In this document: piece by piece, positions 1 to 45,015 of the stretch
How positions within the stretch are numbered: the first letter of the stretch is position 1
How the letters are laid out: every line of letters starts with the position of its first letter
Assembly: GCA_048938895.1 (NCBI GenBank)
Contig: JBHLLU010000033.1
Span: forward strand, 1-45,015
Length of the DNA stretch: 45,015 bases
From: Promethearchaeota archaeon
GTDB taxonomy: Archaea; Asgardarchaeota; Lokiarchaeia; Sigyniarchaeales; SOKP01
Direction of reading: 5' to 3'
Notes under the pieces: model-generated
What the model was told of the DNA's origin: nothing
Database searches by the model: none
Seen by the model: only the letters and a program-made list of their open reading frames with translations
Made by a program: the position numbers and the translations under genes

Positions 1-96
1 AATTAAGGTTAAAAACTATTATTATTTTCATAGTTAATAATATTAATGGTTGACTCTCAAATTAGAAAAAATCATTGTTTAACCTTCAAAAACAAG

Positions 97-345
97 TTAT
101 ATAAGAAATTTTTCGTGTAATTGAAGTTCTTCTTTATATGATTTAATTCTTTTTTGAATTATTTCTGTTAGAACAAAATTCTTCTGATCCTTTAAGTTCT
201 GTATAAGGCGCTCTAAAAATTTTACAGAATTTTGTAAGATTATTATTCTATCTTGAATGAGACTCATTGCAGAATTAGCTCTCAATACTATATTCTTATT
301 AGAGCCAATATAATGGATTCTATTTTTATTTAAATAGAGACTCAA
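97..345 (-). CDS. hypothetical protein (short, helical)
   Basis: 82-aa ORF with TTG start, divergent from the Fe-S gene; no recognisable motif. Confidence 0.45.
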   Translation of the reverse strand: MSLYLNKNRIHYIGSNKNIVLRANSAMSLIQDRIIILQNSVKFLERLIQNLKDQKNFVLTEIIQKRIKSYKEELQLHEKFLI

Positions 346-458
346 AATTTTGTGAGTTTTTGAATCATGAATACCTTTTTATGAAGTAGTCTCGAAATTT
401 AATTAAATCATAAAGGTTTTTATCAATTAAATTATAAAACCTTAATTTAGAAAAAAAA

Positions 459-1547
459 ATGACTGATGACCTATGGGATAAAGTAGCAAGAACAATTGCT
501 AATGCTGGTGTCTTTCCTGTCCCAATAAGTGATAGCCTTATAGAACTTTTACAAGAAATTATTACTGAAGAACAAGCAGAATTTTTATTACTATTTAAAA
601 AGCCTTCAAAAACTCTTGATCAAATTAAAGAGCAAACCAATATGGATGAAGATTCCATATTTAAGATGCTCAATAACTTAATGTATAATGGTATAATTGT
701 TGGCACAAAAAGTAGAAGTACGGGAAAAATGGTTTACCGACTTATGGGTCCCTTTCCAGGTATATTTGAGTATACTAATCTGAGAGGAGAAACAGATGAA
801 AAGCATATCAGAATAGCAAAATTGTTCCAAAAGCTTCATTCAGAAAGGACTAAGTTAGATGAAAAGACTCTCGATGCAGTTATGAATGTCTTCAAAAATT
901 TACCTCCTACTGATAGGACTATACCAGTAGAAACGCAGGTAGAGGTTGGAACTGAGCAAGTAATGCCTATTGAAGATATAAAAACATACGTTGAAGAATA
1001 TGAGGATATAGCTGTTGCACATTGTTATTGTCGCCACCATAAAGATCTCATAGGTGATCCTTGTAAATTGGGTGCTTCCAAGGAAAATTGTTTCCTGTTT
1101 GATAAAAGTGCTGTATTTGCTATTGAAAAAGAATTTGGTCATCGTGTTTCTAAAGAAGAGGCTATGAAGATCTTCAGAGAAGCAGAAGATCAAGGCTTGG
1201 TTCATAAAGTCTTCCATGTTCATTCCGATGTAAATAGGGGGATTGAAGCCATTTGTAATTGTTGTAAGTGCTGTTGTGGGATAATAGGAATGTATCGAGG
1301 GGGAGTATCACCTTTACATACGATGTCATCCTACCTTGCAGAAGTAGATGAAGAATTGTGTGTGGGATGTGGCACATGCCTTGAAATGTGTCCAATGGAA
1401 ACAATATATGCCAACAATAATAAAGCAATTGTTGATCCTGAAAGATGTATTGGATGTGGGGTTTGTGCACACCACTGTCCTGAAGAAGCAATACAATTAA
1501 AAAGAACTGGCTCAAGAGATGTGATTATTCCTCCTAAAATTGGATGA
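459..1547 (+). CDS. 4Fe-4S dicluster-domain protein with N-terminal wHTH-like region and Cys-rich central domain
   Basis: CVGCGTCLEMCP and CIGCGVCAHHCP ferredoxin motifs, plus HCYC..C..C and CNCCKCCC clusters. Confidence 0.85.
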   Translation: MTDDLWDKVARTIANAGVFPVPISDSLIELLQEIITEEQAEFLLLFKKPSKTLDQIKEQTNMDEDSIFKMLNNLMYNGIIVGTKSRSTGKMVYRLMGPFPGIFEYTNLRGETDEKHIRIAKLFQKLHSERTKLDEKTLDAVMNVFKNLPPTDRTIPVETQVEVGTEQVMPIEDIKTYVEEYEDIAVAHCYCRHHKDLIGDPCKLGASKENCFLFDKSAVFAIEKEFGHRVSKEEAMKIFREAEDQGLVHKVFHVHSDVNRGIEAICNCCKCCCGIIGMYRGGVSPLHTMSSYLAEVDEELCVGCGTCLEMCPMETIYANNNKAIVDPERCIGCGVCAHHCPEEAIQLKRTGSRDVIIPPKIG

Positions 1548-1661
1548 AACTCTTTATTTTTCTCATTAGCACCTATTTTTATGCATCTGAAGAATATTTT
1601 TATTTCAATCTACACTCCTTCTTTTAATTAATCAAATCGATATTTATTTAAAGTGAAAAAT

Positions 1662-2489
1662 ATGAGTGAAAAAAACTATGTATTAGTTGAAGAAAATGAG
1701 GATCATACAATAACTACAATTAGAATGAATCGCTTGGAAAAAAGAAATGCATTAAATTGGGATCTTATACATGGCTTAGAAGATGCAATTGAAAAGGCGG
1801 AACAATCGAAAACTCGAGTTATTATTATTACAGGAGCTAGCGATTACTTTAGTGCTGGAATTGATTTAAATACTCTTTCAGGACAAGATAATTCTGGAGG
1901 GCAGAGAGGAGCGGACCTCAATACTCCCCCCCATTTTCGATATCATTTAAATACTCGATTCCAACCTTTAGTTGTGAAGATTGGAAAAATAGAAAAACCA
2001 TTTATAGCTAGAATTGAGGGATTTTGCTTGGGTATGGGCTTTGAATTAGCTCTTGCCTGTGATTTTAGGTTTTGCACAGAAAGTGCCAGTTTTAGTATGA
2101 TTGAATCAAAACTTGGACTGATTCCTGATGTTGGAGGAACAACAAGATTAACCCGATTATGTGGAATATCTCATGCCAAAGATATTGCATTGACTGGAAG
2201 GACTTTTAATGGTGTTGAAGCTTTTAGAATGGGAGTGGTAAATGGTGTGGCAAAAGATGGGGAAGAATTAGACGCATTGGTAAAAAAATATTCGGATGAA
2301 TTGATTGAAAGTGCCCCACTGGCTGTTGGACTCGGAAAAAGACTAATTGACTCCATTTATGGGAAACATCTCGAATTTGGGTTAGAAATGGAAGGGTTGG
2401 CTAACTCCCAATTATTAACCTCTAAAGATTTTATGACAGGAGTCATGTCAAAGATTTCTAAGAAAAAACCAGAATGGCAGGGCAAATAA
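1662..2489 (+). CDS. enoyl-CoA hydratase/isomerase (crotonase family)
   Basis: FSAGIDL oxyanion motif, GMGFELALACD and IESKLGLIPD, so both catalytic Glu are present; ATG 1662 preferred over GTG 1653. Confidence 0.9.
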   Translation: MSEKNYVLVEENEDHTITTIRMNRLEKRNALNWDLIHGLEDAIEKAEQSKTRVIIITGASDYFSAGIDLNTLSGQDNSGGQRGADLNTPPHFRYHLNTRFQPLVVKIGKIEKPFIARIEGFCLGMGFELALACDFRFCTESASFSMIESKLGLIPDVGGTTRLTRLCGISHAKDIALTGRTFNGVEAFRMGVVNGVAKDGEELDALVKKYSDELIESAPLAVGLGKRLIDSIYGKHLEFGLEMEGLANSQLLTSKDFMTGVMSKISKKKPEWQGK

Positions 2490-2550
2490 GAATCTTTTAT
2501 ATCTTTGGCTTATTGAACTAGTTAATTAATAACAGGTGATCCCAGCCCAT

Positions 2551-3435
2551 ATGGTAGTTCAAATAGATTATCACTGCAATAATGAGATATTAGAATGGCA
2601 GTGGTCAAGCGATAGCAAATTAATGACTACTCCGTTTTTTACCTCTTGTTACCTAATTGATGGACTTCTTATCGATTCAGGAGCACCAGGAGGTGTAGAT
2701 GATTTGAGGGATTTCGTGAATTCGTTAAATCCTAACAAAATGATTCAAAAATGTTTTGTTACTCATGCTCATGAGGATCATGCAGGGGGTGCTAATTTAT
2801 TGAGTACTGAATTCGGAATTCCTATATATGCTGGTAAGAAAGCTACTGATCTACTGAAATTAGGCAATACTTATCCAGATTATCGAAAAATGGCTTGGGG
2901 TCCTAGATTATTACCAGTGAAAGCAATTCCAATTAAGAAATCTATAAAAACTAATTCAAATAAGTATACATTCAAGTTATTTACTATGGAAGGTCATGCA
3001 CCAGAATTAATTGCTCTTATAGAAAGAGAAAATCAATGGGCTTTTGTTGCTGATGCTGTTCAACCTAAATATAAAATGATCTTTGGAGCTCATAGTAATA
3101 TACAAGAAGATATTTCACTGATTTATCAATCTCTTGGTGAATTGTATGACTTTACTGAGGGAATGGATGATCTATTAATATTTTCAGCGGGAAATGGAGT
3201 ATTTCATGGCAGGGATTTCTTAATTGAAAGAATGAGTGAAATTCAAGATATGCATTCAAGAGTTCATGAATTATATAAAGAACTTACAAGAGAGAATGTT
3301 ATCGAAGAACGAAAAGTTAAGAAAATCTTAAAGAAGATATTTGGCAAGGAATCTTTTATTGGCCAAATGACTCGAGGGGCTCTATCCAGAAAGAATTTGA
3401 TAATTTCTCTGCTTAGATGGCCAAATGATGAGTGA
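2551..3435 (+). CDS. MBL-fold metallo-hydrolase
   Basis: THAHEDH motif plus GHA and VAD; AGGTGA RBS at 2534-2539 favours ATG 2551. Confidence 0.88.
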   Translation: MVVQIDYHCNNEILEWQWSSDSKLMTTPFFTSCYLIDGLLIDSGAPGGVDDLRDFVNSLNPNKMIQKCFVTHAHEDHAGGANLLSTEFGIPIYAGKKATDLLKLGNTYPDYRKMAWGPRLLPVKAIPIKKSIKTNSNKYTFKLFTMEGHAPELIALIERENQWAFVADAVQPKYKMIFGAHSNIQEDISLIYQSLGELYDFTEGMDDLLIFSAGNGVFHGRDFLIERMSEIQDMHSRVHELYKELTRENVIEERKVKKILKKIFGKESFIGQMTRGALSRKNLIISLLRWPNDE

Positions 3436-3473
3436 TACTTGAAAATTTTATTGAAAAAAGAGTTTTAACTTTA

Positions 3474-3629
3474 TTAAGGATGAATATTAATTTTGTTGAG
3501 ATTATTGATTATCAATTTACGTATTTGAGGGGGTTGGAGCTGTATCTCCTCCTCTAACCATATCTTGTTTAATATTTCATCACGTGAAATCTCTAACTTT
3601 ATGTTGTAAGCAATTTCTCTATCCGACAC
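3474..3629 (-). CDS. possible small protein (51 aa)
   Basis: GTG..TAA ORF MSDREIAYNIKLEISRDEILNKIWLEEEIQLQPPQIRKLIINNLNKINIHP read by hand in a 440-bp gap; no homology recognised. Confidence 0.3.
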   Translation of the reverse strand: MSDREIAYNIKLEISRDEILNKIWLEEEIQLQPPQIRKLIINNLNKINIHP

Positions 3630-3836
3630 AATTATTTAATGAAATTACTTGTATTTAAATTCATGCTTAATGAAAAATAGATAATTATATTCATTATTAA
3701 TCCATTAACATGTTATAAAAAACCGTTCATAATTGGTTTTTGCATACCTTCTTCAATTTACACCAGTTTATTTAACGATTAATAGCTGAATTATAAATTT
3801 ATATTTAAAATAGTATTTATAATGGAATATATTGTA

Positions 3837-3844
3837 CTATATAG
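3837..3844. promoter_or_regulatory. CTATATAG palindromic box upstream of DUF47-PiT unit
   Basis: Perfect palindrome about 35 nt before the gene; same motif recurs at three other island intergenic regions. Confidence 0.5.
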
Positions 3845-3877
3845 AGATTATTGCTTTATTTAAGTAACATCTAAAAC

Positions 3878-4549
3878 TTGATTTATATGGTACAGCTTGA
3901 TGAAAAAGAAATAAGAAAATTGAGTATTAATGAACTTACTCATTTGTTTATGGATATAATAAATGAGCAGAACTTAATACTTATTGAAGGTATTGAACAT
4001 CTTGTAGAAGAAAATTTTGAAAATTTTGAACAAAATCTACAATATGTAATAGACACTAATACAGAAGTCAAAATCAAGAAGATATTTGAATCAAAAATTT
4101 TTAAGTCAAAATTAATGTTTTCAAAGGCAGATCGATTAAAACTCTTTAATAAAATAAATGACATTAAAAATATCGGGGAATTCTTAGCAAATAAAATGCT
4201 TCTCTATAGAGTGGTGTTTCCTGATGAAGAATTTAAATTACAAATTAAGAGTATTCTTAAATCTTTGAGATCAATTTCAAGCAAAATATCTGAAGCTGTT
4301 AAACTAATAGGATCTGATTTAGGTAAAGCCCATGATATTTGTGAGAAAATAAAAGATGAAAGACGTGAAATGAGAAAAGAACAATGGCAACTTCTAAACA
4401 AATTATATAATTATGATATGGATTATCTTAGCAGGACCTTCTTATATTTAAAAGAATTAATCGAAGATATTATGATGCTAGCAGATCATATTAAAAATTT
4501 CTCTGAATATATACAGTTTCTAGCAACTAAATATCTAATTTTCGATTAA
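3878..4549 (+). CDS. DUF47/PhoU-like phosphate transport regulator, divergent paralog
   Basis: All-helical 223 aa with DRLKLFNKINDI and LIEDIMMLADHIKN matching the DUF47 repeat pattern; directly upstream of PiT; alternative ATG at 3887. Confidence 0.7.
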   Translation: MIYMVQLDEKEIRKLSINELTHLFMDIINEQNLILIEGIEHLVEENFENFEQNLQYVIDTNTEVKIKKIFESKIFKSKLMFSKADRLKLFNKINDIKNIGEFLANKMLLYRVVFPDEEFKLQIKSILKSLRSISSKISEAVKLIGSDLGKAHDICEKIKDERREMRKEQWQLLNKLYNYDMDYLSRTFLYLKELIEDIMMLADHIKNFSEYIQFLATKYLIFD

Positions 4550-4571
4550 AAATAAATCGCACTGATTCAAT

Positions 4572-5609
4572 ATGGCTGATGAGCTTAATGTAGTCCTGAT
4601 TGTAATCCTAATTGTCATGGCGGTTGGACTCGCCTTCTCGATCGGAGCAAACGACGAGACTTTATCATCCTTGATAGGTGCGGGTGTTCTTAAATTCAAA
4701 ATAGCATTGATTTTAGGAGGCACAGCAATAGGAGCAGGAATGATTCTTTTTAGTGGGGGGTTTGTTCCGGAAACGGTTGGAAAAAGTCTTTTAGGAAAGG
4801 GATTGGAAGAAAAATACACTAATTATATGCTCTTAGCTGTACTGATAAGTAGTATTATTTGGTTAGTAATAGGTAGTTTTGCAGGAATTCCTCTGAGTAG
4901 TACTCACTCTTTAATTGGAAGCATTTTTGGGGTGGTTTTAGTATATGCGATATTACAAGGGGGGATTAATATTAATACTGCTTTTAATAATGATAAGTTA
5001 AGAGACGTTGTTCTAGGATGGTTTATATCTCCAATATCCGGGTTATTAGTTACATATTTTCTTTTTAAACTGAGTGCTAAACTTCTGCTATCTCGGTTGA
5101 GAGGGTTAGATCAAATCGAAAAATCTGAAAAAACCTTTAAGTGGTTTTTGTTAATTGCTGTATTATTTGCTGAAATGTGGGTAGGGGCGAATTCAGGAGA
5201 AGCATTAGGGATACTTTTAGGCCTTAGAGAAAATAGTTCAATTGACTTTACTCAATACTTTATGTTTGCTATTATATGTGCAATTTTCGCTTTTTTAGGC
5301 ATTTATTTTGCTGCTCGATATGTTATTAGAAATTTAGCTTCCCACATGATCAGTACAAGACCTAGTGAAGGGTTTATTATTCAAATTAGTTCTGCAATTA
5401 TTCTGATGATTGCAACCTTATGGGCTCTCCCGATTTCACACTCCCATGTAATTGTCTTTTGTATCATCGGAATGAGCCTTGCCCAAAAGAAAGAAGTGGA
5501 TTATAAAGGATTAAGTAAAATGGCTGCATATTGGTTTCTTACATTTCCAATAGCCGCCCTATTAGCAGGTTTTATCTATTATATTTTGAGATTATTTGGA
5601 TTATCATGA
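4572..5609 (+). CDS. pitA: inorganic phosphate transporter (PiT/PHO4 family)
   Basis: GAND and PLSSTH in the N-half, GANS and PISHSH in the C-half; multi-TM; flanked by DUF47 genes. Confidence 0.88.
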   Translation: MADELNVVLIVILIVMAVGLAFSIGANDETLSSLIGAGVLKFKIALILGGTAIGAGMILFSGGFVPETVGKSLLGKGLEEKYTNYMLLAVLISSIIWLVIGSFAGIPLSSTHSLIGSIFGVVLVYAILQGGININTAFNNDKLRDVVLGWFISPISGLLVTYFLFKLSAKLLLSRLRGLDQIEKSEKTFKWFLLIAVLFAEMWVGANSGEALGILLGLRENSSIDFTQYFMFAIICAIFAFLGIYFAARYVIRNLASHMISTRPSEGFIIQISSAIILMIATLWALPISHSHVIVFCIIGMSLAQKKEVDYKGLSKMAAYWFLTFPIAALLAGFIYYILRLFGLS

Positions 5610-5618
5610 TTAGTAGAA

Positions 5619-5645
5619 ATATATATAATATATATAACTATATAG
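5619..5645. promoter_or_regulatory. ATATATA-ATATATA-CTATATAG array (9/10-bp period)
   Basis: Units start at 5619, 5628 and 5638 upstream of the second DUF47 gene. Confidence 0.55.
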
Positions 5646-5677
5646 TGTTTATAACAGATGAATAAGAGGTTAAAAAT

Positions 5678-6346
5678 ATGGGATCATTAATTGAGTATCT
5701 GAAAAGAGAAACAGCCGTCAATGCTTTAGGAAAATCCGTAAAACATGCGCAAATAGTACAAGAGTGCATAAAGTATCTAGATCTTGGCTTACAAACATTA
5801 TTAAAAGAAAAAGACGTTGAACAATCACATGAACTCTTCCAAAAAGTGGATAATTTAGAAAGAGATGCAGATACATTAAGAAGAGAAATTTTAAAAGACA
5901 TTTCTAGAGGAGAATTAAATCCTAGTGTAAGACAGAATTTATCTCATCTAATCAAAAGAATGGATGATGTTGCTAATTGCGGTACAGGTGTTGCTCGGAG
6001 AATAAACACAATCCCGTTGATATTTTGGGAACAAAGTAGTGATGAAACTGTTGAAATTATTTTAGAAATGATTAAAACCACGGTTGAATGTGTTCAATTT
6101 CTTGATAAAATTGTACTTGATCTACTCGAAGAACGAAAACATATTAAAGAATATGCCCAGCAGATAAATCAGTTTGAACACAAAATAGATTTACTTAACA
6201 TAAAATTAAGGAAAAATCTTCAAGAAACAGATTATAGAGTGAATTACTTTACCATCTTCACAGCAGGAAGCGTGTTCGACATTTTAGAAGCAATTTCGGA
6301 TTCAATTGAAGAAGTAGCAGATTATATTATGCAAATCACACTTTAA
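5678..6346 (+). CDS. DUF47 family phosphate transport regulator
   Basis: LERDADTLRR, MDDVAN, FEHKID and ISDSIEEVAD motifs. Confidence 0.88.
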   Translation: MGSLIEYLKRETAVNALGKSVKHAQIVQECIKYLDLGLQTLLKEKDVEQSHELFQKVDNLERDADTLRREILKDISRGELNPSVRQNLSHLIKRMDDVANCGTGVARRINTIPLIFWEQSSDETVEIILEMIKTTVECVQFLDKIVLDLLEERKHIKEYAQQINQFEHKIDLLNIKLRKNLQETDYRVNYFTIFTAGSVFDILEAISDSIEEVADYIMQITL

Positions 6347-6351
6347 ACTTC

Positions 6352-7356
6352 TTAAACTAAATTATTTATTATAATTTCTGAGATATCTCCAGCGTATTCA
6401 CCTGTTCGTCTAATACTTTCAATAATATATCCAATTGCAATTGATGTTTCTGGATTATCAGTTGAGTTAAGGCTGATTTTTTCAGTAGCTTGAATTAGAT
6501 TATCTATCAATTCTATGTTTTCATTAGCCAGATTGATATTTTTCTGAAGCCAGGCATCTAGGCTCTTGTTTAAAAGTCCCAATGATACTTCACTTGCATT
6601 TGAAATACCATCTAATAGATCTCTCTCAACTTTTTTATGATCTATTAATATTGTATTCCTAGCAATTCGAACTGCATGGTCTGCCGTTCTTTCTAAGAAC
6701 CTGCTAATTTGTTGATAGTGACTTGCTTGTTCTAGCGTAATCCCCAACTTTTGACATAGAATAATGTCTCTTAGTACGATATGGGATTGACGCCCAACAA
6801 GCCAATGTAATCTATCTACGTCATCATCTCTTTTAATTACTTCTTCTGCTAAATTATGATCACCAGTTTCCAGAGCCCTAATAGCATCCTCATGCATACC
6901 TTGAACGAGAATATACATTCGCCTTATAGTTTTTTCAAAGGGCATCTCCCTAGGGTTGACTAGATCTTTAATAAGGATATAGTTGTTAGATTCCTCGACA
7001 ATTTCTGGACCTATTGCGATTTGGGTGAAAGATGTTACACAATCTCTGATATAAGCTTCAAATTTCCTACTTGATTTAATCTCAATTTTAGAAAAACCCA
7101 TAATATATGCTCCAATTAAGATCCGAAATAAAAAATTCCCATCTTTAATATCATCCACATCTATTTCTTTTGTTTTTATTACTTTTTCAGAGTCTATTTG
7201 TGGAGTTATTAATAAATTTCCGTCTGGCTGGCTCAAAATTCCTAATGTATCATTTTTTTCAACACCATACTTATCAATCCAGACTTTTGGTAAACTTATG
7301 ATGAATGAACTTCCACCCGTTTTCTGAACCTTTCTTGTTTCTATATGGAATGTCAT
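6352..7356 (-). CDS. phoU: archaeal phosphate uptake regulator (AbrB-like N-terminal DNA-binding domain + two PhoU domains)
   Basis: ETRKVQKTGGSSFIISLPKVW AbrB-like start; DDDVDRL, LERTADH and ESIRRTGEY PhoU motifs; ATG 7356 preferred over TTG 7365. Confidence 0.92.
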   Translation of the reverse strand: MTFHIETRKVQKTGGSSFIISLPKVWIDKYGVEKNDTLGILSQPDGNLLITPQIDSEKVIKTKEIDVDDIKDGNFLFRILIGAYIMGFSKIEIKSSRKFEAYIRDCVTSFTQIAIGPEIVEESNNYILIKDLVNPREMPFEKTIRRMYILVQGMHEDAIRALETGDHNLAEEVIKRDDDVDRLHWLVGRQSHIVLRDIILCQKLGITLEQASHYQQISRFLERTADHAVRIARNTILIDHKKVERDLLDGISNASEVSLGLLNKSLDAWLQKNINLANENIELIDNLIQATEKISLNSTDNPETSIAIGYIIESIRRTGEYAGDISEIIINNLV

Positions 7357-7386
7357 AAAAAGCAACTTTTACAAAAAATACTTAAT

Positions 7387-7442
7387 CTATATATAAAATA
7401 ATTTAACCATATATTTTAAATAATTACTATATATTCTATATA
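7387..7442. promoter_or_regulatory. CTATATA box cluster upstream of phoU
   Basis: CTATATA at 7387, 7427 and 7436 (last two 9 bp apart), CCATATA at 7407. Confidence 0.55.
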
Positions 7443-7496
7443 AATTATCTTGGTTGTTTTAAAAAAATAGTGGTGAATGCATTTCAAAATTGGTTA

Positions 7497-8177
7497 TTAT
7501 CTCTTTGCCACAGTTAACATTATGATATAATCTGCTACATCTTCAGCATTATCAGTAACCGCTTCTAATGTTGAGATGCAATTATGAATTTCAATAGCAC
7601 TAAATGGATTTATATTTGGATTATTTGAAACAAGTATCCTATTTATACCATGACGTAAATCATCACATTGATGTTCAAGTATATTTACTTGTTCCCCTAA
7701 TTGATGTATTTCTTCTTCGTCGGCAGTTAGTAACTTATTTACCATAATATTTACTTTTTTAACGGCATCAACAGAAATTCTAGCCATTTCTAAAAACTTT
7801 TTATGAACATCTTCTTCTAATTTCATAAAATCAGGATGATTCATATAGATAAATATTCTAGCTCCTGCATTAGCTGCATTTGCAATGTCATCAATTCTTT
7901 GAGTTAAGTGTATTAGATTTTCGCGTATTGTTGGGTTAATCTTTGCTTTTGAAATCATATTTAAAATATTTCGTCTAATAACATCAGCTTGGTGTTCTAG
8001 TTCATCCACTCTGAAAAAAACTTTTAACGCGAGATCTATATTCCTTTCATCAAGAAGGTATGACACTGCTTTTTCAAATTCAACAACACATTCAAGTACT
8101 TTTTGCATATGGACTAATGTTTTATTTATGGCACTCTCTTCATTACGATTCTTAAACCATTCGTATAGAGAACTCAT
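7497..8177 (-). CDS. DUF47 family phosphate transport regulator
   Basis: LEHQADVIRR, IDDIAN, LEHQCD and VTDNAEDVAD motifs; paralog of 5678-6346. Confidence 0.88.
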   Translation of the reverse strand: MSSLYEWFKNRNEESAINKTLVHMQKVLECVVEFEKAVSYLLDERNIDLALKVFFRVDELEHQADVIRRNILNMISKAKINPTIRENLIHLTQRIDDIANAANAGARIFIYMNHPDFMKLEEDVHKKFLEMARISVDAVKKVNIMVNKLLTADEEEIHQLGEQVNILEHQCDDLRHGINRILVSNNPNINPFSAIEIHNCISTLEAVTDNAEDVADYIIMLTVAKR

Positions 8178-8215
8178 AATCTTACTTACCTCATTAATTT
8201 ATAATTTTTTTAATT

Positions 8216-9439
8216 TTATTCTAATTTTAATACTTCTTTTATATATTTTTTACCAGGATGCTTAAAAATAATCCCTAATTCCTTAGGAAAATATATTGTC
8301 ACTTCTGAATTTTCCACAAATGAAGTGTGGGCTTCACTTGTCGCTGGGATTGAAACAATTATAATCTTCTCTACGTCATTTATTTTAATGGAAACTTCAA
8401 ATCTATAAAAAACACCCATAAATTTGCGTCGAATTATTTTCCCACGCATGGCATTTTTCTTATCCCTTGTTCGATCACCAAGTCTTATCTTAACATGATT
8501 TGCTCTAACTACTAATAATATTTTATCCCCATGTTCAATACTACGATAAACATCTTCCCTGACATAAGCAGCAAACATATATTTAAAACCAATATCAATC
8601 GGCATTGGAATTGATCCTTCCTGAATTTGAGCAAAAAATTTGTCACCTTGTTTTGATTTTCTATGTATGTCCCACGTCGGCTCTTTATTTTTTATACATA
8701 TACCTTCAAAATAATTTATTTCACTCATAAAGTAAGCTACAAAAAGGTTAAGTGGTTGATAGTAGATTTCATAAGGTGATCCAATTTGAATTATTTTTCC
8801 TTCATTCATAACAGCTATTCGGTCAGCTACCATCATAGCCTCCTGCTCTTCGTTTGTAACATGTATTACAGTTAACTTCAATTCCTTAGACTTTGCCATC
8901 TGAAGTAAATCTCTCCTTAAGCTCATTCTTAGACCTGCATCAAGCGCCTTTAAGGGTTCATCAAGGATAAGCAGTTTTGTTTGTTCTAAATTCAATAAAG
9001 CTCTACATAAAGCCACTCTTTGCTTCATCCCTCCACTTAATTCCTCTGGAACTGCGTCATTTCTCCCTGTTAGGAGTGTCATCATCAAAACCTGCTCTAC
9101 GAGTGTTTGAGTCATCGTAGAGTCACGTGCATGAACACGACCGCTATATGCGATATTTTCTACTATGTTCATGTGGGGAAATAAAGCATAATTTTCAAAC
9201 ATAAATCCTAAGTTTCTTTCTCCAGAACTCTGGTTAGTCACATTTTCATCGTTAAAAGTAATAACTCCTGAATCTGATTTTAGTAGACCTGCAATAATTT
9301 TCAATAAAGTTGTCTTTCCCGCACCTGTAGGGCCAAGAATAATAAAATATTCCTCATCTTTTATATCAAGTGATATATTATCAAGTGCTTTAAAATTTCT
9401 AAAAGATTTCGAAACATTTTCCAATTTTATATTGACCAT
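8216..9439 (-). CDS. ABC importer ATP-binding subunit A (PotA/CysA/MalK-like with C-terminal OB/TOBE-type region)
   Basis: GPTGAGKT, LSGGM and LLILDEP present; Q-loop Q>E (MFENY) and switch H>N (HVTNE). Confidence 0.92.
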   Translation of the reverse strand: MVNIKLENVSKSFRNFKALDNISLDIKDEEYFIILGPTGAGKTTLLKIIAGLLKSDSGVITFNDENVTNQSSGERNLGFMFENYALFPHMNIVENIAYSGRVHARDSTMTQTLVEQVLMMTLLTGRNDAVPEELSGGMKQRVALCRALLNLEQTKLLILDEPLKALDAGLRMSLRRDLLQMAKSKELKLTVIHVTNEEQEAMMVADRIAVMNEGKIIQIGSPYEIYYQPLNLFVAYFMSEINYFEGICIKNKEPTWDIHRKSKQGDKFFAQIQEGSIPMPIDIGFKYMFAAYVREDVYRSIEHGDKILLVVRANHVKIRLGDRTRDKKNAMRGKIIRRKFMGVFYRFEVSIKINDVEKIIIVSIPATSEAHTSFVENSEVTIYFPKELGIIFKHPGKKYIKEVLKLE

Positions 9440-9455
9440 GGAACATTCACCATTT

Positions 9456-10601
9456 CTATGTTAAAGATAATTCTTTCAAAAGATTTTCGGGAGTTTTAAA
9501 TACATGTATATCATCTATATGGATTCCAATGAGAAGATCTTCACCAGGAATAAAATTTTCTTCAAAATTTCCAGGTTTTATTGACAAAAACCTATCGCCA
9601 TTATCCAGCATTAGATAAAATCTCTTTGTGGCCCCTATAAACCTTGATGCTTCAAGATTAGCTTGAAATGTCTGCATCTTAGTCCAATCATAGGGACTAT
9701 TTTCAAAATCATAATCTAAAGGAAATAAATAAACATCTTCAAATCGAAAAGAGATTATAATATTATCATCTAAGGTAAATTTATTATTGAAATTATTACA
9801 ATCTATTTTTGGTCCTCCTAAACGGATCCAAATATTTATTTTATTACCTTCAAGTAATTTCAATACAAAACCTTGCAAAAAATTTGTTTCTCCTAAGAAA
9901 TTGGCAACAAAAATACTATTTGGATTTTCATATAATTCATAAGGAGTTCCCATTTGAAGAATATGTCCTGATCTCATAATTATAATCTTATCTGCTATTG
10001 CCATAGCTTCTTCTTGATTGTGGGTCACATGAATTGCTGTAAGCTTTAGATCCTTGATCAAATTTCTCAATTCATGTCGAAAGACCTTAGATACTTTTGG
10101 ATCTAATGAACCTAGCGGTTCATCCATTATCAGTATTTTTGCTCCTGTGGCAATGGCTCTTGCGATCCCCAGTTTCTGTAAACCAGGATTTCCAAAAATA
10201 CTGGGATATTCGTCAGCATAATCTAATAGTCCAACTGTATTTAATGCTTTTTCTGCTTCCTTGATAATATACTCATCATTATATCCACGCATTTCTAAAC
10301 CAAAAGTTACATTCTCCCAAACAGATAAATGGTCAAAAATTTCAAAGTGCTGAAAAATGAAACCCATATCTCTATCTTCTGGAGGAATTCCTTCGATATC
10401 CTCACCATCGATTAAAACTTTTCCTTTAGTGGGCTTTTCAAGCCCGGCTATCATTCTTAGAGTAGTTGTTTTTCCACAACCAGTTGGTCCGAGTAGAAAA
10501 ACATAATCTCCATCATCGATCTTCAATGAAATATTATCTACGGCAAGTACTTTTCCTTCTTTAAATGTTTTTGTAACATGGAATAATTCAATAGATGGCA
10601 T
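9456..10601 (-). CDS. ABC importer ATP-binding subunit B
   Basis: GPTGCGKT, IFQH, ILIMDEP and VTHN intact; signature motif replaced by FGNPG. Confidence 0.92.
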   Translation of the reverse strand: MPSIELFHVTKTFKEGKVLAVDNISLKIDDGDYVFLLGPTGCGKTTTLRMIAGLEKPTKGKVLIDGEDIEGIPPEDRDMGFIFQHFEIFDHLSVWENVTFGLEMRGYNDEYIIKEAEKALNTVGLLDYADEYPSIFGNPGLQKLGIARAIATGAKILIMDEPLGSLDPKVSKVFRHELRNLIKDLKLTAIHVTHNQEEAMAIADKIIIMRSGHILQMGTPYELYENPNSIFVANFLGETNFLQGFVLKLLEGNKINIWIRLGGPKIDCNNFNNKFTLDDNIIISFRFEDVYLFPLDYDFENSPYDWTKMQTFQANLEASRFIGATKRFYLMLDNGDRFLSIKPGNFEENFIPGEDLLIGIHIDDIHVFKTPENLLKELSLT

Positions 10602-10603
10602 GT

Positions 10604-12265
10604 TTACGTACCTCTCTTTTTTGTAACCATCCTTAAAGCAAAAATCAAGAAAACACTAAAAATAATTACGATAAAACTTGCAAAAACGGCACTAGGGAAA
10701 GCATTAGATTCAACCCAGTCTACTATTAATACAGGTACGGTTCGAATATTCCCCATAACTACAATTGTAGCCCCTGTTTCTCCTAAAGAGCGTGTAAATA
10801 CCATAATACACCCCGCAATTATTCCTTGTTTTATATTAGGAAGCGTTATTCTTCTGAATACTGTTAGATTAGATGCACCTAAGGTTCTAGCTGCCTCTTC
10901 CACTCCTACATTGGTGTTTTCCAAGACTCCGATGATTGGTCGTACCATATAAGGAAATGTGAAGGCTATATGAACAAAGAGAATCATATAAAATCCTGAT
11001 TGAAAAAGCCTTAAACCTACAGGTCCCCAAAACATAAAGGTTGCAAAACCTAAAGCTGCGGAAGGGATTGCTATTGGAATGTCAAGGATTGTGTCTAAAA
11101 AGGTAATAAATCTTCCCCACTTACGTTTCGTTATAATAAACGCAAAAGGTATGCCAAAAGCCAGATTTATCACGACTGCTAGCACACCTATTTGTATTGA
11201 ATTTATAAAACTTACATATAAATATGCCCACTTATAATCTTGACCCAAAAATAATTCTCCTACAAAGTTTTCCCCAATGATTTGAGTTGTAATATAAAAT
11301 GCGGGAATTAATATTAAAACCAGTAATATTGCTAATGCCATTATATCTCGAAAGTAGCGTAAAAATCTATTACTGAAAAACCTTTCAATTCTAGGCCACA
11401 CTGATTTTACAGGGAATCCCGTTTTTCGAGTTAAAAATTTTATTGAAAATAATAAAATTAATGAGATTAATATCAAAATTCCTGCTAATAACGAAGCTGA
11501 AGGTAATTCTAATTGCCTCCTAAAACCTACAATCAGGATAGGTGCTGTTTCTACTAATCCTGATATGATAATAGTTGCACCTGTTTCACCAAGACTTCTG
11601 GTAAAAGCAAGGATCGATCCTGCGATGATTCCTTCCTTCATCATCGGGAGAGTTATCGTTCTAAAAACTGTGAATCCAGAAGCTCCCAAAGTTCTGGCAG
11701 CATCCTCATATAATGTATTTACCTTCTCAAGAACAATTTTCATATTACGAACGATATAGGGAAAAGTAAAGATGATATGTCCAAGAATTATAAGAGAAAA
11801 TCCTGGTTCAACTCCAAATAAGCCCCAAAATAGCAATATTGAAAAACCCAAAGCACTTGTAGGAACCGCCATTGGTAAATCCACAAGTACATTAAGTAAT
11901 TTTTTACCTCTAAAATTGTATCGAGTCAATATTATGGATATTGGAAGTGCAATAATAATATCGATACTTACAGCTAAAGCCGCAATAGAAAAGGAATAAC
12001 CAAGGGAACTCAAGATATTTCTCCATTGGAGATTACCTATTAAATTATCATTAAAAACATCTTTATTTATCGCAGGAATACTTAGAAAAATTGTAGAAAA
12101 GATGTTAATTATGGGGCCAATAACTACTAGAGCAAAAAAAATTAATGTTAAAGCATCTAAACTCTTTCTATAAACAGGTTTCGAGAAAAACTTATCAATC
12201 TTTAAGCTAACGGATAAATTCCCTTTGGTCTCAGTTGTTTCCATAGTTAGTCTATTTTTTCTCAC
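10604..12265 (-). CDS. ABC importer permease with two fused BPD_transp_1 domains (CysT/CysW/ModB-like)
   Basis: Internal duplication: DLPMAVP..EDAARTLGAS..FTRSLGETGAT and DIPIAIP..EEAARTLGAS..FTRSLGETGAT. Confidence 0.92.
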   Translation of the reverse strand: MRKNRLTMETTETKGNLSVSLKIDKFFSKPVYRKSLDALTLIFFALVVIGPIINIFSTIFLSIPAINKDVFNDNLIGNLQWRNILSSLGYSFSIAALAVSIDIIIALPISIILTRYNFRGKKLLNVLVDLPMAVPTSALGFSILLFWGLFGVEPGFSLIILGHIIFTFPYIVRNMKIVLEKVNTLYEDAARTLGASGFTVFRTITLPMMKEGIIAGSILAFTRSLGETGATIIISGLVETAPILIVGFRRQLELPSASLLAGILILISLILLFSIKFLTRKTGFPVKSVWPRIERFFSNRFLRYFRDIMALAILLVLILIPAFYITTQIIGENFVGELFLGQDYKWAYLYVSFINSIQIGVLAVVINLAFGIPFAFIITKRKWGRFITFLDTILDIPIAIPSAALGFATFMFWGPVGLRLFQSGFYMILFVHIAFTFPYMVRPIIGVLENTNVGVEEAARTLGASNLTVFRRITLPNIKQGIIAGCIMVFTRSLGETGATIVVMGNIRTVPVLIVDWVESNAFPSAVFASFIVIIFSVFLIFALRMVTKKRGT

Positions 12266-12293
12266 CTTATCACCTATTCATATATACCAAAAA

Positions 12294-13418
12294 TTACGCT
12301 GTAGCTTTACAAAGTAACCATAGATCGGGTATTTTTAATAGTACTTCTTCATCCGAAGGAGTTTTTAATTCAGGAATGTTCAAATTTAAAGCAATCCCAT
12401 TTGTTTCATAATTAAATACTTTAGGATCTAATGGAATTGAAGAATTTATTGGTCTAAATCCATATTCAAGAGCAGATTCCACAGTTTCAGTCTTCTGAAG
12501 AAATGCTAAAAAAGCATTTGCTACTTCTCTTTGATATTCATTAATCCAATCTGCATTTAAAATACAAAATGGATGATCACTGTATAGTGTACCTTCCTCT
12601 GGATATATTGCTATTACTTTTCCTCCTGCAGAAGTACTTGAAATATCTCTTATAAGATTCTCATATAATAAAGCAATATTTAGAGCACTAGGACCTTCAT
12701 TTTTCATATAACGAGCTAAAAAACCAGTCGATGTTCCGTATGTTATGGCACTCGACTCAAATTCTCTTAACCATTGTTGATTACTCGAATTGGTAAGATC
12801 TAACATTGTTAAGTTTTCTGAAGGGATCCCTGAAGCAGCTGATAACGCCATTATTACACTCATAAATCCAGAATTGGACAATCGTGGATCCGTATGTGCC
12901 ATTCTAATATTCACATTAGGGTTTAAAACTAAGTTATGTATATCTGAAAAACCTTTAATATTATGAGTTTGGTTAAATGCTTCCCAGGTGGCTATCACTA
13001 TTGGTGAATAAATAATTTTAACAGCAGCGCTAATATTTACAATTTCTTCATTATTTTTTGTCAAATCTGCCCATTTAGAATTCAATAACGGCATCCAAAT
13101 TGAACTTGCTGGGCTCCAAATTGTTGGGGTTATCTCCCTATTCAAAATCCCGATTATAGAATTTGCTGAACCATATGGATGCATATCAATTGATATAGGT
13201 TCATGAGGATGAGTATTTTTCCACTCATTCATAAAGTTTGTATAAGCAATTGTCATCCAACTCGCTTTTTCAGAGCTGTATATAATTGTTATATGAGTTT
13301 TTTCGCCTTTACTACTTATTATAATATCCGTAGAAAAACTTCCTATAAGAAAACCCAATACAAAAATTATAATTATTGCGCTTTTATTACGTTTCTTAAC
13401 TTTACTGATTCGGCTCAT
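12294..13418 (-). CDS. membrane-anchored ABC substrate-binding protein (PBP2 fold, not PstS-like)
   Basis: Basic N-terminus plus TM anchor; YSSEK, WSPASS, YSPIVIA, TDPRLSNSG, YEN and IYPEEGTLYSDHP motifs. Confidence 0.8.
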   Translation of the reverse strand: MSRISKVKKRNKSAIIIIFVLGFLIGSFSTDIIISSKGEKTHITIIYSSEKASWMTIAYTNFMNEWKNTHPHEPISIDMHPYGSANSIIGILNREITPTIWSPASSIWMPLLNSKWADLTKNNEEIVNISAAVKIIYSPIVIATWEAFNQTHNIKGFSDIHNLVLNPNVNIRMAHTDPRLSNSGFMSVIMALSAASGIPSENLTMLDLTNSSNQQWLREFESSAITYGTSTGFLARYMKNEGPSALNIALLYENLIRDISSTSAGGKVIAIYPEEGTLYSDHPFCILNADWINEYQREVANAFLAFLQKTETVESALEYGFRPINSSIPLDPKVFNYETNGIALNLNIPELKTPSDEEVLLKIPDLWLLCKATA

Positions 13419-13444
13419 AATGAGTAAAACTCCCCGAATCCCCT

Positions 13445-13543
13445 CTAAATCAAAGAGGTAATATAGTTGTTAATTAAAGCATAAATAATACCAGTCGTTA
13501 TCCCAATAAACAGTGCGATTAAAAAGATAATTCTTCGATTCAA
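13445..13543 (-). CDS. small single-TM membrane peptide (32 aa)
   Basis: TTG..TAG ORF MNRRIIFLIALFIGITTGIIYALINNYITSLI lying between the box array and the SBP gene. Confidence 0.55.
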   Translation of the reverse strand: MNRRIIFLIALFIGITTGIIYALINNYITSLI

Positions 13544-13633
13544 ATCTTTTTTCTCTTCTATATATAATGTTTCTCTTCTTAATTAGAATCCTTAACTTTA
13601 ATAGTATAATTCTATACCTTTAATTAAATAATC

Positions 13634-13668
13634 CTATATATCCTATATATCCTATATAGAAATATATA
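13634..13668. promoter_or_regulatory. tandem CTATATA x3 (exact 9-bp period) plus ATATATA upstream of the ABC operon
   Basis: CTATATA at 13634, 13643 and 13652; ATATATA at 13662. Confidence 0.65.
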
Positions 13669-13677
13669 TAACCTAGA

Positions 13678-15255
13678 TTAAATTAGATTTTGACCCACCA
13701 CACTCTTATGAGGCGTTTTACCTAACATTTTTACAAGAGTTGGGACGATGTCCGTTATTTTACAGAAAGCAATATGCTTGGAAGGAATCTCCAACGATCC
13801 TCCAATAACCAAAGGGACTTTCATGCATTTTTTAAGCCCCAGATCGTGATTATAAAGGTTTTTATTCCCCTTTTTACCATTTTTTAGATTATAAACTATT
13901 GAACCATCATTGCTCAAAATAATATCTGAACTTCTTGGATTTTTGAAATGACGAGGAATTAAATCGATGTACATTGGAAAATCAAGGTTATAAGTAGCTG
14001 CTAGCCATTCATATGTTGAATGAAATTTATTATCTAGCAATTTAGACGCATTTTCGTCATTCAAATAATTAAAAACATCAACTTTATCGTTTTCAATGAC
14101 ATATTTGGTTCTAAAATCGTTACCATTACCCGAATATTCAATTTTACCTGAAATTATTTTATTTGAATCATTAAATTTTCTTTTTAAATAAATTATACCC
14201 TTATCAATTGTGTTTTTTTCATCTCTGTAGTACATTAAATGGCTTCCTTCAATTTTAAATAGCTCTTGTAAAAGATTTATCTTTTTTGGACCATAACTTT
14301 TCAATTCATTAGTAGTGGGATGAGACCATCCGAATTTACTCATAGGGTGAATAGAACCCTTGAAATTAAAGAATCCAATTCCATCATATTTGGAAATATT
14401 CATATTCCCCTTAATATTTCTCTGGGGATGATAATGAGTGAGTTTATTTGGTTTAAAGAAATTGTATATTTTTCCATATTTATCAGCTTTATAATTTCCA
14501 TGATCAGATGTTATTACTATTGCTGTATCATCTAAATATCCCATTTTAGATAGACTATCAATTAACCAACCAATCACTTTATCAATATGCAAAAGATTTA
14601 ATTTGTAGAGGTGTGATGAAGATCCAAAAATATGTAAAAGGATATCGGTTGTTGGAAACCACAGAAGAGATGCTATGGGAGGTTCAGAGTTTTTAAAATA
14701 TTTCTTGGGTCTTTTAAAAGTATCAAGTAGTTTTTCCACTAGACCTGTATCGGCCCTTGCCATCATTTTTTTTATATTTCTCGAATAATATAGAGTGATA
14801 TAAAACATAGCAAGTTTAGTTTTCCTCTCAGGAAAAAAATATTCTGCTCCTCTATTGATAAATTGGGCTATACTAGCTGTATTTCCAGAATCCTTGACCA
14901 TTTCAAGAATAGTTTTGCATCTGCTTTCAAGATCCTCATTGAGTTTATATATTTGCAGATTTCTAGCAGTATAATCTCTTAGAAATGGAGGTGCTATATC
15001 TCGTCCCATCCAATTCATTAAAGGTATACCATGACAGAATTCTTTACGATAATCACCGGTATAGGTTCCTGTAAGTAATGATGCTTGGGTTGGATATGTT
15101 ATTGGAGGGAAGTCCGTTATACAATCTCTGGAGTAAATTCCATTTTCCATCAACTTTTTTATGTTTGGAAGCCATCCCTTATCTACATAGTCGAATAGAT
15201 GGTCAGATCTTACATTATCAATGATACAGTAGATAACTCTGTTTATCTTATTCAT
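13678..15255 (-). CDS. alkaline phosphatase superfamily hydrolase (nucleotide pyrophosphatase/type I phosphodiesterase-like), cytoplasmic
   Basis: IIDNVR, PPITYP (Thr nucleophile position), DILLH, TSDHG and YNHD; no signal peptide. Confidence 0.85.
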   Translation of the reverse strand: MNKINRVIYCIIDNVRSDHLFDYVDKGWLPNIKKLMENGIYSRDCITDFPPITYPTQASLLTGTYTGDYRKEFCHGIPLMNWMGRDIAPPFLRDYTARNLQIYKLNEDLESRCKTILEMVKDSGNTASIAQFINRGAEYFFPERKTKLAMFYITLYYSRNIKKMMARADTGLVEKLLDTFKRPKKYFKNSEPPIASLLWFPTTDILLHIFGSSSHLYKLNLLHIDKVIGWLIDSLSKMGYLDDTAIVITSDHGNYKADKYGKIYNFFKPNKLTHYHPQRNIKGNMNISKYDGIGFFNFKGSIHPMSKFGWSHPTTNELKSYGPKKINLLQELFKIEGSHLMYYRDEKNTIDKGIIYLKRKFNDSNKIISGKIEYSGNGNDFRTKYVIENDKVDVFNYLNDENASKLLDNKFHSTYEWLAATYNLDFPMYIDLIPRHFKNPRSSDIILSNDGSIVYNLKNGKKGNKNLYNHDLGLKKCMKVPLVIGGSLEIPSKHIAFCKITDIVPTLVKMLGKTPHKSVVGQNLI

Positions 15256-15310
15256 AATATTTTAGAAATCTTAAGGTAGAAGATTATAATTTTTCTAAAA
15301 TTAAAAAATA

Positions 15311-15373
15311 TAACGTTATAATAACCAAGAACTAAATATATTGTAACCTTATAATAACCAAGAGCTAAATATA
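15311..15373. repeat. 30-bp direct repeat, two copies, 33-bp period
   Basis: taacgttataataaccaagaactaaatata (15311-15340) vs taaccttataataaccaagagctaaatata (15344-15373), 28/30 identical. Confidence 0.9.
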
Positions 15374-15389
15374 GTCTAGTGTAAATTTA

Positions 15390-16400
15390 ATGGTAACAAT
15401 AGATGCTCATTCTGATTTTGCTCTAAATGTTTATAGAGAGCATTTAAAGGGTAATAAGAATGTTCTTAAGGAACAACACTTACCTTTTCTTCGTAAAGGT
15501 GGTGTTAATATAGAAGTATTAACAGTTGGTGGTGATTTCGAATTATTTCCTGAGTTTGATGCTCAAGATTATAATACTATTATAAAAGTTATTGAATCAA
15601 TTAAAAATGAAATCTCCGAAAATTCTAATTTATTCTATTTAATCAAAAATTCAAAAGATTTTGAAAAATTAGGAGATAACAGAATTGGGTATATAATGGC
15701 TTTAGAGGGTTCAGGTTCCCTAGGGAGTGAAATATCTTTAATAAAGAATTATTATAACTTAGGAGTACGCTCATTTGCCTTGACTCATAATAAAAAAAAC
15801 TTGCTAGCTGATGGATGCGCTGTACAATCTGCTAAAGGGTTGACCAAGCTCGGGAAAGATTATGTAGGAGAATTAAATAAGCTAAATGTTAATATAGATC
15901 TTTCCCATATATCCGAACCTTCTTTCTGGGATGTTTTGAATATAGTAGATAAACCTTTAGTCGCAACTCACTCTAATGCTAGATCATTATGCAACCACCC
16001 CCGAAACCTTACTGACGATCAAATTAATGCAATAGCAGAAAAAAATGGAGTTATAGGGATTAATTTTTTCTCTATATTCATTGATGATAACGGTAAAAAT
16101 GCAACTGTGGATAAACTAGTAGATCACATTGATTATATCGTAGATTTAGTTGGAATTGACCACGTGGGACTTGGTCCAGATTTTCTAAATTATTATATTA
16201 AGGATCTGAAAAACCTTCAAGGGATGGATGATCCATTCGGAGGAATATCCGAGCCTGGAAGTAGTTTCGAAGTAATTAGAGACATCACAGGGTTTCCTAA
16301 TCTCATCGAATTAATAAAGAAGAGAGGATACTCCGATATAGAAGTTGGAAAAATTCAAGGAGAAAACTTTTTACGGATATTTAAAGAAGTAATTAAATGA
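15390..16400 (+). CDS. membrane dipeptidase family (M19) zinc peptidase
   Basis: DAHSD, ALEG, DLSH, THSN, RNLTDDQI and GLGPDF motifs. Confidence 0.92.
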   Translation: MVTIDAHSDFALNVYREHLKGNKNVLKEQHLPFLRKGGVNIEVLTVGGDFELFPEFDAQDYNTIIKVIESIKNEISENSNLFYLIKNSKDFEKLGDNRIGYIMALEGSGSLGSEISLIKNYYNLGVRSFALTHNKKNLLADGCAVQSAKGLTKLGKDYVGELNKLNVNIDLSHISEPSFWDVLNIVDKPLVATHSNARSLCNHPRNLTDDQINAIAEKNGVIGINFFSIFIDDNGKNATVDKLVDHIDYIVDLVGIDHVGLGPDFLNYYIKDLKNLQGMDDPFGGISEPGSSFEVIRDITGFPNLIELIKKRGYSDIEVGKIQGENFLRIFKEVIK

Positions 16401-16436
16401 GATATTCTCTTGAATATAATTTTTTGAATATATTAA

Positions 16437-16511
16437 TGGAGCCCCTGGTGGGAATTGAACCCACGACCGATAGATTACAAGTCTATTGCTCTACCACTAA
16501 GCCACAGAGGC
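16437..16511 (-). tRNA. tRNA-Thr(UGU), intronless, with encoded CCA
   Basis: Reverse complement GCCTCTG..TAGTGGTAGAGC..ATAGA-CTTGTAA-TCTAT..GGTTCAATTCC..CAGGGGC-T-CCA; U73 discriminator typical of archaeal tRNA-Thr. Confidence 0.97.
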
Positions 16512-16696
16512 ATATATCATTGATTTAGACGTTTCCGTAAAAGAATAACGAATCCACGAAGGGGGATCTATATAAAAAAAATGTTCTTTAAATTTTTAAT
16601 TTTGTGGTTTCAGAGGGTTAAAAATTTCCACAAATAATTATTTAAGTTAACTTATCTTTTTTGTTCATAAATCAGAAATTAAAATTTTGAGGAAAA

Positions 16697-17047
16697 ATGC
16701 CGTTTACTAAAGAAGATGTTGTAAAGTTAGCATTTAAGATTTATAAGGAGAATGAGAGCATAGAAAAGAGCATTTGGAAACTCGCCGAATATTGCGTTAT
16801 TATTAATAAGAATGTAGAAAATGGCTATGATATCAAACCATTGGAAACTGATATCGCTTATTTACATATAAGGGAGGATGTAAACGGCGAACTCCTAAAA
16901 CCCTCAGAGGATGAAATACGAGAAGTTGCCGAAATCATCTATAATGAGAATCCAAGTCGTTCCCAGCTTGATTGGTACATAGCTGAAAAACAACTTCTCC
17001 TAAATGAAATCAAGAACATTATTTCTAATAATAGAAAAAATAATTAA
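16697..17047 (+). CDS. hypothetical protein with two DUF2934-like repeats
   Basis: EDVVKLAFKIY..IWKLAE and EDEIREVAEIIY..DWYIAE. Confidence 0.65.
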   Translation: MPFTKEDVVKLAFKIYKENESIEKSIWKLAEYCVIINKNVENGYDIKPLETDIAYLHIREDVNGELLKPSEDEIREVAEIIYNENPSRSQLDWYIAEKQLLLNEIKNIISNNRKNN

Positions 17048-17049
17048 TA

Positions 17050-17082
17050 ACTCAAAGTAAACTGTTTGAGTCTACTCTTTTT
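17050..17082 (+). terminator. possible hairpin plus T-rich terminator
   Basis: ACTCAAA-N8-TTTGAGT followed by tctactcttttt just after the stop codon. Confidence 0.3.
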
Positions 17083-17197
17083 AATACAATATTGAATTTT
17101 AAACAAGTATAAGACATATTTACCTAGGAATAGTGGGTATTATAATGAATACCATACTAATTATCAATAGTTAAGAATTTTATAACGAGGATACAAA

Positions 17198-20143
17198 TTG
17201 CCAAGTTCAAGAAAAGGGAGAAATAAGGAAGCGGAAGATAAAACCCAAACTTCATTATTTTCATTTGTAGAGGAAGATAAGGAGAAAAAAGAATCCAAAG
17301 AGGAACCTAAGAAAGTGGAAATGAAGAAGGTGAAAGAAGAAAAGTCATTGGAATCATTAACAAAAGCTAAAGAAGATAAACCAATGAAAACACCACCTAA
17401 GGAAAGTTCAATTACAAATGAGATATGTCAAATATCCTTCTTCAAAGAAAATAAAGAGCCATTTGGATTAAGGAAAACAGATGTAGAATTAGAAAAAGTA
17501 CTTAGAGAAGGAGTGACCTCTAAATATATTCGTTATTTGATGAAGAAGGGGGAAATAGTGGAGAACTTAGACAGAGGATTATTGCTAGATGTTGATTATG
17601 ATGGTGGACAAAACAAGGCGTTCTGCAAGTTTTATGATTTAGATTCTGAAGAAATAAAGATTTGGATTGATACTACAGGTCATGAACCTTATTGTTTAAG
17701 TAAAGAGCCTATATCCGAGTTAGAGAGCTTATCCTTTACTGATAAAAATAAAGTGAAAAAGAAATTAACAAATTATGAAGGTTTTAACAGATTTGAAGAA
17801 ATTAAGCGTTTTGATCTTCTGAAGGATGAAGAAATCGAAATGACTAAGATCTATGGGAAAACTCCAACGAACATTGGAGGTTCGGGGATAAATATTCGAA
17901 ATATTTTAAGTGAAAATGAAAAAAAGGCCTGGGAAGCAGATATTCGATACCATCTAAATTATATATTTGATACTCAAATAATCCCAGGGTTAATTTATTC
18001 TATAGAAAATGGAAATCTTAAAAAAATAAACTTCGAGAAATCTGATGAATCTACTAAAAAGATGGCTGGTGAATTACGAACTCTATTTCAAAATGAAGCA
18101 CCAGAAGTTCAAGAATTTTCTGAGAAATTTCTAGATATCTTTATTACACCTATCCCCGATGTCAAAAGGGTGGCAATGGATATCGAAGTTAAAATAGGTG
18201 AACGGGATTATAAAATTCCTGATCCCCACTTAGCCCAGCAAGAAGTTATAAGTGTATCATTTGTGGCTAGTGATGGATTACAAGAGGTGCTTATGCTTGA
18301 GCGAGAAGAATATTCCTACGACAAGCTTTATGAAGAGTTTCCCTCAGATGCAAGGGTAATTCTCTTTGAATCTGAAAAAGATTTAATAACGGAGACATTT
18401 CGGCTTTTGTGGCAATATCCAGTCGTCATAACTTTTAACGGAGACAATTTTGACTTAAACTATTTATTTCATAGGGCGCAAAAGTTAAAGATTAATAAAA
18501 ATTTAAATCCTATTCATGTCAAAAGGGGATTTGGAATCCTGTCAAAAGCGGAATGCGATTTAAGAAGAGGAATTCATATAGATGTATTTAATTTGTTCTT
18601 TAATCGTAGTATTTCAGGCTATGCATTTGGAGGTGTATATGAGAGTGCTTCACTAAATGCTATTAGTGCTGCGTTATTAGGTGAAGAAAAATATCAGCAT
18701 GAAGAAATTATCCATGAAATGGAATTTGACAAGCTCTCTTGGTATAATCTAAAAGATTCCATTTTAACACTAGACTTAACAAGGTTTAACAATTCGCTTG
18801 TATGGAATTTAATAATACTACTTTGTCGAATAACAAAGATGCCTGTTCATGATATGGTTCGACGACAAATTTCGACTTGGATCCAAAATATTTTTTATTT
18901 TGAACATCGTAGAAAAGAATATCTAATTCCTCGTAGATCTGAAATAGCCGAATTAAAAAGAGGAGGTATTCTGTCATCTAAAGCAGGAGATGACAAGTTT
19001 ATGGGTGCTTACGTAATACCCCCGGTTCCTGGAATTCATTATGATGTAGTAGTAATGGATTTTGCATCACTATATCCCTCAATAATTAAGGAATATAATC
19101 TTTCATATGAAACTGTATTATGTCCTCATAAAGATGATGAAGATAATCTGGTGAAAGGAACTCCTTATCATATATGTACCCAGAAAATGGGTATCTTTGC
19201 TTATGTGGTAGGTTTTTTCCGTGATATTAGAGTTAAATATTTTAAACCGAAATCTGGAGACAAAAGCTTATCAGAAAAACAACGTAGTTATTACCAGACG
19301 ATTCAACAAGCTCTAAAAGTATTTATTAACGGCTCCTATGGTGTTTTTGGGTCACAAAACTTTCCACTTTTTTGTTTACCTGTAGCAGAAAGCACAACCG
19401 GAATCGGTCAATATTCCATAAAACAAACGATTAAAAAAGCTGAAGAATTGGGAGTGGAAGTTTTGTACGGAGATACTGATTCAGTTTTTCTTAAAAATCC
19501 AACAAAAGATCAAATGAAAGAAATCTCTGATTGGAGTAAGAAGGAACTCGATTTAGATTTAGAAGAAGAAAAAACTTATCAATTCTTAGCTCTCTCAGAT
19601 AGAAAGAAAAATTATATTGGTATTTACAAGGATACGAAATATACAGATATTAAAGGATTGGTAGCTAAAAAGAAAAACACACCCGAATTTATTAAAAAAG
19701 TATTCAGTGACTTGATTGAGATCTTAAAAAACATTACAAATGACGAGGAATTTACTAAAGCTCGTAATCAAATTATAGAAATAGTTAAAACTAACCTTAG
19801 AAAAATCGGAAAACCAAACACGTTCACGTTAGAGGATTATGCAATAAACATAGGACTCCAAAAAGATTTAAAAAACTATACAAAAGTGATTCCTCAGCAT
19901 GTGAGGGCTGCGATTGAACTAAAAGAAGCTACAGGTAAAGTGTATCAAAAGGGAGAAACAATTAGTTTTATAAAGAGTAAAGGACCAATAGGAGCAAAAG
20001 CAATTGAATTAGCTAAACTTCAAGATATAGATACCAAAAAATACAAGGAACTGTTAACTTCTGCTCTAGAACAAGTTTTTGATGCTCTTGGTATTACTTT
20101 CGAAGAAATTAAGGGAATTAAAAAGATGGATGCATTTTTCTGA
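17198..20143 (+). CDS. polB1: family B DNA polymerase, PolB1 type
   Basis: Exo DIE, FNGDNFD and YNLKD; Pol DFASLYPSII, KVFINGSYG and YGDTDS; GHEPYC and WEADIRY B1-type N-terminal motifs. Confidence 0.95.
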   Translation: MPSSRKGRNKEAEDKTQTSLFSFVEEDKEKKESKEEPKKVEMKKVKEEKSLESLTKAKEDKPMKTPPKESSITNEICQISFFKENKEPFGLRKTDVELEKVLREGVTSKYIRYLMKKGEIVENLDRGLLLDVDYDGGQNKAFCKFYDLDSEEIKIWIDTTGHEPYCLSKEPISELESLSFTDKNKVKKKLTNYEGFNRFEEIKRFDLLKDEEIEMTKIYGKTPTNIGGSGINIRNILSENEKKAWEADIRYHLNYIFDTQIIPGLIYSIENGNLKKINFEKSDESTKKMAGELRTLFQNEAPEVQEFSEKFLDIFITPIPDVKRVAMDIEVKIGERDYKIPDPHLAQQEVISVSFVASDGLQEVLMLEREEYSYDKLYEEFPSDARVILFESEKDLITETFRLLWQYPVVITFNGDNFDLNYLFHRAQKLKINKNLNPIHVKRGFGILSKAECDLRRGIHIDVFNLFFNRSISGYAFGGVYESASLNAISAALLGEEKYQHEEIIHEMEFDKLSWYNLKDSILTLDLTRFNNSLVWNLIILLCRITKMPVHDMVRRQISTWIQNIFYFEHRRKEYLIPRRSEIAELKRGGILSSKAGDDKFMGAYVIPPVPGIHYDVVVMDFASLYPSIIKEYNLSYETVLCPHKDDEDNLVKGTPYHICTQKMGIFAYVVGFFRDIRVKYFKPKSGDKSLSEKQRSYYQTIQQALKVFINGSYGVFGSQNFPLFCLPVAESTTGIGQYSIKQTIKKAEELGVEVLYGDTDSVFLKNPTKDQMKEISDWSKKELDLDLEEEKTYQFLALSDRKKNYIGIYKDTKYTDIKGLVAKKKNTPEFIKKVFSDLIEILKNITNDEEFTKARNQIIEIVKTNLRKIGKPNTFTLEDYAINIGLQKDLKNYTKVIPQHVRAAIELKEATGKVYQKGETISFIKSKGPIGAKAIELAKLQDIDTKKYKELLTSALEQVFDALGITFEEIKGIKKMDAFF

Positions 20144-20187
20144 CGTACTTAAATAAAAAAAAGAATAAAAGATTGGTTACAAGTTAG

Positions 20188-20601
20188 TTACTTCTTGCTG
20201 AATTCCTTTGGATTCCCACCACTTTCAATGAATTCTGCATATTTCTTTAGGCTTTTTAAAAGCATTTCTCCTGCCATTCCAAGGATAGGTTCTTGACTTG
20301 CGTCGTCAAATTCTGCCCATATTTTGGCTTCGACAATGTCACCTTTTGGTTTCAAAACATATCCTAAACTTGTCATTGGGCTCCCTTCCTGTGTTGCAGC
20401 TAAACTCTCAGGAGCATTGGTTTCTAACCGAGTGGAGGTTATATCTCCAACGTTCGTTTTAAAGAAATAATTTCCTGGACCTAGTTCTTTTGCTTCATTT
20501 ACAACTATATTCCATCGAGGATAATCATTGTCGTTATCAATTATTTCAAATATTTTTTCTTGGGATGCAGAAATATCTATTGTTCTTTCAACTCGTGGCA
20601 T
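20188..20601 (-). CDS. SRPBCC/START-fold protein
   Basis: VERTIDISASQEKIFEII..YPRWN typical SRPBCC N-terminus; C-terminal helix LKSLKKYAE. Confidence 0.8.
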   Translation of the reverse strand: MPRVERTIDISASQEKIFEIIDNDNDYPRWNIVVNEAKELGPGNYFFKTNVGDITSTRLETNAPESLAATQEGSPMTSLGYVLKPKGDIVEAKIWAEFDDASQEPILGMAGEMLLKSLKKYAEFIESGGNPKEFSKK

Positions 20602-20702
20602 AAATTAACACCTCATGAATTTCATTTCAAAAATAATCGCATTGAAGCGATAAATATCTTTAGAACAATATACTTTATAAAACTTTATTATTTTTGAAAA
20701 AG

Positions 20703-21788
20703 TTATATTAGAAGATAATACAATATTCCCATTACTAAGGCACATAAAATGGGATTTAAAATGTTATCATCTATCTCATGATTGAAAACATCTACAAAGA
20801 AGAACACAAGAGCCCCACTGAAAGATATGAATATAATCTCAATAATTTTCAACAAATGTTCAAAAGCCCAAAGAGAAACGAATACAATAAAAAACGAAAC
20901 TAAAAACCCAGAGATATATCCTATTAGTGTTTTATTTGAGGATTTTGGAATATGTAACTTCCCAAATCTGAGCCCTATTATCGAAGCAGCGCCATCACCT
21001 AGAGTAGCTATAAGTGCAACCGCAGTAAATATACTGAAAGGAAGAAACAATATGGGGACAAGTGATAAAACCAATGCAACCGGTTTCGTAAACTCATAGA
21101 TCTCGTTTTTCTTTAGTGTTTTCCCCAGTGTATTAGAAATACAATTAGGAAGTAAATGATAAATGTTTCCATTAGTAAAAATATGGGATAACCTCACGTA
21201 GTCTAAACCAGCAAATAAAATCACTCCTGTATAACCAACGGTAACTATTAAAAACATACTATATTCAACTCCTGAAATTCCCCAAAATATATCCGCACCC
21301 CAAATATCACCCCAAATAGTAATAGCGAAAAACCTTAAAAAGAGTATAATTAATGCGGGTAATAAGTGAAAAGCTTTTCTGTGAAAATCAGTTTTTAAGG
21401 CTAACTTTCTATTATTGAGATGTTCTATATCCAATAAATGAAATTGTTCTAAGAAGTTTCCAATTGTTCTTTTTTCTCTTAGACTTGGATCTTTTTTCAA
21501 TACAAATTGATATTGATAATACAAGATAACCAAAATCAATAACGGTGCGTATAGGCAAATTATTTGAAAAGCAAGTCCTTGAAACCATCTGTATTGACTT
21601 GTATCCCTTACAAAAAACAATGGAAAAACAATACCTGCTATAATCCACAATATAACTATTATAATTGAATTTAACAAACTATGGTTTTCAGGATATTTTC
21701 GTTTTAATTTAATGGCATAATATAAATGAATTAAGCCGTTTCCAATATAGAAAAATGTAATTGGTAGCGTAAACCCATTAAAAACCAT
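20703..21788 (-). CDS. CTP-dependent isoprenoid/lipid kinase-like membrane protein (dolichol/phytol/Dgk1 kinase family)
   Basis: RKAFH, GDGAASIIGLRFG..KTLIG and IDDN motifs; multi-TM. Confidence 0.8.
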   Translation of the reverse strand: MVFNGFTLPITFFYIGNGLIHLYYAIKLKRKYPENHSLLNSIIIVILWIIAGIVFPLFFVRDTSQYRWFQGLAFQIICLYAPLLILVILYYQYQFVLKKDPSLREKRTIGNFLEQFHLLDIEHLNNRKLALKTDFHRKAFHLLPALIILFLRFFAITIWGDIWGADIFWGISGVEYSMFLIVTVGYTGVILFAGLDYVRLSHIFTNGNIYHLLPNCISNTLGKTLKKNEIYEFTKPVALVLSLVPILFLPFSIFTAVALIATLGDGAASIIGLRFGKLHIPKSSNKTLIGYISGFLVSFFIVFVSLWAFEHLLKIIEIIFISFSGALVFFFVDVFNHEIDDNILNPILCALVMGILYYLLI

Positions 21789-21846
21789 AATTTAACTAAA
21801 TAAAGATTGTAAAAATAAGTTATGAAATAAAAAAAAATAAAAATTT

Positions 21847-23124
21847 TTATTTAATTTCAGAGAGTTCCACACCTTTAGTTTCTTTTAAAAAGAAGTAAGC
21901 AATTGGGATAACAAATAAATGTGCCATTACAAAAATTATAAAAGTTGTACCTAAACCCACAAATAAAATAACTACGGCACTTAACAGTAATCCTATTGTA
22001 CCTCCAATTCCTCCAATTAGACTTCTAAACCCAATACCTGTTCCTCTTCTATCTGTTGGCAACATTTCAATCGTAATCAACCTAATAATCCCAATAGCAC
22101 CCCACGTGGAAATATGAGTCAAGGAATATCCTAATAATACGATGTAAAACGCGTTATTGGAATTATGAGCACCAAATACCCATATCAGTACAGATACTGG
22201 TGCAAGAAATGACCAGAGATATAATAATGGCTTTCTTCCGATTCGATCCGCGAGAGTACCATTAATTGTATAAGCAATAATCACTGCGAAAATCACCAAA
22301 AAGAATACCATAGTAACCTGATCTTGAGTCAAAGTACCTACATCACTCATATATTTTTCAAATAAACCAACATATATTCCCGAAATTCCACGGAGAAAGA
22401 CAATTAATAATAGGAATGTATATGGTTTACGACTCTCTGTTTTAAAAATTGATAAAACATCTTCTTTGAAAGATCTTGATTCAATAGTACCACTTTCTTT
22501 CATCTTTTGATATCTTGAGGTTTCCTTGAGCGTAAAGTAAATTACAACACATAAGGGGAATCCTAATATCATAGGAAAAAACGTCATACCCTGCCAAAAG
22601 GACTCGGTCTCACTTATGAAAATAAAACGAGATATAACCATAATTATTGGACCTATTAATCCTGCCATTAAAATTATATTCGAGAAAAAAGCTCGCTTGT
22701 TAGGATTTACTTCCTCATTAATATAGATTAGCCAAATATCACTGCTAAAGAAAAACGATAAAAAGAACACAAATAGCATATACATTATATAACTAGTTGA
22801 TAAAAACATTCCGAATGCCGCAAGTGCCATTCCTAATACCGTGATACTAAGCATTTTTTTTCTGCCAAGCTTATCAGAAAGATAATGGCTGAAAAATAGG
22901 AAATACATCCCAATTGAAACCGCACCACTAGCAAAAGCCATAATAGAATTTTGAACATTTTCAGATTTTCCACTCAAAAAAGTTTCGGCTATAGCTGAAG
23001 GAATTGCCCCAGGGAAGACTGTCGCATAAGAATCAAGGATTTGAACAAGCATCAATATAAAAATCATGTACAAAAAATATTTTCTAGTTCTTCCCGTACT
23101 CTTTTCATTACTAATTTCAGACAT
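21847..23124 (-). CDS. MFS transporter
   Basis: LSDKLGRK and LADRIGRK motif A; about 12 TM; ETKG C-terminus. Confidence 0.92.
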   Translation of the reverse strand: MSEISNEKSTGRTRKYFLYMIFILMLVQILDSYATVFPGAIPSAIAETFLSGKSENVQNSIMAFASGAVSIGMYFLFFSHYLSDKLGRKKMLSITVLGMALAAFGMFLSTSYIMYMLFVFFLSFFFSSDIWLIYINEEVNPNKRAFFSNIILMAGLIGPIIMVISRFIFISETESFWQGMTFFPMILGFPLCVVIYFTLKETSRYQKMKESGTIESRSFKEDVLSIFKTESRKPYTFLLLIVFLRGISGIYVGLFEKYMSDVGTLTQDQVTMVFFLVIFAVIIAYTINGTLADRIGRKPLLYLWSFLAPVSVLIWVFGAHNSNNAFYIVLLGYSLTHISTWGAIGIIRLITIEMLPTDRRGTGIGFRSLIGGIGGTIGLLLSAVVILFVGLGTTFIIFVMAHLFVIPIAYFFLKETKGVELSEIK

Positions 23125-23244
23125 AATTTCAACTTTAATTTTAAGATCTTAAATTTTAAATTAAAAACTAGTTCTACCTCTGAATATTTAAAAGTTAATC
23201 TCTAATTTAGCTAATCTCTTTAATAATGAAATTTTCTAAAGGAA

Positions 23245-23451
23245 TTACGTGACAAATTTGATAATTAAAATAACTCCGATAATAATTATTACAATTGAAA
23301 TTATTATAACAATTGACATTCCCATAGGCTTTAGTTGAGCAATCCAAACATCCCACTGTGTTATTGCAAGAGATATCAACATGATGCTAAAAGCAATCAT
23401 AAATAATCCAATCCCAATCATAGCAAAACTAGATCTTGTGGAATCCTTCAC
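23245..23451 (-). CDS. small two-TM membrane protein
   Basis: 68 aa with two hydrophobic segments; GGATGT upstream. Confidence 0.6.
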   Translation of the reverse strand: MKDSTRSSFAMIGIGLFMIAFSIMLISLAITQWDVWIAQLKPMGMSIVIIISIVIIIIGVILIIKFVT

Positions 23452-23690
23452 AATTTTTCACATCCTTTAGTAATATTAGATTTACAAAATAATAAAACTA
23501 ATCTCTCCTACAACACAGAAAAATTTTGAATTTCAAGGGGATTATTTCGTATTACTTATTTTTTATACTTGTTAACAGTTGAAACTGAATCTAGTAAAAT
23601 AAAATGAAAAATAGGAAATATAATCATAGAAATTGTGAAAAAATACAATAAAAATTAAGTTATTAAAATAATAAAAGATAGAAAGAAAGC

Positions 23691-23978
23691 TTATAATCCT
23701 GTTAACAAGATATCATCAATTGCTTTATGGACTTTTTTCATATTTTCTTCTCCAATGGCTTCGTCAACCTTCACCTTAAGGTTTAATAAAGCACCAAATC
23801 CCGAGACTAACGTATTCTGTAGAAAATCATTGAAGATACTTTTGTCGGCATTCTTGTTCTTGAACTCTTCTACTCGCTCCAGCATTACTTTTTCATATTC
23901 TTCAGCTGTGGTGGTTTTTAGCTCTACTAATTTGCGGATCTTTTTCCCGTCCTGGTCTTCGACAAATTCTTCAGACAT
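23691..23978 (-). CDS. hypothetical protein abutting tes
   Basis: 95 aa; ATG directly follows the tes stop (TAAATG). Confidence 0.7.
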   Translation of the reverse strand: MSEEFVEDQDGKKIRKLVELKTTTAEEYEKVMLERVEEFKNKNADKSIFNDFLQNTLVSGFGALLNLKVKVDEAIGEENMKKVHKAIDDILLTGL

Positions 23979-25715
23979 TTATCCATCACTCTCCTTCTTA
24001 ATTCCGCCATTGCGAGCCACTTCTGGTTCAACTTTTGCAGAAAGCTGTCCTGTAGTTGTATCAAACTCATTTCTTATCTTGGGTGTGATTTTCTTAGCAA
24101 TTTGCTTTTCAATCTCAGGTCTATGAATTGTATTCATTGTACAGAAGCTACACTCTCTGACGCTGCCATCTGGCATTGCAACTCCGAAATGCACAATACA
24201 TCTCTTCGTCCTTTCAAGATCCATATTGTAAGCATCTTGGAAATGCATAGAACTTAAGAGTAAAGTCCCATAGCTAAAGGAACTTATACTTTCCCAGTCT
24301 CCATTTATCAGCACTCTGCTGAACATTTCCATCAGTTTTCCTGGTTTCTTCGCATATTGTAAAACACCTAAGAGAAATCTTGCGCGTAACTGAGTTTTAT
24401 CAAGAAAATTTAAACCCTTATCAAGAGTAGCTCCAAAATCGCCTAATAGATTCTCAAAAAGTTTGATAGGTTGCTTTTCCTTATGTTTGATTTTCTCCCA
24501 AAATTTGTTCGCAAAATCAATAACCTTCAACGGGTCAAAATATTCCATAATTGGCATCATCTCGCCCGTATCAGGATCTATTGCCATATACGAGGCAAAG
24601 CCACAGTCAGGGTGACAGGTAAATTCGATTGGTTCAACATCGGCTAAGTAGGCAATGACCCTTCCTAGTTCCACAATCGTAGTCAAGGGATACCATGCAT
24701 TTTCCATGCTTATCCTTCCACCAGTTTGTTCTTCAATTTTTTTCAGAACATCAGCATTTGTGATGCGGAGCTCTTCCCTTTCTTCGAAAGCAATGCGTCC
24801 ACATAGAGAAACTGGCTGAAACGTGATTCCTCGTACTGTGTCTATATTATCAATAGCATATTGTATAATATTACCGACTTCGATATCAGTAACGCCTTTA
24901 GCGATTGTAGCAACAAGAACAACTGAGTTTAGTCCTGCTTTACGGCAATTATCTATAACTCTTTGCTTATATGACATAAGGTGTTTAATTCCACGTGTCT
25001 TTTCGTAGGTAGCATCATTAATTCCATCAAATTGAAAATATAGTGTGTCTAGACCCGCTTCTTTCACTTTTTTTGTCCATTCGAGCCCACTATTTTTCTT
25101 TTGAAAGCCATAACCATTAGTCGCAACAATTACTTCTTTGAATCCGTGATCTTTTGCCATCTTACAAATTTCAGGGAAATCTTTTCTAACTGTAGGTTCT
25201 CCTCCAGTAAACATAATGGCAACTGCAGGAATTGGTTTACTTCTAAAGTGGGTCATAATTCTATCGATTTCCTCTAAACTAGGCTCTACAAGATATCCAC
25301 TTTGCAAAACATTAGCATAGCAAAAGTTACAGTTGAAATTACATCGATTTGTTAAATCTATCAATGCCAATGAACAAGTTGAAATATGCTGTTCACAGAG
25401 TCCACAATTATATGGGCATCCTCTAGGGTCATCTCCCTTAAAGTCTGGAGGATTGGTTTCACCATCTTTATCAAATTTCCAAACAGTATCTCCACTACTA
25501 TTTTTTATTTCATAATGCGTCCATTTATAATACTTAGCAGAACTACTTAGCAAATCTCTGAAATCGCCATGGTCTTTACATGTTTTCCTCATCCAGATCT
25601 TATCGTTCTCTTCAAAAATCTCCGCTGAAATCGGTTGAAGACATTCTGGACATACGCTTCTCGTTTTACGATAATAAGGTTCGTTTACATATTCTTCATC
25701 GTCTAAGTGGTACAT
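23979..25715 (-). CDS. tes: tetraether lipid synthase (GDGT-macrocyclic archaeol synthase, MJ0619-like radical SAM enzyme)
   Basis: N-terminal SVCPEC..CKDHG metal domain, CPYNCGLCEQH, CNFNCNFC radical SAM motif, TCHPDCG and MHFQDAYNMDLER..RC..FC. Confidence 0.9.
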   Translation of the reverse strand: MYHLDDEEYVNEPYYRKTRSVCPECLQPISAEIFEENDKIWMRKTCKDHGDFRDLLSSSAKYYKWTHYEIKNSSGDTVWKFDKDGETNPPDFKGDDPRGCPYNCGLCEQHISTCSLALIDLTNRCNFNCNFCYANVLQSGYLVEPSLEEIDRIMTHFRSKPIPAVAIMFTGGEPTVRKDFPEICKMAKDHGFKEVIVATNGYGFQKKNSGLEWTKKVKEAGLDTLYFQFDGINDATYEKTRGIKHLMSYKQRVIDNCRKAGLNSVVLVATIAKGVTDIEVGNIIQYAIDNIDTVRGITFQPVSLCGRIAFEEREELRITNADVLKKIEEQTGGRISMENAWYPLTTIVELGRVIAYLADVEPIEFTCHPDCGFASYMAIDPDTGEMMPIMEYFDPLKVIDFANKFWEKIKHKEKQPIKLFENLLGDFGATLDKGLNFLDKTQLRARFLLGVLQYAKKPGKLMEMFSRVLINGDWESISSFSYGTLLLSSMHFQDAYNMDLERTKRCIVHFGVAMPDGSVRECSFCTMNTIHRPEIEKQIAKKITPKIRNEFDTTTGQLSAKVEPEVARNGGIKKESDG

Positions 25716-25764
25716 ATTTAGTTAACTCCAAATATTTTTTATTTATTAAAACATTTGTTTAATC

Positions 25765-25804
25765 AAAAGTAGAAATGCTACTATAAAAACATTTTTCTAC
25801 TTTT
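25765..25804. promoter_or_regulatory. 11-bp inverted repeat enclosing a TATA-like element upstream of tes
   Basis: AAAAGTAGAAA-N18-TTTCTACTTTT; minus-strand TTTTTATA lies in the spacer. Confidence 0.45.
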
Positions 25805-26001
25805 CCTATTATTCCGAATATTATTTGTAAATAAACTTAAAAAATGCAGTTTCCCCCATTCTACTGTTATTTTTTGAGAATTATAGATCATAACACATCT
25901 TAATTTTGTGATGTTTGTCTTTATAACCATCAAAACTACCTGATGAACTTGGTACTATAAACAAAATTAAAAAAATCGAATTTGAAAAATTATGGGTTCA
26001 A

Positions 26002-27789
26002 TTATTTAATTTTAATTGCTCGCTTCCTTTGATAGAGAAGCATTAATACGACTCCGACAACTCCTATTGATGATAATACGACAATGATTACCGTGAGAGG
26101 AAATATTTCCGTCGGTTTTTCACTGTCTTTATCTAAAGTATTAGGATCTACAGCGAGATATGTTTCAAACAGTTTATCTTCATATCCAAGAGCAGAGATG
26201 AATATTTTAAGTAGAATTGGATCTTCTCCTGGCACTACAGTTATTGGTGTCAAAGACACAAAATATAATCCATTTCCCAAATTTTGAACACTATTAGACA
26301 CATCAGTCCCATTCCACCACATCTGAATTGCTGCAAAATCTATTTTTTCATTAAATCCATTATAGATATAAAAAGTAATGTTAAAGCTTTCTTTCGAGAA
26401 TATTTGATCAAAAATTTCAAGAGATAAAAAATTTATATCAAAGCCATCTTCCCAAATTGGGAAATTATCTTGACTCTCTCCAGTACCAGAAATAAAGTAT
26501 GGGATATCTCCAATTCCATCATCGTTTGCGTCTTTACCATCATAATCAATCCAATAATTTCCTATGGTTCCATTATCCCATTGATTATTTCCATTATCTC
26601 TAGCATTATATTGATTTATAAAAGTATTTAAATAAATGAGATTATTAACACATACCCCATAATGGTCGCTAACAAATACCCCATATTGGTCGTTAAAATA
26701 TATAGCATTTTCTAAGATAGTATTATTATCGCAATAATATTCTAAATATATCCCGTCTTGGTTGTTAGCATTTACCATGTTTCTCGAAACTACGTTATTA
26801 TCACAGTGCTCTTTTAAATATATCCCGTATTCATTATTATTTGCAGTATTCCCTATCAAAATATTATTAATGCAATTTACATATACAAATATCCCACTGT
26901 AGCAGTCGTTTAAAGTATTACTCGAGACGGTGTTGTTACCACAATTATTCCTTAAGAGTATCCCGGAATTAGTTTTGTTGTTACCATTTACGATGTTTCC
27001 CGAGACAACATTATTATTAGAATCCCATTCTAAGTAAATCTCTGGCCATCCTCCCGCGTTCGCATTATTATTATTGTTAACGGTGTTTCCCGTGATAATG
27101 TTATCACTACAATTATTAAGTAAATATATCCCAGTCTGGTCGTTATATTCTACAGTGTTTCCTAAGATAGTGTTATTATTACTATATCTTGAATATATAC
27201 CATAGTCCATATTATTATTTACTGTGTTTCCAAAGATATTATTATTATCACAATACCACCATAAATATATCCCATAATACTTATTGGTATTTGCAATATT
27301 TCCCGAGATAGTGTTGTTATTACATCCGTTATCTAAATGAATTCCATACCAGTTATTTGAACAATTATTACTTTTTAATGTGCCTCTGCTTGTATTTTCC
27401 AACATGATTCCAGTGCCCCCATTATAGGTCGTACAATTCTTAATGATAAAAAAATCATTTTTAGAATTATTGATAAAAATTCCATATCCTGTAGGTGAAT
27501 TAAGTAGATCAATTGTAACGTTTTCGATCGTATATGGATTTCCCCACGAACCATCACCACTACACCAATCGTAGGTAGTTTCGGTTTCTGACCAATTACC
27601 ATCAATATGTATAAAATTAATGTGCCAGTAACTCGATTGTATCGGTTTTTTTAAATTAGTCTCGTCTCGAATCTCAATGGTTCCATTATTATTCCCTTGG
27701 TAGTGTATAGAATAATTGCTGATGCTAAAAAAAGCAAAAACAACCCCCAAAGCTAATAAAATTATATTTATTTTGTTTTTAATTATCAT
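26002..27789 (-). CDS. cell-surface right-handed parallel beta-helix (NosD-like) protein
   Basis: N-terminal signal/TM, many GIYL..NN.I.GN repeats, GNYW..Y..D..DDGIGD.PY, C-terminal TM plus basic tail. Confidence 0.88.
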   Translation of the reverse strand: MIIKNKINIILLALGVVFAFFSISNYSIHYQGNNNGTIEIRDETNLKKPIQSSYWHINFIHIDGNWSETETTYDWCSGDGSWGNPYTIENVTIDLLNSPTGYGIFINNSKNDFFIIKNCTTYNGGTGIMLENTSRGTLKSNNCSNNWYGIHLDNGCNNNTISGNIANTNKYYGIYLWWYCDNNNIFGNTVNNNMDYGIYSRYSNNNTILGNTVEYNDQTGIYLLNNCSDNIITGNTVNNNNNANAGGWPEIYLEWDSNNNVVSGNIVNGNNKTNSGILLRNNCGNNTVSSNTLNDCYSGIFVYVNCINNILIGNTANNNEYGIYLKEHCDNNVVSRNMVNANNQDGIYLEYYCDNNTILENAIYFNDQYGVFVSDHYGVCVNNLIYLNTFINQYNARDNGNNQWDNGTIGNYWIDYDGKDANDDGIGDIPYFISGTGESQDNFPIWEDGFDINFLSLEIFDQIFSKESFNITFYIYNGFNEKIDFAAIQMWWNGTDVSNSVQNLGNGLYFVSLTPITVVPGEDPILLKIFISALGYEDKLFETYLAVDPNTLDKDSEKPTEIFPLTVIIVVLSSIGVVGVVLMLLYQRKRAIKIK

Positions 27790-28066
27790 TACATCTCACC
27801 CTAAAATTATTTGGTTATGGTAATATTTCTCAAGGACTTATTTAACATTTTTGTTCTTATTCATTTGTAAAAATCTCCCTAGCATTTCAAATAGACCCTT
27901 ACACCTATAACTCTAATATCTAAAAAACAGTCAAAAGGAAAGGATATTGAGGATATTATGAAACTGTTAATTATCATCAAAAATTCATTTTCTTGTAACT
28001 TTTATATGTTTATTTAGATTAATTGAAGAAAAGGAAGTCTAATTAAATATAATTTTAAAGAATAAA

Positions 28067-28966
28067 ATGATAATTGATATTCACTGTCATGTGTGGGAAG
28101 AAAAATATTTACCCGAGGATTTAATTGTCGTTTTGCGTTCCATTGCTAAGCTGATGAATTATGATCCAAAATTAATCTTCGATGCGAATCCAGATAGATT
28201 AGTATCAGAAATGGATGATGCGGGTATAGATAAAACAGTTATTTTTGGAGTGGATTATGAATACCTCTTTAGAGGAGAGGTTAGTTATCGAGAATATAAT
28301 GATATGGTTGCTGAATATGTGAATAAGTATCCTGATCGGCTTATAGGGTTTGCTGCAATCGATCCAAGACGAGGAAAAAAAGCGATCCAAGAGTTAGACA
28401 GATGTATAGATGACCTTGGCTTTAAAGGAATTAAATTATGGCCTTTAACTGGCTTTTATCCCGATGATAAAGAATTTTATCCATTCTATGAACGAGCTCA
28501 AGATTTGGGTGTCACAATTTTATGTCATACTGGAATGGGTCCCAGCAAAACATATTTAAAATATAATAGACCTATGTATGTTGACACAATTGCGGTCGAT
28601 TTCCCCAGTATCAATATTATAATGGCTCACATGGGTGATCCTTGGGTAAATGAAGGGATTACTGTTGCTACAAAGAATCCTAATGTCTACCTGGATATCT
28701 CTGGATTAGAGCCAATCTTTAAAAACGCCCCTTTTGCGTTTTTCCAAAACATTTTAGAAGCTAAGATGTCATGTGGAATAGATAAAATTTTATTTGGTTC
28801 TGATTGGCCTTTATTCTCCCCCTTAGTGTCGCTTCAAAAGTACGTGGAAGGAATTAAAAAGATGAAATTACCTGCTCCAATAAAAATGATGGGGATGCCT
28901 GACTTTACAACTGAAGAATCAGACAGTATTCTTGGAGGTAATGCTCAAAAATTATTAGATCTATAG
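28067..28966 (+). CDS. amidohydrolase family protein (Amidohydro_2)
   Basis: IDIHCH, GIKL, HTG, AHMG and FGSDWP motifs. Confidence 0.9.
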   Translation: MIIDIHCHVWEEKYLPEDLIVVLRSIAKLMNYDPKLIFDANPDRLVSEMDDAGIDKTVIFGVDYEYLFRGEVSYREYNDMVAEYVNKYPDRLIGFAAIDPRRGKKAIQELDRCIDDLGFKGIKLWPLTGFYPDDKEFYPFYERAQDLGVTILCHTGMGPSKTYLKYNRPMYVDTIAVDFPSINIIMAHMGDPWVNEGITVATKNPNVYLDISGLEPIFKNAPFAFFQNILEAKMSCGIDKILFGSDWPLFSPLVSLQKYVEGIKKMKLPAPIKMMGMPDFTTEESDSILGGNAQKLLDL

Positions 28967-29013
28967 ACTTGGGAAATAAGATTCCATAAAATAAAAGGTA
29001 TTTTAAAAAATAT

Positions 29014-29391
29014 TCAATGGTAAGAATTTATAGGTTGTTCCATTGCTTTTTTCACATTATTGATCAATCTTTTAGTGTCAAAAGGTTTTCCTTTAAAGCT
29101 GATGATACCTAGCAAAGTGGCTTCTTTTTGAATAGTTAAGTCTGCGCTCGCAAAAATAATTTTAGCATTACTATCATATTCTAAAATTTCCCTAGATGCT
29201 TCAATCCCGTTCATAATTGGCATTCGGTGGTCCATGATAATTACATCAGGTTTGTCATTGAGAGATTTATATAATTCTACTGCTTCTTTGCCATTTTTTG
29301 CCATTCCTGCTATCTCAAAGCCGACAGAAATAAACAGGAGTTTATATAATTCCAAAATAGACAATTCATCATCTACCAGCATTATTGACAC
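29014..29391 (-). CDS. stand-alone response regulator receiver (CheY-like)
   Basis: LVDD, MDHRMP (phospho-Asp), SA and KP motifs. Confidence 0.92.
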   Translation of the reverse strand: MSIMLVDDELSILELYKLLFISVGFEIAGMAKNGKEAVELYKSLNDKPDVIIMDHRMPIMNGIEASREILEYDSNAKIIFASADLTIQKEATLLGIISFKGKPFDTKRLINNVKKAMEQPINSYH

Positions 29392-29395
29392 TATC

Positions 29396-30715
29396 TTAAT
29401 TCACCTTAGGAATTAATAAAATAAAATTACTTCCCTTTGTATAATCTCCCTTAACGTTATCCTCTACCCAAATTTCCCCATTATAATTGTCAATAATTCG
29501 CTTTACAAGAAGTAATCCTAATCCCATCCCCTTTACTCTATCTCTGTCTTTTATGACTGATTTAAATACTGCATCTTTCATTTCATCAGGAATACCAATC
29601 CCATTATCTTTAAATTCAATTTTTAAGTATTTTAAATCGTTTTGCTTGATATTAGCTATATCTATTGAAATTTTTATGGATGATTTATCATTATATTTTA
29701 CAGCATTCATTAGTATATTTTCGAACACATCTAATAGCAACTCATTAGCATTTACAAACCGTTCCTTGGGCTCGTAGTTCTTTTGAATAGTAATATCTTT
29801 TTTTGGATAGCTTTCAATTATAAAATTAGTTGAAAGATCCAAACAATTTATAATGTTAACTTTGCGCAAGTTGATTTCTTCTTCTTCAACTTGAGAAAAT
29901 TTGCGTATATTATTGACTAACTTCGATCCTCTTGTTACTTGTTCGTCCATAATATTGAAAATATTATCAATATCTTCCTTTTTATCGTCTAATCCATGCC
30001 ATTGTGAAACTAACTCTAATGATGTTTTAACATTTTGAAGAATATTGCTTATATCATGCGCAAAAAGATCCTTATAAAATTCAGCTCTGTTAAAAGCACT
30101 TCTGAATCTTATTTCTGATTTTTTAATGCGATCTTCAATAGGGCCTGCTAAAGCTGTTGCTAGCAGAAAGGTAATAGTAATAATATTTCCAACATAACTC
30201 AGTTCCCATGGACCTTTTATTGGGAAGTTATCTAATAACGTACCAATTGAGGTAGTTATGCCTGAACCGATGGTAAAAAACATTACTAGGTGGGTTATGG
30301 ACCTCTTTTTAATATATAATCGTAAAAGCATCACCATAATTACAGATAAAAGAATTAGGGTTAAAAATTGAACAGAGATTAGTATCAGACCAAAACTTAT
30401 AGAAGAATATATTTGGTGCTGAAGTTTTTTTATTTGGTCAGTTCTTTCTGATTCTTTAAAAAAAACATTATGGTACTCGATAAACACTGCCAGGATAAAT
30501 ACGAAAACTGTTAGGAAGTAGAAAATATCCCCTATAAGACGATAAATATCATCAATTATTTGAAGATATATAAATACTGATCCAATTGAAAAATTAATAC
30601 ACCCAATAAACCAAGATATTAAATCTCTTCTCCATAAGCAAGATATACCGAAGATTATTGTAGTACAAACAGTATAACACGCGAGAATAAGATTAATTAT
30701 ACTTTCCTCTAGCAG
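29396..30715 (-). CDS. membrane sensor histidine kinase (439 aa, probable CTG start)
   Basis: AHDISN H-box, ENILMNAVKY, DNGIGI and GMGLGL; frame stays open 76 codons upstream of the track GTG to a CTG preceded by AGGTGA. Confidence 0.85.
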   Translation of the reverse strand: MLEESIINLILACYTVCTTIIFGISCLWRRDLISWFIGCINFSIGSVFIYLQIIDDIYRLIGDIFYFLTVFVFILAVFIEYHNVFFKESERTDQIKKLQHQIYSSISFGLILISVQFLTLILLSVIMVMLLRLYIKKRSITHLVMFFTIGSGITTSIGTLLDNFPIKGPWELSYVGNIITITFLLATALAGPIEDRIKKSEIRFRSAFNRAEFYKDLFAHDISNILQNVKTSLELVSQWHGLDDKKEDIDNIFNIMDEQVTRGSKLVNNIRKFSQVEEEEINLRKVNIINCLDLSTNFIIESYPKKDITIQKNYEPKERFVNANELLLDVFENILMNAVKYNDKSSIKISIDIANIKQNDLKYLKIEFKDNGIGIPDEMKDAVFKSVIKDRDRVKGMGLGLLLVKRIIDNYNGEIWVEDNVKGDYTKGSNFILLIPKVN

Positions 30716-30841
30716 TTTTATTCACCTAAATATCCCATCGTCTTAATTAATATAGCAACTTACCTATTTAATTATTTTCCAAATAACTAACTACCACTAT
30801 TTCAGAATTAAAAATAAAAGAAACCAATGAAAGAGTCGATA

Positions 30842-31636
30842 TTATCTCCCTATAAACTTTGGTTTTCTTTTTTCAAAAAAAGCTTTTAATCCTTCTTGAA
30901 AATCAAAAGTACCTGCAGTTTTTATAATGTGTTCTCGTTCTCTGTCTAAGTGGGTCTCCAAGTTATTATAATATGATTCTTTTAGAAGCCTTTTAGTGTT
31001 CTCAAATGCTAATGGGGCTCCATGACTTATTTCAATAGCTAATTTTTTGGTTTCTTCTGTAAGTGCTTCTATACTAACAACTTTATTTACTAAGTTATAT
31101 TGTAATGCTTCTTCAGCATTAAGAACCCTATTTAGGAATAACATTTCATTTGCCAAACTCAATCCTACAAATTTGGGTAGATAAAATGTAGAAGAAGAAT
31201 CAGGTGATAAACCAATTCTTGTGAATGCACAGCCAAATGTTGCATTTTTAGCACTTATTCTAAAATCACAAGCTGTCGCATATCCCAAGCCTGCTCCAAA
31301 ACAAGCTCCATTAATAGCAGCAATAGTCAAAATTTCCATATTTTTTAGAACTCTTATACCCTCATGTAATCTGCTTACTAATTCATTCATAAAATCAACA
31401 GGTTTTTCTGCTTGTTGAAATTCACTTACATCACCACCTGCACAAAACGCTTTTCCTCTTCCAGATAATACAAGACAACGTATTGATTCATCATTTGAGA
31501 TTTCATTGAAAGCAGAAATCAGTTCTTCCACATGTTGAATATTAAATGCATTCAACTGATTAGGACGGTTCATATAGATTGTTGCGATATTGTTAGACGC
31601 ATCAACTTCTGTTTCAATCAATTCATATTTTTTCAT
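30842..31636 (-). CDS. enoyl-CoA hydratase/isomerase, PaaG-like
   Basis: FCAGGDV, GAGLGYATACD and AFTRIGLSPD; lacks both catalytic Glu but keeps the Asp typical of PaaG-type isomerases. Confidence 0.88.
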   Translation of the reverse strand: MKKYELIETEVDASNNIATIYMNRPNQLNAFNIQHVEELISAFNEISNDESIRCLVLSGRGKAFCAGGDVSEFQQAEKPVDFMNELVSRLHEGIRVLKNMEILTIAAINGACFGAGLGYATACDFRISAKNATFGCAFTRIGLSPDSSSTFYLPKFVGLSLANEMLFLNRVLNAEEALQYNLVNKVVSIEALTEETKKLAIEISHGAPLAFENTKRLLKESYYNNLETHLDREREHIIKTAGTFDFQEGLKAFFEKRKPKFIGR

Positions 31637-31689
31637 ATGCTCCAGAATTAAGGATAGAATTAAAAAATTATTTGTCTAACTTGAACCAA

Positions 31690-33081
31690 TCAATAACCAT
31701 GTTTTTCTTTTAAAGTATCAGTTAAATTATTCAATTTAATTGAAGTTTTAAGAACATTTATATTAATCTTGTCTAATGATTTGAAATTTCTTGGCAACTT
31801 TCTTATGTTTTCATTATAATATCGTTGAATCTCATCGATTTTCGGCAATTTAGCGATTAATTTTCCTTCTTTTATAATTGGTTTCAATAAAGGTTTTGAA
31901 TCTTTCAGAACAGCTTCATCTGTAAGAGCTAATAAATCATGATCGAATAATCCATCCTTACCATAAAATCTATACACCTGCTTAATTCCAGGATATGTTA
32001 CTTTATCTTCACTGATTTTAATTTTGGGGATACCATTATATTCAATTAGTTTATAGACACCAGAAAGGGTTGGGTCATCTCGAGAAGTCGCTAATTCTGT
32101 TCCAACACCAAAAGCATCAATAGGAGCATTTTTATCAATTATTTCTTTGATTTTGTATTCATTTAGGTCTGAACTGGCGACAATGAGTACCTTACCACAG
32201 CCATTCTGATCTAAAATTTTCCTCACTTTTTTAGCATGTTCAATGAGATCTCCAGAATCAATTCTTACGCCCTTTATATTATTATTAAACTCTATACACT
32301 TTGCAGCAGCCTTTTCGGTATCATATGTATCTATTAAAAGAATTGAGTCTTCTTTATAAAACTTAAAATAGGTTCTAAAGCTATCAATTTCTTCTTCAAA
32401 TTTCTGAACAAAACTATGTGCCATTGTTCCTGTAGAGTTAATTCCCAATTCAATGTCTGCAACTACGTTACTTGTACCATTAAATCCTGCGATATAACTA
32501 GCTCTCGCAGCATAAACTCCTGCAAGTGGGCTATGTGAACGTCTTGTTCCAAATTCAAGAAGTACTTTATTGGGTGCAATATTTCTAATTCTTGAGGCTT
32601 TTGAAGCAATTAATGTTTGAAAATTAATTACATTAAGTATATATGTTTCTGCCAATTGTGCATGGATCATAGGTCCCTGAATCCATACAATCGGTTCATT
32701 TGGGAAAAAGAATTCCCCTTCTTTCATTGCCCATAAATCCAATTTAAATTTAAATTTAGGTAAATACTCTTCAAAAAAGCTTGAATCGATATTATTGAAA
32801 ACCGATTTTTTCCTAAGAAAGTTTATTGTGTCCTCTGAAAATCGAGCGTTATGCAAATATTGAACTACCTGTTCTAAACCTGCAAAAATTAAATAATTCC
32901 GATTTTTTGGAAATTTCCTAATAAATAGTTCAAAGGTAGCAATATCATCTTCTTCTTTAATATTCCTTTCAAGATTATATTGATAATACGCAGCAGACAT
33001 CGTGAGTTGGTAGAAATCTGTGCTTAAGATCATATTCTTGTCAGACACAAAACCAGAACTTAAATTGTTCATTCTCTTCAA
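31690..33081 (-). CDS. pncB: nicotinate phosphoribosyltransferase
   Basis: TDFYQLTM, EFGTRR, GTMAHS, LIDTYD, RIDSGD, FGVGT and VYKL motifs. Confidence 0.95.
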   Translation of the reverse strand: MKRMNNLSSGFVSDKNMILSTDFYQLTMSAAYYQYNLERNIKEEDDIATFELFIRKFPKNRNYLIFAGLEQVVQYLHNARFSEDTINFLRKKSVFNNIDSSFFEEYLPKFKFKLDLWAMKEGEFFFPNEPIVWIQGPMIHAQLAETYILNVINFQTLIASKASRIRNIAPNKVLLEFGTRRSHSPLAGVYAARASYIAGFNGTSNVVADIELGINSTGTMAHSFVQKFEEEIDSFRTYFKFYKEDSILLIDTYDTEKAAAKCIEFNNNIKGVRIDSGDLIEHAKKVRKILDQNGCGKVLIVASSDLNEYKIKEIIDKNAPIDAFGVGTELATSRDDPTLSGVYKLIEYNGIPKIKISEDKVTYPGIKQVYRFYGKDGLFDHDLLALTDEAVLKDSKPLLKPIIKEGKLIAKLPKIDEIQRYYNENIRKLPRNFKSLDKININVLKTSIKLNNLTDTLKEKHGY

Positions 33082-33181
33082 CGATTTTAAATGATATGTT
33101 TTAATTAATTATTTTACATATATTGATTATAAACCTTTTTTCTGTAAAACTTTAGAAACATAATTAGTATTTACATAAGCT

Positions 33182-34054
33182 TTAGGAATTTAAATTTGTT
33201 AATTTTGCACTAAGTTCCCACAGCTTTTGAGCTAGATCCTTGTCATAAGATGCTTTACTAGACTTAGATACTTTTCTTTTTTTGAAATACTTCCCACTTA
33301 CTCCTTCCACATCAGGAGAAGACGCACAATAAATAGATGTTTTAGCACCTCTTTTTGGACCAATTACAAACAAGCTAATAATTGGGAAGAAGTATTTAAC
33401 AAATTTTCTAAAATTACGAATCATGTTTGTTCTTACATATCCGGGGTGAAGACAATTAATAGTAACTCCGTTTCCATCAAACCTTCTAGCAAATTCATAG
33501 GTAAATAAGACTACTGCTAATTTAGACATTGAATATGCTTTCATTTGACTGTAATTTATTTCTCCATTAACATTTTCAAAATAAATTGATTTGGCTTGTA
33601 CACTCGAAGCAACATTCACTATCCTGGCAGGTGCACTAGTTTTTAGTAGATCAAATAATAAATTAGACAATAGAAATTGCGCTAAATAATTAACTGCAAA
33701 TGTTGTTTCAATTCCATCTTCAGTCAACGTACGCTTACTTAGGTTAACACCTGCATTATTAATAAGTACATCTAAACGTTTATATCTTTCTTTAAAATCA
33801 AATACAAATTGACGAATTTCTTTTTGAGAGGATAAGTCTACTAACATTAAATCAATTAAATCATTGTTAGATTCTCTTTTAATATATTTTAATGCCTTTT
33901 CACCTCTTTCTTTGTTCCGACAAGCTATTACAATTGTAGCCCCCATCTTTGCTAATCCAATTGCTGTAGCTTTACCAATCCCAGAATTAGCTCCTGTGAT
34001 TAAGCAAATTTTATCTTTCATAACATCAGTTTTGCGTTCTTTAGCACTAACCAA
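33182..34054 (-). CDS. short-chain dehydrogenase/reductase (retinol dehydrogenase-like)
   Basis: TGANSGIG, NNAG, YSMSK and HPG.V.T motifs. Confidence 0.92.
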   Translation of the reverse strand: MVSAKERKTDVMKDKICLITGANSGIGKATAIGLAKMGATIVIACRNKERGEKALKYIKRESNNDLIDLMLVDLSSQKEIRQFVFDFKERYKRLDVLINNAGVNLSKRTLTEDGIETTFAVNYLAQFLLSNLLFDLLKTSAPARIVNVASSVQAKSIYFENVNGEINYSQMKAYSMSKLAVVLFTYEFARRFDGNGVTINCLHPGYVRTNMIRNFRKFVKYFFPIISLFVIGPKRGAKTSIYCASSPDVEGVSGKYFKKRKVSKSSKASYDKDLAQKLWELSAKLTNLNS

Positions 34055-34179
34055 GCAAATTCCCTAAATATATAATTGATCCATTCCTAATTAAAAGAGG
34101 AAAAGCAATTAAGAGAAGGAATTAAGGTTAATAAAAGCTTTGTAGTTGTTATTTATATAAAACTTGAGATAAAATTTGC

Positions 34180-35136
34180 TTAAAGTTTTTCTACTTTTCT
34201 AATGTTTTTTACCAATATCCCCCAAAAATTATCCTTATCAAGTTTTCCATTTACACTAATCTTATCTTTTACCTTTAGGTTATTGTCATTCTGTAATTTC
34301 TCACTGATTCTAATTTTTAATTTTTCAATATTAACTATATCCTCTTGTCGAAAATCTGCCTTTCGATATATTTTTCGCCCCAACTTAATATCTTTCAAGG
34401 TTACATGATAAAAGATATTGATATTCCCTTGAAATTCTGATTGTCTTTGGGTAATTTCTTCTATCTCACCTTCATAGATAGTGACACTACTATTTAGAAA
34501 TTTCATTAATTCTGCATTATCAGAACTTTCATCCACCAAAGAAACTTTGCTGGTACTTTTAGCTTGTGCACCAACCGCATCTGTCGTTGCGATTTTTATT
34601 GATTTAATTCGTGCCTTGAAATCTTCTGGTAATTTTGTTAGTGTCCAATCCTCAAGTTTTAAAAAGCCTTCCTTTAGAGAGAGAATAAATCCAATCCAAA
34701 AATGACTACAAAAACCCATATTTGAACCGATTCGACAATCACAATCTCTTTCTGGATCTTGGATATTCTTGGGGGTAATAGATAAATAAGAGCTGACCTC
34801 CCAATTGAACCCCTTAAAAGTCAGCTCGATCTCATGGTTTTTAGGATTCACAATCTTAATTTCAGATATACTCTCTCTATCTTCCCCACTAATCTTCTTA
34901 AAAGCAAGATTTATCTCATCTGAAATAATTTCTATTTCTTTTTGTAAAATTAACTCCTCTAATTCCTCTTCTGATAAAGAATCAAGGACAAAATCTACAA
35001 GTTCAGATTTCTTTAATTTTGAGTATCCTTTTATCTCAAAATCTCGACAGACTTGTTTTAATTTATCAACACTTAATGATTGTAAAAGATAATTCAAATA
35101 TTTTCTATTATCAATTTGTCTTTTCGATTTGCTCAA
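34180..35136 (-). CDS. hypothetical protein: Rho_N/SAP-like helical domain + SWIM zinc finger + putative OB fold
   Basis: LSVDKLKQVCRDFEIKGYSKLKKSELV; CDC-x7-CSH; beta-rich C-terminus (LKVKDKISVNGKL). Confidence 0.7.
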   Translation of the reverse strand: MSKSKRQIDNRKYLNYLLQSLSVDKLKQVCRDFEIKGYSKLKKSELVDFVLDSLSEEELEELILQKEIEIISDEINLAFKKISGEDRESISEIKIVNPKNHEIELTFKGFNWEVSSYLSITPKNIQDPERDCDCRIGSNMGFCSHFWIGFILSLKEGFLKLEDWTLTKLPEDFKARIKSIKIATTDAVGAQAKSTSKVSLVDESSDNAELMKFLNSSVTIYEGEIEEITQRQSEFQGNINIFYHVTLKDIKLGRKIYRKADFRQEDIVNIEKLKIRISEKLQNDNNLKVKDKISVNGKLDKDNFWGILVKNIRKVEKL

Positions 35137-35449
35137 AGCTTATCAACACTTTATTTTAAGATATTATCTTCACTAATATTTTGGAAGATTAGTTAATATT
35201 TGTATCTTTCTTACATAATTGTTTAAGGCTGATAATAATATTTTCGAATATGTAAAATTTCTTTGGTTTTTTTAACTTTTTTCGATAAATCCTTTGGAAA
35301 AAAGAGCACCAATTAACACTATCTACATGGTTGAATTGTATGAAAATGTTTAAATATAAGATTATCCTTTTAATTTAAAATAAATAAATCTTTAACTAAA
35401 TAAATCTTCAATTGAATAAAATAAAATTGACGTTAGGTGATATTGACAA

Positions 35450-35659
35450 ATGAGCATTGAAAGTCCAGATTTTTTGAAGCATTTTGGAGAGATTAAATTT
35501 GCTGAAGAGAATAGTCTCCTTTACTCGGACTATGAGCTTGCATTAAAAAAACATCTGTTTGGAAAGAAAAAGATTCCACGCGGAACTTATAAATTTGGTG
35601 AAATAGATAATAATTCTATAAAAGATTTTGAACGATCTCTTAAAAATTATTTTTGGTAA
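35450..35659 (+). CDS. hypothetical protein
   Basis: 69 aa; AGGTGA RBS upstream of the ATG. Confidence 0.6.
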   Translation: MSIESPDFLKHFGEIKFAEENSLLYSDYELALKKHLFGKKKIPRGTYKFGEIDNNSIKDFERSLKNYFW

Positions 35660-35825
35660 TATTTTCTTCTTAATCTAAATTACTATTCGTATAGTATAAA
35701 TGCTATTTTTATAATTATAAGTTAAAATCCATAGATTTATTAGTCTCACTTATTCAATACTACTTAGGTTATTTAGAATAAACTTTATTTTTTTACAAAT
35801 ATTCTTAAAAGTATAGTAAAACTGT

Positions 35826-36293
35826 TTGAAAAATATGACAGAAGACGAGAGAGATTTTCTCTGGACCATAAAACTGGATTGGTTGAATATTGTTGCTATG
35901 CTTGACTTGGATAACATTAACCAAATTACAGAATTTAAAAAAATGAAGGCAATTAAAAAGATTACTGGGAAATTCGGACCGGAGAAACTTATGGAATTCG
36001 AACCAGATTACTTGGAAAGCCTGGTTGTAGATGAATTAAAGGAATTAATGAAGAAGGAATTATCATTGAATGCTAAGAAACAAGCCGAAATGGAAAAAGA
36101 GATACGAAGTAAGGTGATACCATTTAAAAAAGGTGGTATAATAAAACTTGACCCTCGGGATTTAAAAGATTTCAATGGAGATGAAAACGAATTATTAAAG
36201 TATTTTTATAAAAAATTCTTGGGGGGAGATGATGATGACAAAGACGAGGACAAGGACAAATATAAAGAGGATAATACTGGCTATTACATTTAA
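35826..36293 (+). CDS. hypothetical protein with acidic tail ending in GYYI
   Basis: 155-aa ORF (alternative ATG 35835); C-terminus GGDDDDKDEDKDKYKEDNTGYYI. Confidence 0.7.
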   Translation: MKNMTEDERDFLWTIKLDWLNIVAMLDLDNINQITEFKKMKAIKKITGKFGPEKLMEFEPDYLESLVVDELKELMKKELSLNAKKQAEMEKEIRSKVIPFKKGGIIKLDPRDLKDFNGDENELLKYFYKKFLGGDDDDKDEDKDKYKEDNTGYYI

Positions 36294-36361
36294 CGCTTTA
36301 ATTTAAAAATTTAATTTCTTCCTTTTTAATACATAGTAGAAAAAAATTAGTAGATTATATG

Positions 36362-37957
36362 TTAAGTAGGGTTTAAATATACTTTTTTTAACTTTCTATA
36401 GCTAAAATAGAAAATTATGTAAGTGGATCCTGACCAGATTATCCATGATAATCCTTGAAATGCGTCCAGATTAAACAAATAATTAATAAAGCTTTCTAAT
36501 ACATAAAATCCAAAATCATTTACTGCACCCGGAAAATCTACGATTTCTGGATTTAGGGTAATGGCAATAACTTCATGGGTATTATTTTTTAAAGTTGTAA
36601 ATATGTTAGCAATTGTTAAATTAGATGGATCTGCAATTTTCAATTTAACAAATGTATTAATATCTTCATTTGTATGAATATCTGAACCCCCCATACACGT
36701 AAGATTATTTGATAAACAGTAATTTCTTATTTCTGGATAATTCGCTCCATAACTTCCCCCATTTACTATTTCAAACCCATCAACTCCCCAATCCCTTAAT
36801 TGATCTAGGCTATAGGGGACCCCATAACCTCCATTAGGGTTTGGTTCAAAGTTGTAATGATTTACAGTAATATATCCGCCATTTCCTTTTACATAGTTAA
36901 TAGTATCTGAAGCATTCATGGCTATAGGGCCTCTAGGAGTAAAGGACTGGAGTGGGACAATCTCTTCTGTAATGCCATAATAATTCATATGAATATCATT
37001 TGCGTTATCTGTCCACTCTTCTCCTATAAAAACTATAAAATCTAAACTGTTATCTTGAACATACTTCTGAGCTTGTTTAGCGCCCCTTAAGTTATCATGG
37101 TCCGTAAAAGCAGCTCCAGAAATTCCTTGACTCATATACCATTTAATTCTTTCTTCCACAGTAATCCAGCCATCTGAATAGGTAGTGTGCACATGAAAAT
37201 CAAATAAAAATTCATCATCTTCTAGTGGTATAGTTGGTATTATTTTTTGTGTAGGGAATGGTGTAGATATTAAAAGAATATTACTACTAAGAAGTAAAGC
37301 ACCAATTCCAACATATAATATGATTTCACGATTAACTTGTCGGATTTTATGCGGGATTTTCACTCTATCCAAGCTATACCATTTATCAGAGGATTTAGTT
37401 CTAAGCTTGAGATAAAGTAATTGAATTATAACATAAGCTATTTTTATAGCGATTAAAATCGTACTAATCCGAATGGCTAATTGTATCGCCACCATAAAAT
37501 ATCTTGTAACGAAAAAATACCCTTTAATTCCAATTCCTACAAGAATATATATCCCAACAACTAATATAGCGGGAATTAAGATCTTAAATGAAAATGAGAT
37601 AATATCAGCAAGATAATAAGATATAAAATTCCATCTCTTTGAAGTAAACCTCCCTCTTTTTTTTAAGAATAAATATAGCCCTCTTAAAATGGGATAGAAT
37701 ATTAAAAAAAGAAACATCCAGGTAAATTCATACTCTAAAACATACCCTATTGCATATAATGGCTCAATAATATACCTGAGCACTGGGTATTTACTTGAAA
37801 AATCAGAAGAGATGTCAATATCCCCAAGAGCATCATAAAAGATGACTGTCCTTTCTGCAGTAATAGTTAATATTCCTAGGAATACAAACCATATCAAAAA
37901 AACAATGGTACTAACTGTTAAAAATTTATTATTTCTAATGAAAGTTCGAAAATTCAT
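36362..37957 (-). CDS. membrane-bound PHP-domain phosphoesterase
   Basis: DFHVHTTYSDG, FTDHD, GEE, NH and GSDIH; several N-terminal TMs and a C-terminal TM. Confidence 0.85.
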   Translation of the reverse strand: MNFRTFIRNNKFLTVSTIVFLIWFVFLGILTITAERTVIFYDALGDIDISSDFSSKYPVLRYIIEPLYAIGYVLEYEFTWMFLFLIFYPILRGLYLFLKKRGRFTSKRWNFISYYLADIISFSFKILIPAILVVGIYILVGIGIKGYFFVTRYFMVAIQLAIRISTILIAIKIAYVIIQLLYLKLRTKSSDKWYSLDRVKIPHKIRQVNREIILYVGIGALLLSSNILLISTPFPTQKIIPTIPLEDDEFLFDFHVHTTYSDGWITVEERIKWYMSQGISGAAFTDHDNLRGAKQAQKYVQDNSLDFIVFIGEEWTDNANDIHMNYYGITEEIVPLQSFTPRGPIAMNASDTINYVKGNGGYITVNHYNFEPNPNGGYGVPYSLDQLRDWGVDGFEIVNGGSYGANYPEIRNYCLSNNLTCMGGSDIHTNEDINTFVKLKIADPSNLTIANIFTTLKNNTHEVIAITLNPEIVDFPGAVNDFGFYVLESFINYLFNLDAFQGLSWIIWSGSTYIIFYFSYRKLKKVYLNPT

Positions 37958-38027
37958 ATAACTATTGAGAATGAACTTCCTAATAAATATTAGATAAAAT
38001 AAATAACCATTACACTTGTGTAATATT

Positions 38028-39212
38028 TTATATTACTATATATTGATCTAAAGTTTTTACAGATTCATCGAATTTTTGAAACAATTTCACATCTAAGATA
38101 GGTAAATTATCACATATAGTTTCCCTTAGATCTTTCTCTTTAACTTTGAACAAAGGTTTTGCTCCTTTTAGTACTAGATATAATATTGGCATTTGAGAAT
38201 TAGAGGGATGAATCTTATTACTATTATTTTTTAACGAGTTTTGTAATTTATTAATAATAGTTAATTCAAGATCCTCTTTTTTTCTGACTTCAAAATTCAA
38301 ATATATTTTTTTCCAAACATACCGTCGGTTATTTAAACGAAGGATGTTGACCTTTTTTGTAAATAAATTTAACTTTTTTGCAACTTTAACTAAAAATATT
38401 CCTCTCTTATATGAATGATCCATTGCACATGCGGCTTCCGAAGAACCCGGATTAAAAATCCAATCATCAATAATAAATTGCTTATGAAAATGACCTAGTG
38501 CTAGATAATCTACACGCTGTCTTAGATGCTGGATATCTTCTAAATTAATACCGGGAACATTATCCATTTGCCCTTCAATTCCAAAATGTTGGATAAGAAT
38601 ATTATATAGTCCCTTTTCCTTTGATATGGCTTTTCTAATTATCGAAAGTTGTTGGATGGGTTTTTCCCCAAGATATCGAGTGCCATAAACAACTATATTC
38701 TTAATTTGGATTTTACCCCCTTTATTTATTTTAAAATTATATGGTTTGAAGACCTGTTCTGAAAGTACCTCCAAATCAGCATCAAGTAAAATGATAAGGC
38801 CTAAACTATTCAGTAACTTTAACCAGGATTGACCCCTTCTTTCAAATCTAACTCCTCTGGAATATTTTCTAATATCGTGATTGCCCTCTATTGCTATAAT
38901 GAAAATTGAATTCTGAGTAAAATCTTTGAACTCCTTTAGTAAATTTATAATTGTGGTTAACTTACCGGGTAACATTTCTAAAGAAGTAAATACATCTCCT
39001 CCTAATATAATGAAATTTACCTGGTGGATAATTCCTAACTCTAGAATTTCTTGAAACGCCTGAATAAAATCATCTGATCTAAAATCATTCCTGTATTGGG
39101 CCGCTCCTAGGTGTATATCACTTGCATGAATGAATTTAACAGTATCTTTGATAGTACTCTTTGAGAAATAATCCTTTCCAAATTTATTTCTAAAATAGCT
39201 CTTATTAATCAT
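38028..39212 (-). CDS. Mre11/SbcD-like metallophosphoesterase nuclease
   Basis: SDIHLG, GGDVF, GNHD, LGHFH and NPGS motifs. Confidence 0.85.
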   Translation of the reverse strand: MINKSYFRNKFGKDYFSKSTIKDTVKFIHASDIHLGAAQYRNDFRSDDFIQAFQEILELGIIHQVNFIILGGDVFTSLEMLPGKLTTIINLLKEFKDFTQNSIFIIAIEGNHDIRKYSRGVRFERRGQSWLKLLNSLGLIILLDADLEVLSEQVFKPYNFKINKGGKIQIKNIVVYGTRYLGEKPIQQLSIIRKAISKEKGLYNILIQHFGIEGQMDNVPGINLEDIQHLRQRVDYLALGHFHKQFIIDDWIFNPGSSEAACAMDHSYKRGIFLVKVAKKLNLFTKKVNILRLNNRRYVWKKIYLNFEVRKKEDLELTIINKLQNSLKNNSNKIHPSNSQMPILYLVLKGAKPLFKVKEKDLRETICDNLPILDVKLFQKFDESVKTLDQYIVI

Positions 39213-39332
39213 GAATATTTGGTATGAATTGTTTTTCTTAGAATAATTACAAATATTTATACCAGCTTTTTAAGTAATAAAAGTCTAAAAAAGTAGTGAT
39301 TAAATAATTAAAATTCCGATGGGAAGTAAGAA

Positions 39333-39911
39333 ATGAGGAAAATAAAATACGAAATTGGAGTTATTCATGGACGATTTCAGGTACTCCATAATGATCATAT
39401 CAAATATTTAATGGCGGGTAAGGAATTATGTGAACATCTCGTAGTAGGTATCACTAATCCTGATCCATATTTAACAAGAGACTCAGATGTCAATCCTCAT
39501 CGTAGTAAACCTATTGCAAATCCTTTAACCTATTATGAGCGATACTTAATGACACAAACAGCACTTTTAGAACAAGATTTAAAGCTAACAGAGTTTTCTA
39601 TTGTACCATTTCCAATAAATATACCAGAACTCATAAAATATTATGTGCCCTTAGACGCTATCTTTTTTCTTACAATCTACGATGAATGGGGTCAACAAAA
39701 GAAAAAATACTTTCAATCTCTCGGTTTACAGATTCATATACTCTGGGAAGTCCCTTTAGAAGAAAAAGGTCTTAGTTCTAGTGATATTCGTGAAGCTATG
39801 ATCATGGGTTCGAAATGGGAGCAGTTAGTTCCTCCAAGTGTTGCAGATCTCATGAAAAAGTGGAAGATCCCTCATAGATTGGAAAGGATAAGTTTAAAAT
39901 CAGAACAATAG
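39333..39911 (+). CDS. nicotinamide/nicotinate mononucleotide adenylyltransferase-like (NadM-type)
   Basis: HGRFQVLHNDH, NPLTYYER, SSSDIR and WEQLVP motifs. Confidence 0.8.
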   Translation: MRKIKYEIGVIHGRFQVLHNDHIKYLMAGKELCEHLVVGITNPDPYLTRDSDVNPHRSKPIANPLTYYERYLMTQTALLEQDLKLTEFSIVPFPINIPELIKYYVPLDAIFFLTIYDEWGQQKKKYFQSLGLQIHILWEVPLEEKGLSSSDIREAMIMGSKWEQLVPPSVADLMKKWKIPHRLERISLKSEQ

Positions 39912-40037
39912 TTCTTCATTACTCAATTCGAGTTATTAAGCCATTTAAAAGGGATTTTAATTAATTATTAATATAACTTTTACCATATTAGAATTAATTA
40001 TACTGTTTCTGTTTTTGGTGGAAAAAAAATTACATTA

Positions 40038-40802
40038 TTGCAAATCGATCCTACGATATCTAGAATTATTCTGGTGTATGTCGTTTTTGGAATTATTGTT
40101 ATTTATTTTTCCATTCTAGCTAATCGTATAATAAAACGAAAAAAACAACGATTAAACTTAATATTTAGCGGTTTTTTTATAAGTACGATTATTGGTCTCA
40201 TTTTAAATATGATTTACGCAGGTATCAGAGCTGTTAATCAAGAAATTGATTACATTGTTATCTTTCTCCATTTTTTATCTGTATTTTGTGTGAGATTTGG
40301 ATTAATATTTATCGTAATTGTGAATATGATAATATTAGAATCTTCAATTATCTTCTCGATAAAACGGCAAAATAGATTTATCATTTTATATGGAATTTTA
40401 CTTTTTGTTGGAATGTTAATACTAATTTATCCATTTGGATTTGTAACTATTCAGGATACTTCAGGATATGCACAATGGCGTCCCGAGTTCTTTCTATTTG
40501 TTGTTTTCATGGAAACTGGATTTGCTATTATCCCAATATTTTATACTTCTTTCAAGATTTATTCCAGTTTCACCTCAATGGAATTAAAGAAAAAATGGTT
40601 CTATTATTTAATGGGTTCCTTAGGATTAGCGATCTTTAATTTATATCCAGTTGATGTATTAAACTTATTGACATGGATATTTCGAAATAAAAATGAGGAA
40701 ATTCTCATGATTTCTAGGTCAATAATAACCGTAATAGGTGTTTCAGTAATTTTATGGGTTTCTCTAATGTATTATGGAATAGGATCTAAATTAAAACAAT
40801 AG
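40038..40802 (+). CDS. multi-pass (about 7 TM) membrane protein of unknown function
   Basis: About seven hydrophobic segments separated by basic loops; no soluble output domain. Confidence 0.7.
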   Translation: MQIDPTISRIILVYVVFGIIVIYFSILANRIIKRKKQRLNLIFSGFFISTIIGLILNMIYAGIRAVNQEIDYIVIFLHFLSVFCVRFGLIFIVIVNMIILESSIIFSIKRQNRFIILYGILLFVGMLILIYPFGFVTIQDTSGYAQWRPEFFLFVVFMETGFAIIPIFYTSFKIYSSFTSMELKKKWFYYLMGSLGLAIFNLYPVDVLNLLTWIFRNKNEEILMISRSIITVIGVSVILWVSLMYYGIGSKLKQ

Positions 40803-40976
40803 CCAAATTCTCAAAATTTCTATATTTGACAGTCTACTTTTAATTTTATTAACCTTTTGATTCTTAATTTTCATGGCATAATTTCCCTTTTTTCACATGA
40901 AAAAAAGAAAACCTTATAAATATTTTTGAGAACTATTACTTAACCGTTTAAATTTTTTCATGGTAAGGAGATTAGG

Positions 40977-42083
40977 TTGGCAGTAATTGGTAAGAAAGAT
41001 TTATTTCTCCAAGAGGAACAAACTTATTTTCAAAAATTCCTTGCTAGAAATGGTGAAGAATATGGTTTAAGATTTGGAAGCCCAAAAGATGCCAATGCTA
41101 TTTCCATGATGTTTAAAGAAATATATGGTTATAAGTATATCAATCCTTTAGTTTATGATGTAGATTATATAAAACAAGATTTAGTAAAACCTAATAACTT
41201 TTGGCTTGTAGGGGAACTGATAGATACAAAAGAAATTGCTGGTGTAGGGCTTATAGAAAAGAAGAGATATATTGCTCATAGTAGCAAAGGTATGACAAGG
41301 AAAAAATTTCAAGGTAAAGGTGTGACCACTAAAATTGGAGCAGCAGGGCTGATATCTATAACAAAAATGCCCCAATTTAAAGAAGTGTTAAAAATTGATA
41401 CAGAAGTTCGGGGACCGGAAGTAAGAGCACAAAAGCTTAATCAAAATGCAGGTGCAATAAACTATGGCTTAATCCCTGCTTATATAAATTTTGGAGATAA
41501 AAGACATTTCAAAGCAAATGATAATACTCCATATCCTCCAAAACAAGAAGAAGCAGCATTTATGTATTCTATTATATTCAAAAACTTATGGCGCATAAGA
41601 GATAAAGAGGTCTATTTAATTGATGATGATGATTTACTCTTTTTCTATAATCATGTTAAAAGTCAATGCAAAAAAATGAACTATGATAATTTGGTAATTA
41701 AGAAAGGTAAAAAAAATAAGGGATATGAGTTATATGGTGTTTCAAAAGACTATTATAATGGTTTAGTAAATTTATATGGAAATATTCAGGAAAAATCTTT
41801 GGTTAATTTGTTAAAAACTTATCGTAAGTGGAGGATTATTCTGTGGAAAGTTCCTGTTACTCAGAACGGAATCCATTCAATGGCACTTGCACTTGAAAAA
41901 GGATTTAATGTGGTTGGATATGATGTAGGTTTCAATAATATGAATTGGAAATTATTTGATTCAGTAATTTTTGCTTATTATCCTATCGGGGCAAGATCTC
42001 AAGTCTTTGATGTAAATTATCTTGAAGAAAATAAACCTCTCTTTAACAAAGTTAGAGAAATATTTTTCTCCCGAATTAACTAG
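40977..42083 (+). CDS. GNAT-like N-acetyltransferase domain protein
   Basis: KFQGKGV motif A-like segment; DANAISMMFKEIYGYKY. Confidence 0.6.
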   Translation: MAVIGKKDLFLQEEQTYFQKFLARNGEEYGLRFGSPKDANAISMMFKEIYGYKYINPLVYDVDYIKQDLVKPNNFWLVGELIDTKEIAGVGLIEKKRYIAHSSKGMTRKKFQGKGVTTKIGAAGLISITKMPQFKEVLKIDTEVRGPEVRAQKLNQNAGAINYGLIPAYINFGDKRHFKANDNTPYPPKQEEAAFMYSIIFKNLWRIRDKEVYLIDDDDLLFFYNHVKSQCKKMNYDNLVIKKGKKNKGYELYGVSKDYYNGLVNLYGNIQEKSLVNLLKTYRKWRIILWKVPVTQNGIHSMALALEKGFNVVGYDVGFNNMNWKLFDSVIFAYYPIGARSQVFDVNYLEENKPLFNKVREIFFSRIN

Positions 42084-42119
42084 TTACCTTCTTGCCTATT
42101 CAGGATTTAGTTTTAATAC

Positions 42120-42575
42120 TTATAATAAAAGGGAAACTACTTTTTCTTCCAACGTCTGAGTTCCTGTGCCAAATATTTTATCTATTGTTTTTCTAAATGG
42201 CTCGAACTTAGCAACTTCAGTTACCTTGCATCCATTATATTCTGAAATAAATCGTTCAAGTAATTTATTCAAAAGAGGTTTAATTGTCCTATTCAAATAC
42301 TTTTCTAACCTCTCGTCTTTATCTATTACAATAAAAGAGAGTATATCCTGATTTTTCCCATAAAAATCTTGTATTTTGCCTTTCTTAAATATTATGGTAT
42401 ATTTACTGCTTTCGAAATATTCTATTGGTGCCATCAAGCATTCAGCAAAGGTTAAGAGCCCACTCATAAGTCCACTTGAACATATTAAATCCGTTTTTTC
42501 CTTACTCGCTCTATGATAACTAGCAAATATCACGGGTATACCATTGAAGATGATACCGGCTTCTCTTATTAACAT
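42120..42575 (-). CDS. longin-like domain protein (Asgard eukaryotic-signature type)
   Basis: beta-beta-alpha(SGLMSGLLTFA)-beta-beta-beta-alpha(LLERFISEY)-alpha(FEPFRKTIDKIF) pattern. Confidence 0.6.
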   Translation of the reverse strand: MLIREAGIIFNGIPVIFASYHRASKEKTDLICSSGLMSGLLTFAECLMAPIEYFESSKYTIIFKKGKIQDFYGKNQDILSFIVIDKDERLEKYLNRTIKPLLNKLLERFISEYNGCKVTEVAKFEPFRKTIDKIFGTGTQTLEEKVVSLLL

Positions 42576-43018
42576 AATAACTCCAATAAGGGTTTAGACT
42601 AAATCGCGATTAGAATATATTCTTGGTGGTTGATCTTTATATACAACGAAATTTACCCTTTTAAATATTAGCCTATTAATAATAATTCGTTCCGATAGAA
42701 CAACAGTTACCTTCAACGAATTTAATAATAATTAATGTCGATTTTTTGTCGTTTTTACAGTGAAGATAATTGATTCTATTCAAAATTTGAACCAACAATC
42801 AGAAGGAAGATATAAAAAAAAAAGAAAAATTAGATAAATTTGCGTTTTTGTCTCCAAGCGAGTCCTATTACTCCTATTAAGAAGGCCATTAATATCAAAA
42901 ATGCAATTCCTTCACAATAATTTCTAATAGAAATTCAAGAAATCATTAAAATTCTAAAAAATCAGTATGCTAATTAATAGAAAACAAATAAAAAAAAGTT
43001 ATAAAAAAAGTTTTAGGT

Positions 43019-44458
43019 TTATTTCTTCTTGTGTTTAGGTTCAATCTTCTTGATTATTATTGATTCAGCATGAATCTTACAATTCTTTAGGATTACTTTG
43101 AATCCGCCAGCCCCACCAACTCCAGGAATCGTCATACCAACAGTTCCCATAGGAACCATCGCACCTTCCTCTTCCCATTCTTCTTCTTCCTCTTCCACAC
43201 CACCCACAGCGGCTTTGTATTCTTCAGTCTCTATGATTGGGTGTTGAACCTTTTCTAACCAGGCAGGTAATTCACTTAATTCAGCGACATCTTCTTCTGT
43301 TGGAATTTTATCTCGTATATCTTCTGGAAGAAGATCATATACACGATCTTTAACCGTCTTTCCCATCCATACAATTGTATAGATTCCACCATCCAATCCA
43401 GCACTTATCCCATCATATTTTTGATATTTAGGCGATATAATGTATTGTATGCTTATACCATTAAATCCGGGCATTTGTTTTCCTCCGCCTGTTTGGTTGG
43501 CCATTGCACTGAAGGGCAAACCATTAATAGCAACTCCATCATGATTTCTGTCAATAATACCATGACCTGCTCCAGTTTCTGGAATAAAGAAATCTATTGC
43601 TTCAAAGCAACCGCAACTGGTATGTGGATATTCCATTCCGCTATAAAGATAAATTCTATCGATTTCTCCAAGTGAACGCTTTTTAATCATTTCATTAACA
43701 CCCGTAAACTCACCTGCTAATTCGTTTAAACACTCACCCATGGGAACTTCAAAAAGTGGCCCCTTCGGGTCTACACGAGCAGCAGCTCTCGCATCAAACC
43801 AAGAGATAGATCCACATAAGCTCATACGATTTGGAGTAATACAACAGGCATGCGTTGGTGCAAAAGATTGGCACAACACGCAGCCGTAGAACATATCTAC
43901 ATCTTCATCATTAATACTTCGAGCTCGCTCATCTCGCTTGTTGTAAATCTCTAAAGCAAAATTGTAAGGCTTTTCAATTTCTTTAGGATCTGTTATTAAA
44001 GTAACTTGGCATTTTTTAATAATTGGGAGTTCTGCCTTATAAAGTCTAATAAGGACAGTACCAAGCATTTCAAGAGTGTTAAATCCTTTTTCTATTAAGT
44101 TCTTTGAAAGCCTCATCCAGTTGGTATAGCGTTGGTTCAAGTGCATAATCCCATTTACGAAATTGCAGAACTCATGGACTCTGCGCTCAAACACAGCTTC
44201 CAGGTCTTCCTCTAGTTCTGGTCCTGCAACTTCTACCAAAATCCCTATAGGGTAGCGTTCACCCTCTTTCATATCTTTAATGTCAGGACCTATTATAGTA
44301 ATCTTTCCATCTTCTATTTCCTTGTCTGGTTTCACGCGCACAAGTTCAAAATGCTTCTCTATTTTAGGACCACCAAGTTCTACATACATTTGGTTTCCTC
44401 TAATACGTTCTCCTTCATATACAGGTCCCACATCGAAAGGTAAATCAGAAAAACTCAT
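43019..44458 (-). CDS. cdhC: CO dehydrogenase/acetyl-CoA synthase beta subunit
   Basis: PVYEGERIR, FYGCVLCQSFAPTHAC and PHTSCGCFE A-cluster ligands; acidic C-terminal linker. Confidence 0.96.
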   Translation of the reverse strand: MSFSDLPFDVGPVYEGERIRGNQMYVELGGPKIEKHFELVRVKPDKEIEDGKITIIGPDIKDMKEGERYPIGILVEVAGPELEEDLEAVFERRVHEFCNFVNGIMHLNQRYTNWMRLSKNLIEKGFNTLEMLGTVLIRLYKAELPIIKKCQVTLITDPKEIEKPYNFALEIYNKRDERARSINDEDVDMFYGCVLCQSFAPTHACCITPNRMSLCGSISWFDARAAARVDPKGPLFEVPMGECLNELAGEFTGVNEMIKKRSLGEIDRIYLYSGMEYPHTSCGCFEAIDFFIPETGAGHGIIDRNHDGVAINGLPFSAMANQTGGGKQMPGFNGISIQYIISPKYQKYDGISAGLDGGIYTIVWMGKTVKDRVYDLLPEDIRDKIPTEEDVAELSELPAWLEKVQHPIIETEEYKAAVGGVEEEEEEWEEEGAMVPMGTVGMTIPGVGGAGGFKVILKNCKIHAESIIIKKIEPKHKKK

Positions 44459-44499
44459 TTCATAAATCTCCTCAATTTTTTTTATTTTTTTTTTAAAAA

Positions 44500-45015
44500 T
44501 TATAGCTTTTCAATTAAACTTTCTAAAAATTCTTTCCAATCAGTATCACTTAGATTTGGTAAGCTAAATCTAGCGTTTGGGTGTGCGTATTTATCTAAAT
44601 CAATTGTTTTTACCCAATTCGTAAAGTTTTTAATTCGAGACATTGCTTGAGAGACATAAAATACGAGATGACCACCGAATATTGCCATGGAATATTGTCC
44701 CTCTCCATCTAGTCCTATCCAGTCTTTATCACATAAGCGGTTAGTTATGTTTATTAAAGACATATCGTAGAGTCTTCCGTCAGTTATCTTATACTTCACA
44801 TAACTATATGCATGACCTGTAGTGACCACATGACAATCGATTTTATTAACGATTTCAACAAAATAATCAGCAACTTTTTTGCCATCAAGCTCCCAGTTTA
44901 ACGACTCAGCACCAATAACAAAAACTTTTTTCATAGGGCTTTTCAGAAAATTCGCCATTACAGCAGGATCTGAAACAGAAACACCCATTTCAGGGCCTGG
45001 AATGTTTGCTTTTTG
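44500..45015 (-). CDS. cdhB: CODH/ACS epsilon subunit (5' end probably outside the window)
   Basis: W.GLDGEGQY and HPNARFSLPNL motifs; frame open to the window edge (QKANIPGPEMG). Confidence 0.88.
   Translation of the reverse strand, partial: QKANIPGPEMGVSVSDPAVMANFLKSPMKKVFVIGAESLNWELDGKKVADYFVEIVNKIDCHVVTTGHAYSYVKYKITDGRLYDMSLINITNRLCDKDWIGLDGEGQYSMAIFGGHLVFYVSQAMSRIKNFTNWVKTIDLDKYAHPNARFSLPNLSDTDWKEFLESLIEKL

Follow-up and report, generated by a model that had tools for sequence, protein, structure and literature searches.

A putative one-site motor in a CysA/MalK-like importer from the phosphate island of an Asgard archaeon

The two nucleotide-binding domains (NBDs) of an ABC transporter pack head to tail, an established architecture that provides the basis for assigning the motifs of each domain to one of two composite ATP sites. 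For importers, the MalK homodimer has been used to probe whether these two sites are equivalent and how many ATP molecules are spent per cycle. Both questions have also been addressed by mutagenesis in the homodimer HisP (cited in the excerpted text of PMC3971661). In heterodimeric exporters, according to the excerpts of three reports, substitutions in the core and in the signature fall together in one composite site and leave one consensus site (PMC3971661, PMC7756269, PMC7756565). Among importers, a degenerate ATP site is in print for the fused ATPases RbsA/NupO (excerpts of PMC11466899), and a motif comparison of DppD/F could bear on importer degeneracy (PMC12136057, S8 Fig, in excerpt). 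The partial texts returned by our literature search contained no report of a degenerate site in a type I importer of the CysA/MalK type, nothing on the Asgard system described here, and nothing relevant on DUF47 proteins in connection with ABC transporters.

A four-gene importer operon with two dissimilar ATPases

The window analysed here, a 45,015-nucleotide stretch of contig JBHLLU010000033.1 from a Promethearchaeota archaeon, contains a four-gene importer operon on its reverse strand (13418-8216), which encodes in order a substrate-binding protein (SBP), a fused permease, ATPase B and ATPase A. The SBP (12294..13418, reverse strand; Pfam SBP_bac_11, E 7e-13) has an N-terminal helix, either a membrane anchor or a signal, and the permease (10604..12265, reverse strand; 553 aa) carries two BPD_transp_1 domains (PF00528, two stretches) with one EAA loop in each half, so that, with SBP_bac_11 encoded upstream, the operon has the hallmarks of a type I binding-protein-dependent importer. 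An earlier note on this DNA had described the permease as fused and asymmetric; the fusion stands, but the asymmetry is weak, since the halves share 43% identity and their EAA loops are nearly the same. The best NCBIfam matches of the permease, with scores summed over its two domains, are to sulfate (TIGR00969, 241.7 against a cut-off of 240) and molybdate (TIGR02141, 220.9 against 182.6) families, and its PhnU2 score of 110.1 lies below the cut-off of 593.25.

ATPase A (8216-9439, reverse strand; 407 aa ORF) and ATPase B (9456-10601, reverse strand; 381 aa ORF) are encoded with a spacing of 17 nt. Both are ABC ATPases (PF00005 ABC_tran, 105.3 bits for A and 98.2 bits for B at a cut-off of 25), and their closest solved sequences are type I importer ATPases of the MalK/PotA/CysA/ModC/FbpC kind (E 1e-61 to 1e-42). 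Their best NCBIfam and PDB matches are PhnT2, PotA, CysA, MalK and ModC, all far below equivalog cut-offs (PhnT2, 281.8 for A and 271.9 for B against 457.7; CysA, about 230 against 502), and a TOBE_2 domain was seen in B only, at 20.3 bits against a Pfam cut-off of 21.

The two proteins depart from consensus at complementary positions. ATPase A has a Walker A motif (GPTGAGKTT, residues 36-44), a signature (LSGGM, residues 134-138), a Walker B motif (LLILDEP) and a D-loop (LKALD), with the Walker A Lys, the Walker B Asp-Glu and the A-loop aromatic residue all retained; its Q-loop reads FENY (residues 81-84; 9188-9199, reverse strand), a Gln-to-Glu substitution, and its switch reads HVTNE (residues 193-197; 8849-8863, reverse strand), a His-to-Asn substitution. 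ATPase B has an intact core, comprising Walker A (GPTGCGKTT), a Q-loop that keeps its Gln (FQHF), Walker B (ILIMDEP) and a switch that keeps its His (HVTHN), together with a D-loop (LGSLD), and its signature position is occupied by FGNPG (residues 136-140; 10182-10196, reverse strand). Ungapped HMMER alignments against solved archaeal MalK-type ATPases place FENY of A over FQNW, VTN of A over VTH, and FGNPG of B exactly over LSGGQ with no indel; the motif readings that the earlier note had given for A and for B were thus recovered both in the ORFs and in the alignments. The degenerate residues, spread over two different NBDs, are confined to one composite site (A core with B signature), and the other (B core with A LSGGM) is consensus, which is the partition that the note had described and the motif pattern of a degenerate-site heterodimer.

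Conservation of the pair and its predicted motor

We scored these motifs in several sets of loci, which overlap because they were drawn from one species collection. The states of A and B recur in 18/18 A and 20/20 B sequences of the first motif set. Among 45 loci of the same order (L001-L045), two of which (L019 and L020) have only a B-type ORF within the stretch fetched, with an internal TAA in the L019 match, both the Gln-to-Glu and the His-to-Asn substitutions are found in 43/43 A-types and a non-LSGG signature in 45/45 B-types. Twenty more distant loci were fetched, of which L054 and L055 lack the operon and were left out of the motif table; in the 14 of this set with B followed by A, B is never LSGG and the Q-loop residue of A is Glu in 13 and Ala in one. 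A set anchored on the SBP comprises 79 loci, of which six without a full permease were left unscored and 73 have one; L095 and L101 stop at a contig edge. Of the 73, 67 loci, from Asgard lineages and Bathyarchaeia, encode two full ATPases. In all 67 the B signature is non-LSGG and has lost its Gly-Gly, and all 67 A proteins keep Walker A as GxGK[ST]; the A Q-loop residue is Glu in 62, Ala in four and Gln in one, and the A switch residue Asn in 58, Gln in six and His in three.

Other features are conserved as well. Phe or Tyr stands at the aligned A-loop column in 61 of 69 A-type rows, the Walker B Glu of A is retained in most lineages, and a Pro is invariant in the B pseudo-signature across a 14-row alignment. 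Where decay has gone further, it is restricted to the same degenerate site: the Walker A Lys of A is gone in the distant loci L057 and L065, and its Walker B has turned to DDP or DQP in some distant loci. The earlier note had named the co-occurrence of the A and B substitutions in orthologues as a test that could refute it, with strain-specific decay as the refuting outcome; the substitutions co-occur (43/43 A and 45/45 B in the order), and such decay was not seen. Because the states are fixed in the order and recur in the phylum and in Bathyarchaeia, we regard the pattern as more than chance, and the A/B arrangement is, judged by its spread through these lineages, ancient. An error of assembly, or decay that happened recently in a single genome, has nothing in its favour and is hardly credible: dozens of genomes, from Bathyarchaeia as well as several Asgard lineages, carry these states, frames are open in 69 of the 70 two-ATPase operons of the order and SBP-anchored sets (the exception, L120, has its A gene split into two ORFs), and we reject strain-specific decay on the conservation of the motif states across all locus sets.

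Related loci with other ATPase complements provide natural controls. The single-ATPase operons L136 and L143 are fully canonical, with LSGGM, Gln and His, as is L130, a split version, and the two-ATPase locus L126 is intermediate, with a B signature of LSFGE and an A protein that still has its Gln and His. In a quick tree, A-types with the Gln-to-Glu substitution form one clade (20 rows, SH-aLRT 95), and B-types are not resolved as one clade but form two basal groups (support 80 and 85), which counts against our reading. We suggest that a canonical single ATPase gene was duplicated and that the copies then decayed in complementary fashion, which would yield an evolutionary series from a single canonical ATPase, through a pair in which only the signature is degraded, to full complementary decay and finally loss of the Walker A Lys. 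With such a series, motors that have one or two working sites can be compared directly while the permease scaffold stays the same, and since one locus with the system (L121) is assigned to a cultured Asgard archaeon, the system is experimentally reachable.

We consider it likely, from the motifs and their conservation, that the motor of this type I importer is an obligate heterodimer of the paralogous ATPases A and B, of whose two sites one is catalytic. The obligate heterodimer proposed by the earlier note is favoured by motif logic, as A2 and B2 would each contain two defective sites and only the A/B pairing gives one intact site; that A and B pair, that only one site hydrolyses ATP and that the dead site is occupied by nucleotide is what we infer from the motifs. 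The alternative that A and B are separate motors, with the choice between A2 and B2 depending on conditions or with either protein serving another permease, can draw on the presence of two genes and nothing more. We give it very little weight, since its motors would have, by the same motif logic, two sites without Gln and His (A2) or two without a signature (B2), and since the genes are adjacent at 17 nt and co-inherited in every two-ATPase locus examined.

In the A/B motor that we favour, the site formed by the B core and the LSGGM of A, being fully canonical, would hydrolyse ATP, and the site that pairs the core of A with the pseudo-signature of B is predicted to be catalytically dead because Q-loop Gln, switch His and signature are all missing there. 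As A keeps its Walker A Lys, Walker B Asp-Glu and A-loop aromatic residue, this dead site probably still binds Mg-ATP and may, like its counterpart in heterodimeric exporters, act as a clasp, either stable or allosteric, at a cost of one ATP per transport cycle; since the catalytic base, the Walker B Glu, is retained, slow residual hydrolysis there is possible. Alternatively, both sites could turn over, with Glu, Asn and the pseudo-signature forming an unusual active site in a two-ATP motor with altered kinetics. For this speaks that A has kept its Walker A Lys and its Walker B Asp-Glu in the present protein as in most lineages, and conservation of the substituted residues (Glu in 62/67, Pro invariant in 14 B rows) does indicate constraint rather than drift. 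We nevertheless find this improbable, as some lineages have gone on to replace the Walker B Glu (DDP, DQP) and to lose the Walker A Lys as well, which is hard to fit with catalysis, the signature Gly-Gly is absent in 67/67, and equivalent exporter substitutions define non-hydrolysing sites in the excerpts consulted (PMC3971661, PMC7756269).

The phosphate island and the likely substrate

The operon lies among genes of phosphate metabolism. Directly downstream of A is a gene for a DUF47/PhoU_div protein (7497..8177, reverse strand; PF01865, E 6.7e-26), a likely accessory or regulatory partner, followed by an AbrB/MazE-PhoU fusion (6352..7365, reverse strand; Pfam PhoU and the AbrB-like MazE_antitoxin), a putative phosphate-uptake regulator, and then, on the forward strand, by a DUF47 protein, a PiT (PHO4) phosphate transporter and a second DUF47 (3878..6346; Pfam). 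Just upstream of the SBP gene lies an alkaline-phosphatase-superfamily phosphodiesterase/nucleotide pyrophosphatase (13678..15255, reverse strand; Pfam Phosphodiest, E 5.3e-24); the L066 congener locus has an ORF in this place, matched by position and length (524 versus 525 aa). Of the 73 SBP-anchored loci whose permease is complete, 56 have a same-strand DUF47 gene downstream; a DUF47 gene also follows the single-ATPase operons L136 and L143, the AbrB/MazE-PhoU gene recurs beside the operon in several distant loci, and in a congener pstSCAB-phoU adjoins the same genes. The operon's own scores for PstC (87.5 versus 196.45) and PstB (128.1 versus 343.2) stay below the NCBIfam cut-offs, and a genome-wide search of the window's own genome, which is 98.7% complete, found nothing above either cut-off.

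These observations lead us to lean towards phosphate or another phosphorus oxyanion as the substrate, with DUF47 in the part of PhoU. In favour are the DUF47, AbrB-PhoU, PiT and phosphodiesterase genes of the window, pstSCAB-phoU in the congener, the linkage of DUF47 to the operon and the lack of PstC and PstB matches above cut-off; against are the permease, which is nearest to sulfate/molybdate families, and the SBP, whose fold is nearest to sulfate-binding proteins and is not PstS-like. The AF2 model of the SBP (pLDDT 90.6) best matches sulfate-binding 5um2/1sbp, then PotF/D and AfuA at similar scores, with TM values of only about 0.6-0.7, and its Atlas matches are sulfate-SBP-like and Chloroflexota clusters. 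Its conserved loops read SPAS, HTDPxLSNSG, YGxSTG and DHPF; it has no NCBIfam match and no PDB sequence match at E<=1, and in Pfam it falls outside PBP_like_2. Simple replacement of Pst by this system was considered and rejected: at the family level the counts looked complementary, yet among 400 genomes of the phylum, which as relatives are not independent, 58 have both B and PstC, 98 have B only, 129 PstC only and 115 neither.

The gene neighbourhood also bears on what the dead site may do. It could be mainly regulatory, gating uptake by sensing ATP/ADP or Pi or by docking DUF47/PhoU, with energy saving or a clasp secondary, and linkage of the DUF47 gene to the operon is indeed both tight and widespread, extending even to the single-ATPase versions, with AbrB-PhoU regulator genes nearby. 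Yet the DUF47 gene also accompanies the canonical single ATPases of L136 and L143, so that a role for DUF47 needs no dead site, and we judge this reading unlikely as the main explanation when set beside the one-site motor. More speculatively, and with doubts about the whole, the operon might represent an unrecognised archaeal uptake system for phosphorus oxyanions, analogous to Pst and built from Sbp/CysTW/CysA-like parts and DUF47, in which the dead site of the duplicated ATPase would be a permanently nucleotide-occupied or DUF47-docked control site and uptake, at one ATP per cycle, would be gated by phosphate or energy status. If true, this would be an adaptation by which lineages of Asgard archaea and Bathyarchaeia that are starved of energy save it. 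The analysis also draws attention to a conserved ABC system, linked to DUF47, that lies in phosphate islands.

Comparison with known transporters

PstSCAB-PhoU follows the same operon logic (binding protein, two permease domains, ATPase and a PhoU-superfamily accessory gene) and shares the phosphate island, where it is adjacent in the congener, but no part of the present system reaches the Pst cut-offs, and the SBP is the Sbp-like SBP_bac_11 rather than PBP_like_2. The LivF/LivG (HAAT) pair resembles A/B as an importer with two different soluble ATPases, and the copy in the same genome (C76) has complementary deviations, with Gln in the switch and Glu in the Q-loop of its LivF-like member and a signature of LPHGD in its LivG-like member; it belongs to a different subfamily with LivH/M-like permeases. 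Such deviations may be general for LivFG. RbsA/NupO (CUT2-type) is also an importer with one degenerate ATP site, but in the excerpts of PMC11466899 its NBDs are fused in one chain, belong to another NBD/TMD family, and include a second NBD without the Walker A Lys. The claim that such asymmetry is unusual in type I importers therefore holds for the CysA/MalK/PotA type within the partial literature searched, but not for importers at large, given RbsA/NupO (PMC11466899) and the LivF/LivG-like pair of the same genome.

With the heterodimeric exporters TM287/288, TmrAB, BmrCD, TAP1/2 and CFTR, the system shares two non-identical NBDs, one degenerate site and presumably one hydrolysis event per cycle. 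Those exporters, however, have a type IV fold with the TMD fused to the NBD, whereas A and B are separate, soluble, CysA/MalK-like NBDs with a BPD_transp_1 permease and a binding protein, so that the likeness to the TM287/288 family is confined to the NBDs. The substitutions differ as well: A has Gln to Glu in the Q-loop and His to Asn in the switch with its Walker B Glu kept, and exporters commonly have Walker B Glu to Asp. The same genome holds nine adjacent pairs of about 600-aa proteins with the classic exporter pattern, which we take to be exporters by their length and C-terminal NBD only, and among its 74 NBD hits no soluble CysA/MalK-like pair other than A/B shows complementary motif changes of this kind.

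The closest relatives in kind are MalK2, PotA2, CysA2, ModC2 and FbpC2, to whose NBD subfamily A and B probably belong and which work with a permease and an SBP of the same kind. MalK2-type motors consist of two identical subunits with two consensus sites, whereas here a duplicated pair is predicted to have one dead site, a design that is well known in exporters and, as far as our searches reach, undescribed for CysA/MalK-type importers. We propose that natural evolution has produced a CysA/MalK-like importer that would long have worked with a single intact site.

The operon and the motifs of its two ATPases

ATPases A and B, both CysA/PotA/MalK-like, are encoded in a tight minus-strand operon that comprises a substrate-binding protein (SBP; 12294-13418, -; Pfam SBP_bac_11), a 553-aa permease with two BPD_transp_1 domains (10604-12265, -), B (9456-10601, -), A (8216-9439, -; starting 17 nt after B), a DUF47/PhoU_div protein (7497-8177, -) and an AbrB-PhoU fusion (6352-7365, -). 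Genes for a DUF47 protein, a PiT (PHO4) transporter and a second DUF47 protein adjoin the operon on the plus strand, and an alkaline-phosphatase-superfamily phosphodiesterase gene lies upstream of the SBP gene. The density of PhoU-superfamily genes here is unusually high, with three DUF47/PhoU_div paralogues and one AbrB-PhoU fusion flanking one PiT gene within 4.3 kb (3878-8177). The remaining window offers an ordinary Asgard chromosomal context, including a family-B DNA polymerase (17198-20143, +), CdhC, the CODH/acetyl-CoA synthase beta subunit (43019-44458, -), an MFS transporter and a radical-SAM protein. Near-identical proteins carry source names that assign the organism to the Asgard archaea. 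The permease had been described as asymmetric, which is an overstatement, since its halves are 43% identical to each other and their EAA loops almost identical.

Nucleotide-binding domains (NBDs) dimerize head to tail, each ATP site being composed of the core of one subunit and the signature of its partner. A carries Walker A GPTGAGKTT, Walker B LLILDEP, D-loop LKALD and signature LSGGM, with Glu replacing Gln in the Q-loop (FENY) and Asn replacing His in the switch (HVTNE); B carries Walker A GPTGCGKTT, Walker B ILIMDEP, D-loop LGSLD, Q-loop FQHF and switch HVTHN, with FGNPG at the signature position. Alignment to solved archaeal MalK-type ATPases requires no gaps across these motifs. Given head-to-tail pairing, all deviations therefore fall in the site that A's core forms with B's signature, as the earlier note proposed, and the converse site, B's core with A's signature, matches the consensus. 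Judged from these motifs, an A2 or B2 homodimer would contain two defective sites.

Conservation and descent of the complementary pattern

The complementary degeneration of A and B is genuine, ancient and backed by good controls. Among 20 loci fetched from an order-level set of 41 genomes, A-types carried Q>E and H>N in 18/18 and B-types lacked LSGG in 20/20; adding loci from a phylum search (L001-L045), the A states were found in 43/43 and the B states in 45/45, so that the two sets of substitutions co-occur in orthologues, the check that the earlier note had proposed. An independent SBP-anchored search of named records yielded 79 loci, including loci from Promethearchaeota, Hel-, Heimdall-, Hod-, Borr-, Sif- and Sigyn-archaea and Bathyarchaeia, one of them (L121) from a record titled Candidatus Lokiarchaeum ossiferum. 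A full permease was present in 73/79 and two full ATPases in 67; in these 67 the B signature was invariably non-LSGG, the A Q-loop residue was E in 62, A in 4 and Q in 1, and the A switch residue was N in 58, Q in 6 and H in 3. The locus sets, including the distant one below, share some members, and related genomes are not independent samples; their counts indicate breadth and are no statistics.

In a distant set of 20 further loci, 18 of which encode an SBP, a fused permease and two ATPases, 14 have the B-then-A order. None of these 14 has LSGG in B, the signature reading LSxPxLQ or similar; in A, the Q-loop residue is Glu in 13 and Ala in 1, the switch residue H in 6, Q in 6 and N in 2, and Walker B DEP in 9, DQP in 3 and DDP in 2. 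Two of them (L057 and L065, from one Asgard family) have lost the Walker A Lys of A, with Walker A reading GPTGAGPSE and GPSNGGPSF and Walker B DQP, which probably leaves the dead site of these lineages unable to bind nucleotide.

Single-ATPase bathyarchaeial operons (L136, L143 and, with a split ORF, L130) provide natural controls, with LSGGM, a Q-loop Gln and a switch His, and a two-ATPase locus (L126) has an intact A core and a single degraded motif, the B signature (LSFGE). The loci thus line up in a four-step series, from one canonical ATPase gene through a duplicated pair and the complementary decay of A and B to additional decay of that site, first in Walker B and then in Walker A; the B core and A signature site is untouched throughout. 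In a quick maximum-likelihood tree of 70 NBDs, the A/B family stands apart from generic relatives (SH-aLRT 100) and the Q>E A-types group together in a single 20-row clade (support 95), with the B-types in two basal groups, not resolved as one clade. Four related operons with reversed ATPase gene order (L058, L059, L062 and L064) are barely or not at all degenerate, with Q and H retained in the A-like subunit and a B-like signature of LSRGAQQK, LSGGMQQK or LSGGAIQK. By source name, comparable "QQK" B-like proteins come from Thermoprotei, Nitrososphaeria and Methanobacteriota.

Proposed mechanism and substrate

Most likely, A and B form an obligate heterodimeric motor that has a single catalytic site; as we infer from the motifs, hydrolysis would occur only where the B core meets the A signature. 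A retains its Walker A Lys in 67/67 SBP-anchored two-ATPase loci, its A-loop aromatic in 61/69 rows at the aligned column (with several others shifted by two residues) and, in the window, the Walker B Asp-Glu, features from which we infer that the dead site is probably still occupied by Mg-ATP. By analogy it would act as a clasp or allosteric site, the roles assigned to degenerate sites of heterodimeric exporters in three reports (PMC3971661, PMC7756269, PMC7756565). It could also have a regulatory function or dock DUF47, as the earlier note suggested. The replacement residues, Glu in the A Q-loop and Pro in the B pseudo-signature, are themselves conserved, which argues for constraint.

Among family profiles, those of sulfate and molybdate permeases come closest to the permease, and the SBP model (pLDDT 90.6) best matches sulfate-binding proteins, at a TM of only about 0.6-0.7 and with PotF and AfuA close behind. 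We lean slightly toward a phosphorus oxyanion as the substrate because DUF47 lies downstream of the operon in 56/73 full-permease SBP-anchored loci, because AbrB-PhoU, PiT and the phosphodiesterase give the window a phosphorus-type context, because a congener locus (L066; G024, C7:670000-689999) places a complete pstS-pstC-pstA-pstB-phoU cluster and AbrB-PhoU directly beside PiT/DUF47 and the ABC operon, together one large phosphate island, and because neither PstC nor PstB was found above the cut-off across the window's genome (98.7% complete). On the other hand, the ABC system and Pst are both present in 58/400 phylum genomes.

Degenerate sites in exporters and importers

A degenerate site is the norm in heterodimeric exporters. 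The window's genome encodes nine adjacent pairs of proteins of ~600 aa with C-terminal NBDs (contigs C113, C11, C151, C170, C4, C53, C59, C99 and C9), taken as exporters from length and NBD position only; they show the classic exporter-type pattern, one partner having Walker B DD[AS], accompanied by a non-His switch residue in 4/9 pairs, and the other the signature LSxGQ. The same genome also encodes a LivF-like/LivG-like ATPase pair beside LivH/M-like permeases (C76:19486-20929; L148:5487-6930, -) whose deviations are complementary, with a Q-loop E and switch Q in the LivF-like subunit and the signature LPHGD in the LivG-like one; such deviations may be general among LivFG.

The earlier note regarded such asymmetry as unusual in type I importers, a view that stands for the CysA/MalK/PotA type, in which our literature search found no degenerate site described, but that needs qualifying, given the C76 pair and the fused RbsA/NupO ATPases, for which degenerate sites are already published (PMC11466899). 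Degenerate sites in importers may be commoner than the literature suggests. Whereas the solved relatives of CysA/MalK/PotA-type importer ATPases are all homodimers, the system described here combines two different subunits and extends the degenerate-site principle, itself known, to a binding-protein-dependent type I importer.
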